Origin: Bacilli bacterium
GTDB taxonomy: Bacteria; Bacillota_I; Bacilli_A; RF39; UBA660
Assembly (NCBI GenBank): GCA_017938725.1
Contig: JAGBAW010000027.1
Span: 696-64,695 of the forward strand
Length of the DNA: 64,000 nucleotides
Direction of reading: 5' to 3'
Part shown: positions 1-64,000 of the stretch, piece by piece
Numbering within the stretch: the first letter of the stretch is position 1
Layout of the letters: each line of letters begins with the position of its first letter
Position numbers and translations under genes: made by a program
The notes under the pieces: generated by a model
Database searches by the model: none
Seen by the model: the letters and a program-made list of their open reading frames with translations, nothing else
Told to the model about the DNA's origin: nothing

Positions 1-8921: not shown

Positions 8922-9437
8922 ATGAATCAAGAAAAAATAGGAAAATTTATTGCTGAAAATCGAAAAAAACAAAATTTAACACAACAAAGATTGTCAGAAC
9001 AACTAGGTGTAAGCATAAATGCAGTTTCTAAATGGGAACGAGGAATTTGTTTAATGGATATGTCCTTATTGAAACCATTAAGTAGAATATTAGATGTTAG
9101 CGTAATAGACATTTTATCAGGGGAAAAAGTAAAAACTGATAATATGCAGGATAAGTATGAAGAAAGCATTGAAAGTCTTGTTAAGTTAAATGAAGTTAGA
9201 TCCAAATCCTTTGGATTATATGGAATGCTATTTATATATTTTATATTACTAATATATAAGGCATTTAATGATATTTGTATGTTTGACATTGTAGCTATAC
9301 TAAGTGGGTTTAATGCCTTTAAATTTGCTTATAAATATAAATTAGAAAAAAGCAAGGGAGATTTAATAGTAAGTGTTATATCCATTATATTTTGTTTATT
9401 TATGTTTATTGAGTATATCCTAGCTACAGTTAAATAG
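8922..9437 (+). CDS. XRE-family HTH transcriptional regulator with C-terminal TM segments
   Basis: LTQQRLSEQLGVSINAVSKWERG is an HTH_3 signature. Hydrophobic C-terminal half. RBS gaaggaa upstream of ATG 8922. Paralogous to 31756-32058. Confidence 0.75.
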   Translation: MNQEKIGKFIAENRKKQNLTQQRLSEQLGVSINAVSKWERGICLMDMSLLKPLSRILDVSVIDILSGEKVKTDNMQDKYEESIESLVKLNEVRSKSFGLYGMLFIYFILLIYKAFNDICMFDIVAILSGFNAFKFAYKYKLEKSKGDLIVSVISIIFCLFMFIEYILATVK

Positions 9438-9472
9438 GAAAGAAAGGTTAAAATTTAGGAGTGTAAAACTAT

Positions 9473-9709
9473 ATGTTTAATTTAAAGAAAGAAACAATAA
9501 AAAAGAATATATTTTTAACTTTATCAATTATTTGTGCATTCATATTTATTGCAGGGATAATGTGTACTATAATGGGAGATTCAAGTCCAGTTAAGTTTAT
9601 AATAAATAATAGTCCAGTAAAATTAATAGTACCACCCATGTTAGTATTTTTTGTTACATCTGTTTTATATAGAAATAGTAAAAAGGCAATAGAAGAAAAT
9701 ACGAAATAG
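9473..9709 (+). CDS. Small membrane protein (hypothetical)
   Basis: RBS aggag ~9 nt upstream. Two predicted TM helices. Preferred over the antisense ORF 9469-9735. Confidence 0.4.
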   Translation: MFNLKKETIKKNIFLTLSIICAFIFIAGIMCTIMGDSSPVKFIINNSPVKLIVPPMLVFFVTSVLYRNSKKAIEENTK

Positions 9710-10147
9710 TTTAAACTACGGGTTTGGCGGATCATAACTTATTGATTCGCTTTTATAATATAAAAAATAACCTAATTTATAGATTACTTAATCTTTCCCG
9801 TCATCGATTCGTGTTTAACTTGTTATATGAATTGAATCATATCTTATCTAACATATCAGTAGTAGATTTTTTTGCAATTTTTTATATTGTTTTATATAAA
9901 CTAAATTACCATCTACTTTTTAAGCAAATTTTTCTTTGGATAAGTTATACTTTTGACGGTAATATTTTAAATACATAGCAAGAATGTTCTAGTTCTTATG
10001 ATTTTTTATTAAACTTGATTTAGATAAAGTTAAAAAGTATATAAATTTAATTATATATATTCAATCTTTTCATCATGTTATAGTGTATTTATTATATATT
10101 CTACTTGCATATTTTATTTATCTATGAAATAATGAATTTGAAAGAAG

Positions 10148-11740
10148 ATGATTGATTGTATGAAAGTCATATCAATAAAAGAACTACTAGAAAAATTTTT
10201 AAACTGGTTTGATAAAGGTAAGAGAAAGATATTTTTAACTATATTCATAATAGGGTTTACCTCAAATATTATTGTTATTACAAATGACATAGTATCTACA
10301 GATACAATTGCATTATCTGAAGTTTATATTCCAGGTTCTTGGGAATTATTTTTAGGTAGATGGCTACTAAAGTATTTTGGATATTTACGATTCGGACTTG
10401 TAAGTTCTGCATTAAATAGTACCCTTTCTTTAATAACCATATCATTTACAGGGGTGTTACTAATAGATTTATTTAAGATAAAACATAAATTATCTATTTT
10501 TTTAACATGCATTTTATTAGTTGTATCGCCATTTTTTACTTCAACATTAATATCAGTATTTTGTTCTTTTGAATATAGTTTAGCATTTTTTTTCTCAGTA
10601 TTATGTGTATATTTACTATACAAAATAAAAGGTTCAATCCTAAAAATAATATTACCTAGTATTTTATTGGCATGCTCTTTAGGATTATATCAAGCATATT
10701 TAGGAGTCACTTGTGGATTATGTATACTTGTGCCCTTAGTTTATTTATTAATAGAAGAGGAAACACCTAAGTATATATTAAAAAAACTATTGCAAAGTTT
10801 AATAATGGGAGTAATGGGATTAATAATATATGAAGTAATTTTACAAATATCACTTAGTATATTTGATGTATCTATGTCTACATATGGAGGCGCTAATGAA
10901 ATAGGAATAAAAACTATCTTAGGAATTCCATCTCAATTAAAAACTGCATACTTAAGTTTCTATAACTATTTTATGAATGATACAATAATAAACAATTTAA
11001 TTTATAGAAGACACATTGCTCACTTAGTACTTTTTATACTAACATTACTTACCATTTTAAAATTATATTTTAAAAATAAAAACAAAAAGAGTCTTATATT
11101 TAATTTAGAATTCATTATGTTTATTATATTAATACCTATTGCATTAGGTATACTTACAATAATCGCAAAAGATAGAGAATTATACTCTTTAATGAGTGCT
11201 CCATATATACTTATATATATCTTTATATTTTCATTAATAGAAAAGAAAGACACCAAAAAAGCTTTCGAAAATATCGTCTATTGTGCAACCATATTAGTGA
11301 GTATATTTATAATAAATTCATATTTAGTAATGACAAATGCAACCTATATGTCTCTTAGAATAACAAAAGAAAAAACTCTATTCACATCACAAAGAATAAT
11401 AAATGAAATATATAATATAGAAGAATATAACAAAGATATGAAAGTTCTATTTATTGGAACCACAAAAGGGGATAACTTTACTAATCCTAATAAAGTATAT
11501 GAATTATCTAGTAGTAATTCATTATTTGATCCATTAATGTGGAGTGAACCAATTATGTGTAATCGTGGATGGCATCATTTTATCAAATACTATTTAGGGA
11601 TAGAACTAAAAGAGGCTACTATAGAAGATTATAATAATATAATAAATACCAGCGAATTTGATAGTATGAACACATATCCTAATGTAGAATTTATTAAAGT
11701 AATAGATGATATTTTGGTTGTAAAAGTACAAGAAAAGTAA
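10148..11740 (+). CDS. Polytopic integral membrane protein with C-terminal extracytoplasmic domain (function unknown, possibly GT-C-like)
   Basis: About 11 hydrophobic helices followed by a soluble ~150 aa tail. No catalytic motif recognised. Confidence 0.6.
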   Translation: MIDCMKVISIKELLEKFLNWFDKGKRKIFLTIFIIGFTSNIIVITNDIVSTDTIALSEVYIPGSWELFLGRWLLKYFGYLRFGLVSSALNSTLSLITISFTGVLLIDLFKIKHKLSIFLTCILLVVSPFFTSTLISVFCSFEYSLAFFFSVLCVYLLYKIKGSILKIILPSILLACSLGLYQAYLGVTCGLCILVPLVYLLIEEETPKYILKKLLQSLIMGVMGLIIYEVILQISLSIFDVSMSTYGGANEIGIKTILGIPSQLKTAYLSFYNYFMNDTIINNLIYRRHIAHLVLFILTLLTILKLYFKNKNKKSLIFNLEFIMFIILIPIALGILTIIAKDRELYSLMSAPYILIYIFIFSLIEKKDTKKAFENIVYCATILVSIFIINSYLVMTNATYMSLRITKEKTLFTSQRIINEIYNIEEYNKDMKVLFIGTTKGDNFTNPNKVYELSSSNSLFDPLMWSEPIMCNRGWHHFIKYYLGIELKEATIEDYNNIINTSEFDSMNTYPNVEFIKVIDDILVVKVQEK

Positions 11741-11912
11741 TTAATAATTATTGCTTTAAAATATTAATAAACAAATCTTGAGTATATTTAGATTTGCTTT
11801 TTGTGTTATAATTAATTATGTTATACAATATGTATCACATATTCCTATATTAATAGTAGGTATGCGGTTATAATAAAAAAAGAATTAGTATAAATATTAA
11901 ATAGGTGGTATT

Positions 11913-12788
11913 ATGGACAGATTTAAAAGTGTTAGGTTAGCAAGTATTTTAGGTATATTTAGTAATTTATTTTTGTTATTTATTAAATCAGTAGTAGGAT
12001 TTATATTTAATAGTCAAGCTATGATTGCAGATGCTTTTAATAGTGCGGGAGATATATTTTCATCACTAATGACTTTTGTGGGCAATAAAATAGCAAGTAA
12101 ACCAAGTGATGATGATCATAATTTAGGTCATGGCAAAGCAGAATATATATATTCAATGCTTATTAGTATAGTTATGATATTAACTTCCATAATAGTATTT
12201 AAAGATTCAATACTATCATTAATTAATAAGAATAAATATGAATTTTCAATATGGTTGGTAGTTGTATGTGGTATAACTATTTTGCTTAAATTTTTACTAT
12301 TTATATACACAGATAAATTATCAATGAAATACAATAATTTACTTATTAAAGCAAACTCTAAAGACCATAGAAATGATTGCATACTTACTATGTTAAATTT
12401 AATATCTTGTTTATTTTCTATTTTAAATATATATTTTCTAGATGCATTAGTTGGTTCATTTATAGCTATTTGGATACTTATTACATCTATTAAAATATTT
12501 ATAGAAAGCTATGATATACTTATGGATAAATCAATTGATGATTTAACTAAAGATAGGGTATTTGAAATAATTAATTCACATAAAGAAATAAAAAAAGTTA
12601 TACATTTTAACTCAACACCAGTAGGTTATAGATATCAAATATCATTTACTATATATGTAGATGGAAATTTATCTACATTTGAAAGTCATGAAATAGCAGA
12701 TAATTTAGAAAAGGAAATAGATAAAAAAATAGATGAAATATATTTAACGGTAATACACGTAAATCCAATTGAAATAAAAAAGGATTAA
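11913..12788 (+). CDS. Cation diffusion facilitator (CDF) family metal efflux transporter
   Basis: ADAFNSAGDIFSS...DDDHNLGHGKAE, six TM helices and a C-terminal cytoplasmic domain are typical of CzcD-like CDF proteins. Confidence 0.85.
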   Translation: MDRFKSVRLASILGIFSNLFLLFIKSVVGFIFNSQAMIADAFNSAGDIFSSLMTFVGNKIASKPSDDDHNLGHGKAEYIYSMLISIVMILTSIIVFKDSILSLINKNKYEFSIWLVVVCGITILLKFLLFIYTDKLSMKYNNLLIKANSKDHRNDCILTMLNLISCLFSILNIYFLDALVGSFIAIWILITSIKIFIESYDILMDKSIDDLTKDRVFEIINSHKEIKKVIHFNSTPVGYRYQISFTIYVDGNLSTFESHEIADNLEKEIDKKIDEIYLTVIHVNPIEIKKD

Positions 12789-12812
12789 CTTTTATTATAG
12801 GAGAAGTAAAAT

Positions 12813-13538
12813 ATGAGGATAAAAGGAAAAGCCAAAAAGGCGCTTATTTCGGTATTAATTATTCCAATATTAGGATTATCTACGTATTATATGGATGATA
12901 TTCAAAAATTTATTTTAAATATAATTCCAAATGAGCAAATAAGGTCATATGAAATAAATAATTTGCCAGAATATAGTGGTAATGATTTTGTATATATAAA
13001 TAACAATGAACCAGAGTTTACTAAAGAAGAACTAAGTAAAGATGTGTATGAAGAGTATAGTGATTTTGACATTTTAGGTAGATGTGGAGTTGCGAGTGCC
13101 ATTATAAGTTTAGATACCATGCCAAAAGAAGAAAGAGGTTTTATTGGACAAATTAAACCAACAGGATGGCACACTATTAAATATGATTTTATAGATGGTA
13201 AATATTTATATAATAGATGTCACTTAATAGGGTATCAACTTACTGGAGAAAATGCCAATGAAAAAAATTTAATAACTTGTACTAGACATATGAATTCAAG
13301 CAGTATGTTAAAATTTGAAAACGAAGTTGCAGAATATGTAAAAAAGACATCTAATAGAGTAATGTACAGGGTAACTCCTATCTTTAAAGATAAAAATTTG
13401 CTTGCAACAGGAGTTCAAATAGAGGCTTTATCTATAGAGGATAATGGCAAAGGAATTAAATTTAATGTATTTGTATATAATGTACAAGATAAAATACAAA
13501 TAGATTATTCAAATGGAGATAGTAAAGTAATAGATTAA
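12813..13538 (+). CDS. Secreted DNA/RNA non-specific endonuclease (EndA/NucA-like)
   Basis: Signal peptide. NRCHLIGYQLTGENANEKNLITCTRHMN resembles the active-site region (RGH...N) of streptococcal DNA-entry nuclease-type enzymes. Confidence 0.7.
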   Translation: MRIKGKAKKALISVLIIPILGLSTYYMDDIQKFILNIIPNEQIRSYEINNLPEYSGNDFVYINNNEPEFTKEELSKDVYEEYSDFDILGRCGVASAIISLDTMPKEERGFIGQIKPTGWHTIKYDFIDGKYLYNRCHLIGYQLTGENANEKNLITCTRHMNSSSMLKFENEVAEYVKKTSNRVMYRVTPIFKDKNLLATGVQIEALSIEDNGKGIKFNVFVYNVQDKIQIDYSNGDSKVID

Positions 13539-13598
13539 AAATATATACATTATAAAATAAATTATAATAATTAACTAGAAAATAAGGCAGGTAAGATA

Positions 13599-14030
13599 AT
13601 GAAAAAAAGATTTATAATAATTATTTTAACAATATTAATAGTTATAAGTATTATCGGCGTTATTTTATTAAATATTAGTAAAATAAGAGGAAATACTAAC
13701 GATGTAAAGATAACTATAGGTGATTCTAAGATGTATACTAAAAAGGAAATAGAATCTGCTAGTGAAATAGTATTAGATAAATTTAAAGATTTTCCAGCAA
13801 AACTAAATGAACTTTGGTATGATGAAGATAAATCAAAAATGCAAAGTGATGAATGGGCAAAACATTATGGTGCAGATGAAGCAATTATATTATATTCTAA
13901 TTTTACTACATATCCTGGTGAAACTTCTATTTTAGATGGATTTAATCCTGATAGCGATTATGTTAATTGGAACTGGATATTAGTTAGGAAAAATAAAGAA
14001 AAATGGAAATTAGTGGATTGGGGTTATTAA
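13599..14030 (+). CDS. Small exported/membrane-anchored protein (hypothetical)
   Basis: N-terminal hydrophobic anchor. No recognised domain. Confidence 0.55.
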   Translation: MKKRFIIIILTILIVISIIGVILLNISKIRGNTNDVKITIGDSKMYTKKEIESASEIVLDKFKDFPAKLNELWYDEDKSKMQSDEWAKHYGADEAIILYSNFTTYPGETSILDGFNPDSDYVNWNWILVRKNKEKWKLVDWGY

Positions 14031-14469
14031 TATGAAAATTGTATATAAGGGAAGTATGCTTAAAAAAACAAAACATATATCTTGAGTAAATATTAAATTT
14101 ATGTTATTACGTATGCAGATGAGGGAAACTTCATAAAATAAAAAAGGATATACTTAACTTTCGTATGGTTAGGTACATTCCAATTGTTTGGATGCATACT
14201 AATACTCCATTTGAAGCGTTAGTGTGCTTTTTCTATTTAAATAGTATTATGAATACTAAAATAAATATGAAGATAATTATAATAAATTGAGATTTTTCTC
14301 TTTTTGTTATAATAATCATCTCCTTTGCAATTAAATATAAAGGAGTGCACCTAACGCTAATTAAGTATATCCATAAACATTATATCAAACATTTGTTCAT
14401 AAAAGATCAAATATATAAATTTTTATAAAAAGGTAATTAATAGTATATTATAGAAATAAAATATATTAG

Positions 14470-15054
14470 GTGATATATGTGAACTATCAAAATGAGATAG
14501 ATGCTAATTACTATTTAGCAAGATTTAATGAAATACTTTATAATATGCAAAGGGAAATGTTAATTACAAATACGACAGAGAATATAACAATAGATTTTAT
14601 TAGATGTATGATACCTCATCATATGGCAGCAATTTATATGTGTCAGAATTTACTTAGATACTCAAATTATACCCCTTTAGTAAATATGGCTAATAATATA
14701 ATTAAAGTACAAGAAAATGAAGTAAATCAAATGAAAGAAATAGCAAAAACTACAATTTATTATATAAATAATAAAAGAGATGTTGATAATTATTTTAAAA
14801 GATATTTTAAAATAACTCAGAACATGATAAATGAAATGAGAAATAGTATAAAGACTACTGATATTAATTTAGATTTTACTTATGAGATGATTCCACATCA
14901 TGAAGGAGCAATTAAAATGTGCCAAAATGTATTAAGATATCAAATAGATCCAAGACTTAGAATGCTTGCAAATATTATAATAAAAGAGCAAAGTGAAGGT
15001 GTTAGAATGCTTAAAGAAATACAATATAATATAACAAAAAAATATCCTTATTAA
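14470..15054 (+). CDS. DUF305-family protein (tandem HH-motif four-helix domain; putative metal-binding)
   Basis: Internal duplication: IPHHMAAIYMCQNLLRYS and IPHHEGAIKMCQNVLRYQ, the MIPHH..AI.M signature of DUF305. Confidence 0.7.
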   Translation: MIYVNYQNEIDANYYLARFNEILYNMQREMLITNTTENITIDFIRCMIPHHMAAIYMCQNLLRYSNYTPLVNMANNIIKVQENEVNQMKEIAKTTIYYINNKRDVDNYFKRYFKITQNMINEMRNSIKTTDINLDFTYEMIPHHEGAIKMCQNVLRYQIDPRLRMLANIIIKEQSEGVRMLKEIQYNITKKYPY

Positions 15055-15488
15055 AGATATTTTTTTAATTCTGAAATAGATTTTTCTTGAAATTTTAAAA
15101 ATTCTTTAGCGAATTTTATATGGTCTTTATTCACATCTTTATCAAAATCATTTATTTTTCTCTCAGTATTTAAACTTCCCATAGAGATTCCTTCAATAAG
15201 CATTTGTGCAATAGATGAGTCACTATTATCAGATTTAACTTCCTTTTTTATTCCCATACCTGCCATCATTTTACTAACAGGACCCTTTTCATCTATTTCC
15301 ATACCATTTTTATCAAGCTCTTTTTTTGCATCTTCTTTATATGAGGTATATTCTTTTAATATATCCTCAAGTAATCTTTTTATTTTATTATTTTTATCCT
15401 TTAAATCTTTTATGAGCTCTTCAATAGTATAACAAGCCATTTCCGCATCCTCATAAATATGTTCACATAATTCAAAATTTTCTTTCAT
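15051..15488 (-). CDS. Hypothetical protein (only minus-strand gene in the window)
   Basis: ATG at 15488 preceded by aaggagg RBS (15493-15499 on the minus strand); begins MKENFELCEHIYEDAEM. Convergent with the DUF305 gene; stops overlap. Confidence 0.55.
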   Translation of the reverse strand: MKENFELCEHIYEDAEMACYTIEELIKDLKDKNNKIKRLLEDILKEYTSYKEDAKKELDKNGMEIDEKGPVSKMMAGMGIKKEVKSDNSDSSIAQMLIEGISMGSLNTERKINDFDKDVNKDHIKFAKEFLKFQEKSISELKKYL

Positions 15489-15644
15489 AAAATCCTCCTT
15501 AAATTTATTATTAACTAAATATAACATTTTATACAGTTGTAATATTTTCGCATGGAATTCACATAAATCCATTCTTTTTTATTCAGGCGCTTGTAATTTT
15601 ATAAAAAATTTGTTATCATCATGTTATAAGGGAGGTTTAGGAAA

Positions 15645-16463
15645 ATGCCATTAACATTAGAAGAATTAGAAAAAAATTTAAAGATAATCGTTTATATGGG
15701 ACCTTATATAAAAGATAGAAGAGAAGGAAAGTATAATGATTATGTAACATATGAAGGAAATCCAAGTGCAGATTATAAATCTTATATAAATTTAAAAACA
15801 GGAGACGTCTATAATATAGATTTAGATAAATGTAAAAAATTTGAAAAGGAAAATTTTATAATAACTATGCCAGTTATATCAAATAGTTATGATTCATATC
15901 TATTAAACTATACGAACTTAAAAAAATGGTTTTTGGAACAATTAAAGACGCGTAATGAGAAAGATGTTATTGAAGAACTTAGGCAAAAATATGAAAAAAA
16001 GATTGAAGTTGAAAATCTAAAAAAAACAAGAGAAAATCTTAAAAAATTAGAATCAGAACTTTCAAAAATAGAAGAAACAAGGGATGAGATTTTAGAAAAA
16101 ATGGAAAGAGTGTATAATTCTTGTAATCATGAAATTGTTGTAAAGACAAAAGCGAATGATTCAGACGATGTTAACTATGATAAAGCAATCTGTTTAATAT
16201 GTAATCAAAGATATTGCAATTTATTCTCCTTTCAATTTGATAAAGAATTTAAAAATATAATTTGTTTTGATAATGAAGAATTTAATAGTCTATCAGAAAA
16301 AGAAAAGGTTGACCTTGCATTTAATATGTTTGAAGAAGAAAGAAAAAATAATCCAGATATAAGTGATTCAAAAATAGTAGAAAATATAAATAATAGACTA
16401 AAAAATGATAAAGATGATATTAAGGGTAAAGTATTAACTAATAAACTTGATATGCTAAATTAG
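15645..16463 (+). CDS. Hypothetical protein with coiled-coil centre and Cys pairs (CNHE...CLICNQRYC)
   Basis: RBS ggaggtttagg upstream. Immediately precedes topoisomerase III. Confidence 0.6.
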   Translation: MPLTLEELEKNLKIIVYMGPYIKDRREGKYNDYVTYEGNPSADYKSYINLKTGDVYNIDLDKCKKFEKENFIITMPVISNSYDSYLLNYTNLKKWFLEQLKTRNEKDVIEELRQKYEKKIEVENLKKTRENLKKLESELSKIEETRDEILEKMERVYNSCNHEIVVKTKANDSDDVNYDKAICLICNQRYCNLFSFQFDKEFKNIICFDNEEFNSLSEKEKVDLAFNMFEEERKNNPDISDSKIVENINNRLKNDKDDIKGKVLTNKLDMLN

Positions 16464-16543
16464 AAGAATATATTAATGTATTCTTTTTTTATCCTTGAGA
16501 TTTTACTTAAACTATATTAAAATTGATTTATGGAGGTAAATAT

Positions 16544-18628
16544 ATGAAACTTATAATCGCAGAGAAACCATCACTTGCAAGAAATATAGTATCCGCAATC
16601 GGAAACATGAAAAGATGTGATGGATATTTTGAAAATGATAATTATTTAGTTACATGGGCATTTGGGCATTTATTTACCCTATATGATATAGAAGATTATG
16701 AAAATATAGAAGACAGAAGATGGAAAATAGATAATTTACCATTCTTTCCACAAAAATTTAAATTTAACTTAAAAAAAGATAAAAATAAAAAAATAGATGA
16801 AGGTGTTATTAAACAATTTAATATTATAAAAACACTTATTAATAGAGAAGATGTTGACACTATTGTTAACGCGGGGGACTCTGATAGAGAAGGAGAAATA
16901 ATTGTTAGATTATGTATAAATAACGCATTAGAAAATGATAAAAAAAAGGTTAGACTTTGGCTTCCTGATCAAACAGCAAAAACAGTAAATGAAGCATTAA
17001 ATGATATGAAAGATGAGAAAGAATATGATAATCTTGCTAATGAAGGATTTGCAAGGACTTATGTAGACTGGCTTTATGGAGTTAATTTAACAAGATATGC
17101 AACACTAAAAACAGGTACCCTACTTAGAGTGGGAAGGGTAATTGTTCCTATTGTTAAAGCAATATATGATAGAGATAAACAAATTGAAGAATTTGTGCCA
17201 GATATTTATTATGGTATTACTTCAAATGAAAAAACAAATGATCAAGAAGTTGAACTTACATCAAAAGAAAAATTTGAAAAAGAAAAATTAGAGGATGCTA
17301 AAAAATTATGTGATATCTATAATAAGGAAAAAGCTATTGTAATAGATAAGAAAATAAAAAAAGATACATTAGCGCCAGGTAAATTATATTCGCTTACTAA
17401 ATTACAAAATTATTTAGGTAAGAAATATAAAATGCCTATGGATAAATCACTTTCTATTGTTCAAAAATTATATGAGGAAGGTTATTTAACATATCCAAGA
17501 ACAAACTCAGAATATTTAGCAACTAATGAAAAGAGTAAGATAAAAGAAATACTAGAAATTGTATCTAAACTAGGATATAAAGTAAGGTTTAAAGATAAAA
17601 AAACAATATTTGATGATAGTAAAATAGAATCACATTCGGCACTAACTCCAACTTATAAAATACCTAAAAAAGAAAATATGAGCGAAGATGAAATAAAAGT
17701 TTATACCGCAGTTATGAGAAGGTTTGTGGCAGTATTTGCAGAAGAAGATTGTAAGATAGAAAAGACTGAAATTAAAATTAAATTAGGTAAAAAGGAAGAA
17801 TTTACATTAAAGGGTAATGTAATAATTGAAAAAGGATGGACTAAATATGATGAATATTCTAAAAATGATAAAGTTCTTCCTAATTTAAATATAGGTGATA
17901 CTGTTAATATAAACTTCACTCCTAAAGAAAAGAAAAAATCGGCTCCAAAACATTATACAATTGAAACGCTTAATAATTATTTAAAAAATCCATTTAAAGA
18001 AGATAAAGCAAAATTAAATGAAGAAGATGAAGATGATACTGAAGAGTATAAAGCAATATTTGAAGGGCTTGAACTTGGTACAGAGGCAACAAGAACAGGT
18101 ATTATTAATAATGCGATTAATAGTAAATATATTGAGCTTAAAAAGGATGTTTATTATATTTTGCCTGAAGGAAAATACTTAATTGAATCTTTATCAAATA
18201 TGAATATAAGTATGGATAAATATAAAACTAGTGAACTAGGTAAAGGTTTAAAACAAGTATATAAGGGAACTATAAAGATTGATGATGTTGTAAAACTTAC
18301 TGAAGATGAAATAAAAAAGGTGTTTGATAATAATAATTTAGATTCTGATACTGGGTTTTATAAAGAAGTTATAGGTAAGTGTCCATTATGTGGAAAAGAT
18401 GTAGTAAAAGGAAAATATAATTATGGATGTACTGGTTACAAAGAAGGATGTAACTTTAAAATAAGTATGAACATCTGCAGGAGAGTAATAGGTAAGGTTA
18501 TTGCAAAAGAAATACTCGAAAATAAAATATCTTCTAATATAAATGGTTTTATTTCTAAAAATAATAAGGAGTTTTCTGCCAAGTTAAAATTAGAAGAAGA
18601 TGGGAAATTATCATTTGTATTTAGTTAG
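16544..18628 (+). CDS. topB: DNA topoisomerase III (type IA) with C-terminal zinc-ribbon
   Basis: Toprim N-terminus MKLIIAEKPSLARNI...TWAFGHLF. Active-site region YEEGYLTYPRTNSEYL (catalytic Tyr). C-terminal CPLCGK...CTGYKEGCNF zinc ribbon. RBS ggaggt upstream of ATG 16544. Confidence 0.92.
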   Translation: MKLIIAEKPSLARNIVSAIGNMKRCDGYFENDNYLVTWAFGHLFTLYDIEDYENIEDRRWKIDNLPFFPQKFKFNLKKDKNKKIDEGVIKQFNIIKTLINREDVDTIVNAGDSDREGEIIVRLCINNALENDKKKVRLWLPDQTAKTVNEALNDMKDEKEYDNLANEGFARTYVDWLYGVNLTRYATLKTGTLLRVGRVIVPIVKAIYDRDKQIEEFVPDIYYGITSNEKTNDQEVELTSKEKFEKEKLEDAKKLCDIYNKEKAIVIDKKIKKDTLAPGKLYSLTKLQNYLGKKYKMPMDKSLSIVQKLYEEGYLTYPRTNSEYLATNEKSKIKEILEIVSKLGYKVRFKDKKTIFDDSKIESHSALTPTYKIPKKENMSEDEIKVYTAVMRRFVAVFAEEDCKIEKTEIKIKLGKKEEFTLKGNVIIEKGWTKYDEYSKNDKVLPNLNIGDTVNINFTPKEKKKSAPKHYTIETLNNYLKNPFKEDKAKLNEEDEDDTEEYKAIFEGLELGTEATRTGIINNAINSKYIELKKDVYYILPEGKYLIESLSNMNISMDKYKTSELGKGLKQVYKGTIKIDDVVKLTEDEIKKVFDNNNLDSDTGFYKEVIGKCPLCGKDVVKGKYNYGCTGYKEGCNFKISMNICRRVIGKVIAKEILENKISSNINGFISKNNKEFSAKLKLEEDGKLSFVFS

Positions 18629-18648
18629 TAAATTATATAAAATTTAAG

Positions 18649-18678
18649 CATTCTTATAATTAAAATAAGGATGTTTTT
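18649..18678 (+). terminator. Probable rho-independent terminator after topB
   Basis: cattctta / taaggatg 8-bp stem (one G-U) followed by tttttaatt. Confidence 0.5.
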
Positions 18679-18772
18679 AATTGCTCTTTAATATATAAAT
18701 TTTAAAAAAATATCTCATAGTAGGGGAATATATCAAATAAAAAGTTTATATATGTATTGAAGGAGGAATTAA

Positions 18773-20779
18773 ATGAAAAAGAAAAATTATTTATTTTTAG
18801 CTTTTTTATTTTTTGCGATATCTACATTAATAGTATTTATTATTGATACTAATAAAGCTAATAAAATGGATGATTATAAACAAAAAAAGGAGAATGTTAA
18901 AAAACAAAAGAAAGTTAATAATATAAAAAATGAAGATAGCACTAACGATAATACTAAAGAAGATAGAAAGGGTAAACCATATAAAATAGAGCTTATTAAA
19001 AATAGCGATGAATATAGTAATTCAATTACTAATGATGAACAAATATTACCAGTAAAACAATATCCCGAGACATATACAGTTTATTTTGATTATAATGGTG
19101 GAGTTGAAGGTATTAAAAGTAAAGATGTAACATATAAAAATAAGTATGGATCTTTGCCTATACCTATAAAAGAAGGTTATACATTTGATGGTTGGTATAC
19201 TAATTTAGATTATAATGAAAAAACTACAAATACATCAAAAGTCACAATTAAAGGTAATCATACTTTATATGCTAAATTTAATATAAACGATTATTTAATT
19301 ACATATGATTATAATTACATGAAAGATAACTTATATAAAAATACATCAGAAAAGTCATTTTGGAATTTAGATAATTTTACTATAATGACAAATGATGAAA
19401 CATTTAATTTAGAAAATGTATATAAATTTACATTTGATAAAAATAGTACTAATTTAAAATATAATGAAGAATTAAAGTTAGAAGATGGTAAAACTTATAC
19501 ATATAGTTTATATATAAAATCAAATAAAGAAAAGAATTTATCTATCGGATTTGAAAATGATTTAACTAACATAAATGTAAATGATTCATGGCAAAGATAT
19601 ACCAAAACATTTAAAGCAAATGATTATGAATATAAAAGTTTTGAATTCAATTTAAATAATGATGATAACTTTGATAATGAGGATACACTTTTAATATACG
19701 ATTTTTCAATATCCGAAGGTAATTTAAATGCTAAAACAGAATCTAAAAGGTATGGTGATGAACTAGGTGAGTTGGAAATTCCTATAAGAGATGGATATAC
19801 GTTTGATGGTTGGTATACTGACTTTACATTTAAAGAGAATATTAGTAATAATACTCTGGTTGATAGTTTTGATAAAACCTATTACGCAAAATGGATACCA
19901 AAATTATATACATTAAATATAAATCCTAATAAAGGAGTATATAAGGGTGATTCAACGAGTAAGACATATACTCAAAGCTATGATACGATGATTAAATTAA
20001 TTAATCCAAAAGCGAGTTATAAAATTACATATGATTTAAATAACACTAATGCATCAAATAATAAAAATGAAGATATAATTGATAGACCTTTTAAGGGATT
20101 ATATACTGATGAGGGCAAACTCTATCCTAAAGATACATTTATTTTTAATAAAGATTTATCATTAACAGCACAATATGACGATAATATTGAAGCTACCTTA
20201 GACTCGATATCAAAAAAAGACTATATTTGTTCTTGGAACACAAAAGAAGATGGTACTGGAGAAAAATATGATAGTAATGGGAAAATAAATATTAATGATA
20301 ATATTACATTATATGCCAAGTGTGATAAGATATTAAAATTCGAAAAACCAATTAATTCTGGATGTATAACTAGTGAATATGGTAATAGGATTCATCCAAT
20401 ATATGGATATAATAAATTTCACTCTGGTATTGATATGTCTGGTAGTGATAAAAATATATATCCCATTTCCGATGGGGTAGTCGCAGCATCTGATTATAAT
20501 TCATCTATGGGAAATTATATAATTATATATCATGTCTTAAATGGTCAGAAGTATACATCTTCTTATTATCATCTAGAAAATAGATATGTAAAAAAGAATG
20601 ATAATGTTACTTCTGATACTCTCATTGGAAAAATGGGAAAGACAGGACTTGCAACTGGTGTGCACCTTCATCTAACAATGCATAAGGGATACTTGTATGA
20701 TGGTGATAGTGATATTGTAAATCCAAGGGACTATTTAGATTTTCCAACAGGCCTTTATAATTATTGGTATAATAGGTAA
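18773..20779 (+). CDS. Exported M23-family metallopeptidase (peptidoglycan hydrolase) with Listeria-Bacteroides (Flg_new) repeats
   Basis: Three repeats carrying the YTFDGWYT hallmark. C-terminal M23 motifs HSGIDMSG, YYHLEN and GKTGLATGVHLHLTMH. Confidence 0.85.
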   Translation: MKKKNYLFLAFLFFAISTLIVFIIDTNKANKMDDYKQKKENVKKQKKVNNIKNEDSTNDNTKEDRKGKPYKIELIKNSDEYSNSITNDEQILPVKQYPETYTVYFDYNGGVEGIKSKDVTYKNKYGSLPIPIKEGYTFDGWYTNLDYNEKTTNTSKVTIKGNHTLYAKFNINDYLITYDYNYMKDNLYKNTSEKSFWNLDNFTIMTNDETFNLENVYKFTFDKNSTNLKYNEELKLEDGKTYTYSLYIKSNKEKNLSIGFENDLTNINVNDSWQRYTKTFKANDYEYKSFEFNLNNDDNFDNEDTLLIYDFSISEGNLNAKTESKRYGDELGELEIPIRDGYTFDGWYTDFTFKENISNNTLVDSFDKTYYAKWIPKLYTLNINPNKGVYKGDSTSKTYTQSYDTMIKLINPKASYKITYDLNNTNASNNKNEDIIDRPFKGLYTDEGKLYPKDTFIFNKDLSLTAQYDDNIEATLDSISKKDYICSWNTKEDGTGEKYDSNGKININDNITLYAKCDKILKFEKPINSGCITSEYGNRIHPIYGYNKFHSGIDMSGSDKNIYPISDGVVAASDYNSSMGNYIIIYHVLNGQKYTSSYYHLENRYVKKNDNVTSDTLIGKMGKTGLATGVHLHLTMHKGYLYDGDSDIVNPRDYLDFPTGLYNYWYNR

Positions 20780-20844
20780 ATGTATCAAAAATTATCTTTT
20801 TATTAATAAAAAACTATGATAAAATAGTATTAGGATGTGATTAG

Positions 20845-21960
20845 ATGATTTATTTAGATTATGCTGCAAATTGTCCTGTAGATAAAGAAGTGTTAGAGGA
20901 TTTTAATTTAAATAGTATTTTATATTTTGCAAATCCTAATTCTAGTCATAAATTGGGCTTGGAAGCAAAAGAAAAGATAGATGAGACAACCAAATATATT
21001 GCTAAGATATTTAATTGTAGTGTGGAAAATGTTATTTATACAAGTGGTTCAACTGAATCAAATAACTTAGCTATTAAAGGTTTTGCCGAATTTAATAAAG
21101 ATTGTCATATAATTACAACTGGAATAGAACATTCTTCCATAACAGCCCCATGTAATTATTTATTATCAAAGGGATATAATGTAGATATACTTGAAGTGAA
21201 CTCAGAAGGTCAAATTGATATTTCTAACTTAGTAAAATTAATTGATGATAAAAAAACATTAGTAAGCATTACGAGCGTTGAAAGTGAAACAGGAATAATA
21301 GAAAATATTGAAGAAATAGGCAGAGTTTTAAGTAAATATGATAATGTGGTTTTTCACACGGATGCAACTGGAAGTATAGGTAAAGTAAATATTAATTTTG
21401 AAAATGTGGATATGATAACTTTTTCTCCGCATAAATTTTATGGAATAAATGGAGTAGGGGTACTAATAAAAAAGGGTAATGTAAAATTACTTCCTTTAAT
21501 TCATGGTGGAAAGAGTACAAGTAAGTATAGAAGTGGTACGCCAGCCCTTGCCTTAATATTATCTATAAGAAAGGCCTTAGAACTTGCAATAAATAATATT
21601 GATAAAAATACTAAATATATAAAAGAGTTAAATGAATATTTAAAGAGCAAACTATCAAAGTATTCAAATGTATACTTTAATAGCACTGAAAATTCAATTT
21701 ATAATACATTAAATATTTCAATATTAGGGGTAGATTCAAAAGAATTTTCAAAGGAACTTGAAAATTATGACATCTATATAAGCACTAAATCAGCATGTTC
21801 TTCTGATAAAAATATATCTAAAACAATATATGCAATAACAAAAGATGAAGAAAGAGCAAAGTCTACACTTAGAATAAGCTTATCACATTTAACTACTAAG
21901 GAAGAATTAGATGAATTTTTAAGAGTGTTTGATATTGTTTATAAAAAGATGGTAGGTTAA
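20845..21960 (+). CDS. Cysteine desulfurase (NifS/IscS family, class V aminotransferase)
   Basis: MIYLDYAANCP...HSSI...SPHKFYGINGVGVL (PLP-Lys region) and C-terminal SACSS. Typical NifS architecture. Confidence 0.85.
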   Translation: MIYLDYAANCPVDKEVLEDFNLNSILYFANPNSSHKLGLEAKEKIDETTKYIAKIFNCSVENVIYTSGSTESNNLAIKGFAEFNKDCHIITTGIEHSSITAPCNYLLSKGYNVDILEVNSEGQIDISNLVKLIDDKKTLVSITSVESETGIIENIEEIGRVLSKYDNVVFHTDATGSIGKVNINFENVDMITFSPHKFYGINGVGVLIKKGNVKLLPLIHGGKSTSKYRSGTPALALILSIRKALELAINNIDKNTKYIKELNEYLKSKLSKYSNVYFNSTENSIYNTLNISILGVDSKEFSKELENYDIYISTKSACSSDKNISKTIYAITKDEERAKSTLRISLSHLTTKEELDEFLRVFDIVYKKMVG

Positions 21961-21962
21961 TA

Positions 21963-22784
21963 ATGGAAAAATATAAAGAAGTAGAAAGAAGTATTATAAA
22001 AAAATATAGGAAAGAATTATTTAGACCATTTGTTAGGGCTCTTGATAAATATAAATTAATAAAGGAAAATGATAAAATTGCTGTATGTATTTCGGGAGGT
22101 AAGGATTCATTTTTAATGGCTAAATTATTCCAAGAAATAAAAAATCATGGAAAAATTAAATTTGATCTAGAATTTATATGTATGGACCCGGGCTATAATA
22201 AAGAAAATAGAAAATTAATAGAAGAAAATTCTAAACTATTAAATATACCTATAAAAATATTTTCATCAGATGTATTTGAAGTTGCTGATAAGGTATCAAA
22301 GGAAAGTCCTTGTTATTTATGTGCTAGAATGAGAAGGGGCTATTTATATAGTAAAGCTAAAGAACTTGGCTGTAATAAAATAGCCTTAGGCCATCACTTT
22401 GATGATGTTATAGAAACAATACTTTTAAATTTATTCTATGGATGTGAAATAAAATCTATGATGCCAAAATTACATAGTACTAATTTTGAAGGATTAGAAC
22501 TTATAAGACCACTTTATTTAATAAAAGAAGATGACATTATTGCTTGGAAGAATTTTAATGAGCTTAAATTTTTAAATTGTGCATGTAAATTTACTGAAGA
22601 GTATTCAAAAGATGAGAGAGATTCTAAGAGATATGAAATGAAATACCTTATAAAAGAGTTAAAAAAGAAAAATAAGAATGTAGATGTTAATATATTTACT
22701 GCAATGGAAAATATAAATCTAGATACAATTGTAAGATATAAAAAAGGTGGAAAGGAATATAACTTTTTAGATGATTATGAATAA
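21963..22784 (+). CDS. PP-loop ATPase of the TtcA/tRNA-thiolation family
   Basis: CISGGKDSFLMA is an SGGxDS PP-loop. CxxC (CYLCARMRRG) and C-terminal Cys pair. Follows directly after the cysteine desulfurase (3-nt gap). Confidence 0.8.
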   Translation: MEKYKEVERSIIKKYRKELFRPFVRALDKYKLIKENDKIAVCISGGKDSFLMAKLFQEIKNHGKIKFDLEFICMDPGYNKENRKLIEENSKLLNIPIKIFSSDVFEVADKVSKESPCYLCARMRRGYLYSKAKELGCNKIALGHHFDDVIETILLNLFYGCEIKSMMPKLHSTNFEGLELIRPLYLIKEDDIIAWKNFNELKFLNCACKFTEEYSKDERDSKRYEMKYLIKELKKKNKNVDVNIFTAMENINLDTIVRYKKGGKEYNFLDDYE

Positions 22785-22856
22785 AAGTATAGTAATATAC
22801 TTTTTAATTTTATCAAATTATAGAATATAAAACATATATTTAATTAGGTGAAATAT

Positions 22857-23456
22857 ATGTATGAAATGATAAAACTAAAATATAATTACAAAGATTTAGA
22901 ACCATATTATGATAGTAGTATGTTTAATTACCATTATAATGTTTTATATAAAGGTTATACTGATAATTTGAATAAAATAACGAATGAGTTCGATGTAGAT
23001 AGAAAAACAGATAACTTTACTAATATCCAATCTTTATCTAAGAGAATGTCTTTTAATGCAAATGCCTATATACTTCATAGTTTATTTTTTGAAAATTTAA
23101 TTCCTATGCCAAATAAGACTTTATTAAGTACAGAACTTGTTAATCATATAAAGAAAGACTTTGGATCTTACGATTCATTTATTGATGAACTTAATGCATC
23201 TCTTTTAAATATAGAAGGCCCAGGTTGGGTAGTATTTGGATATGATAAATTTTTAGATAAATTATTAATAACTCAAATTGAAAAACATCAAGAGATGCCA
23301 CTTGTAGATTTCATTCCACTTTTAGTGATAGACGTTTGGGAACACTCATATTATCTTCAATATAAAACGGATAAAAAAGAGTATATTAGAAATTTATTTT
23401 ATATACTTGATTTCAATGTAGTAACGGATAGATATAATAAAATTTATTTACCCTAG
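22857..23456 (+). CDS. Fe/Mn superoxide dismutase-family protein
   Basis: LKYNYKDLEPYYDSSMFNYHYNVLYKGYTDNLNK aligns to the SOD N-terminus (LPY.YDALEP...HH.KHH..Y..NLN). C-terminal IDVWEHSYYLQYKTDKKEYI matches D.WEHAYYL.Y.N.R..Y. ATG 22857 after RBS aggtga. Confidence 0.8.
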   Translation: MYEMIKLKYNYKDLEPYYDSSMFNYHYNVLYKGYTDNLNKITNEFDVDRKTDNFTNIQSLSKRMSFNANAYILHSLFFENLIPMPNKTLLSTELVNHIKKDFGSYDSFIDELNASLLNIEGPGWVVFGYDKFLDKLLITQIEKHQEMPLVDFIPLLVIDVWEHSYYLQYKTDKKEYIRNLFYILDFNVVTDRYNKIYLP

Positions 23457-23521
23457 TATTATTTGCAGAATAAAAAATATTATGATATAATACCAATCTT
23501 GGAACGAGGTTGAAAAATATT

Positions 23522-24388
23522 ATGACAATATATGAAGAATTATATAAAAATTATCCAGGTTTATCTAAATTTTATAGATTTGAAGGCGTTAATATGTCTT
23601 TTCCATATTTTAATGCCAAAAATGGTAATATATGCATTAAAAGTTCAGATCCATATATATACTTTTCAAGTAGTATTGCTCATCATAAGTATTATGTTTC
23701 AAAGAGATTACGACAGTTAATACAAAATAAGATATTGTCATTTTCAGAAATAAAGCTTGATTATAAAAGCCTTATTTGTTTTGATACCTTTAAAGAAATT
23801 GTAAGAATAATAGAGACTTATGAAATGGATGATGAAATGATTAGTTATGAATGTAGTACATCTAGAATTATGTTAGAATTATTATATAAGAACACTATAG
23901 ATAATAGATATAAAAGTTCAGGTGATCGTAGAGTAGAGAGATGCGATCAAACAAAGCACAAAGGTGGCTACGGTTTTTGTGAAGAATGGTTAGAGATATT
24001 CAATTTATTAACTTATTTTTATTGTTATCAAAAAATAACAAGGGATAATTTGATAGATTATTTATATGCGAAAAGAGAAAAAATATTAAATCCGTCATTA
24101 GCTAATGGACCTTGCGCATTTTTAAGAGAGAAAAATCGAATAATTACAATTAATAATAATTTATTTAATTCATATGGGAAATATGATCTTATGGATGCAC
24201 TTGAAAGAATTATTGAAAAAGGCCTATATTTTAAAGGTTCTAACCTTGATAAAGATAGTTATGGTCAAATAAAAAGGGTGATTAATCAGTATTGTGAAGA
24301 AAAAGAAAAAATATTAAGACTAACAGATGATATATTTACAAAAAATATATCATCAATAAGAGGAAATAAATTACAGAATATAAATTAA
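23522..24388 (+). CDS. Hypothetical protein
   Basis: Long ORF with no recognised motifs; start chosen at ATG 23522. Confidence 0.55.
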   Translation: MTIYEELYKNYPGLSKFYRFEGVNMSFPYFNAKNGNICIKSSDPYIYFSSSIAHHKYYVSKRLRQLIQNKILSFSEIKLDYKSLICFDTFKEIVRIIETYEMDDEMISYECSTSRIMLELLYKNTIDNRYKSSGDRRVERCDQTKHKGGYGFCEEWLEIFNLLTYFYCYQKITRDNLIDYLYAKREKILNPSLANGPCAFLREKNRIITINNNLFNSYGKYDLMDALERIIEKGLYFKGSNLDKDSYGQIKRVINQYCEEKEKILRLTDDIFTKNISSIRGNKLQNIN

Positions 24389-24551
24389 TGATTAAAATAT
24401 ATAAGATTATTTTGTATTAAATATACAAAGTAAACCTATGTATTTACTTATATAAATGTTATAATATAGCATGAAATAGGGTGGTATTATTTATAGTGTA
24501 AAGAAAAATATAGATAAAATTATTCGTGGTGAAAGTACATATTTTGTTGAT

Positions 24552-25169
24552 ATGAAGGATTATAAAAGAATCGTTTGCGGGTTAAAAAAGATCAAATATA
24601 ATATCTATAGGCCTTTTAATGATGCAACTAAGGTAATATTTTATAAAGATAATATTCCAAAGATTAAATTATACGAAATTAAATCTGATATTCCCCTTCG
24701 CCACCAAGATATATTAGGAACACTTTATTCGCTTAATATTTCATCTGAAATGTTTGGTGATGTAATAGTAGATAATGATAAATATTATATTATAATATTA
24801 AATTTAATAGATAATTATATTAATCAAAATCTTAATATGATAAAAAACTCCAATATAAAATTAGAACCAAGAAGTATAAATATATTAAAAAATTATGAAC
24901 AAAAATATGAAGAATATGAAATAATAGCATCAAGTCTTAGAATAGATACAGTGGTAGCAAGAATTACAAATATAAATAGACAAAAGATAATTGATAAAAT
25001 AAAAAATAAGGAAATAATTATCAATTATGAAGTATTAACTAAATCATCATATATTTTAAAAGAGGGTGATATATTTAGTATAAAAAAATATGGGAAATAT
25101 AAATTTATAGGAGTTACTAAGCAAACAAAGAAAAATAATTATGTCATAAAGTATTTAAAGTATATTTAA
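24552..25169 (+). CDS. YlmH-like RNA-binding protein (S4 domain)
   Basis: C-terminal RIDTVVARITNINRQKIIDKIKNKEIIINYEVLTKSSYILKEGDIFSI fits an S4 domain (RLD...SR.....I..G.V.VN...v...s..v..gD.i.i). Confidence 0.65.
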   Translation: MKDYKRIVCGLKKIKYNIYRPFNDATKVIFYKDNIPKIKLYEIKSDIPLRHQDILGTLYSLNISSEMFGDVIVDNDKYYIIILNLIDNYINQNLNMIKNSNIKLEPRSINILKNYEQKYEEYEIIASSLRIDTVVARITNINRQKIIDKIKNKEIIINYEVLTKSSYILKEGDIFSIKKYGKYKFIGVTKQTKKNNYVIKYLKYI

Positions 25170-25275
25170 TAATAAGTGTGAATTATAATCAAAATTTTAC
25201 CTTATATCAGTTATAAAAGATGTTGTAAAATGTAAAATTATGTATTATAATGTTAATTAGGAGGAGTGTTCAAGT

Positions 25276-27294
25276 ATGGGAAAAAAAGATGATTCTAAAA
25301 ATATAAATGAAGAATCAAAAACAGAAGTACAACCAGAAACTAAACAAGAAGAGGTTATTAAAGAACCTATAAAGACGGATGAGAAAAATATAACAGAGGA
25401 AAAGTCTAAAAATTCAGGGCTAATTTTAAAAATTGTAATTTCATTTATAATCTTACTTGTTATTATTATAGGTGGTAAGTTAATTTTCTCTAAATTTAAA
25501 GATGATGATAGTATTACAGGTGTTAGAAAATTATTAAAGACAAAATATGCAGATATTACATGTATAAACTTAGATTGTGATGGTTTTATTGCAATAGATG
25601 GGGATAAATTATCTAAATATAAGGTAATACTTTATAATGTAGATGGTAAAAAAGTAGCAAATTATAAAGTAAATTATGATAGTGCAAATAAAACGACAGA
25701 AGTTCCAATAGAAATAGGGGATAATTATTATTTATCAACTACTGTTAGCGTTGATAAGTTAAAAATATCAAAATATTCAATAAGAAATAAACGTGGTAAG
25801 GTAGTTTATGAAACAGAAAATAAATTAGAAATATTAAATGATAATTTTATTCTAATGACTGAAGATAAAACTTCAGATGACAAATATACTTTATTAAACA
25901 AGAAAGGTAAAGTTGTATATAAGGATTTAGATGATGTGGATTCTTATATCAATGGGGATTATATTACAATATCAGCAAATGACACTTATTCTATATTAAA
26001 TTCTAAAGGTGATAAGATATTAGATGGTTATAAAATTTCAAAAATAGTAACTGATGAGGATGATGAACCTGTTTTTGCAATAATAAGAAATGCAAAAGAG
26101 GATATTTATAATTATTATAACTTAAATAAAAATAAAGTTATTGGTGATAGTTTTGATAGCTATACTCAAAATGATGATGATTTAGAATTTACAATTACTA
26201 AAAAAGAAAATGATAAAAGAGTTAAATATACTTTATTTAAAGATGGAAAACAAGAAAAAATAGGTGTAGATAATGAAGATTTAGAAAAAGATATAAAGGA
26301 AAAAATAAATAATGAAGTTTATACGCTTTATGATGATGGTATTTCTGGTGAAGACCAAAAATATATCTTTGTAGATAATAAAAAAGATAAATCTTTTGGA
26401 ATATTGAATATAGAAAATAATAAATATACTCAAATTTATTCTTATAAACAAGACAGAAAATATTTTTATTCAACAATTTCTGAGATTGATTCAGAAGATA
26501 ATTCATATTTTAAGATAACTTGTTCTTCTTATAATTGTGATTCTAAAAGAGCAATTATATATAATTTGGATGAAAATAAGGAATTATATAAAACAGAAGG
26601 CGAATTAGATATATCAAGTTATACACAATATGATGATGGATATAAAGTTATAAAATTTGCTTCATTTGGCAATGATAAATATTCAGGTAAATATGTAGTG
26701 TTCGATAAAGATAATAAGGAATTATCAGTTTCAAAAAATAGCATTTTAATAGTGGACAAGGAATTAGTCGCTGGAAGAGAGTCAAAATATTCAATATCAT
26801 TATATTCAGTAAAAAAGAATAAGATATTAAATAAAGAAGTTGTTTCAGCTATGAATGTAGCAGATGAAGTTTTATATAAATATAATGACGATAATAATAC
26901 AATAATACTAAATTCTAAGGGAGAGGAAATAATAAATGTAAAAAAAGATGATTATCTTGAACTTAGTGGTGAGAGTTATATATATATTAAAAATAATATT
27001 ATAAATATATATAATATAGAAAAAGATAAAACATATAAATATAAATCTAAAGAAAATGAAAAATTAAATTCATCATCTGGTTATATAATAAAACCATTTA
27101 GAAATGCAATATTCTTAAATAATAGTTCAGATAAATATGTTAAGATACTTAACTTTAAAGGAAATCAAATTAAGAAGATAAAAAATGTAGAGATATCATC
27201 TGTTGAGATTAATAAAAATGCTAAGAAGGCATTTATAATTGTTAGAAAAACATCCGAAAAAGGAAATACATACGGACTATATGTAGCAGAATAA
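25276..27294 (+). CDS. Membrane-anchored repetitive surface protein (K/D/Y-rich beta-rich repeats), hypothetical
   Basis: Charged N-terminus and single TM helix (LILKIVISFIILLVIIIGG), then ~600 aa of degenerate ~40-50 aa repeats (motifs like Y.L.N.KGK.V, D.Y..I). Confidence 0.7.
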   Translation: MGKKDDSKNINEESKTEVQPETKQEEVIKEPIKTDEKNITEEKSKNSGLILKIVISFIILLVIIIGGKLIFSKFKDDDSITGVRKLLKTKYADITCINLDCDGFIAIDGDKLSKYKVILYNVDGKKVANYKVNYDSANKTTEVPIEIGDNYYLSTTVSVDKLKISKYSIRNKRGKVVYETENKLEILNDNFILMTEDKTSDDKYTLLNKKGKVVYKDLDDVDSYINGDYITISANDTYSILNSKGDKILDGYKISKIVTDEDDEPVFAIIRNAKEDIYNYYNLNKNKVIGDSFDSYTQNDDDLEFTITKKENDKRVKYTLFKDGKQEKIGVDNEDLEKDIKEKINNEVYTLYDDGISGEDQKYIFVDNKKDKSFGILNIENNKYTQIYSYKQDRKYFYSTISEIDSEDNSYFKITCSSYNCDSKRAIIYNLDENKELYKTEGELDISSYTQYDDGYKVIKFASFGNDKYSGKYVVFDKDNKELSVSKNSILIVDKELVAGRESKYSISLYSVKKNKILNKEVVSAMNVADEVLYKYNDDNNTIILNSKGEEIINVKKDDYLELSGESYIYIKNNIINIYNIEKDKTYKYKSKENEKLNSSSGYIIKPFRNAIFLNNSSDKYVKILNFKGNQIKKIKNVEISSVEINKNAKKAFIIVRKTSEKGNTYGLYVAE

Positions 27295-27332
27295 AGTTTT
27301 ATAACATTGGTATTGAATTTATAAACACCTTT

Positions 27333-27365
27333 AAGAAGATTATTATTTTATAATCTTCTTTTAAT
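27333..27365 (+). terminator. Rho-independent terminator
   Basis: aagaagatta / taatcttctt 10-bp stem followed by ttaat. Confidence 0.6.
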
Positions 27366-27617
27366 ATGGTTAAATTACAATATCACATTCTAAAACTAGG
27401 AAAATAAAAAGAAAAGAGTTAGACAGTCATGAAAATAGATACTGGAATCCTCGTTATAATCTGCCTAAACTCAATCGCATAATTTTACTTTAAATGAGTA
27501 ATATTATTATACTTATAAAAAATGATTCGCAACTTTGTTAATTTACTATCTGCATTATACGTGGTACAATATTAAAGTATAAATAGAACCAAAAAGTCAT
27601 TTATAGAGGTGATTTAC

Positions 27618-28280
27618 TTGAAAAAGATTTTAATTGTGGAAGATAATATTAATATTCATAATGTACTAGAAGAATTATTAATAAATGCCAATTATGCAAC
27701 TTATAATGCTTATTCAGGAACAGAGGCATTACTACTATTAGAAAAAGAAAAATACGATTTAATACTATTAGATTTAATGTTACCAGGAGTGTGTGGAGAA
27801 GAATTAATAGAAAAAATTAACGATACTCCAATAATAGTATTAAGCGCTAAAATTTCATCTGAAGATAAAGTGAATTGTTTACAGAGTGGTGCGAATGATT
27901 ACATAATAAAACCTTTTGATTCTAAAGAATTACTTGCAAGAATAGAGGTACAATTAAGGTCAAAAATTAAGTCTAGTATTACAGAAACATTAAAATATAA
28001 AGATTTAGAATTATTAAATGATAATCATACATTACTAATTTGCGGGCATAAAGTAAATTTAACGAAAACCGAATATACTATTTTAAAACATTTACTTTTG
28101 AATCCAAGTCAAGTAGTTACAAAAACTAAACTATTAGACTTGATTAGTATAGATTTTGGGGATTGTGATGAATCTTCACTAAAGGTACATATAAGTAATA
28201 TTCGCAAAAAAATTAAGAGAGTAACAAATGAAAATTATATTGAATCGGTTTGGGGAATAGGTTTTAAAATGTATGATTAA
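27618..28280 (+). CDS. OmpR-family response regulator
   Basis: Receiver LIVEDN...DLILLDLMLPG...K and winged-helix C-terminus. TTG 27618 preferred (RBS gaggtga 5 nt upstream). Confidence 0.88.
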   Translation: MKKILIVEDNINIHNVLEELLINANYATYNAYSGTEALLLLEKEKYDLILLDLMLPGVCGEELIEKINDTPIIVLSAKISSEDKVNCLQSGANDYIIKPFDSKELLARIEVQLRSKIKSSITETLKYKDLELLNDNHTLLICGHKVNLTKTEYTILKHLLLNPSQVVTKTKLLDLISIDFGDCDESSLKVHISNIRKKIKRVTNENYIESVWGIGFKMYD

Positions 28281-28294
28281 AAATCTTTACTAAA

Positions 28295-28324
28295 TCTTAA
28301 CTTTTTCTTAACCATTTTCTTAAC
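28295..28324 (+). promoter_or_regulatory. Three helically phased direct repeats TCTTAAC (28295, 28306, 28318), candidate OmpR-type response-regulator binding site
   Basis: Repeats spaced 11-12 bp, 40-70 bp upstream of ABC gene 28363 and just downstream of RR gene 27618. Confidence 0.45.
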
Positions 28325-28362
28325 TATTTCTTGTTAAACTAAACGAAGAAAGGAGAAAGATT

Positions 28363-29277
28363 ATGGAGATAATATTAGAAACAAATAATCTTGAAAAAAA
28401 ATATAAGGATTTTAGAGCCTTAAATCACGCCAATATTCATATTGAAAAAGGTGCAATATATGGACTTATTGGGAAAAATGGTGCAGGAAAAACCACACTT
28501 ATTAGAATTATTTGTGGACTGCAAGAGCCTACAAGTGGTACTTATACTATTTATGGTGTAGATAATAGTAGCAGTAATATAGAAAGTGTTAGAAAGAGGA
28601 TGGGAGCAATCATTGAAACTCCATCAATTTATGGAGAGATGACTGCTAGAGATAACTTGATAGAACAATACAAATTAGTAGGAATGCCAAGTCTTGAAGG
28701 TATTGATGATTTATTAAAATTAGTAGGATTAGAGAATACTGGAAATAAAAAAGCAAAGAACTTTTCTTTAGGAATGAAACAAAGACTTGGAATTGCTATC
28801 GCTCTTGCTAATAATCCAGATTTCTTAATTTTAGATGAGCCTATCAATGGACTTGATCCACAAGGAATTATAGAAATTAGAGAGTTGATTTTAAAATTAA
28901 ACAAAGAGAGTAGAATTACTATTTTAATTTCTAGCCATTATTTAGATGAGTTATCAAAAATAGCAACGCACTATGGATTCTTAGATAATGGTTCTATTAT
29001 TAAAGAAATAAGTAGTGAAGAACTTATGAAAAAAATGGAACATAAACTCACATTAAAAGTAAGTAATCAAAAAGACTTTGTTAAGTATTTTGAAGAAAAT
29101 AAGATTTCTTATGAAGTAATTGATAATAAGACAATAGATGTTTATGGAAAATATAATTTATCAAAATTTATTAACGAACTATCCAAGAAAAACTTAATAG
29201 CAGACGATATTCACGAACAAGAAGAATCACTAGAAAACTATTATATGAATTTAATTGGAGGTGGGAAAAATGATTAA
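28363..29277 (+). CDS. ABC transporter ATP-binding protein (lantibiotic/bacitracin-immunity type)
   Basis: Walker A GKNGAGKTT, signature LSLGMKQRL, Walker B ILDEP. Confidence 0.9.
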   Translation: MEIILETNNLEKKYKDFRALNHANIHIEKGAIYGLIGKNGAGKTTLIRIICGLQEPTSGTYTIYGVDNSSSNIESVRKRMGAIIETPSIYGEMTARDNLIEQYKLVGMPSLEGIDDLLKLVGLENTGNKKAKNFSLGMKQRLGIAIALANNPDFLILDEPINGLDPQGIIEIRELILKLNKESRITILISSHYLDELSKIATHYGFLDNGSIIKEISSEELMKKMEHKLTLKVSNQKDFVKYFEENKISYEVIDNKTIDVYGKYNLSKFINELSKKNLIADDIHEQEESLENYYMNLIGGGKND

Positions 29278-30094
29278 ATTATTAAATGCTGGTTTTACAA
29301 GACTTAGAAAAAATAAATTATTTTGGTTACTAACTATATTTAGCATTGGACTTGCTTTATTTATGATTTATACACAATATAGTGATATGAAAAAATATGG
29401 AGAAGTAATAGAGGTATATCAACTTATGCTTAATTATTCTACAATTATAGGAATTGTAATTGCTATATTTACAAGCCTATTTTTAGGAGTAGAATACTCT
29501 GATGGCGCAATAAGGAATAAGATTAGCATAGGTCATAAAAGGACAAATATATATTTATCTAATTTAATTATAACTATTATTACAAGTTTGTTCTCTTATA
29601 TTCTATTTATGATAGTAATTGCTATTGTCGGAATACCTTTATTTGGAACAATTACAATTCCAATATCAACATTACTAAAGTTGATATGGTGTATATTTGT
29701 AACTATAATTGCTTATTGTAGTATATTTACATTCATTGCAATGATGATTTCAAATAAAACAATTACTGCCATAGTTAGTATTATATTGGTTTTTGGTCTA
29801 ATGATGTGTGCTTTAACAAGTTTGAATATTTTATCTGCTCAAGAGTATATTCAAGCAGGTGCATTTGTTGATGGTGAAATGCAATTCAAAAAAGAAAAAA
29901 ATCCAAGATATCCAAGTGAAGAGGAAAGAAAAGTACATCAGACATTACTTGACATTAACCCAGCAGGTCAAGTATTCCAATTAGCAGGAAGATCTGCTCC
30001 AAATCTAAAAGTATTACCACTTTATTCATTAGGAATTATAGTAGTATTTACTGGTGCAGGATTAGTTCTATTTAAGAAAAAAGAATTAAAGTAG
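29270..30094 (+). CDS. ABC-2 type transporter permease
   Basis: Six TM helices; ATG 29270 after RBS ggaggtggg. Overlaps the ATPase gene stop. Confidence 0.8.
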   Translation: MIKLLNAGFTRLRKNKLFWLLTIFSIGLALFMIYTQYSDMKKYGEVIEVYQLMLNYSTIIGIVIAIFTSLFLGVEYSDGAIRNKISIGHKRTNIYLSNLIITIITSLFSYILFMIVIAIVGIPLFGTITIPISTLLKLIWCIFVTIIAYCSIFTFIAMMISNKTITAIVSIILVFGLMMCALTSLNILSAQEYIQAGAFVDGEMQFKKEKNPRYPSEEERKVHQTLLDINPAGQVFQLAGRSAPNLKVLPLYSLGIIVVFTGAGLVLFKKKELK

Positions 30095-30107
30095 AAAGGT
30101 GATAATT

Positions 30108-30989
30108 ATGAGTATCTGGTTTTATTTATTTTTAGTAGTATCATGTATATCAATATTTTTAATTATTAAAATTATGATAATGAAAAATGAAATCAAGAAT
30201 ATTGGTAAAACTTTAACAAGTATTTTAAAATCAGATACAAATAATTTAATTACTATTAGTACAGCAGATAGCGATTTAAAGAAATTAGCAAATATTTTAA
30301 ATAAGAGTTTAAAAGAATTAAGAAAATTAGAATTTGAATATAAAAATGGAAGTGGGGAACTTAAATCTTCAATAACAAATATATCTCATGATTTAAGAAC
30401 ACCTCTTACAGCTATAAGAGGTTATCTTGATTTAATGGATAACAATAATCTTAGCAATAAGCAAATAGATTATTTGAAGATTATTGATAGTAAAGTAAAA
30501 GACTTGACAGACCTTACTGAACAACTTTTTGATTTTTCAAAAGCGCTTGATATACAAAAGGAAATAAAAAAAGAAAATATCTGCCTAAATGATATTTTAG
30601 AAGATTCAATTGCTAGTTTTTATAGCTTATTTAAAAGTTATAACATTACTCCAAATATAGATATATGTAAAGAAAAAGTAGTTAGATTATTAAATGAAAA
30701 TATGCTTAAGAGGATTTTTGAAAATATTATATCTAATGCCGCTAAATATGGTGAAAAAGACTTCAATGTAAAAATGTATAGCAATGGTACAATAGAGTTT
30801 TCAAATAAAACAGATAAGTTAGATCAAGTAAGTTTAGAGAAAATATTTGATAGATATTATACAGTTAGAAATGCTAAAAAATCCAATGGAATAGGCTTAT
30901 CTATTGCTAAGCAATTAGTTGAATTAAGTGGAGGACAAATAAAAGCAAAATATAAAAATAATAATTTAATAATTGAAGTATATTTCTAA
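30108..30989 (+). CDS. Sensor histidine kinase (single N-terminal TM, HisKA + HATPase_c)
   Basis: H-box ISHDLRTPLTAIRGY, N-box NIISNAAKYG and G-boxes. RBS aaaggtga upstream of ATG 30108. Confidence 0.85.
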   Translation: MSIWFYLFLVVSCISIFLIIKIMIMKNEIKNIGKTLTSILKSDTNNLITISTADSDLKKLANILNKSLKELRKLEFEYKNGSGELKSSITNISHDLRTPLTAIRGYLDLMDNNNLSNKQIDYLKIIDSKVKDLTDLTEQLFDFSKALDIQKEIKKENICLNDILEDSIASFYSLFKSYNITPNIDICKEKVVRLLNENMLKRIFENIISNAAKYGEKDFNVKMYSNGTIEFSNKTDKLDQVSLEKIFDRYYTVRNAKKSNGIGLSIAKQLVELSGGQIKAKYKNNNLIIEVYF

Positions 30990-31088
30990 AACATTCAAGA
31001 TTATAAATTACAATTTATAAGGTTGATGTAAAAGACTTTTGACAGACAATCTTTACTATTTATGATAAATTGTTCTTGGAGGTGCAAA

Positions 31089-31664
31089 ATGGAGATTGGT
31101 AATAAAATTAAAAAATATAGAGAACATATTAATATGTCACAAGAACAATTAGCAGATAAAGTTTATGTATCAAGACAAACTGTTTCAAATTGGGAAAATA
31201 ACAAAAGTTATCCTGATATAAATAGTTTAAAATTATTAAGAAATATTTTTGATGTATCTCTAGATGAATTTATAAAAGGAGATATAGAAGAAATGAAAAA
31301 AAGAATAAATGATTATGATTTAAAAGAATATAATACTTTATCTATTATATTTAGTGTAGAATTTCTATTAATGTTAGTGAGTGCCTATCCATTATTAAGA
31401 TTTCTTGAAATATTTGGTATCATAATATGGGTATTAATTGCTATTTTAACTTTATATACGGGAATAAAAATAGAAAAAATATATAAAAGAAATGATTGTC
31501 GTACCTATAAAGAAATAGTAGCATTTACTGAGGGGAAACCTTTATCAACAAAAGAACAAATAGAGGAAAAAGCAAAAAGACCATATCAAAAATTTTTATT
31601 AGGTTTATTTTCCGGCTTAATAGCAATTATCGTATTTATAATGTTAGAATTAATATTTAGATAA
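31089..31664 (+). CDS. XRE-family HTH regulator with C-terminal TM helices
   Basis: MSQEQLADKVYVSRQTVSNWENNKSYPD is an HTH_3 signature; two C-terminal hydrophobic helices. Confidence 0.75.
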   Translation: MEIGNKIKKYREHINMSQEQLADKVYVSRQTVSNWENNKSYPDINSLKLLRNIFDVSLDEFIKGDIEEMKKRINDYDLKEYNTLSIIFSVEFLLMLVSAYPLLRFLEIFGIIIWVLIAILTLYTGIKIEKIYKRNDCRTYKEIVAFTEGKPLSTKEQIEEKAKRPYQKFLLGLFSGLIAIIVFIMLELIFR

Positions 31665-31755
31665 TAAAATAAAAATGTAATTTACAAAACTCTACTTTTG
31701 AGGGGTGTTAAGTATTTAAGTGTTATCTTATAATTTTTTACGAGGAGGAATAAGT

Positions 31756-32058
31756 ATGGATCAAGTTAAAATTGGAAAATTAATTGCAGAATGTCGTAAA
31801 AATAAAAAAATGACACAAGCTGAGCTTGCAGAAAAATTAGGTGTAACTGATAAGTCAGTTTCAAAGTGGGAAAATGGTATTTGTTTACCTGATGCTGGTA
31901 ATATGCCTGATTTATGTAAAATTCTTGATATTACTATAAATGATCTATTTAGTGGTGAAGTTGTGGATATGAAAGATAATGAAAAAAGACTTGAAGAGAA
32001 TTTACTTGAAATGACAAAAATTAAAGAACAAAGGGATAAAGAATTATTGACAATATAA
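31756..32058 (+). CDS. XRE-family HTH regulator (paralogue of 8922-9437), truncated by an in-frame stop relative to a downstream TM + Cys4 zinc-ribbon segment
   Basis: MTQAELAEKLGVTDKSVSKWENGICLPD. RBS gaggagg upstream of ATG 31756. Confidence 0.7.
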   Translation: MDQVKIGKLIAECRKNKKMTQAELAEKLGVTDKSVSKWENGICLPDAGNMPDLCKILDITINDLFSGEVVDMKDNEKRLEENLLEMTKIKEQRDKELLTI

Positions 32059-32324
32059 ATATTTATTGGTGTCATTCCATTTATTATTGGTATTTGTTAT
32101 GCAATAAGAATAGAACAAACAGCAGGTTATTATGAATGTAGTAATTGTCATTATAAATATGTACCAACATACAAAGTAGTATTATTTGCAACACATATTA
32201 ATAGAACAAGAAAAATGAAATGTCCAAAATGTCATAAAAAAACTTGGCATAAAAAAGTATTAAGTAAATAATAAATTACAAGTTTATAAAGTAGATTATG
32301 AAAAATAATTTACTTTTTTCTTTT

Positions 32325-32342
32325 TTGTAACGCAGATGTAAC
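32325..32342 (+). promoter_or_regulatory. TTGTAAC-N5-TGTAAC direct repeat upstream of ABC gene 32389; candidate Bce-type RR box
   Basis: Shares the TGTAAC/TTACAA half-site with sites at 37584 and 39345. Confidence 0.35.
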
Positions 32343-32388
32343 TTTACTCATTATATAATGTTCTTGTAAAAACGAAAGGAATGATTAT

Positions 32389-33060
32389 ATGGAAATTTTA
32401 AAAGTTGAAAATCTAACTAAAATATATGGTAAAGATAGTACCAAAGTAATAGCTTTAGATAATGTATCTTTTTCTGTTGAAAAAGGTGAATTTGTTGCTA
32501 TTGTAGGAGCATCAGGTTCAGGTAAATCAACATTACTTCATTTAATTGGAGGAGTAGATAGACCAACATCAGGGAAAGTTTATATTGATGGAAAAGATAT
32601 ATTTAGTTTAAATGATGATAAACTTGCAATATTTAGAAGAAGACAAGTAGGATTAATATATCAATTTTATAATTTAATTCCTATTTTAAATGTAGAAGAA
32701 AATATAGTATTACCACTTGCCTTAGATAATAGAAAAGTTGATAATAAAACAATGAATAATTTATTAGAATTACTAGGACTTAAAAATAGGAAAACACATC
32801 TTCCTAATGAATTATCAGGAGGTCAACAACAAAGAACAAGTATAGGTAGAGCTTTAATAACGAATCCAACAATTATACTAGCAGATGAACCAACAGGGAA
32901 CCTTGATTCTAAATCTAGTGAAGAGATAGTTGCTCTACTAAAAAAATCAAATAAAGAATTAAAACAAACTATTATTATGATCACTCACAATATGGAAATT
33001 GCTCAAATTGCTGATAGGATAATTAAAATTGAAGATGGAAAAATTGTTAAGGAGGCATAA
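32389..33060 (+). CDS. ABC transporter ATP-binding protein (BceA/MacB-type)
   Basis: Walker A GASGSGKST, signature LSGGQQQR, Walker B LADEPTGNLD. Confidence 0.92.
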   Translation: MEILKVENLTKIYGKDSTKVIALDNVSFSVEKGEFVAIVGASGSGKSTLLHLIGGVDRPTSGKVYIDGKDIFSLNDDKLAIFRRRQVGLIYQFYNLIPILNVEENIVLPLALDNRKVDNKTMNNLLELLGLKNRKTHLPNELSGGQQQRTSIGRALITNPTIILADEPTGNLDSKSSEEIVALLKKSNKELKQTIIMITHNMEIAQIADRIIKIEDGKIVKEA

Positions 33061-33063
33061 AAT

Positions 33064-35640
33064 ATGAATATTCTTAACAAATTATCTATTAAAAATTTAA
33101 AATTAAACAAAAAAAGAACTATAAGCACCATAATTGGTATTATCTTATCGTGTAGCTTAATTTGTGCGGTTGCAACAATGGTATCAAGTTTTAGAGAAAC
33201 ATTGGTACAAAATGCAATAAATGAAACAGGATATTATCACTTAAAAATATCAGGTATTAATGAAGATGAATTAGAAAAATTAGAGTATCATAAAGATATT
33301 AAAGATATTTATACACTATATGAAAATGGATATGCCTTTTTAGAAAATGGAAAAAACGAAGATAAGCCATATTTAAAGTTACATTCAATGAATAAAGATT
33401 TATTTGATTATCTCAATTTTAATTTAATAAAAGGTAATTTTCCAACTAATGATAATGAAATAGTTATTAGTAAACATATTATTACCAATGGAAAAGTTAA
33501 TCTTAAAGTAGGAGACAAAATAACTCTTAATATTGGAGAAAGAAAAACCTTAGATGGATATAGTTTAGATTATACCAATCCTTATAATGAAGAACTAGAA
33601 CAATTAGTAAATACTAAAAATAAAGAATTTACTATTGTTGGAATAATAGAAAGACCTTATTATGATTTTGAAAATAGTGCAGATCCTGGATATACAATAA
33701 TTACAACTAATTTAGATAAAGGAATAAAAAAAGCTTATATTTCATTAAAAAATCCTAAAGACTATAAAAATTCAATTGCAGCTATTCTAGGAGCAACGAG
33801 TTATGACAAAATAATGACTGATCCAAATCAAAAATTAAAATATGAAAATTTTCAAATAAATAATGAACTTTTAAGATGGGAAGCATTTGCATTTGGAGAT
33901 CAAACAGTTTTAATGTTGTTTGCTGTTGCAAGTGTCGTAATCTTTGTAATAATTTTTACAAGCGTCTTTTGTATTAGAAACTCGTTTGCCATTTCAACTA
34001 CCGAAAAAATGAAAATGTATGGTATGCTTTCAAGTGTTGGAGCAACAAAAAAGCAAATCAAGAAAAATGTAATATTTGAGGCATTAATACTTGGTTTAAT
34101 AGGAATACCACTTGGAATTATATGTGGAATACTTGCAGTATTTGCTTTGATTAAGATTGTAAATATGATAGCGGGTGAATACTTATTAGGAAGTGTAGAT
34201 GGTATAGTTGTAAAAATTACTATTTTACCAATAATTTTATCAGTAATATTAAGTATTATAACAATATATTTATCAGCACTATCATCATCAAAAAAAGCTA
34301 GTAAAGTTAATCCTATTGAATTATTAAGAAATTCAGAAGAAATAGAAATAAAATCTAAAAAATTAAAAGTACCTTTCATAATTTCAAAACTATTTAAAAC
34401 AGGTGGAGAATTAGCATATAAAAATTTAAAAAGAAGTAAGAAAAAATATAAAACTACTGTATTATCATTAACTGTAAGTATATTTATATTTATTACAATG
34501 AATGCTTTAGTTACAAATATGTTTAATTTATCTGGAAACTATTATGAAAATTATGATTATAATATTAAACTATCTGTAAGAGGAAACGGTCAGTCAGTTA
34601 TAGAGAAAATACTTAAATTAGATAATATAGATGAATATCATGTATTATATGATAGTCAGGGTGGATTAAAAATTTTTGATTTATCAAAAGTGAAAATAAA
34701 TGAAAGAACGGATGGATTTGAATTACCAGAAGATGCTTATTATGATGAAGAACTAAAGCAATTAGTCTTAACTGGAAAGGGTAAATATATAACTTTAGAA
34801 ATTATTGCTTTAGATAATAACTCATACTTAGAATATCTAAAGAAAATAGGAGTAAATAAGCAAAAACTACAAGGAAAAGGAATTTTATGTGATAATTATC
34901 TTTATTATGAAAATGCAAAACAAATAGAAAAAAGAACCTATGAATATAAACAAGGGGATACTATTAAAGGAGAAATTGAAGGAAAAAATACATCATTTGT
35001 TGTAGGCGCTATTACTGATATTAGACCTTTTGGAATGGAAAAAACATATTATAGAGGTGGCTATTTAATAGTAAACTATGATGATTTTAAAAATATGGAT
35101 TTTGTACCTTCAGTTGTTACACTACAATCTAGTGATCCAGATGTTTTAATTGATGAAATTAAGACTTTAGATACAGACAAAATAGGATATACAAACTTAG
35201 ATGAACAAGCTAAAGAAGAAAGAGCAATGAATTTGGTAATCCAAATATTCTTATATGGATTCATAACAGTTATAACTTTAATAGGTGTAACAAATATCTT
35301 TAATACAATAACATCAAATATGGAATTAAGACAAAAAGAATTTGCTATGCTTAAAAGTATTGGTATGACTAAGAAAGAATTTAATAGAATGATTAACTTA
35401 GAAACAATATTCTATTCAAGTAAATCATTAATATATGGTATTATTCTAGGACTACTTGGAACATTTGCTTTATATAAAGCATTTTCAGTAAAAATAGATA
35501 TGGGGATGTATATACCTATAGTCCCAATAATCATTTCTGGTATTGCAGTATTCATTTTAGTATTTATAATTATGAAATATTCAATGTCAAAGATAGATAA
35601 ACAAAATACTATTGAAACGATTAGAAATGAAAATATCTAG
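33064..35640 (+). CDS. FtsX-family ABC permease with duplicated FtsX modules and large extracellular domains (BceB/MacB-like)
   Basis: 858 aa. Two sets of four TM helices with an FtsX signature, each preceded by long extracytoplasmic segments. Directly follows the ATPase. Confidence 0.88.
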   Translation: MNILNKLSIKNLKLNKKRTISTIIGIILSCSLICAVATMVSSFRETLVQNAINETGYYHLKISGINEDELEKLEYHKDIKDIYTLYENGYAFLENGKNEDKPYLKLHSMNKDLFDYLNFNLIKGNFPTNDNEIVISKHIITNGKVNLKVGDKITLNIGERKTLDGYSLDYTNPYNEELEQLVNTKNKEFTIVGIIERPYYDFENSADPGYTIITTNLDKGIKKAYISLKNPKDYKNSIAAILGATSYDKIMTDPNQKLKYENFQINNELLRWEAFAFGDQTVLMLFAVASVVIFVIIFTSVFCIRNSFAISTTEKMKMYGMLSSVGATKKQIKKNVIFEALILGLIGIPLGIICGILAVFALIKIVNMIAGEYLLGSVDGIVVKITILPIILSVILSIITIYLSALSSSKKASKVNPIELLRNSEEIEIKSKKLKVPFIISKLFKTGGELAYKNLKRSKKKYKTTVLSLTVSIFIFITMNALVTNMFNLSGNYYENYDYNIKLSVRGNGQSVIEKILKLDNIDEYHVLYDSQGGLKIFDLSKVKINERTDGFELPEDAYYDEELKQLVLTGKGKYITLEIIALDNNSYLEYLKKIGVNKQKLQGKGILCDNYLYYENAKQIEKRTYEYKQGDTIKGEIEGKNTSFVVGAITDIRPFGMEKTYYRGGYLIVNYDDFKNMDFVPSVVTLQSSDPDVLIDEIKTLDTDKIGYTNLDEQAKEERAMNLVIQIFLYGFITVITLIGVTNIFNTITSNMELRQKEFAMLKSIGMTKKEFNRMINLETIFYSSKSLIYGIILGLLGTFALYKAFSVKIDMGMYIPIVPIIISGIAVFILVFIIMKYSMSKIDKQNTIETIRNENI

Positions 35641-35703
35641 GTAAAAGGGGGCGAAAGCTCCTTTATCTTATGATATAATAGTAAATAGAAAAGGACTGAT
35701 ATT

Positions 35704-36360
35704 ATGAATATATTATTAGTTGAGGATAATCTTAGTATTATTAATGGATTAAAATATTTTTTTGAAAAGAATAATTATAACTTAATATATAAAACTAATG
35801 TAGGAGATACTTATTCTTACTTGGAAAGTAGACCTGAAATAGATTTAATTATATTAGATGTAACTTTGCCTGATGGTAACGGATTTGAATTATATGAAAA
35901 TTATATAAAAAATTTGAACATACCAACTATATTTTTAACAGCCAGAGATGATGAAGATGATATTGTTAAAGGACTTGATATAGGAGCAGAAGATTATATA
36001 ACAAAGCCATTTTCTACCAAAGAATTATTAACAAGAATTAACAAAGTTTTTATAAGAAATAAGAAACAAGGAATAGTTAAAGCAAAAGATATAAAGTTTG
36101 ATATGAATAAAATGATTGTGTATAAAAATAGCAGTGTTGTTGAATTAACGAGTTTAGAACTGAAGCTTTTGCATTTACTATTTTTAAATATTAATAAGGT
36201 AGTAGATAGAGCAACTATTCTATCTTATATTTGGGATTGGACTGGTAATGATGTTGATGATCATACAGTAACTGTTTATTTTAAAAGAATCAGGGAAAAA
36301 TTACAAACAGATATAATAACAACTGTGAAAGGTATAGGGTATAGAATAGATGCAAAATAA
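35704..36360 (+). CDS. OmpR-family response regulator
   Basis: ILLVEDN...DLIILDVTLPDGNG...receiver, then winged-helix C-terminus. Confidence 0.9.
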   Translation: MNILLVEDNLSIINGLKYFFEKNNYNLIYKTNVGDTYSYLESRPEIDLIILDVTLPDGNGFELYENYIKNLNIPTIFLTARDDEDDIVKGLDIGAEDYITKPFSTKELLTRINKVFIRNKKQGIVKAKDIKFDMNKMIVYKNSSVVELTSLELKLLHLLFLNINKVVDRATILSYIWDWTGNDVDDHTVTVYFKRIREKLQTDIITTVKGIGYRIDAK

Positions 36361-37564
36361 AATTAGGTTAAAGAAATTTTTAATTACAATATTAGTAGTA
36401 TTTATTATTTCATTTGGTTTATTCTTATTTATGAATATATATGAATACCACTCTTATACAAAAATTTACAATAATAAAATAGATTCTATAATTATTAAAG
36501 TTAAAGAAAAATATCCTAATATTTCAGATAAGGAAATTATGGATATATTATATAATAACAATGATGCCAAAGAGTCCTTTTTAGATGATTATGGTATAAA
36601 TATTAATAAATCCTTTTTATCAGATTCAATAGAAACTAAGTATCATTTATATTTAGTATTTAATAGCATTATTTTTACTGGTTCAATTATTATATTAATT
36701 TTCCTATATTTAAGATATGATTATAAAAAAGATAAAGAAATAAAAAGTATTACCAAATACATTGAAGAAATAAATAAAAGAAATTATTCATTACATATTG
36801 ACGAAATATCTGAAGATGAATTATCCATTTTAAAAAATGAAATATATAAAACAACAATAATGCTAAAGGAAAGTGCCGAAAACTCTTTAAAAGATAAAAA
36901 AGAATTAAAAAAATCTTTAGAAGATATTTCTCATCAATTAAGAACACCTTTAACATCTATATTGGTTCTGTTAGATAATTTAATTGATGATCCAGATATG
37001 GATAAAGAAGTTAGAGAAGATTTTATAAGAAATATAAAAAGAGAAGTAACAAATATTAATTTTTTAGTTCAGTCTATTTTGAAATTATCTAAATTTGATG
37101 CTAATACAATTAAATTTATAAACGAAGTAAAATATTTAAAAGATATAGTTAAAGAAGCTAGTAAAAATGTTTCTATTTTATGTGATTTAAAAAACATTAA
37201 AATAAATATTAGTGGTGATGATAAAGCTAATATTAATTGTGATTTTATGTGGCAAGTAGAAGCAATAACAAATATTATAAAAAACTGCGTGGAACATTCT
37301 ATCGAAGATAGTAAAATAGATATTTATTATGAACAGAATAGTCTTTACTCATGTGTTATTGTTAGAGATTATGGAAAGGGAATTGATAAAAAAGAAATCT
37401 CACATATATTTGAAAGATTTTATAAAGGTAAAAACTCATCTTTAGATAGTATAGGAATTGGTCTTGCATTATCAAAAACAATTATAGAAAAAAGTAATGG
37501 AGTAATAGAAGTAGAATCAGATAAAAATGGAACAAAGTTTACAATAAAATATTTTCATTTATAA
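36350..37564 (+). CDS. Sensor histidine kinase
   Basis: Two TM helices; H-box ISHQLRTPLTSI; HATPase_c N/G boxes. Overlaps the RR gene stop. Confidence 0.88.
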   Translation: MQNKIRLKKFLITILVVFIISFGLFLFMNIYEYHSYTKIYNNKIDSIIIKVKEKYPNISDKEIMDILYNNNDAKESFLDDYGININKSFLSDSIETKYHLYLVFNSIIFTGSIIILIFLYLRYDYKKDKEIKSITKYIEEINKRNYSLHIDEISEDELSILKNEIYKTTIMLKESAENSLKDKKELKKSLEDISHQLRTPLTSILVLLDNLIDDPDMDKEVREDFIRNIKREVTNINFLVQSILKLSKFDANTIKFINEVKYLKDIVKEASKNVSILCDLKNIKINISGDDKANINCDFMWQVEAITNIIKNCVEHSIEDSKIDIYYEQNSLYSCVIVRDYGKGIDKKEISHIFERFYKGKNSSLDSIGIGLALSKTIIEKSNGVIEVESDKNGTKFTIKYFHL

Positions 37565-37583
37565 AGTAGATTTGCTTTTCCTA

Positions 37584-37600
37584 TGTTACAAAACTGTAAG
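37584..37600 (+). promoter_or_regulatory. TGTTACAAAACTGTAAG, candidate BceR-like operator upstream of RR gene 37654
   Basis: Near-identical to 39345-39364 (TGTTACAAAATTGTAATGTT). Confidence 0.4.
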
Positions 37601-37653
37601 ATTAAATAAACTTCATTCGTGATATAATATTAATGAAGAAATGTGGTGTAATT

Positions 37654-38328
37654 ATGGTAAAAATAATGATTATTGAAGATGATGAATCAATAAGTAATGA
37701 ATTAAAAGAACTATTACAAAATAGCGGATATGAAGCAATAATATTAAAAGATTTTAATAATTCATTAAATGAAATATTAAAAGTATCTCCAGACTTAATA
37801 TTACTAGATATTAATATACCATTTATAAATGGAGAATTATTACTTCAAAGTTTAAGAAGATCATCTAATATACCTGTTATTATGGTTACAAGCAAAAATA
37901 GTGAAACAGATGAAGCATCATCTATTTCTTATGGAGCAGATGATTATATAACTAAACCTTACAATCCTAATATTCTTCTTTTAAGAATAGGAGCTGTTTT
38001 AAAAAGAATGAATGCAAATTATGGTATTAACTCAAATGAACTTGTTTATAAAGATTTAATATTTGATACGCAAAAAGGAGTAATCAAAAAAGATAACATA
38101 GAAATTGTCTTAACCAAAAACGAAATGATTATCTTTTCATACTTACTATCACATATAAACAAAATTGTAACAAGAGATGAACTTATGACTACTTTATGGG
38201 ATAACACTGAATATGTAAATGATAATGCTTTAACAGTAAATATAAGCAGACTTAGAAATAAATTAAAAGAAATAGGATATGTTGATGCAATAGATACTAG
38301 AAAAGGTCAAGGATACATTTTATCATGA
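37654..38328 (+). CDS. OmpR-family response regulator (BceR-like)
   Basis: Receiver MIIEDDESI...DLILLDINIPF...K and winged helix. ATG 37654 after ggtg RBS. Confidence 0.88.
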   Translation: MVKIMIIEDDESISNELKELLQNSGYEAIILKDFNNSLNEILKVSPDLILLDINIPFINGELLLQSLRRSSNIPVIMVTSKNSETDEASSISYGADDYITKPYNPNILLLRIGAVLKRMNANYGINSNELVYKDLIFDTQKGVIKKDNIEIVLTKNEMIIFSYLLSHINKIVTRDELMTTLWDNTEYVNDNALTVNISRLRNKLKEIGYVDAIDTRKGQGYILS

Positions 38329-39344
38329 AATTTAAAAGTTTTCTAAAAGATAGATTATATTCAATTATTACTATACTATTTTGTTATTTTGTTATTCTTT
38401 TAGTTTTATTTGCTTATAAATCAGATAAAGCTATTATAATAGCAATTACTATTATTTTACTAGTTACATACATCATATTATTTCTTGTTGATTTTTTAAG
38501 AAAACATAAATATTATACTGATTTATTATCTAATATAGATAATCTTGATAAGGCATATCTTGTTTTAGAAACTCTGAGTAAACCAGAGTTTTATGAAGGT
38601 AAATTATTGTACCAAGCACTATATGAAATAAACAAATCTATGTGTGAAAATGTAAGATTAAAGGAAGAACAATTATTAGATTTTAAAGATTACATAGAAA
38701 TGTGGATTCATGAAGTAAAAAGACCACTTGCTAGTTTAGTTTTAACTCTTAATAATCATGAAAATATTTTAGATAGAAAGACAAAAAATATTTTAAAAAG
38801 GTTAGAAGACCAGGTAGATCAAGTTCTTTATTATGTTCGATCAGAAAATGCAGAAAAAGATTATTTTATAAAAGAAATTGATTTATCTAAAGTTATTAAA
38901 AATGTTGGAATAAAGAATATGGATGATTTACTAGATAATAAAGTAGAGTTTATGGCTCCAAAAACTAATTATAAAGTTCTTACTGATTCAAAATGGTTAG
39001 AATTTATTTTAAATCAAATAATAAATAATAGTATAAAATATAAAAGAAATGTAGATAGTTCTTACATTAAGATTTATGTAAAAGATAAGGCTGATACTAC
39101 AACTTTAGTTGTAGAAGATAATGGTATAGGAATAAAACCTAGTGATATAAAACAAGTTTTTGATAAAACTTTTACAGGTACAAATGGAAGAGAAAAAACC
39201 ACATCTACAGGAATGGGATTATATATTGCAAAAAACTTATGTAAAAAACTCGGACATAAAATAGAGATTGAATCAAAAGAAAATGAATATACGAGAGTTT
39301 TTATTACTTTTGCTAAAAATAAATATTATGATGTTTTAAAATAA
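38325..39344 (+). CDS. Intramembrane-sensing histidine kinase (BceS-like; two TM helices with minimal loop)
   Basis: Short N-terminal 2-TM region without a periplasmic domain. H-box IHEVKRPLASL; HATPase_c. Confidence 0.85.
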   Translation: MKFKSFLKDRLYSIITILFCYFVILLVLFAYKSDKAIIIAITIILLVTYIILFLVDFLRKHKYYTDLLSNIDNLDKAYLVLETLSKPEFYEGKLLYQALYEINKSMCENVRLKEEQLLDFKDYIEMWIHEVKRPLASLVLTLNNHENILDRKTKNILKRLEDQVDQVLYYVRSENAEKDYFIKEIDLSKVIKNVGIKNMDDLLDNKVEFMAPKTNYKVLTDSKWLEFILNQIINNSIKYKRNVDSSYIKIYVKDKADTTTLVVEDNGIGIKPSDIKQVFDKTFTGTNGREKTTSTGMGLYIAKNLCKKLGHKIEIESKENEYTRVFITFAKNKYYDVLK

Positions 39345-39364
39345 TGTTACAAAATTGTAATGTT
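39345..39364 (+). promoter_or_regulatory. Perfect inverted repeat TTACAA-aa-TTGTAA within TGTTACAAAATTGTAATGTT, candidate BceR-type operator upstream of the bceA-like gene
   Basis: Located ~70-90 bp upstream of ATG 39433. Same motif upstream of the cognate RR gene. Confidence 0.5.
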
Positions 39365-39432
39365 CCGTAATATTAGGCGAACGACAAAATATTTTTTTTA
39401 ATATATCATTGTTAAGTGAAAGGAGAAAAATT

Positions 39433-40197
39433 ATGGAAAGTATTTTAAAACTAGAAAATATTGAAAAATATTATGGTAGTCGTTCCTCTTTAACAAAAGC
39501 AATTGATAATTTATCATTTGAAGTAGAAAGAGGCGAATTTGTTGCTATTATGGGAGCTAGTGGTTCTGGTAAAACAACACTTTTAAATTGCATTTCTACT
39601 ATTGATAATGTAACAAGTGGACATATTTATGTTGCAGGAGTTGATATTACCAAATTAAAAGGAAATGAATTAAATAAATTTAGGAGAGAAGAACTTGGTT
39701 TTATTTTTCAAGATTTTAACTTACTAGATACTCTAACAGCTTATGAAAATATTGCACTTGCTTTATCCATTCAAAATGTAAGTGCTAAAGAAATTGATGC
39801 AAAAATTAAAAAAGTAGCAGAGGAACTCGATATTAAAGATGTATTAAAGAAATATCCCTATCAAATGAGTGGAGGGCAAAAGCAAAGAGTAGCATCTGCT
39901 AGAGCTATTATAACAAATCCAAAATTAATACTTGCAGATGAGCCAACTGGGGCACTTGATTCTAAATCATCAAAAATGTTACTTGAAAAATTTAATTATT
40001 TAGATAAACTTGGAGCAACTATTTTGATGGTTACACATGATGCTTTTACAGCTTCTTATGCAAGAAGGGTAATATTTATCAAAGATGGTAAAATTTTCAA
40101 AGAACTCCATAGAGGAGAATGTTCTCGTAAAGAATTCTTTGATAAAATAATTGATGTTGTTACTTTGCTTGGTGGTGATATGAACGATGCTTTGTAA
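39433..40197 (+). CDS. ABC transporter ATP-binding protein (BceA-like)
   Basis: Walker A GASGSGKTT, signature MSGGQKQR, Walker B LADEPTGALD. RBS aaggag before ATG 39433. Confidence 0.9.
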   Translation: MESILKLENIEKYYGSRSSLTKAIDNLSFEVERGEFVAIMGASGSGKTTLLNCISTIDNVTSGHIYVAGVDITKLKGNELNKFRREELGFIFQDFNLLDTLTAYENIALALSIQNVSAKEIDAKIKKVAEELDIKDVLKKYPYQMSGGQKQRVASARAIITNPKLILADEPTGALDSKSSKMLLEKFNYLDKLGATILMVTHDAFTASYARRVIFIKDGKIFKELHRGECSRKEFFDKIIDVVTLLGGDMNDAL

Positions 40198-42253
40198 GTT
40201 ATCACTTAAAAATATCAAGAAAAGTATTAAGGATTATGCCATCTACTTTTTTACTTTGATTCTTGGTGTAGCAATATTTTATGTATTCAATGCCCTAGAA
40301 AGTCAAACGGTTTTAATGGATGTTTCATCATCAACCAAAGACCTTATTAAATTAATGATGACTATGCTTTCTAGCGTTAGTGTATTTGTATCATTTATTT
40401 TAGGTTTTCTGATTATTTATGCTTCAAGATTTTTGATAAAAAGAAGAAATAAAGAATTTGGAGTTTATTTAACTCTTGGTATGAGTAAGAGAAAAATATC
40501 CATGATATTATTTTTTGAAACACTATTTATAGGAATTTTATCACTTATTGTTGGACTTTTAGTAGGTGTAATATTATCGCAATTTATGAGCTTACTTGTT
40601 GCTAGTATGTTTGAAGCAGACTTAACTAAGTTTACATTTGTATTTTCTTATTCAGCTTGTATTAAAACTATTATTTACTTTAGTATTATGTATTTAATTG
40701 TTATGATATTTAATACTTTTAGTGTAAGCAAATGTAAGTTAATTGATTTATTACAGGGCGCTAAAAAATCAGAAACAGTAAAACTTAAAAATCCTGTTCT
40801 TTGTATTCTTATATTTATAATATCTTGTATTGTACTGGCAAGAGCATATTATATTGCAAGCTTTGATACTCTTAGTCTGCAAGATGCCAAAGATATTATA
40901 AAACCTATATTAATGGGGGTAGTATCAACATTTTTTATCTTTTGGTCTTTATCAGGACTTATTTTAAAATTCTGTCAAGGCAAGAAAAAATTCTATTATA
41001 AAGGACTAAATAGTTTTACTTTAAGACAGTTTTCAAGTAAAATTAATACAACTGTATTTGGGGTTACTATTATTTGTTTGATGTTATTTGTAACGATCTG
41101 CTTACTATCTTCTTGTCTTACAATGAAGAATTCTATGAATGCTAATATTAAAGAATTATCCCCAGTAGATGTTATGTTTACAACAAATATTAATATGGAA
41201 AAATATTACGATAATTTCAGAAATTATGGATATAATGATAATCAAATTAACAATTCACATTACAAGGTAAAAGAAATGTTTAATTTATTTGATTTTGATA
41301 TTACTTCTTATTTAAAAGATTATATAGAAGTTAATACTTATGCAACACCAGATTTAACTATGAAACACACATTAGGATCAAAATTAAATCAAGTTAGAAC
41401 AAGTTTTCCTTTTCTAAAATATGATACTATGGAATCAATAATGAAAATTAGCGATTATAATAAAGTAGCTAGATTCTATGGAAATGAGGAATATTCTTTA
41501 AATAGCAATGAATATATGATAGTTGCTGATTTTAAGTCAATGGTTGAAGTTAGAAATATAGCTTTAGAAAATAATGAGGCAATAAACTTATTTGGATACA
41601 CTTTAAAACCTAAATATGATTCTTGTAAGGATGGTTTTGTTGAAATGTCTAGTAATCATATCAATACAGGCATATTCATAGTTCCGGATAATGTAATTGA
41701 TGAAGATTATTTAATTCAAAATCATCTTATTGGAAATTACTTAACAGGTGATAAAGATGAAATTAAAGAAATAGAAAATAACATCAATGCTTTAGATAAA
41801 AATCCTAAATCAAAAGAATATCTTCTTCCAAGTGGATCAACAAAACTATCAATTAAAGAAGCTACGGTTGGGCTTACTGCTATGGTAACATTTATTGGAC
41901 TATATTTAGGAATTATATTCTTAATTAGCAGTGCAGCAATACTTGGTCTTAAAGAGTTATCCGAAAGTAGTGATAATAAAACAAGATTTAATATGCTAAG
42001 AAAAATTGGTACAGATGAGGCAATGATAAATAAAGCATTATTTAGACAAATTGGGATTTTCTTTATGCTACCTTTAATACTTGCGATTATTCATTCTGCA
42101 TTTGGAATAAAGTTTGCTATTTCAATATTAGAAGTATTTGGTGATGAGCAACTATTACCATCGATTATAATGACATCAGTATTTATAATATTTATTTATG
42201 GTGGATATTTCTTAATAACTTATTATTGTAGTAAAAATATAATTAAGGAATGA
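40187..42253 (+). CDS. FtsX-family ABC permease (BceB-like; 10 TM with large extracellular loop)
   Basis: MLCKLSLKNIKKSIKDY is a typical BceB N-terminus. ~230 aa extracellular domain between TM7 and TM8. Overlaps the ATPase stop. Confidence 0.9.
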   Translation: MLCKLSLKNIKKSIKDYAIYFFTLILGVAIFYVFNALESQTVLMDVSSSTKDLIKLMMTMLSSVSVFVSFILGFLIIYASRFLIKRRNKEFGVYLTLGMSKRKISMILFFETLFIGILSLIVGLLVGVILSQFMSLLVASMFEADLTKFTFVFSYSACIKTIIYFSIMYLIVMIFNTFSVSKCKLIDLLQGAKKSETVKLKNPVLCILIFIISCIVLARAYYIASFDTLSLQDAKDIIKPILMGVVSTFFIFWSLSGLILKFCQGKKKFYYKGLNSFTLRQFSSKINTTVFGVTIICLMLFVTICLLSSCLTMKNSMNANIKELSPVDVMFTTNINMEKYYDNFRNYGYNDNQINNSHYKVKEMFNLFDFDITSYLKDYIEVNTYATPDLTMKHTLGSKLNQVRTSFPFLKYDTMESIMKISDYNKVARFYGNEEYSLNSNEYMIVADFKSMVEVRNIALENNEAINLFGYTLKPKYDSCKDGFVEMSSNHINTGIFIVPDNVIDEDYLIQNHLIGNYLTGDKDEIKEIENNINALDKNPKSKEYLLPSGSTKLSIKEATVGLTAMVTFIGLYLGIIFLISSAAILGLKELSESSDNKTRFNMLRKIGTDEAMINKALFRQIGIFFMLPLILAIIHSAFGIKFAISILEVFGDEQLLPSIIMTSVFIIFIYGGYFLITYYCSKNIIKE

Positions 42254-42422
42254 TATTAATGTTACTTTTATATAATTTTAGTTTTAAACTTGCAAACACA
42301 AATGATACATGGATGAAAATTATTATTCCACTAGGTATATTATTACTAACATTTATAGTAATCGCACTTATTAGAGGAAAGGATAGGAATTAGTGGATTA
42401 ACACTAATTCTTTATTTAATAT

Positions 42423-43523
42423 ATGAGTTATCTGACTGCAATAAAAACAGCTATATTAATATTTCCTTTTATAGCATTAATATTTACAATACCATTTATT
42501 TTACATCAATATCATAAGTATGGATCAATTAATAAATTAAGAGTTCTAATTATTTATTCATTTATTTTCTATATGATTACATTATATTTTTTAGTAATTT
42601 TACCATTACCAGATAAAGATGATGTCATATATAAAGAAAATATGATTCGTTTAATACCATTTAGTTTTATAAAAGACTTTATTAAAGAAACATCATTTTC
42701 TATAACAAGTCCAAAAACATATATAAAATCACTTACAGAACCTTGCTTTTATACAGTTATTTTTAATATTTTTATGACAATACCTTTTGGTATGTATTTA
42801 AGGTATTACTTTAAGTGTAATTTAAAAAAGACTATTATTTATAGTTTTATACTAAGTTTATTTTTTGAATTTACCCAAATTACTGGTTTATATCATATTT
42901 ATAAGTATCAATATAGAATTTTTGATGTAGATGATTTAATTTTAAATACTATAGGAGGAGTACTAGGTTTTTATATAATGGGACTTATAAGAAAAACTTT
43001 ACCAACTAGAGATGAAATTGATATAAAATCTTTTAATGATGGTAAAAAAGTATCAGGATTTAGAAGAATTACTTTATTTTGTTTAGATTTTGCTATCTAC
43101 ATTATCTTGAGTATGAATATATGGATAATAACAAATATTGATAATATATTTCTAGTAATGTTTGTTATTTATTATATTCTTATTCCTTTATTTATAGGTA
43201 GGAGAACAATAGGTTGTAAATTTTTAAATATCAAAATTGAATATAAAAAATATGGAATAATAAATGATACACTTAGAATTATATTCTTATATTTATATTA
43301 TTTAAAAGTACCTGCTTTATTAATTAATATGTATATACTACTGATAAATAATATAAATATAAATATACATGAATCTATTTTAATGTGCTTTATATTTTTA
43401 TTTTTTATAATTATATACTTATTATTAAATTTATTCTATCTAATAAGAAATAATCATATTTACTATGATAATTTATTTAAACCAAAATACATAAGTACAA
43501 TAAAAGAAGGTGATACTAAATGA
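42423..43523 (+). CDS. VanZ-like / RDD-domain fusion membrane protein
   Basis: VanZ signature FEFTQITGLYHIYKYQYRIFDVDDLILNTIGGVLG. RDD-like region GFRRITLFCLDFAIYIIL...IGRRTIGCKF. Confidence 0.75.
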   Translation: MSYLTAIKTAILIFPFIALIFTIPFILHQYHKYGSINKLRVLIIYSFIFYMITLYFLVILPLPDKDDVIYKENMIRLIPFSFIKDFIKETSFSITSPKTYIKSLTEPCFYTVIFNIFMTIPFGMYLRYYFKCNLKKTIIYSFILSLFFEFTQITGLYHIYKYQYRIFDVDDLILNTIGGVLGFYIMGLIRKTLPTRDEIDIKSFNDGKKVSGFRRITLFCLDFAIYIILSMNIWIITNIDNIFLVMFVIYYILIPLFIGRRTIGCKFLNIKIEYKKYGIINDTLRIIFLYLYYLKVPALLINMYILLINNININIHESILMCFIFLFFIIIYLLLNLFYLIRNNHIYYDNLFKPKYISTIKEGDTK

Positions 43524-43993
43524 AAAAACTAATAATTACATTAATATTATCTATTGCTATTTTAACTGGATGTAGTAAAGATGGATTAATCGATAGATAT
43601 AAAAATATAAGTGAAAAGATAGGTGATGTTATATTAACAAATGATTGTAAACTAAAAGGAATAAGAACATTTGGATTAGATCATTATGTAGGCATATATG
43701 AAGTTGAATACAAAGATTATACTGGAAAAGAGGTAGTTTTTGGTGGAACAACTATAAAAAAAGATAATGATGATAATATTCATGTTAAAATAATGATTAA
43801 AGATTCAAAGGGAAGTGTGCAAGTAATTCAAAAGTTAAAAGAAGAAGATAGAATACTTGCAAGTAAAGATGGAATATATGGATATGATTTTAATATTAAT
43901 GATGGAAGTAATTATCTAATAATAAATTTAAAAGATTATTCAGGAAAAATAAAAATAGATGTTGATTATATTGAAATAGTAAAAAATTTCTAA
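43520..43993 (+). CDS. Lipoprotein (hypothetical)
   Basis: Lipobox MKKLIITLILSIAILTGCSKD. Start overlaps the upstream stop. Confidence 0.7.
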   Translation: MKKLIITLILSIAILTGCSKDGLIDRYKNISEKIGDVILTNDCKLKGIRTFGLDHYVGIYEVEYKDYTGKEVVFGGTTIKKDNDDNIHVKIMIKDSKGSVQVIQKLKEEDRILASKDGIYGYDFNINDGSNYLIINLKDYSGKIKIDVDYIEIVKNF

Positions 43994-44279
43994 GATTATA
44001 AAAAATTTAATTTTGGTATTATAACTAAAAAATTGTATTTAAAAAGGATGCTTACTAAATAATAGCATTCTTTTATCATAAATTTTATGATACAATAAAA
44101 ATGAGTTAGAAGAAAATGGTATATTTATACAGCCATTTAAATGACTTAATGGTGGATATTTTAATAGATAAGTTGAGAAGTTACTTAATTAAATGTATAT
44201 GTTAAAAGTAATATATAAAAAATTTAAACATATACAAAATATATTTTTTATGCTATTATTTGAATAATGGAGGATTAAT

Positions 44280-45218
44280 ATGAAAAAAGTAATAGAGGTT
44301 AAGAATTTAACTAAAAAATATAAAAAAATAAAAGCAATTGATAATTTATCATTTGATGTATATGAAGGTGAAATATTAGGTTTATTAGGTCCAAACGGTA
44401 GTGGTAAATCTACAACTATAAATACAATATTATCACTATTAAAATTCCAAAGTGGTTCTATAAAAGTATTTGGAAAAGAAATGAATACAGATAGTTATGA
44501 TATTAAAAGAAATATAGGAGTAGTATTTCAAGAAGTCGCAGTATTTGAAGAATTAGATGTATATGATAATATAGATTATTTTTGTGGACTATATATTAAA
44601 GATAAAGAAAAAAGAAAAAAATATGTTTTAGATGCGATTGATTTAGTAGGACTTAGTGATTTTAAAAAGTTTTACCCAAAACAATTATCAGGAGGACTTT
44701 TAAGAAGACTTAATATAGCTTGTGGTATTGCTCATAAACCTAAATTAATATTTTTAGATGAACCAACAGTCGCAGTTGATCCACAAAGTAGAAATAATAT
44801 ATTAGATGGAATAAAAAAATTAAGAGATAATGGCGCAACAATAGTTTATACAACACATTATATGGAAGAAGTAGAACTTTTGTGTGATAGGATAATAATT
44901 CTAGATAAAGGAAATATAATTGCGAGTGGAACTTCAGATGAATTAAAGACACTTGCAAAAATAGAAGAAAAGGTAACTGTAGAAATAAATAATTTGGATG
45001 ATAGAACATTAGAAGAAATTAAAGAATTTAAAAATGTAGATGAAGTAAGTTATACTAATAATAATTTAATTATTACATATAAAAAAGGTGAAAATAATTT
45101 TTCATATTTAATGGATTACTTAAAAAAAGAGAAAATAAATTATAATAAGATATATTCAGAAAGACCAACACTTAATGATGTATTCTTAGAATTAACTGGT
45201 AAGGAGCTTAGAGATTAA
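44280..45218 (+). CDS. ABC transporter ATP-binding protein (ABC-2 exporter type)
   Basis: Walker A GPNGSGKST, signature LSGGLLRRL, Walker B FLDEPT. Confidence 0.9.
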   Translation: MKKVIEVKNLTKKYKKIKAIDNLSFDVYEGEILGLLGPNGSGKSTTINTILSLLKFQSGSIKVFGKEMNTDSYDIKRNIGVVFQEVAVFEELDVYDNIDYFCGLYIKDKEKRKKYVLDAIDLVGLSDFKKFYPKQLSGGLLRRLNIACGIAHKPKLIFLDEPTVAVDPQSRNNILDGIKKLRDNGATIVYTTHYMEEVELLCDRIIILDKGNIIASGTSDELKTLAKIEEKVTVEINNLDDRTLEEIKEFKNVDEVSYTNNNLIITYKKGENNFSYLMDYLKKEKINYNKIYSERPTLNDVFLELTGKELRD

Positions 45219-46396
45219 TGTTTAAACATCAATTTAAATATACTTTAAAGACTCTTTTTAAAAGTAAATCATTGATATTTTGGACATATGCTTTTCCAAT
45301 AATATTAGGTACTTTTTTCTATTTAGCATTTTCAAATATAGAAAATAGTGAAAAATTAGATGTTATTGATATAGCAGTAGTTGAAACAAATGAATATAAT
45401 GAAGACTTAGTTTATGTAGAAACATTTAATAGATTAAGTGATGATGATAATGAAGATAAAATGTTTAATATTAAATATGTAAATGAAGATAAAGCAAAAG
45501 AATTATTAAATAAAGGTAAAATAACAGGATACTTTATTTTAAAGGATAAACCTAGTATTTATGTAAAAGAAAATGGTATTAATGAAACTATATTTAAATC
45601 TGTAGTAGAAGAAATTAATAATACAAAAAATATGATTAATACTTTATCGGAAGAAAAAATAAAAGGTGAATTAATAAAAGGTAATCAAAATATTGACTAT
45701 GAAAAATTATATAATGAAATAATTTCAAAAATAAATAATTATAAGTCAAATATACAAAATGTATCAAATGATAATTTGAGTTATACAATGATAGAATTTT
45801 ATACACTAATTGCGATGGCGTGTTTAAATGGAGCTATTCTTAGTATTATAGCTATCAATAATGTACTTCCTAATATGACAGGTATAGGTAAGAGAGTTGG
45901 TGTAAGTCCAGTAAATAAATTCAAATTAATACTTAGTAGTACTCTTGCAAGTTATATTGTGGAATTATTAGGACTAATAATATTATTTATTTATACAATT
46001 TTTGTACTTAAAGTTGATTATGGTAGTAATTTACCACTTATTATATTATTAGCGCTCATAGGTAGTTTTGCAGGAATTACTTTAGGAATATTAGTTGCGA
46101 CAATATTTAAATTAAATGATAATGCTAAAACAGGAATATTAATTTCATTTACTATGCTTGGATGCTTCTTTTCTGGAATGATGGGTATAACTATGAAATA
46201 TATAATTGATAAAAATATACCTATAATAAATAAACTAAATCCTGCGAATATGATTACAGATGGTTTTTATTCACTATATTACTATGATACTTTAGATAGA
46301 TTTTATTTTAATGTTATAAGTTTATTAATATTTTCAGGTTTAATGATTATTATTTCATTTATAAGTTTGCGAGGACAAAAATATGACAGTATTTAA
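45218..46396 (+). CDS. ABC-2 family permease
   Basis: N-terminal TM helix, ~150 aa extracytoplasmic domain, then five TM helices. Translationally coupled (TAATG). Confidence 0.8.
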   Translation: MFKHQFKYTLKTLFKSKSLIFWTYAFPIILGTFFYLAFSNIENSEKLDVIDIAVVETNEYNEDLVYVETFNRLSDDDNEDKMFNIKYVNEDKAKELLNKGKITGYFILKDKPSIYVKENGINETIFKSVVEEINNTKNMINTLSEEKIKGELIKGNQNIDYEKLYNEIISKINNYKSNIQNVSNDNLSYTMIEFYTLIAMACLNGAILSIIAINNVLPNMTGIGKRVGVSPVNKFKLILSSTLASYIVELLGLIILFIYTIFVLKVDYGSNLPLIILLALIGSFAGITLGILVATIFKLNDNAKTGILISFTMLGCFFSGMMGITMKYIIDKNIPIINKLNPANMITDGFYSLYYYDTLDRFYFNVISLLIFSGLMIIISFISLRGQKYDSI

Positions 46397-47534
46397 GGGA
46401 TTTTTAAAAATATTAAATAAGTGCAAAGGAATAGTAATAATGTATACTGTTATGTTACTTTTCTTTGGAGGCTTTACTATAAGTACAAGTGATGAAAATA
46501 GTGTTAATTTTAGTGAAGATAAACCTGATATATTAATAATAAATAATGATGAAAATAGTGGTATAACTAAAAATCTAATAAGTTATATTAAAGAAAATAG
46601 TAATATTATAAAAATAGATAATGATGAAGAAAAAATAAATGATGCATTATTTTATAGAGATATAAATTATGTTATTTATATACCTAAAAATTATAGAATA
46701 GATTTTTTAGATAATAAAAATCCAAAAATAGAAATCAAGAAGGTCAATGATTATAATTCATCTTATGCTAATATGATTTTAGAAAAATACTTAAAAGTAG
46801 CAAATATATATAAAAGTGAAATAGATAATGAAAATATATTAATAGAGAAAATAAACGATACATTAGATGAAGATGTAAATGTAAATATTACTGAAAAACA
46901 AAATAAATCATCTTTAGAAAGAATGACGTTTTATTATAATTTTTGTAATTATTCTCTTTTAGCGAGTATTATATATATAGTATGTTTAATACTTTCTAGT
47001 TTTAAAAATGAGAAAATAAGTAAAAGAACAATAATAAGTAGTATGAATTATAAAAAATATAACAGAATATTACTTTTATCTAGTATGTTATTTGCAGTAT
47101 GTTTATGGATTTTATATGTAATATTGAGTTTTATATTGATAGGTGATACACTTATTACTTTAAATGGATTAGGATATATAATAAATTCATTTGTATTTAC
47201 GATATGTGCATTAGTAATCGCATTATTTATAGGTAATTTAGTTACAAATAAAAATGCGATAAATGGAATAGTAAATGTAGTTGCGTTAGGGTCAAGTTTT
47301 CTATGTGGTTCATTTGTGCCAGTAGAATTTCTTCCAGATTCTGTATTAACTGTTGCGCATATTTTCCCATCATACTACTTTATTCAAAATAATGAAATGT
47401 TAGAAAAAATAAAAATAACTTCATTTGGTGATTTAAGTAAATTATTTCCAAATATATTAATAATGATAACGTTCATAGTAATATTTATAGTAATAATAAA
47501 TATAATTTCAAAAAATAAAAGAAAAATCGGATAA
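46383..47534 (+). CDS. ABC-2 family permease (second subunit)
   Basis: Same topology as 45218-46396; overlaps its stop. Confidence 0.8.
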   Translation: MTVFKGFLKILNKCKGIVIMYTVMLLFFGGFTISTSDENSVNFSEDKPDILIINNDENSGITKNLISYIKENSNIIKIDNDEEKINDALFYRDINYVIYIPKNYRIDFLDNKNPKIEIKKVNDYNSSYANMILEKYLKVANIYKSEIDNENILIEKINDTLDEDVNVNITEKQNKSSLERMTFYYNFCNYSLLASIIYIVCLILSSFKNEKISKRTIISSMNYKKYNRILLLSSMLFAVCLWILYVILSFILIGDTLITLNGLGYIINSFVFTICALVIALFIGNLVTNKNAINGIVNVVALGSSFLCGSFVPVEFLPDSVLTVAHIFPSYYFIQNNEMLEKIKITSFGDLSKLFPNILIMITFIVIFIVIINIISKNKRKIG

Positions 47535-47560
47535 GAACTTATTTCTTATCCCTTTTTATT
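47529..47560 (+). terminator. Rho-independent terminator
   Basis: ggataagaa-cttat-ttcttatcc perfect 9-bp stem followed by ctttttatt. Stem overlaps the stop codon. Confidence 0.8.
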
Positions 47561-47616
47561 GATTTTTGTCATACTTTAATGATATAATGAATTTTAGAAT
47601 AGGGAGGGAAATAGTA

Positions 47617-47868
47617 GTGGACAGAAAAGTGGTAATTACAAATTCACTAGGTCAACAGATGCAAGCTGATGTTATAACAGCATTTACTCTCAAGGAAAAT
47701 AATCAAAATTATATTGTTTATACTTTTAATGAAAAAAATAAAAATAATATAAAAACGTATACATCAAAAATAAGGGAAGAAAATGGTGAAATTTATTTTG
47801 ATGCAATAACAGATGAGGATGAATGGAAAAAAGTAAGAGAAGCAATATTAAATCAGGTAATAGAATAG
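47617..47868 (+). CDS. DUF1292-family small protein
   Basis: ITNSLGQQM...NYIVYTF...GEIYFDAITDEDEWKKVREAI fits the DUF1292 pattern (ITL.DE.G.E...Y.vl...e.....D.Ew..V.e). GTG 47617 after RBS gggaggg; upstream ATG 47587 is an alternative start. Confidence 0.55.
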   Translation: MDRKVVITNSLGQQMQADVITAFTLKENNQNYIVYTFNEKNKNNIKTYTSKIREENGEIYFDAITDEDEWKKVREAILNQVIE

Positions 47869-47877
47869 GAGGCTTAT

Positions 47878-48198
47878 ATGAGTTCTACAAAAAGGTTTAC
47901 TAATCCTTTAAAATATAAAATAGAAAGCTTAGAGAATGAATTAAGTAAATATAATAATGAAAATACGGCAAGTCCGTTAATTGATAAACAACAATTACCA
48001 GGAATAAAGCAAGATAATATTATCGATATAAATACAATACTTGCTACTTCGGTTAGTACGGATTACATTTATAAACAAAGCCCAACAATGGGAGTATATA
48101 CGGGTTCAAATGCAGATTTATTAACATTAGGGGATGTTTCTAGAATAAGTATTAACTATTCTAAATATATAAGTGCAAAAACAATGCAATTGCGTTAG
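47878..48198 (+). CDS. Hypothetical protein
   Basis: RBS ggagg upstream; no motif. Confidence 0.45.
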   Translation: MSSTKRFTNPLKYKIESLENELSKYNNENTASPLIDKQQLPGIKQDNIIDINTILATSVSTDYIYKQSPTMGVYTGSNADLLTLGDVSRISINYSKYISAKTMQLR

Positions 48199-48242
48199 AT
48201 ATTTATATATGTTATAATTAATAATACTTGTGAGGTGTAAAT

Positions 48243-48749
48243 ATGAAAAATAAAAAGTTAAAAAGACTTTTAAAAAATAAGAAATTTATAATATTTATGA
48301 TATTATTACTTGTATTAATAATATGCTTATTTTTATTAAAAGGAATATTCTTTCCAGGCGGTGGATCTAACTATGGAAATAGATTAGATGGTATCGAAAA
48401 AATTAGTTTTACAAAAAAGGATCAAGAAAAAATAAATCAATTTATAAATAACAATGAAAAAGTTACGTCATCAAAAATTAACATTCATGGCAAAATAATA
48501 AATGTAATATATAATGTTAATAAGGATGTATCTTTAGACGATGCAAAAAATATTGCAACATCATCTCTTGAAAAATTTGATGATACAGTAAAGGGATTTT
48601 ATGATATTCAATTTATAATAACAATGACTGATGAAAAAGGGGAAGAAACTCAAACTACAGATGAAAATGGTAAAACAATTACCACTGTTGTTAAGAAATT
48701 TCCTTTGATGGGTTATAAAAACTCTAGTAAAGAAGCAATAGTTTGGTAG
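48243..48749 (+). CDS. Membrane-anchored hypothetical protein
   Basis: N-terminal TM helix (FIIFMILLLVLIICLFLL). Confidence 0.55.
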   Translation: MKNKKLKRLLKNKKFIIFMILLLVLIICLFLLKGIFFPGGGSNYGNRLDGIEKISFTKKDQEKINQFINNNEKVTSSKINIHGKIINVIYNVNKDVSLDDAKNIATSSLEKFDDTVKGFYDIQFIITMTDEKGEETQTTDENGKTITTVVKKFPLMGYKNSSKEAIVW

Positions 48750-48758
48750 GGTGAAATC

Positions 48759-50825
48759 ATGAAAAAGAAAAATAAAAAAAAGATAAATATAATGAAATTA
48801 TTAGTTATAACTATTCCCATTTTTATAATAGTTGTAACTCTTATAATTGGTATTTATATAAAAAATAGAAATGACCAAAATGGTGTATTTTCAGTACTCG
48901 AAAAAAGATGGATTGAAAAAAATAAATCAACAGTAATTGATGTTTCAGTATTAAATGATTTACCTCTATTTGGTGAAGAAGGCGATGGAGTATTCTTTGA
49001 TTTCTTAAATGATTTTTCAAAAGAAACGTCACTAAAATTTAATATGATTCCATATACAATGTCAAAATCACCTAAGGAAAGTGGTTATTCATTCCAAATT
49101 AATAATAAATCTAAACTTGAAGATAATGAATTACTTTTTTATACTGATAGCTATGTATTAGTTAGTAAAGAAAATGAAAAGGTAAAGAGATTTTCAGATT
49201 TAGATGACGTTATAATAGGAGCATTAGAGACAGATTTAAATGTCGTAAAAGAATATCTTAAAGACAACAATGGGCTTATCTATAATACATATAATAATAT
49301 AGATTCAATAGTTTCAGCGTTAAATTCAAATGATATTAAATATGCAGTAATTCCCAAAAATATTTATATTGATAAAATATTAAGTAATAATTATTATATT
49401 GTCTATAATATGTCTGATATATATACAAATTACATTTTCAATGTAAATGGTAGTGATAAGATATTAAATAATATATTAACCAAGTATTATACAAGATGGA
49501 CAAAGAAAAAATATGATAAGTCTTATAATACAAGGCTGTTTAACCTTTATTTAGATAAAAAAGAGTTTGATGAAATCGTAAAAGCTGACTTTTCTAGTAA
49601 GGATTATGTATATGGATATGTTAGAAATATACCATATGAAACAGAGATAAATGAAGACTTTATAGGATATAATAGTGAAATGCTAGATGAATTTGCAAGT
49701 ATGATGGGTGTAACATTTAAGGTAAAAGAATATAGTTCAGTAAACGATTTAGCTAAGGCCCTAAATGAGGGAAAGGTGGATATAGCCTTTAATTATTATG
49801 AGTTTAAAGGCCTAACTAATAGTTTTGATTATACTTTTTCACCTTATAATGAAAAAATAGTGGTATTAACAAGTATACAAAATACAAAAACAACTATGAA
49901 CTCATTTGCTTCTTTAAAAGGAAAAAAGATTTATGCCCTTGAAAATAAAATAGCTAATTATATTTCAGATAATACAAGTATAGATGTAAAGACATTTAAA
50001 AAAGCTACTACTTTATTTAATACAATGAATGAGGATTCAATATTAGTATTAGATTATAATACTTATAATTATTATAAAAATAATGAACTAAGTGACTTTA
50101 AGATTATTTATGAACAGGATATAGATACAGATTTTAATTTTTTAATCCTAAAGACAAGTAAAAATAAGGCATTTATAAGCTTATTTAAATATTATGTTTC
50201 TACAATTAATACAGATTTATATAAATCAAGGGCATTACTTAAATTCAGTAATGATAGTAAAAAAATAGATTTATCATATGTTTATTTAGTTATAGGAGTT
50301 TTAGTACTTACTGTATTTAGTATTGTTTATTTTAAAAATAGAACAATCTCAAGTAAAATAAAAAAAGAAGATAAAATGAGATATGTAGATCATTTAACCT
50401 CACTTAAAAATCGCCATTATTTAAATCAAAATTATTTAAAATGGCAATCTAATAAGATATATCCACAGGCAATCATAGTTATAAATATTAATAAAATAGG
50501 CCATATTAATGATGTTTATGGACATGAAGAGGGAGATATGGTTATTAAAAAAGCTGCAAATATACTTATAAGCAATCAATTAGAGCAAAGTGATATAGTT
50601 AGAACAAATGGGGACGAGTTTTTAATCTATATGGTTGGTTATGAAGAATCTAAAGTAATTACCTATATGAGAAGATTATATAAGGAATTTAAAAATTTAC
50701 CATATAAATTTGGGGCATCACTAGGATATAGTATGATACTAGATGATGTTAAAACAATAGATGATGCGATAAATGAGGCAGTTTTGGAAATAAAAACTAA
50801 TAAAGAATCTTTTGAGAAAAAATAA
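48759..50825 (+). CDS. Membrane protein with tandem periplasmic solute-binding-like domains, TM helix and C-terminal GGDEF domain carrying a degenerate NGDEF motif
   Basis: N-terminal anchor, ~480 aa extracytoplasmic region, TM (YVYLVIGVLVLTVFSIVYF), then GGDEF domain YVDHLTSLKNRHYLN...GHEEGDMV...RTNGDEFLIY. Confidence 0.8.
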   Translation: MKKKNKKKINIMKLLVITIPIFIIVVTLIIGIYIKNRNDQNGVFSVLEKRWIEKNKSTVIDVSVLNDLPLFGEEGDGVFFDFLNDFSKETSLKFNMIPYTMSKSPKESGYSFQINNKSKLEDNELLFYTDSYVLVSKENEKVKRFSDLDDVIIGALETDLNVVKEYLKDNNGLIYNTYNNIDSIVSALNSNDIKYAVIPKNIYIDKILSNNYYIVYNMSDIYTNYIFNVNGSDKILNNILTKYYTRWTKKKYDKSYNTRLFNLYLDKKEFDEIVKADFSSKDYVYGYVRNIPYETEINEDFIGYNSEMLDEFASMMGVTFKVKEYSSVNDLAKALNEGKVDIAFNYYEFKGLTNSFDYTFSPYNEKIVVLTSIQNTKTTMNSFASLKGKKIYALENKIANYISDNTSIDVKTFKKATTLFNTMNEDSILVLDYNTYNYYKNNELSDFKIIYEQDIDTDFNFLILKTSKNKAFISLFKYYVSTINTDLYKSRALLKFSNDSKKIDLSYVYLVIGVLVLTVFSIVYFKNRTISSKIKKEDKMRYVDHLTSLKNRHYLNQNYLKWQSNKIYPQAIIVININKIGHINDVYGHEEGDMVIKKAANILISNQLEQSDIVRTNGDEFLIYMVGYEESKVITYMRRLYKEFKNLPYKFGASLGYSMILDDVKTIDDAINEAVLEIKTNKESFEKK

Positions 50826-50840
50826 CCATAAGGTGATACA

Positions 50841-51665
50841 ATGAAAAAGAATAATAATCGGGTAAAAAAATATATTAAAGATGTTGTTGAAATGACTAGG
50901 AAGCCAGTTATGTCCGTATTGCCAGGACAATTGTCTTTCTTTTTGTTATTGTCATTAATACCAATTATTCTTATAATCGGAGTAATATCGTCTATTTTTT
51001 CAGTTTCCACTTCAGGTATTATAAATTTTATAACTAGTAATTTTCCTGCAGATACTAGTAGGTTATTAATTCCATTATTAAGTGGGAGAGGTTTAGATTA
51101 TAATATTATGTTTTTAATGATATCGGCATTATTACTAGTATCAAAGGGAACAAGATCAATAATGAGAGTTGCCTCTATTATTTATGATGCTGAGGACAAA
51201 AACACAATAAGAGAAATAATAAAATCTTTTATTTTAGCAATATTATTAACGCTTTTAATAGCATTTATAATTATAATACCAGTTTTAAGTGGTAAAGTGC
51301 TTAATTTCTTACATAATTTTAAAGTAATATCTAGTTTAACAGATAATATAATATTTATTTTTAACTTGTTAAAGTGGCCTATATCTATATTTATAATATT
51401 TATAAACTTAAAGATAATATATACAATTTCACCTAATAGGAAAATAAAATCAAAGTCTGTAAATAAGGGGGCAATGTTTACAACAATACTTTGGTCAGTA
51501 TCAACGTCAATTTATTCTCTTTATATAACTCATTTGTCTTCGTATAGTATTCTTTATGGTAGTGCATCCAATATTATTGTATTAATGCTTTGGATATATT
51601 TGATAAGTTATATATTTGTCTTGGGTATGAGTATAAATGCAAATAATTTAAAAACAAAAGATTAA
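50841..51665 (+). CDS. YihY/BrkB-family membrane protein
   Basis: Six TM topology with a motif pattern typical of the YihY/virulence factor BrkB family. Confidence 0.7.
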   Translation: MKKNNNRVKKYIKDVVEMTRKPVMSVLPGQLSFFLLLSLIPIILIIGVISSIFSVSTSGIINFITSNFPADTSRLLIPLLSGRGLDYNIMFLMISALLLVSKGTRSIMRVASIIYDAEDKNTIREIIKSFILAILLTLLIAFIIIIPVLSGKVLNFLHNFKVISSLTDNIIFIFNLLKWPISIFIIFINLKIIYTISPNRKIKSKSVNKGAMFTTILWSVSTSIYSLYITHLSSYSILYGSASNIIVLMLWIYLISYIFVLGMSINANNLKTKD

Positions 51666-51751
51666 TTTACACAGAACAGAAAAATATATAAAAGAATATA
51701 TAAAAAATGAATAAAAGGTGTTATAATTTAAATGTTATGGAGGTAAATTAA

Positions 51752-53782
51752 GTGAAGGAAAAATTAAAAAAGTATATAGAAAATATAAAAAATTTTAATT
51801 ATAAAAAATATATTAATACAAACATATTATTTTTAACATTTGTTGTTACATCATTAATTAACGGAATGATACTTAGATTTATAACAGTGCATAATTATTT
51901 CGCAATTAAGCCTGTTCTTGCAGATTTAGCATTTATATTACTAATAGGATCATTTGTATATTTATTTAAACCAAAAAATAGATTTAAATATCTTATGATA
52001 ATGTCGGTTTTATTAACTGCTATTTGTGTAATTAATTCATTATATTATACATATTATATGTCGTTTGCGTCATTTTCATTAATCGCAGTCTCACTAACAG
52101 TAGTGGATGTTGGCGATGCAGTTGTAAAAAATGTACTTCAAATAAGGGACTTTATTTTTATATGGCAATTAATTGCGCTTATTATTGTACATAATAAATT
52201 AAAGAAGAAAAATCATTATAATATGGTTGCTAAAAAAGAAAATAAAAAGAAACGTTTTACTGGAACATTGGTATCTGGAGTATTAATTTATGCTTTGTTT
52301 TTTATGACTGTTACATCCGTTGAATATAGTAGATTAAGTAAGCAATGGAATAGAGAATTTTTAGTTACTAAATTCGGTGTATATACATACCAATTAAATG
52401 ATTTATTTAAAAGCTTAGATGCTAAATTTAATACATTATTTGGATATGATAATGCTGCCAAGAATTTTAGAGAATTTTATGCTGAAAAAAAGGAAAATAA
52501 AGATAACGAATATACGAATATGTTCAAAGATAAAAATGTAATAGTTATTCATGCTGAGAGTATTCAAAATGTTGCTCTAGATGCAACATTTAATGGTATG
52601 GAAGTAACACCTAATTTAAATAGATTAAAAAATGAAGGTTTATACTTTAGTAATTATTATGCACAAGCAAGTAGTGGGACGAGTAGTGATACAGAATTTA
52701 CTTTTTCTACCTCACTTCTTCCTGTAACAAATGGTGCCGTTTCTATTAGTTATTGGAATAGAGAATATGAAACACTCCAAAAGTTACTTAAGAATGAAGG
52801 TTACAGAACAATTAGTATGCATGCTAATACTGGTAGTTTCTGGAATAGAATTAATTTTCATAAGAGTCTAGGCTATGATAAATTTTATAGTAAGGTTGAT
52901 TACGAGATAGATGAGGAAATAGGCCTTGGTTTATCAGATAAATCATTTTTTAGGCAATCAGTGAAAAAATTAAAAACAGAATATGACAAAAATGGTAAAT
53001 TTTATGCAACATTAATAATGCTTTCAAATCATACTCCATTCGATGATTTAGATAAGTATGGTCAATTTGATACCGATATTAAAGAAGAGATTAAAAAAGT
53101 TAATGAAAATGGAGAAGAAATAGCAGAAGTCGTATCCTATTCTTATATGGAAGAAACAAAATTAGGTAATTATTTTAAATCAGTTCATTACGCTGACAGC
53201 GCTATTGGAGAACTTATTGATGAGTTAGATAGTCTAGGTCTTTTAGACAATACCATTCTTGTTATATATGGTGATCATGATGCCAAACTGCCAAAAAGTG
53301 ATTTCATAAGATATTATAATTATAATAAGGAAACAGATGATATAATTGACAAAAATGATGAAAATTATATACAAGTTGACTATTATAAGTATGAGCTTGA
53401 TAGATCTGTTCCATTTATTATTTGGTCTAAAAATGATAATTTATCAAAGAAAATAGATACTGTTATGGGAATGTATGATGCAATGCCAACACTTGCGAAT
53501 ATGCTTGGTGTTAAACCAACATATGCACTTGGTAATGATATAATGAATTTAAAAGATAATATAGTAGTATTCCCTAATGGGAACTGGCTTACTAATAATA
53601 TCTATTATAATAGCCAAAAGGATCAATACAAGGTATTAAATACAGATTATATAGTTGATAATGATGAAATATCTAATAATAATGAGTATGTATCAAGAAG
53701 ACTTGAAATTTCAAATGATATAATACTATATGATTTAATAAAAAATGAAAATGATAGATTAGAAAGAGTAGAAGGGAAATAA
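51752..53782 (+). CDS. ltaS: Lipoteichoic acid synthase-family sulfatase (LtaS-like)
   Basis: Five N-terminal TM helices followed by an extracellular alkaline-phosphatase/sulfatase-type domain (motifs VIHAESIQN...SSGTSSDTEF...GDHD). Confidence 0.85.
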   Translation: MKEKLKKYIENIKNFNYKKYINTNILFLTFVVTSLINGMILRFITVHNYFAIKPVLADLAFILLIGSFVYLFKPKNRFKYLMIMSVLLTAICVINSLYYTYYMSFASFSLIAVSLTVVDVGDAVVKNVLQIRDFIFIWQLIALIIVHNKLKKKNHYNMVAKKENKKKRFTGTLVSGVLIYALFFMTVTSVEYSRLSKQWNREFLVTKFGVYTYQLNDLFKSLDAKFNTLFGYDNAAKNFREFYAEKKENKDNEYTNMFKDKNVIVIHAESIQNVALDATFNGMEVTPNLNRLKNEGLYFSNYYAQASSGTSSDTEFTFSTSLLPVTNGAVSISYWNREYETLQKLLKNEGYRTISMHANTGSFWNRINFHKSLGYDKFYSKVDYEIDEEIGLGLSDKSFFRQSVKKLKTEYDKNGKFYATLIMLSNHTPFDDLDKYGQFDTDIKEEIKKVNENGEEIAEVVSYSYMEETKLGNYFKSVHYADSAIGELIDELDSLGLLDNTILVIYGDHDAKLPKSDFIRYYNYNKETDDIIDKNDENYIQVDYYKYELDRSVPFIIWSKNDNLSKKIDTVMGMYDAMPTLANMLGVKPTYALGNDIMNLKDNIVVFPNGNWLTNNIYYNSQKDQYKVLNTDYIVDNDEISNNNEYVSRRLEISNDIILYDLIKNENDRLERVEGK

Positions 53783-53787
53783 TACAT

Positions 53788-54456
53788 ATGGAAAATAAAA
53801 AACGCAGTAAAGCAACAAAATCCGGTAATAAAAGGAAAGTATTAATACTAATATTCATACTTTTAATAGCGATTTTGCTTATATTATTTGCTATGAAAAT
53901 TGGTAAAAATAATGATCAGAATGGAAGAAGGAAAAATGTAGTCGATGAGATAAAATCATTCGATTATAGTGTTTCAGATACAGATACTAAATTGTTTAAG
54001 GATACATTCAAGGAATTAAAAAAGGAATTATCCAAGAGTAATGTAGATAAAAAAAATTATGCATCTTTAATTAGTAAATTATTTATAATAGATTTTTATA
54101 CATTATCTAATAAATCTAATGTTAATGATGTAGGGGCTGTACAATTTGTATATTCTAGTTATAAAACTGATTTTGTAGATATTGCAAGAACAGGTATTTA
54201 TAAACAAGTTCAAAGTAATTTAGATAATAATAGAACTCAAAAATTGCCAGAAGTTGAAAGTGTTACTATAGAAAGTATAGAAGAAGTAATACCTTCTTCT
54301 ATACTAGAACATAAGGATTTTAGAAATGTTACAGAAGCAAATGCATACGAAATTAAAGTAAATTGGACTTATAAAGAGTCAAATGATTTTCAAGATTCGG
54401 CAACTATTTTAGTTGTTCCAGATAAGGATAAATTGTCAGTTGCAAAATTGGACTAA
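53788..54456 (+). CDS. Membrane-anchored hypothetical protein
   Basis: N-terminal TM helix; 6-nt gap after ltaS. Confidence 0.6.
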   Translation: MENKKRSKATKSGNKRKVLILIFILLIAILLILFAMKIGKNNDQNGRRKNVVDEIKSFDYSVSDTDTKLFKDTFKELKKELSKSNVDKKNYASLISKLFIIDFYTLSNKSNVNDVGAVQFVYSSYKTDFVDIARTGIYKQVQSNLDNNRTQKLPEVESVTIESIEEVIPSSILEHKDFRNVTEANAYEIKVNWTYKESNDFQDSATILVVPDKDKLSVAKLD

Positions 54457-54481
54457 GAATTATAAGGTAATTGGAGGATAT

Positions 54482-56620
54482 ATGAAAAAAAATGATAAAC
54501 AGGAAACTAAGAAAAACAGCAAGTTTTTGAATCTACTTTCAGGTATAATAGTTGGTATGTTCATTTGCATAACTATTTATCTTATTTATAATATATTTAA
54601 ATTAAAAGGGATTGAAGATATATTAAGATATATTGTAGTGGGCATACTTATACTAGTTTGTTTAATAGTATTAATTAAATATCTTAGATTTAAAAAGAAA
54701 GGTAAAATAGGAAAATATATATTATTCATATTAATTTTAATAATATTTGGTGCTTTAGAATTTTTTGCTAGCTCAGTTATAAGCAGGGGTATTAGTGTAA
54801 TAGATAAAATAAGTAAGAATAAAATTACATACACAAGTGCTTTAATATCTATGAAAGATGGGAAGTATACTAATATAAACAAAGTAAAAGAAGCAAAGAT
54901 TGGTATAATAACCGATAAAGAAGATGTAGAAGGTTATGTTCTTGCTCAAAATATAATTGATAAGGATAATATTAAAGATAGTCAATTAGTAGAATATGAT
55001 GATTATATTACAATGTTAAATGATTTATATGAAGATGAAGTAAATGCAATATTTATATCAGGTAGTTATGCAGACAAATTTTCAACTATGGAAAAATTTA
55101 GTGATATAAAAGATGATGTTGTTGTTTTAGATAAATATTCCAAGTTAATGAAAAAAATAGTAGATAATACAACAAAATCTTCTTCAAAAAAGGTGACAGA
55201 ACCATTTACTATGTTACTTTTAGGGGTTGATTCTGAAACAGAGGATATTTCTAAAACAAGTGGATTAGGGGATACAATAATGCTTGTAACATTTAATCCT
55301 AAAACCTTAAATGCAACAATATTTAGTATTCCAAGAGATACTTTTGTTCCAGTATCATGTTATAGAAATGCATTAAGTAAAATAACTCATGCAGCATCAG
55401 GTGGAGATTCTTGTATGATTAAAACTGTTGAAAATTTTACGGGAATTGATATTGATTATTATGCAAAGGTTAATTTTAAAGGATTAATAAATTTGGTGGA
55501 TGCCCTTGGTGGAATTGATGTTGATGTTCCATATGCACTTTGTGAAAGTGATGAAACTAGATCCTATGCTAATACAATTTTTATAGAAAAGGGATGGCAA
55601 CATTTAAATGGTAGACAGGCACTTGCACTTTCAAGAAATAGAAAAAATATTCCTTGGTGTGGACCTGACTATAATAAAGGAGTAAGAAATGACTTCGTTC
55701 GTGGACAAAATCAACAATTGGTTGTTAAGGCAATTATGAACAAGGCAAAAACGATAAAAAGTGTCAATCAACTTTATGATATATTAGATACTATAAGTAT
55801 AAGTTTAGATACTAATTTAACTAGAGATCAAATATTAGATTTTTATAATGTATTAAAGAAGATATTATTAAACTCTGATTCATTATCTGATACAAATGAT
55901 ATAATAAATATGCAAAAGACATATTTAAATGGTTCAGGTGGAATAATATATGATAATATAGCAAATATGGATTTATATGAGTATGTCCCATCATCACAAA
56001 GTTTAAATGCTATTATTAAGGCTATGAAAGTAAATCTTGAATTAGAAGAAGAGGAGTATGAAACATCATTTAGTTTTACTATTGATAAAGAATATAAACC
56101 AAAAGTTATAGGATCCGATTTATATGGAGGCGTTAAAAAATATCCAAGCAAAGGATCTGATACCCAGAAACCAGAAAATACTTGTTCTACTAATGAAGAA
56201 CTTGGAGCAGATAATGTAACATGTGTTTGTAAAAATGGTTATGAAAGAACTAAAGAAGGAACATGTGAGAAAAAGGAAACAAATACTTGTTCTACAAACG
56301 AAGAGTTAGGTGCGGATAAAGTAACATGCGTTTGTAAAAATGGATATACAAGAAATGAAAAAACAGGAAAATGTGAAAAAGAAAATAGTTCAGGTGAAAA
56401 AAATATAAATATGTGTGTAGCTGAAGACGGATATTATTATTGGTATGACTCTGAAGGAAATAAAAATCCAACTCAATATATAGATAGTACATGTTCAACT
56501 AAAAAGGAAGAAAAACCTATTAAACCTAGCGATGAACCAGATACTCCTGAATCTGGCGAAAATGGAACAAATAAACCTGATACAACAATTCCAGGTTCAA
56601 CTACAACACTTACAGAATAA
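54482..56620 (+). CDS. LytR-CpsA-Psr (LCP) family cell-wall polymer transferase with C-terminal EGF-like Cys-rich tandem repeats
   Basis: LCP core LLLGVDSE...GDTIMLVTFNPKTLNATIFSIPRDTFV. Two 35-aa repeats TCSTNEELGAD.VTCVCKNGY....G.CEK (105-nt units at 56180 and 56285). ATG 54482 after RBS ggagga. Confidence 0.85.
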   Translation: MKKNDKQETKKNSKFLNLLSGIIVGMFICITIYLIYNIFKLKGIEDILRYIVVGILILVCLIVLIKYLRFKKKGKIGKYILFILILIIFGALEFFASSVISRGISVIDKISKNKITYTSALISMKDGKYTNINKVKEAKIGIITDKEDVEGYVLAQNIIDKDNIKDSQLVEYDDYITMLNDLYEDEVNAIFISGSYADKFSTMEKFSDIKDDVVVLDKYSKLMKKIVDNTTKSSSKKVTEPFTMLLLGVDSETEDISKTSGLGDTIMLVTFNPKTLNATIFSIPRDTFVPVSCYRNALSKITHAASGGDSCMIKTVENFTGIDIDYYAKVNFKGLINLVDALGGIDVDVPYALCESDETRSYANTIFIEKGWQHLNGRQALALSRNRKNIPWCGPDYNKGVRNDFVRGQNQQLVVKAIMNKAKTIKSVNQLYDILDTISISLDTNLTRDQILDFYNVLKKILLNSDSLSDTNDIINMQKTYLNGSGGIIYDNIANMDLYEYVPSSQSLNAIIKAMKVNLELEEEEYETSFSFTIDKEYKPKVIGSDLYGGVKKYPSKGSDTQKPENTCSTNEELGADNVTCVCKNGYERTKEGTCEKKETNTCSTNEELGADKVTCVCKNGYTRNEKTGKCEKENSSGEKNINMCVAEDGYYYWYDSEGNKNPTQYIDSTCSTKKEEKPIKPSDEPDTPESGENGTNKPDTTIPGSTTTLTE

Positions 56621-56629
56621 TATAGTAAA

Positions 56630-56656
56630 AAGAAGCAAGAATATTTGCTTCTTTTT
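56630..56656 (+). terminator. Rho-independent terminator
   Basis: aagaagcaa-gaatat-ttgcttctt stem followed by ttt. Confidence 0.75.
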
Positions 56657-56753
56657 AACGTTAATTTGACATAATAAAACAATTTTCTTATCTTACTATT
56701 TATTAGTATTTACTATTTTGATATAATTAAATAAAAGTAAGAGGAGGGATAAA

Positions 56754-58751
56754 ATGAAATTTATGAAATATTTTACAACGTTTATACTTATTTTATTATT
56801 ATCCTTCCTTGGGTTAAAAAACGCATATGCATCAACTAAATTTACAATGTGCAATAATTTAACAGAACCATCTTTTTTAAGAACAACACCCGGTGGAACA
56901 CCTATTAAAGATGTAGATGGGAAAGATGTACTATTAAAAAACCCTTCTTCCATGGAAATAATTGATACAATAACACATCAAGGACAAAAATATTATAAAT
57001 TATATACAAATTACTATTCTAATAATTATACTGGATATGTAAAGGCAGCATGGATAAATAACTGTAAAGAATATACAACAGATGATAATTATGGAAATAG
57101 TCTTAGAAGTGCAGGATTTCCTGAAAGTTATATATTACCACTTCAAAAATTACATGCTATGCATCCAAATTGGAGTTTTACAGTATCTAATACAAATATA
57201 GATTGGAGTGAAGCTGTTTCAAACGAGTCAGCACCAGCAGATAAAAATTTAATTCAGTTTTCAAATTCACTAGATAAGGTAGATAAATCACTTCTTTCAA
57301 CAGATGGTGCGGCATATAGTAATGGCACATATTATCAGTTCCAACCAGGATGGTACTCACCAAGTAAGCAAACTATATCCTTTTATATGGATCCAAGAAA
57401 TTGGCTCGATGAACAAACCATTTTTATGTTTGAACAATTATCATTTAATGCTGAATATCATACTAAAAGCAGTGTTCAATCCATGCTTAATGGTACATTT
57501 ATGAGTGGTTCATATGAATACAATGGGAAAACTATCACTTATGCAGATACATTTGTTGATGTTGGAAAACAAAAGAATGTTAGTGCAATTCATTTAGCAA
57601 GCCGTGTACTTCAAGAACAAGGTGTAGCAGGAAGTGCTACAATTAATATGAATGGTGAAGATGGTCAAACGTATTATAATCATTTTAACATTTTGGCTAG
57701 TGGTTCAACAGTAGAACAAATAGTTTCTAATGCCTTAACAGTTGCAAAAAATAGAGGATGGAATAATCCATATTTATCAATACTTGGAGGAGCATCCACA
57801 ATATCTTCTGAATATACAAGTGTTGGACAAGATACTAATTATTATGAAAAATTTAATACAATTAATCACAAAAATTTATATTGGCATCAATATATGCAAA
57901 ATGTTAGAGCTTTGCCATCAGAATCAATTAGAACATATTCGACTTATAATAAAAAAGGACTTATAGAAAACTCATATACATTTAAGATACCTGTTTATAA
58001 AAATATGCCTGATAAAACGTCATTATCTATATCAAATAATTCAGATAATACATTAAGTTCATTATCAGTAACAAATTGTAATTTAAATCCATCATTTAAT
58101 TCAGCAGCAACTAGTTATACATGTAATGTTTCAAATAATATAAATGAAGTAAAGGTAAGCATGAAGAAAACAAGTTCATATTCATCTGTTGAGGGTGGTG
58201 AAATAAGAACTGTAAAATTAACTGATAAAACAACAAATATTAATATAGTTGTTACTGCTGCCAATGGGGAAAAGAGAACATATAAAATACAGGTAAATAA
58301 AGTTGAATCAGATAAAATAAGTCCTGCTGATATAATAAGTTATTTGGGTTATGATAATGTAAATAATATGATAAGTGGAATTACCGTTGGGACAAATATT
58401 TCTGATGTAATTTCAAAGGTAAAAAATAAATATAATTTAGTATCTATTGAAGCTAAAAATAAAAATGGTACAAATAAGCCATCAGGTAAAATCGCTAGTG
58501 GTGATACAATTACTATAAAAAACAATAATCAAATAGTGACATTTACTATGATTGTAAAAGGTGATACAAATAGTGATGGAAAGATAAGTATTTCAGATTT
58601 GGCAATGATAAAGGCTAATTTACTTGGAAATAGTAATTTAAATGGTGTTTATTATAAAGCAGCTGATATAAATAAGGATGGAAAAATAAGTATTTCAGAC
58701 TTAGCAATGGTTAAGGCACATTTATTAGGAACATCAAAAATTATAAAGTAG
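56754..58751 (+). CDS. Exported surface protein with SH3b-like N-terminal domain, central putative glycosidase-like region, cadherin-like beta-sandwich domain and C-terminal type-I dockerin
   Basis: Signal peptide. Dockerin duplicated segments DTNSDGKISISDLAMIKANLLG and DINKDGKISISDLAMVKAHLLG (D.N.DGKI...D....K..LL). Cadherin-like LSSLSVTNCNLNPSFNSAATSYTCNV. Confidence 0.75.
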   Translation: MKFMKYFTTFILILLLSFLGLKNAYASTKFTMCNNLTEPSFLRTTPGGTPIKDVDGKDVLLKNPSSMEIIDTITHQGQKYYKLYTNYYSNNYTGYVKAAWINNCKEYTTDDNYGNSLRSAGFPESYILPLQKLHAMHPNWSFTVSNTNIDWSEAVSNESAPADKNLIQFSNSLDKVDKSLLSTDGAAYSNGTYYQFQPGWYSPSKQTISFYMDPRNWLDEQTIFMFEQLSFNAEYHTKSSVQSMLNGTFMSGSYEYNGKTITYADTFVDVGKQKNVSAIHLASRVLQEQGVAGSATINMNGEDGQTYYNHFNILASGSTVEQIVSNALTVAKNRGWNNPYLSILGGASTISSEYTSVGQDTNYYEKFNTINHKNLYWHQYMQNVRALPSESIRTYSTYNKKGLIENSYTFKIPVYKNMPDKTSLSISNNSDNTLSSLSVTNCNLNPSFNSAATSYTCNVSNNINEVKVSMKKTSSYSSVEGGEIRTVKLTDKTTNINIVVTAANGEKRTYKIQVNKVESDKISPADIISYLGYDNVNNMISGITVGTNISDVISKVKNKYNLVSIEAKNKNGTNKPSGKIASGDTITIKNNNQIVTFTMIVKGDTNSDGKISISDLAMIKANLLGNSNLNGVYYKAADINKDGKISISDLAMVKAHLLGTSKIIK

Positions 58752-60203
58752 GTGAAAATAATGAAAAAAAGATTATTATATTTTCTTATTATTGGAATTA
58801 TATTCTTTATACCAAAAAATGTATTTGCTGTTTCTGTATCTACAAGTTGTTCAGGATCTTCTAGTGCAACACTAGGTAATACAGTAACAGTAACTGTTAA
58901 AGGTAATGCCTCTGATAGTGTTATGTGGGATTTATCAATTTCATATGATTCATCCAAACTACAATATGTAGGTGGTAATGCAACACATTATATCTCAGAT
59001 GATTTTTCTTCATCACTTAATCTTACATATAAATTTAAAACAATTTCCTTAGGAAATGCATATGTAAAAGTAGCGAATGCTGAGGTAGCAACAGCATCAG
59101 GTGATTCTACTAGTTCACATGATGGAATATGTAATATTAATATAGTAAAACAATCTAGTACAGGTAGTACTAATATAGCAAAAAGCTCAGACAACAATCT
59201 AAAATCTTTATTTATAGATGGTGCAAATTTAAATCCTGAATTTAATAAAGATACACTTGAGTATTCTATTGAACTTCCATATGACACAACTAAAATAAAG
59301 GTTAATGCAGAAAAAAATGATTCTAAAGCTAATGTAAGGGGTGTTGGCGAAATAGATGTAAAAGAGGGTCAAAATAAAATTGAAATAGTAGTAACTGCTG
59401 AAAATGGTAGTACAAAGACATATATTATAAATGCTCTAGTTAAGGAAAAAGACCCAATCAAAGTAAAAGTAGCCGGAGAAGAATATACCATTGTTAGAAA
59501 ACTTGATGATATTAATATACCGATTAATTTTGAGAAGAAAACTATAAAAATATTAGATGATGATATTGAAACATTTTATAATAAAAAATTGAAGTATACT
59601 TTGGTGGCGTTAAAAAATAAAAAAGGTGATATTTCGTTATTTAAATATGATGAAGTAAAAAATATATATGATAAGTATTTACAGTTAAAGTCTAAAGAAT
59701 TAAATATAGTTTTAACTAAATTAGATAATGAAAAAGATATTCCAAATAGATATCATAAAGTTAATTTTGATTATAATGGAACTAATGTAGAAGGTTATGC
59801 ACTTAATAAGAATTCTGATTTTAGATTAGTGTATGGTGTTAATATAGAAAATGGTGATGAAGGCTTTTATTTATATGATTTGAAAGAAAATACCATTCAG
59901 AGATTTTATAATGAGCAATTAGATGATTATTCTAATTTAATAGATAGATGTAAACTAGTATTCATAGTACTTGGATCATTTATAATACTTCTAACAATCA
60001 TAATAATAGTATTATTATCAAAAAATGTTAAATTTAAAACAATGTATTTAAATAAAAGATTAAATCCTATAGATAATCCAAATTATAATAGTAAAAGTAT
60101 AAAGTATCAGGATTTAGAGGGTACTATATCTATGAATAAAATACAAAATAGCGAAGGTAAAAGTAAGAAAAAATCAAAAGAAAAAACATTTTTAGATGAA
60201 TAA
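58752..60203 (+). CDS. Membrane-anchored protein with N-terminal cohesin-like domain and cadherin-like beta-sandwich domain
   Basis: Signal peptide. ATLGNTVTVTVKGNASDSVMWDLSISYDSSKLQYVGG fits the cohesin pattern (G..v.V.V......g.....f.l.YD...L......G). Cadherin-like LKSLFIDGANLNPEFNKDTLEYSIELP. C-terminal TM (LVFIVLGSFIILLTIIIIVLL). Confidence 0.65.
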   Translation: MKIMKKRLLYFLIIGIIFFIPKNVFAVSVSTSCSGSSSATLGNTVTVTVKGNASDSVMWDLSISYDSSKLQYVGGNATHYISDDFSSSLNLTYKFKTISLGNAYVKVANAEVATASGDSTSSHDGICNINIVKQSSTGSTNIAKSSDNNLKSLFIDGANLNPEFNKDTLEYSIELPYDTTKIKVNAEKNDSKANVRGVGEIDVKEGQNKIEIVVTAENGSTKTYIINALVKEKDPIKVKVAGEEYTIVRKLDDINIPINFEKKTIKILDDDIETFYNKKLKYTLVALKNKKGDISLFKYDEVKNIYDKYLQLKSKELNIVLTKLDNEKDIPNRYHKVNFDYNGTNVEGYALNKNSDFRLVYGVNIENGDEGFYLYDLKENTIQRFYNEQLDDYSNLIDRCKLVFIVLGSFIILLTIIIIVLLSKNVKFKTMYLNKRLNPIDNPNYNSKSIKYQDLEGTISMNKIQNSEGKSKKKSKEKTFLDE

Positions 60204-60351
60204 AATGTTTTTTTTATACCAATATATTAATGACATGATAGTTTATATGTTAAAAAAGATAATATGCGGGATGCTATTGTCTTTTTTATTGCTTTTTTCC
60301 TTTATTTAATTTATAATTATTATATAATAAAATAAAAAGTAGGAGTCTAAT

Positions 60352-61740
60352 ATGAAGTTCAATAATTTTTTATCAAAAGTTTTTATATATGTATCTATAA
60401 TAGTTTTATCAATAATTTCACTTATTTTTCTAATTAAAAATAATTTTTTAATATCATTAATACTTTTTCTAGTTGTAATATTTATATCACTTAAAGAAAA
60501 TATTAAAAAATTTCCATTAATTCTTTTTATAACAAGTTTAATAATTAGGATTATAGTTATAATAGTTGCTAATTTTCCACAAGTATATGATTTTAAAATA
60601 TTATTAGATGCTTCAAAGGCTTTTTCTATATCTGATTACTCATTTAACCAGTGGGATCATTTTTCAATGTGGGGTTATCAAACGGGATTTGTAATTTATC
60701 AAGGCTTAATACTAAAATTGATAGAAAATGAAATAATATTAAAAATTTTAAATGCCATATATTCTTCATCTTTGGTATTAATCATTTATGCTGTAGCAAA
60801 AAAAATAAGTACTGAAAGGAGTGCTAGAATTGTATCACTTCTATATATGATTTTCCCTTTCTCACTAGTATTAAATACTGTTTTAGCTAATCATCATTTA
60901 TCAACTTTACTTATGTATATTGGAATATTATTCTTAATAAAAGATGAGAAACATATTAAAGATTATGTTTTTGCTGCAATTTTGATAAGTCTCGGTAATA
61001 TTATTAGACCAGAGGGCATTATTGTAGTATGTTCACTCTTACTATATGAATTTTTTAGATTAAAAAAGGATTTAATATTAGATACAGTAAAGAAAATATC
61101 AGTATTTTTAATTGTATATTTTTTGATAGGTACTACATCCTCATTAATTATCCAAAAGTCAGGTATAAATCCAGTTGGACTTAAAAATACAAATCCACTA
61201 TGGAAATTTGTTTTAGGATTTAATCATGATACATGTGGATATTATAGTGGTGATGATGTTATATATCAAAAAGATAAAAAAATGGAAATGGATATAATTA
61301 AAGAAAGAATATCTAAAAATCCAGCACAGATGGGTAAATTATTTGCTTGTAAAATAGATCATTTTTGGCTACTATCTGATATGTCTATGGAAAGTGGAGC
61401 ATTTAATGATAAAGAAATAAGTGTACTTGGAATTAATATTAAGTATAACCTAATAGAAGATATTGTTTTAACGGTAAATAAATTTATTTATATCATAACA
61501 TTTTTCATGTGCATTATCTCAGTTATCATTAAAAGAGGGCAGATTGTTAAAGATAAATCATTCTTCTTTGTTATTTTAATGATCGTAACTTTCTTTGTAT
61601 ACTTATTAATTGAAATACAACCAAGATATTCTTATTTTATACATATTTGTATATTTATACTTGCTAGTTACTCATTTGAATATTTATTAAATGTTATATG
61701 TAATATAAAAAATAAGATTACTAAAAATGTAAATAGTTAA
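60352..61740 (+). CDS. Polytopic membrane protein (putative polysaccharide polymerase/GT-C-like), function unknown
   Basis: About 12 TM helices; first gene of a cluster with acetyltransferase and glycosyltransferases. Confidence 0.6.
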   Translation: MKFNNFLSKVFIYVSIIVLSIISLIFLIKNNFLISLILFLVVIFISLKENIKKFPLILFITSLIIRIIVIIVANFPQVYDFKILLDASKAFSISDYSFNQWDHFSMWGYQTGFVIYQGLILKLIENEIILKILNAIYSSSLVLIIYAVAKKISTERSARIVSLLYMIFPFSLVLNTVLANHHLSTLLMYIGILFLIKDEKHIKDYVFAAILISLGNIIRPEGIIVVCSLLLYEFFRLKKDLILDTVKKISVFLIVYFLIGTTSSLIIQKSGINPVGLKNTNPLWKFVLGFNHDTCGYYSGDDVIYQKDKKMEMDIIKERISKNPAQMGKLFACKIDHFWLLSDMSMESGAFNDKEISVLGINIKYNLIEDIVLTVNKFIYIITFFMCIISVIIKRGQIVKDKSFFFVILMIVTFFVYLLIEIQPRYSYFIHICIFILASYSFEYLLNVICNIKNKITKNVNS

Positions 61741-61760
61741 AAACAATGAAGGAGAATAAA

Positions 61761-62309
61761 ATGAAAAAATATATAAAAAAACAACTTAAAAGAATTAGAA
61801 TCTATTTCATATTTGATGCTTATAAGAGAACAGAATATTTAGTAAAAAATAAAGTTTTTAAAGAAGTAGGTAAAAATTTTTTCTATCAGCCAAGAAAAAT
61901 TCCTGCTGATCCAGAATTTATAAAATTTCATGATAATGTGGTTGTTACTAGTGATGTAATATTTATGACACATGATATTACTCATATTATGCTTAATAAT
62001 ATGAGTAAAGATTATTATTATAAATATAATTCTGGTTGTATAGAAGTTATGAATAATGTATTTATTGGAAGTGGGAGTATTATACTTCCAAATATAACAA
62101 TTGGTAATAATGTAGTAATCGCGGCAGGATCAGTGGTTACAAAAAATATAGCTGATAATTCTGTGGTAGCGGGTAATCCAGCAAGAGTAATTGAGTCATT
62201 TGATGAATATGTACAAAAAAGAAGAGAAAAAAATGAAAACTTAATAGAGTATACTGAAAATATATCAGATGATAAATTGTGGGATGGATTTTATAAAAAT
62301 AAAGATTAG
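61761..62309 (+). CDS. Hexapeptide-repeat (LbH) sugar O-acetyltransferase
   Basis: VFIGSGSIILPNITIGNNVVIAAGSVVTKNIADNSVVAGNPARVI is a left-handed beta-helix hexapeptide motif. ATG 61761 after aaggag. Confidence 0.85.
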   Translation: MKKYIKKQLKRIRIYFIFDAYKRTEYLVKNKVFKEVGKNFFYQPRKIPADPEFIKFHDNVVVTSDVIFMTHDITHIMLNNMSKDYYYKYNSGCIEVMNNVFIGSGSIILPNITIGNNVVIAAGSVVTKNIADNSVVAGNPARVIESFDEYVQKRREKNENLIEYTENISDDKLWDGFYKNKD

Positions 62310-62319
62310 GTGATTTAAA

Positions 62320-63426
62320 TTGGAAAAGAAGAAAATATTATTTTTATCATGTACTTTGTGTATTGGTGGAATTGAAACTGCATTAATTAATTTACTAAAT
62401 AATATAGATTATAATAAATATGATGTAACTTTATTATTAGAAAAGAAAGAGGGGGAGTTATTAGATAAGGTAAATAAAAATGTAAAATTATATAATTATA
62501 ATATATGCACAAGTAGAAATGTAATTTATAGAAAAATTATAAATTTTATAAAAAGATTAAAATTTATATTAACAAGCTATAAGAAATATGATTTTTCTGT
62601 TTGCTATGCAACTTATTCAAAACCATGTAGTTTATTATGTTTAAAATCATCAAATAATACAGCAATTTATATTCATGGTGATTATGTTCAAGAATTTAAC
62701 GATTCAAAAATGGCCATATCATTTTTTGAAAACCAGGATATATATAGTTTTAAAAATATAATATTTGTGTCTAATGAATCAAGAGATAATCTAGTTAATT
62801 TAATGCCCGAGATTAAGAGTAAAAGCATAGTTATAAATAACTTTATAAATTATAAAGAAATAATTAAATTATCAGAGAAAAATATTAAGGAAGAAAAGCC
62901 AAAAAATAAAACCCTCTTGTTATATGTTGGTAGATTAGATGAAAATGTAAAAAGAACATCTAAAATGATAGATGTTACTGAATATTTGATTAACAATAAT
63001 ATTAATGTTGAATTTTGGATATTAGGTGATGGTAATGATTATAATTTATATAAAAAAATTATTACAGAAAGACACCTAGAAAATAGTGTAAAATTACTTG
63101 GAAAAAAGCTTAATCCATATCCATATATAAAATTATGTGACTACTTAATTATTACATCAGATCATGAAGGGTTTCCTGTAACGTTTTTGGAAGCTATTTG
63201 TTTAAATAAAAATATTATATCAACTATAGCTGTATCAGATGATGAAATAGATTTAAATGTTTATGGTAATATAGTGTCAAAAGATATTGATACTATGAAG
63301 AGTCAGGTCTATGATATTGTTAAAAATGGTAAGAATAATAAAGTAAATGTTGATTTTGATAAAATTAATAATAGTAGAATGAAAAAGATAGAAAAAATAT
63401 TTGAGGGGGATTTTCATGAAGTTTAG
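62320..63426 (+). CDS. Glycosyltransferase family 1 (GT4-type)
   Basis: C-terminal EGFPVTFLEAICLNKNIIST (E-x7-E GT1 motif). TTG start after RBS aggtga. Confidence 0.8.
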   Translation: MEKKKILFLSCTLCIGGIETALINLLNNIDYNKYDVTLLLEKKEGELLDKVNKNVKLYNYNICTSRNVIYRKIINFIKRLKFILTSYKKYDFSVCYATYSKPCSLLCLKSSNNTAIYIHGDYVQEFNDSKMAISFFENQDIYSFKNIIFVSNESRDNLVNLMPEIKSKSIVINNFINYKEIIKLSEKNIKEEKPKNKTLLLYVGRLDENVKRTSKMIDVTEYLINNNINVEFWILGDGNDYNLYKKIITERHLENSVKLLGKKLNPYPYIKLCDYLIITSDHEGFPVTFLEAICLNKNIISTIAVSDDEIDLNVYGNIVSKDIDTMKSQVYDIVKNGKNNKVNVDFDKINNSRMKKIEKIFEGDFHEV

Positions 63427-64000
63427 TTTAATTGTTCCAGTATATAATGTTGAAAAGTACCTTGATAAATGTCTAAATAGTATATTTTCTAATGATTACA
63501 AAAATTATGAGGTTATTATTGTTAATGATGGAAGTAAAGATAATAGTGAAGAAATAATAAATAAATATATTGAAATGCATGATAATATTATTTATGTTAA
63601 ACAGAAAAATCAAGGTCTTAGCGCTGCAAGAAATGAAGGGGTTAAAAGGTCAACGGGTGATTATATTGTTTTTATTGATTCAGATGATTATATTGAGTGT
63701 GATTTTTTAAAAATAATATCATCAAATTTAAATGATAAACCAGACCTACTTAGATATCAAGTAAGAGAAGTTTATGAAAATAAAATTGAAAATATATATG
63801 AAGATGGATTTGATTTAACCAATGGTATTGATGCATTTAATAAAATAGTTAAATATAAGTATATAGAAATGTCACAATTATATATATATAAATCATCTTA
63901 TTATAAAGATAATAAATTTAAGTTTCAAAAAGGTATATATCATGAAGACTTTAATTTAATTCCAATTATAATATCCAAAGCTAAAAGTATAAAATCTATA
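63416..64000 (+). CDS. Glycosyltransferase family 2 (partial; continues past window end)
   Basis: MKFSLIVPVYNVEKYLDKCLNSI...YEVIIVNDGSKDNS...FIDSDDY is the GT2 DxD region. Overlaps the upstream stop. Confidence 0.8.
   Translation, partial: MKFSLIVPVYNVEKYLDKCLNSIFSNDYKNYEVIIVNDGSKDNSEEIINKYIEMHDNIIYVKQKNQGLSAARNEGVKRSTGDYIVFIDSDDYIECDFLKIISSNLNDKPDLLRYQVREVYENKIENIYEDGFDLTNGIDAFNKIVKYKYIEMSQLYIYKSSYYKDNKFKFQKGIYHEDFNLIPIIISKAKSIKSI

What the first reader, a model, noticed from the sequence alone, without database searches (positions are those of the whole stretch)
56754..60203. Adjacent dockerin-bearing and cohesin-bearing surface proteins
Gene 56754 ends with a textbook type-I dockerin duplicated segment. 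The next gene (1-nt gap) encodes a signal peptide, a cohesin-like beta-sandwich and a C-terminal TM anchor. Both carry cadherin-like beta-sandwich domains. This looks like a self-contained cohesin-dockerin anchoring pair that tethers a cell-wall-active enzyme to the membrane, outside any cellulosome context.
Basis: partly seen in the sequence, partly recalled or inferred. Interest (0 to 1): 0.55.

Follow-up and report, generated by a model that had tools for sequence, protein, structure and literature searches.

The report
Membrane-tethered wall hydrolase via mini-cohesin/dockerin
Two co-transcribed genes of an uncultured low-GC gut bacterium encode a secreted peptidoglycan-cutting enzyme that ends in a dockerin and a membrane protein that begins with a shortened, unannotated cohesin. 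The two modules most likely clip together to hold the enzyme at the cell surface, a housekeeping use of the "cellulosome glue".

Summary
Gene 1 (56754-58751) is a secreted GH73/SagB-like N-acetylglucosaminidase ending in a clear type-I dockerin (Pfam 2e-13). Gene 2 (true start ATG 58761, ends 60203) is a type I membrane protein.

Its 105-aa N-terminal beta-sandwich is not annotated as cohesin anywhere. It is only borderline in Pfam (24.7 bits against a cut-off of 24.1, and only when scanned alone). Four further lines support a shortened cohesin that binds the neighbouring dockerin:
- Its profile retrieves canonical multi-cohesin scaffoldins.
- The AlphaFold model (pLDDT 94.6) has non-cellulosomal cohesins among its best PDB neighbours.
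- In 59 non-redundant genome loci the anchor gene directly follows the dockerin gene. Dockerin and N-domain divergence are tightly and specifically correlated (r=0.76; partial Mantel 0.68, 0/2000 permutations).
- A fused dockerin-linker-N-domain AlphaFold model gives pTM 0.72, which needs a confident inter-domain arrangement.

The pair lies in a conserved cell-envelope cluster (LtaS, LCP, glycosyltransferases), with no cellulosome context.

There is a precedent: a published remark that Ruminococcus bicirculans has one dockerin and one cohesin associated with a GH73 enzyme. I therefore call this a new variant of a known kind. Binding, calcium dependence and enzyme activity are untested.

The parts
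56626..56657 (+). Terminator-like hairpin after the LCP gene; marks the upstream boundary of the two-gene unit
   Evidence: 14-pair stem with a T-rich tail
56666..56694 (+). Promoter-like site (TTGACA-17-TATCTT) upstream of gene 1
   Evidence: This is a consensus match only; the count of such sites in the region does not exceed the shuffles.
56754..58751 (+). Gene 1: secreted GH73-like glucosaminidase with a C-terminal dockerin (665 aa)
   Evidence: 100% identical to P0121; the family nearly always carries PF00404.
56754..56831 (+). Gene 1 signal peptide (MKFMK...LKNAYA|S)
   Evidence: Read from the sequence
56832..57338 (+). Gene 1 N-terminal domain (aa ~27-195) of unknown function. SH3_3 is recorded only as a faint hit in a homologue.
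   Evidence: faint SH3_3 in the P0058 neighbour; no Pfam hit here
57351..58004 (+). GH73/SagB-like N-acetylglucosaminidase domain (aa 200-417), with the catalytic-type Glu288 in LQEQG
   Evidence: Glu288 aligns with the Glu of the LLETG motif in SagB and is at least 95% conserved in 60 sequences.
58053..58301 (+). Cadherin-like beta-sandwich domain (aa 434-516)
   Evidence: PF12733, E=2.1e-8
58311..58547 (+). Module preceding the dockerin (aa 520-598), unannotated
   Evidence: Conserved in position; no Pfam hit.
58557..58727 (+). Type-I dockerin (aa 602-658): two 22-residue segments, each a Ca-binding F-hand loop plus a helix
58750..58754 (+). AGGTG ribosome-binding site for gene 2, overlapping the TAG stop of gene 1 (translational coupling)
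58761..60203 (+). Gene 2: type I membrane anchor protein (480 aa from ATG 58761)
   Evidence: P0001 is 100% identical and starts at MKK.
58761..58829 (+). Gene 2 signal peptide (MKKRLL...KNVFA|V)
   Evidence: Read from the sequence
58830..59150 (+). Short (~105 aa) cohesin-like N-terminal domain; the proposed dockerin receptor
59229..59432 (+). Cadherin-like beta-sandwich domain of the anchor
   Evidence: PF12733, E=1.1e-10
59442..59930 (+). Conserved juxtamembrane domain (~160 aa) of unknown fold and function
   Evidence: many invariant residues; no Pfam or PDB match
59955..60017 (+). Transmembrane helix (LVFIVLGSFIILLTIIIIVLL), followed by a Lys-rich cytoplasmic tail that runs to 60200
   Evidence: Read from the sequence. 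The positive charges C-terminal to the helix imply an N-out, C-in topology.

Best explanation
Proposed mechanism. A bicistronic, translationally coupled operon makes two proteins. The first is a Sec-secreted peptidoglycan N-acetylglucosaminidase of the GH73, SagB/AtlE type, which ends in a symmetric type-I dockerin. The second is a single-pass type I membrane protein whose distal N-terminal module is a shortened cohesin. The dockerin binds the cohesin non-covalently and presumably with Ca2+. [quoted passage not shown] The enzyme then acts on the cell's own wall (glycan-strand trimming, release or turnover) next to the LtaS/LCP/glycosyltransferase envelope machinery encoded around it.

Shown here:
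- The domain content of both proteins.
- Homology of the N-domain to cohesins.
- Conserved gene adjacency.
- Specific dockerin/N-domain co-variation.

Inferred:
- Physical binding and its Ca2+ dependence.
- The substrate.
- The physiological role.
For: Domain content
- Dockerin: Pfam 2e-13, with matches to many solved type-I dockerins.
- GH73-type domain with a conserved catalytic-type Glu.

N-domain as a cohesin
- Pfam Cohesin is the top family for the isolated window domain: E=3e-5, 24.7 bits against a cut-off of 24.1.
- An orthologue in the same architecture (P0108) has a full-length Pfam Cohesin match, 8-139 of 139, E=6e-7. It is preceded by a protein of more than 2565 aa that ends in a dockerin-like sequence.
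- The N-domain profile finds 2234 representative clusters. Seven of the 10 multi-repeat hits I scanned are bona fide Cohesin proteins, and several of those are classic scaffoldins. Examples are P0292 (8x Cohesin + CBM3 + Doc) and P0312 (5x Cohesin + CBM2).
- A profile rebuilt without P0108 still scores these at E=1.7e-14 to 6e-8, using the size of the whole library.
- The AlphaFold2 model has pLDDT 94.6. Its Foldseek neighbours are 2xdh, 2vo8 and 2w1n (non-cellulosomal cohesins, TM 0.67-0.70), tied with the DUF11/CLIPPER structure 9ifr. The fused model adds 6kgc_A and 5n5p_C, both cohesins.

Linkage of the two genes
- In essentially every locus fetched, the anchor gene lies 6-27 nt downstream of a gene whose product ends in two F-hand loops.
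- Fifty-nine non-redundant full-length pairs were obtained.

Co-evolution
- Dockerin and N-domain distances correlate at r=0.76. This is the highest value of any domain pair.
- It exceeds the values for segments that are equally adjacent on the DNA: X-module to dockerin 0.40, and N-domain to cadherin 0.46.
- The partial Mantel correlation is r=0.68, with 0 of 2000 permutations reaching it.
- Dockerin helix types (DLAMxKA, DYAKVKSHIL, DLLKVQKHI, DYxxIKNxIM) map block-wise onto N-domain types.

Predicted packing
- The fused Doc-linker-N-domain AlphaFold2 model has pLDDT 90.1 and pTM 0.72 over 203 residues.
- If the two domains were not confidently placed relative to each other, pTM could not exceed about 108/203, roughly 0.5. 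This bound is my own inference from the definition of pTM.

Context
- The two dockerin helices are 77% identical within a protein and 41% identical between proteins, which is classic dockerin symmetry.
- LtaS, a 218-aa protein, LCP, the Doc protein, the anchor and glycosyltransferases are syntenic in a 49%-identical relative.
Against: - No direct binding data exist.
- I could not inspect the coordinates or the PAE of the fused model. The interface is therefore unknown, and the pTM argument is indirect.
- The multiple alignment for that model was unpaired.
- Pfam did not report Cohesin on the full-length protein.
- Across the family, more N-domains hit Inhibitor_I42 (24/40) and BatD/DUF11 (19/40) than Cohesin (10/40) at E<1.
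- The best single Foldseek hit is a CLIPPER/DUF11 stalk domain, not a cohesin.
- The domain is about 30-35 residues shorter than canonical cohesins, so the canonical binding face may be altered.
- The dockerin and N-domain coding regions lie only about 80 nt apart. Co-inheritance through recombination could therefore contribute to the correlation. The flanking-segment controls argue against simple linkage.
- Pfam Glucosaminidase (PF01832) did not hit gene 1, so the catalytic domain is divergent and its bond specificity is unproven.
Confidence: 0.72

Rival explanations
1. The N-terminal domain of gene 2 is a generic Ig-like stalk or spacer domain of the DUF11/CLIPPER or BatD type and does not bind the dockerin. 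The dockerin binds something else: another cohesin elsewhere in the genome, a wall polymer, or nothing (a Ca2+-stabilised tail). The two genes are neighbours only because both serve the cell envelope.
For: - The top Foldseek hit is the CLIPPER/DUF11 domain 9ifr.
- BatD/DUF11 Pfam hits occur in 19/40 family members.
- The domain is shorter than cohesins.
- The window is only 64 kb, so other cohesins in the genome cannot be excluded.
Against: - Co-variation is specific to the dockerin and N-domain. It is far above that of the other, equally linked domain pairs.
- The profile retrieves canonical scaffoldin cohesins rather than the far more numerous Ig-like repeat proteins.
- Pfam Cohesin is the best family for the window's own domain.
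- The pTM of the fused model is 0.72.
- The same Doc then Coh-TM gene order recurs with quite different cargo, including surface proteins of more than 2200 aa.
Confidence: 0.12
2. The membrane protein is mainly a regulator of the hydrolase rather than a passive anchor. It could be an inhibitor, an activator or an immunity-type partner. Examples would be a chagasin-like inhibitory domain, or a sensor whose conserved juxtamembrane domain and cytoplasmic tail couple hydrolase activity to wall synthesis.
For: - Inhibitor_I42 is the most frequent weak Pfam hit in the family: 24/40 members, best E=5.8e-8, above its cut-off for one member.
- The ~160-aa juxtamembrane domain and the cytoplasmic tail are well conserved and unexplained.
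- In S. aureus the membrane partner SpdC controls the product length of SagB (bioRxiv 10.1101/2020.05.21.109470).
Against: - The chagasin loop motifs NPTTG and RPW are absent from all 117 N-domains (that these motifs define chagasins is from my own knowledge).
- Chagasins inhibit cysteine peptidases, not glycosidases.
- The co-varying partner is the dockerin, not the catalytic domain. The GH73 to N-domain correlation is 0.63, and the dockerin to N-domain correlation stays at 0.68 after the other domains, GH73 included, are controlled for.
- This rival is compatible with tethering and partly overlaps the main explanation.
Confidence: 0.1
3. The enzyme is displayed on the surface for action on other cells or substrates, for example to lyse competitors or to forage peptidoglycan or host glycans. 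On this reading it does not remodel the producer's own wall.
For: - Cohesin-dockerin systems are classically used to display enzymes that act on external substrates.
- In C. perfringens, non-cellulosomal cohesin-dockerin pairs assemble glycosidase toxins. PDB entries 2ozn, 2jnk, 2vo8 and 2w1n appear among the hits.
- The cohesin sits at the distal tip of a multi-domain stalk.
Against: - The pair is embedded in a conserved cell-envelope biosynthesis cluster (LtaS, LCP, GTs).
- Its closest characterised relatives are housekeeping autolysins of S. aureus, SagB and AtlE.
- In each locus recovered here it occurs as one two-gene unit, across many reduced-genome gut Bacilli.
Confidence: 0.06

Closest known systems
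Non-cellulosomal cohesin-dockerin pairs. Examples are the single dockerin plus single cohesin 'associated with a GH73 enzyme' in Ruminococcus bicirculans (stated in Ze et al. 2015, PMC4611034, citing Wegmann et al. 2014), the C. perfringens glycosidase toxin complexes, and the R. bromii amylosome.
   Same: - A dockerin on a non-cellulolytic enzyme is paired with a cohesin in an organism without a cellulosome.
- The R. bicirculans remark even names a GH73 enzyme.
- Cohesins from C. perfringens NagJ/NanJ are among the best structural neighbours of the N-domain.
   Different: - Here the cohesin is a ~105-aa shortened form that standard annotation misses. Databases call both proteins 'cadherin-like beta sandwich domain-containing'.
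- It sits on a type I membrane protein with its own TM helix, not on a sortase- or SLH-anchored scaffoldin or on another enzyme.
- The pair is a conserved, translationally coupled two-gene unit inside a wall-biogenesis cluster in uncultured low-GC Bacilli.
- I could not read Wegmann et al. 2014, so I do not know whether the R. bicirculans genes are orthologues.
Cellulosomal type-I cohesin-dockerin (C. thermocellum CipA/enzymes; Pfam PF00963/PF00404)
   Same: - The dockerin has a duplicated 22-residue F-hand segment with internal symmetry.
- The N-domain profile matches CipA-like scaffoldin cohesins repeat by repeat.
   Different: - One cohesin and one dockerin.
- No CBM and no plant-cell-wall enzymes.
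- The cohesin lacks about 30-35 central residues. Matches to canonical cohesins split into profile positions 11-59 and 67-108, which lie about 35 residues apart in the target.
- It is anchored by a TM helix.
S. aureus SagB-SpdC peptidoglycan release complex
   Same: - A GH73-type glucosaminidase is held at the membrane by a dedicated membrane protein.
- SagB is the best PDB and NCBIfam match of gene 1's catalytic domain.
   Different: - SagB has its own N-terminal TM helix and contacts an 8-TM CAAX-protease-like protein (bioRxiv 10.1101/2020.05.21.109470).
- Here the enzyme is secreted with a cleavable signal peptide and is tethered through a dockerin to a single-pass protein.
- The NCBIfam score is 50 bits against a cut-off of 425, so gene 1 is not an equivalog. 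The relationship is one of analogy, not membership.
DUF11/CLIPPER and BatD Ig-like stalk domains
   Same: Similar size and beta-sandwich fold. 9ifr is the top Foldseek hit, and there are weak BatD Pfam hits.
   Different: - CLIPPER domains occur as tandem stalk repeats with an intramolecular isopeptide bond (bioRxiv 10.1101/2025.04.25.650565).
- Here the domain is single and N-terminal, carries a covarying Cys pair instead, and co-evolves with a dockerin.

Membership tests
Dockerin type I (PF00404) | Profile match above the curated threshold | tested here: met
   E=2e-13, 50.7 bits against 22.9, profile positions 1-57 of 57.: matches to solved dockerins 2yik, 2vn6, 2ccl, 1ohz and others.
Dockerin type I (PF00404) | Two tandem ~22-residue segments, each with a Ca2+-binding F-hand loop (D-x-N/D-x-D-G-x-I-x-x-x-D) followed by a helix | tested here: met
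   DTNSDGKISISD at 58563 and DINKDGKISISD at 58665. The AlphaFold2 model shows helices after each loop.
Dockerin type I (PF00404) | Internal symmetry of the two recognition helices (the basis of the dual binding mode) | tested here: met
   helix positions 13-22 are 77% identical within a protein and 41% identical between proteins. In the window, the two segments are 18/22 identical.
Dockerin type I (PF00404) | Ca2+-dependent folding and cohesin binding | not testable with these tools
   Needs ITC or pull-down with and without EDTA.
Cohesin (PF00963) | Profile match above the curated threshold | tested here: inconclusive
   - Isolated domain: 24.7 bits against 24.1, E=3e-5, covering profile positions 7-96 of 139.
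- The full-length protein reports no match.
- 10 of 40 family members match at E<1. I42 and BatD compete.
Cohesin (PF00963) | Sequence homology to canonical scaffoldin cohesins | tested here: met
   The family profile, also when rebuilt without the one Pfam-positive member, matches each repeat of multi-cohesin proteins. Examples are P0286 at 1.7e-14, P0312 at 1.5e-10 and P0292 at 6e-8, with Z=1.84e9. Pfam confirms 4 to 8 Cohesin stretches in these examples.
Cohesin (PF00963) | Nine-stranded beta-sandwich (jelly-roll) fold | tested here: met
   
- pLDDT 94.6, with nine strand elements.
- TM 0.67-0.70 to 2xdh, 2vo8 and 2w1n; 6kgc_A and 5n5p_C also appear.
- The match is not exclusive: 9ifr (CLIPPER) scores equally.
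Cohesin (PF00963) | Canonical module size of about 140 residues | tested here: not met
   The domain is about 105-110 aa. Alignment A1 shows a central gap of about 25-30 residues relative to P0108. The split profile matches agree with this.
Cohesin (PF00963) | Binds a cognate dockerin | not testable with these tools
   Indirect support only: adjacency, co-variation and the pTM of the fused model.
GH73 peptidoglycan N-acetylglucosaminidase | Sequence similarity to characterised GH73 enzymes | tested here: met
   SagB 6fxp/6u0o 4e-11, AtlE 4pi7 3.6e-7, Atl 6fxo 3.6e-4.: NCBIfam SagB 1.7e-13.
GH73 peptidoglycan N-acetylglucosaminidase | Conserved catalytic glutamate | tested here: met
   Glu288 (LQEQG) aligns with the Glu of the LLETG motif in SagB. 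It is at least 95% conserved in 60 family members. That this Glu is the general acid is from my own knowledge of GH73.
GH73 peptidoglycan N-acetylglucosaminidase | Match to the Pfam Glucosaminidase model (PF01832) | tested here: not met
   No PF01832 hit at E<=0.1, so the domain is divergent.
SagB-SpdC peptidoglycan release complex | The partner is a polytopic (8-TM) CAAX-protease-like membrane protein, and the hydrolase is itself TM-anchored | tested here: not met
   The anchor has one TM helix and no CPBP-type Pfam hit. Gene 1 has a cleavable signal peptide. The NCBIfam SagB score is 50 against a cut-off of 425.
Cellulosome | A multi-cohesin scaffoldin with a CBM and many dockerin-bearing plant-cell-wall enzymes | tested here: not met
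   There is one dockerin in the 64 kb and one cohesin-like module. The neighbours are envelope-biosynthesis genes.
Chagasin-type peptidase inhibitor (I42) | The conserved loop motifs NPTTG and RPW | tested here: not met
   0 of 117 N-domains carry either motif. That these motifs define the family is from my own knowledge.
CLIPPER/DUF11 | An intramolecular Lys-Asn isopeptide bond with a catalytic Asp, and tandem stalk repeats | not tested
   The domain is a single copy and N-terminal. I did not examine isopeptide residues. The covarying Cys30/Cys124 pair suggests a different kind of clamp.

The most novel reading that the evidence does not exclude
The short N-domain may define a large, so far unannotated 'mini-cohesin' family. 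Together with dockerins on adjacent genes, it would form a general membrane-tethering system in reduced-genome gut Bacilli and some Clostridia. The cargo would be a housekeeping GH73 hydrolase in most lineages and giant adhesin-like proteins in others. On this reading, cohesin-dockerin pairing has a conserved role in building or maintaining the cell's own wall. That role would be functionally analogous to the SagB-SpdC peptidoglycan-release complex, with class-specific recognition codes that have diversified in step.
Probability: 0.3. Interest if true: 0.65.

Novelty: new variant of a known kind. Interest (0 to 1): 0.5.

Why it matters
- **Role of the system.** Cohesin-dockerin is usually treated as a device for assembling polysaccharide-degrading machines. 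A conserved, single-pair, membrane-anchored version that holds an autolysin inside a wall-biogenesis locus would show the system doing housekeeping work.
- **Retention of a wall hydrolase.** It would explain how these uncultured, reduced-genome gut Bacilli keep a secreted wall hydrolase at the cell. Whether they lack sortase or SLH anchoring was not examined.
- **Annotation gap.** The receptor module is shorter than the Pfam cohesin model expects, so both proteins are currently labelled only 'cadherin-like'.
- **Recognition code.** The block-wise matching of dockerin helix types with N-domain types gives a natural set of orthogonal binding pairs. These could be tested, and possibly used as small protein-protein connectors.

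Tried and rejected
- **PDB by sequence, full-length gene 2.** phmmer gave only chance hits to antibody light chains, which share the signal-peptide and Ig-strand pattern.
- **PDB by sequence, whole-protein family profile.** It gave the same noise. The ~160-aa juxtamembrane domain stays unassigned, and Pfam on the isolated piece found nothing.
- **PDB by sequence, N-domain profile.** It placed cohesins (3l8q at 0.002; NagJ at about 0.02) among antibody chains. This is suggestive but not significant on its own.
- **Paired fused alignment.** I therefore used an unpaired block alignment, which carries no inter-chain co-variation.
- **Third homologue search.** Using the long cohesin-type N-domain of P0108 as query returned only 3 fragments.
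- **Chagasin-inhibitor reading.** Rejected, because the family motifs are absent.
- **Cellulosome context.** Rejected.
- **Literature.** Peer et al. 2009 (PMC3035643) is not held. Wegmann et al. 2014 did not appear in the library search. I could not check how far earlier surveys had already listed this family.
- **Model coordinates.** The coordinates and PAE of the models are not exposed, so the predicted interface could not be examined.

Full report
**1. What is at the coordinates**

The window is about 24% G+C throughout. The region holds two same-strand ORFs.

Gene 1 (56754-58751, 665 aa) has these features:
- It begins with a cleavable signal peptide.
- It carries a Pfam type-I dockerin at residues 602-658, E=2e-13, 50.7 bits against a cut-off of 22.9.
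- It carries a Cadherin-like PF12733 domain at 434-516, E=2e-8.
- The dockerin is two near-identical 22-residue segments, DTNSDGKISISDLAMIKANLLG and DINKDGKISISDLAMVKAHLLG.
- A regular-expression scan of all six frames finds these two F-hand loops and no other loop inside a long ORF in the 64 kb.

- It matches the solved S. aureus glucosaminidases SagB (6fxp, 6u0o; 4e-11), AtlE (3.6e-7) and Atl.
- It matches the NCBIfam SagB model at 1.7e-13. The score is far below that model's equivalog cut-off.
- Glu288, in LQEQG, aligns with the Glu of the LLETG motif in SagB. It is at least 95% conserved in 60 family members.
- Pfam's own Glucosaminidase model did not hit, so the domain is divergent.

Gene 2 is listed from a GTG at 58752. 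All homologues start at MKK. AGGTG at 58750-58754, overlapping gene 1's TAG stop, is a good ribosome-binding site for ATG 58761. The two genes are therefore 9 nt apart and probably translationally coupled.

The order of parts in the gene 2 product is:
- a signal peptide;
- a ~105-aa beta-rich N-domain;
- a Ser/Thr linker;
- a Cadherin-like domain, E=1e-10;
- a well-conserved ~160-aa domain with no Pfam or PDB relative;
- one 21-residue hydrophobic helix;
- a Lys-rich tail.

This is a type I, N-out membrane protein. A hairpin terminator-like site (56626-56657) and a TTGACA-type site (56666-56694) lie between the upstream LCP gene and gene 1. That fits a separate two-gene transcription unit, although such consensus matches are weak evidence.

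**2. Is the N-domain a cohesin?**

Pfam on the full-length protein says nothing. A phmmer search against PDB gives only noise.

Scanned alone, the window's N-domain has Cohesin as its best Pfam family. The match is E=3e-5, 24.7 bits against a cut-off of 24.1, covering profile positions 7-96 of 139. Across 40 family members the weak hits are mixed: Inhibitor_I42 in 24, BatD/DUF11 in 19 and Cohesin in 10. The chagasin loop motifs are absent from all 117 N-domains examined, so I set that reading aside.

Three further tests point to cohesin.

(i) One orthologue, P0108, has the same downstream architecture and is 43% identical. Its N-domain is 141 aa and matches Pfam Cohesin end to end (8-139 of 139, E=6e-7). 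Its upstream neighbour is a surface protein of more than 2565 aa that ends in a dockerin-like sequence.

(ii) A profile of the N-domain family was searched against 1.84 billion representative proteins.
- It finds 2234 clusters at E<=1e-3.
- I scanned 10 of the multi-repeat hits with Pfam. Seven are genuine cohesin proteins, and several of those are classic scaffoldins. Examples are P0292 (8x Cohesin + CBM3 + dockerin) and P0312 (5x Cohesin + CBM2).
- I rebuilt the profile without P0108, keeping the library size for the E-values. The same proteins still score 1.7e-14 to 6e-8.
- Each canonical cohesin is matched in two blocks, profile positions about 11-59 and 67-108, roughly 35 residues apart in the target.
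- The short N-domain therefore looks like a cohesin with a central deletion. This agrees with the gap seen against P0108 in alignment A1.

(iii) The AlphaFold2 model of the N-domain is confident: pLDDT 94.6, pTM 0.83.
- Its best PDB neighbours are the DUF11/CLIPPER domain 9ifr (3.9e-5), the non-cellulosomal cohesin of A. fulgidus 2xdh (5.8e-5), and the C. perfringens cohesins 2vo8 and 2w1n (TM 0.70).
- These sit ahead of generic Ig-like folds at TM about 0.5.
- In the second model the sandwich also hits cohesins 6kgc_A and 5n5p_C.

The fold alone does not separate cohesin from CLIPPER. CLIPPER is a CnaA-like stalk domain with an isopeptide bond (bioRxiv 10.1101/2025.04.25.650565). Combined with (i) and (ii), I regard 'shortened cohesin' as established at the level of homology.

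**3. Do the two modules work together?**

Gene order:
- A 49%-identical relative has the same order: LtaS, a 218-aa protein, LCP, the dockerin protein, the anchor, then glycosyltransferases.
- I fetched 79 loci from GTDB species representatives. Most are uncultured Bacilli or 'Tenericutes', plus Clostridium sp. CAG:433, and some are Acutalibacteraceae, Lachnospiraceae and other Clostridia.
- In essentially every locus with enough upstream sequence, the anchor homologue lies 6-27 nt downstream of a gene whose product ends in two F-hand loops. In most cases that product is the GH73 protein.

Domain-by-domain divergence, from 59 non-redundant full-length pairs plus the window:
- Dockerin and N-domain distances correlate at r=0.76. 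This is the highest value of any pair of domains.
- It is higher than the dockerin with the module just before it in the same protein (0.40).
- It is higher than the N-domain with the cadherin domain just after it (0.46).
- Controlling for the GH73, juxtamembrane, X and cadherin domains, the partial Mantel correlation is 0.68. None of 2000 permutations exceeds 0.21. Other partial correlations are 0.06-0.13.
- The pattern is visibly block-wise. DLAMxKAxLLG dockerins go with ...WD..SYDSSKLQ N-domains. DYAKVKSHILG goes with YWEG..SYDSSKLQL. DLLKVQKHI goes with GKLGSW.YEI.HDSSKL. DYxxIKNxIM goes with an ITSSN...W.EN type.

There is a caveat. The two coding segments are only about 80 nt apart, so exchange of a DNA cassette would also make them share history. 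The equally adjacent flanking segments do not share it, however. The dockerin plus N-domain therefore behaves as a discrete unit, which is what a cognate pair predicts.

Within each dockerin the two helices are 77% identical, against 41% between proteins. This is the concerted evolution typical of dockerins.

Fused model:
- I folded dockerin (68 aa), then the natural signal peptide as a linker, then the N-domain, with an unpaired alignment.
- The result is pLDDT 90.1 and pTM 0.72 for 203 residues. Low confidence is confined to the linker.
- With d0 of about 5 A at this length, a chain whose two domains had no defined mutual position could not exceed roughly 108/203, about 0.5. The value therefore implies a confidently predicted dockerin/N-domain arrangement.
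- This bound is my inference. I had no access to coordinates or PAE, so the interface itself is unverified.

**4. Mechanism proposed**

The enzyme is exported and its signal peptide is cut off. The dockerin folds with Ca2+ and docks on the cohesin at the tip of the anchor. The anchor's cadherin-like and unknown domains form a stalk above the TM helix.

The hydrolase is thereby confined to the membrane-proximal wall of its producer. The genomic context suggests it works alongside lipoteichoic-acid synthase, an LCP ligase and glycosyltransferases.

The nearest functional analogue is SagB-SpdC of S. aureus, where a membrane protein scaffolds a GH73 enzyme and sets its product length (bioRxiv 10.1101/2020.05.21.109470). 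The hardware differs: SagB is itself TM-anchored and SpdC is an 8-TM protein.

Which steps are shown and which are inferred:
- Shown: domain content, homology, linkage and co-variation.
- Inferred: binding, Ca2+ dependence, bond specificity and physiological role.

The rivals are a generic stalk domain with the dockerin binding elsewhere, a regulatory rather than anchoring partner, and display for action on foreign substrates. They are listed with their evidence in the rival-explanations section.

**5. Comparison with what is known, and novelty**

Non-cellulosomal cohesins and dockerins are known. Ze et al. [quoted passage not shown] The idea therefore has a direct precedent at the annotation level. 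I could not read the cited source or the 2009 survey by Peer et al.

What appears new:
- the shortened cohesin form that escapes annotation;
- its placement on a self-anchored type I membrane protein;
- the tight two-gene unit conserved across many uncultured gut Bacilli inside a wall-biogenesis cluster;
- the matched diversification of dockerin and receptor.

I class it as a new variant of a known kind, of moderate interest.

**6. Other points**

- Relatives use the same gene order for other cargo. In L071, L077 and L074, a dockerin-ending protein of more than 2200 aa is followed by two membrane proteins. Each has a full-length cohesin-type N-domain.
- Cys30 and Cys124 of the anchor covary perfectly: 97 sequences have both and 20 have neither. 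This suggests a disulfide clamp.
- The neighbouring LCP protein ends in unusual Cys-rich EGF/TNFR-like repeats.

Noticed in passing
window 54413-56620 (C-terminal part, about 56200-56560): The LytR-CpsA-Psr (LCP) protein upstream ends in two Cys-rich repeats (CSTNEELGAD.VTCVCKNGY...C). These give weak TNFR/cEGF-like Pfam hits. The same tail occurs in the LCP neighbours of L005-L007, L009 and L011. Such a tail is unusual for a bacterial LCP enzyme.
   Followed up: partly
window 58848-58850 and 59130-59132 (anchor Cys30 and Cys124): The two cysteines lie near the first and last strands of the cohesin-like domain. They covary perfectly across 117 homologues: 97 have both and 20 have neither. This suggests a disulfide clamp in an extracellular domain of an anaerobe.
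   Followed up: partly
window 59442-59930: A well-conserved ~160-aa juxtamembrane domain of the anchor has many invariant Tyr/Gly/Pro residues. It has no Pfam, NCBIfam or PDB relative. Its function is unknown.
   Followed up: partly
L071 635-11225; L077 1020-11680; L074 2759-12946: In related genomes, a surface protein of more than 2200 aa that ends in a dockerin-like sequence is followed by further membrane proteins. In L071 and L077, two such proteins each have a full-length cohesin-type N-domain and a TM helix. In L074, one full-length example was seen. This is the same Doc then Coh-TM gene order with a different cargo and more than one receptor.
   Followed up: partly
L053 2492-3919: A second, separate dockerin-protein/cohesin-like-protein pair lies on the same contig as the GH73 pair. 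Some genomes therefore carry more than one such couple.
   Followed up: no
window 51752-56620 and 60352-63426: The pair sits in a cell-envelope cluster: an LtaS-type sulfatase-family enzyme, a 222-aa membrane protein, LCP, then a PMT_2-type glycosyltransferase. Two further downstream ORFs look like an acetyltransferase and a GT1-type glycosyltransferase; this rests on the Hexapep and Glycos_transf_1 hits of the syntenic genes in a relative, as these two window ORFs were not scanned here. The order LtaS, small protein, LCP is syntenic in a 49%-identical relative (L001).
   Followed up: partly
L015, L025, L026, L032, L036, L074 (record titles): Several loci with this Bacilli-type gene pair sit in bins named Methanobacteriaceae, Phocaeicola vulgatus, Muribaculaceae or Saccharibacteria. 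Several are short contigs, so mis-binning is more likely than a true wide distribution.
   Followed up: no
P0256 (1338 aa; hit of the N-domain profile): Fourteen evenly spaced (100-aa period) 20-residue matches to profile positions 11-30 only. This is a repetitive protein that matches just the 'V-x-V-G-x-T-x-T-V-T' strand motif. It is probably not a cohesin, and it warns that whole-protein scores can be inflated by repeats.
   Followed up: no
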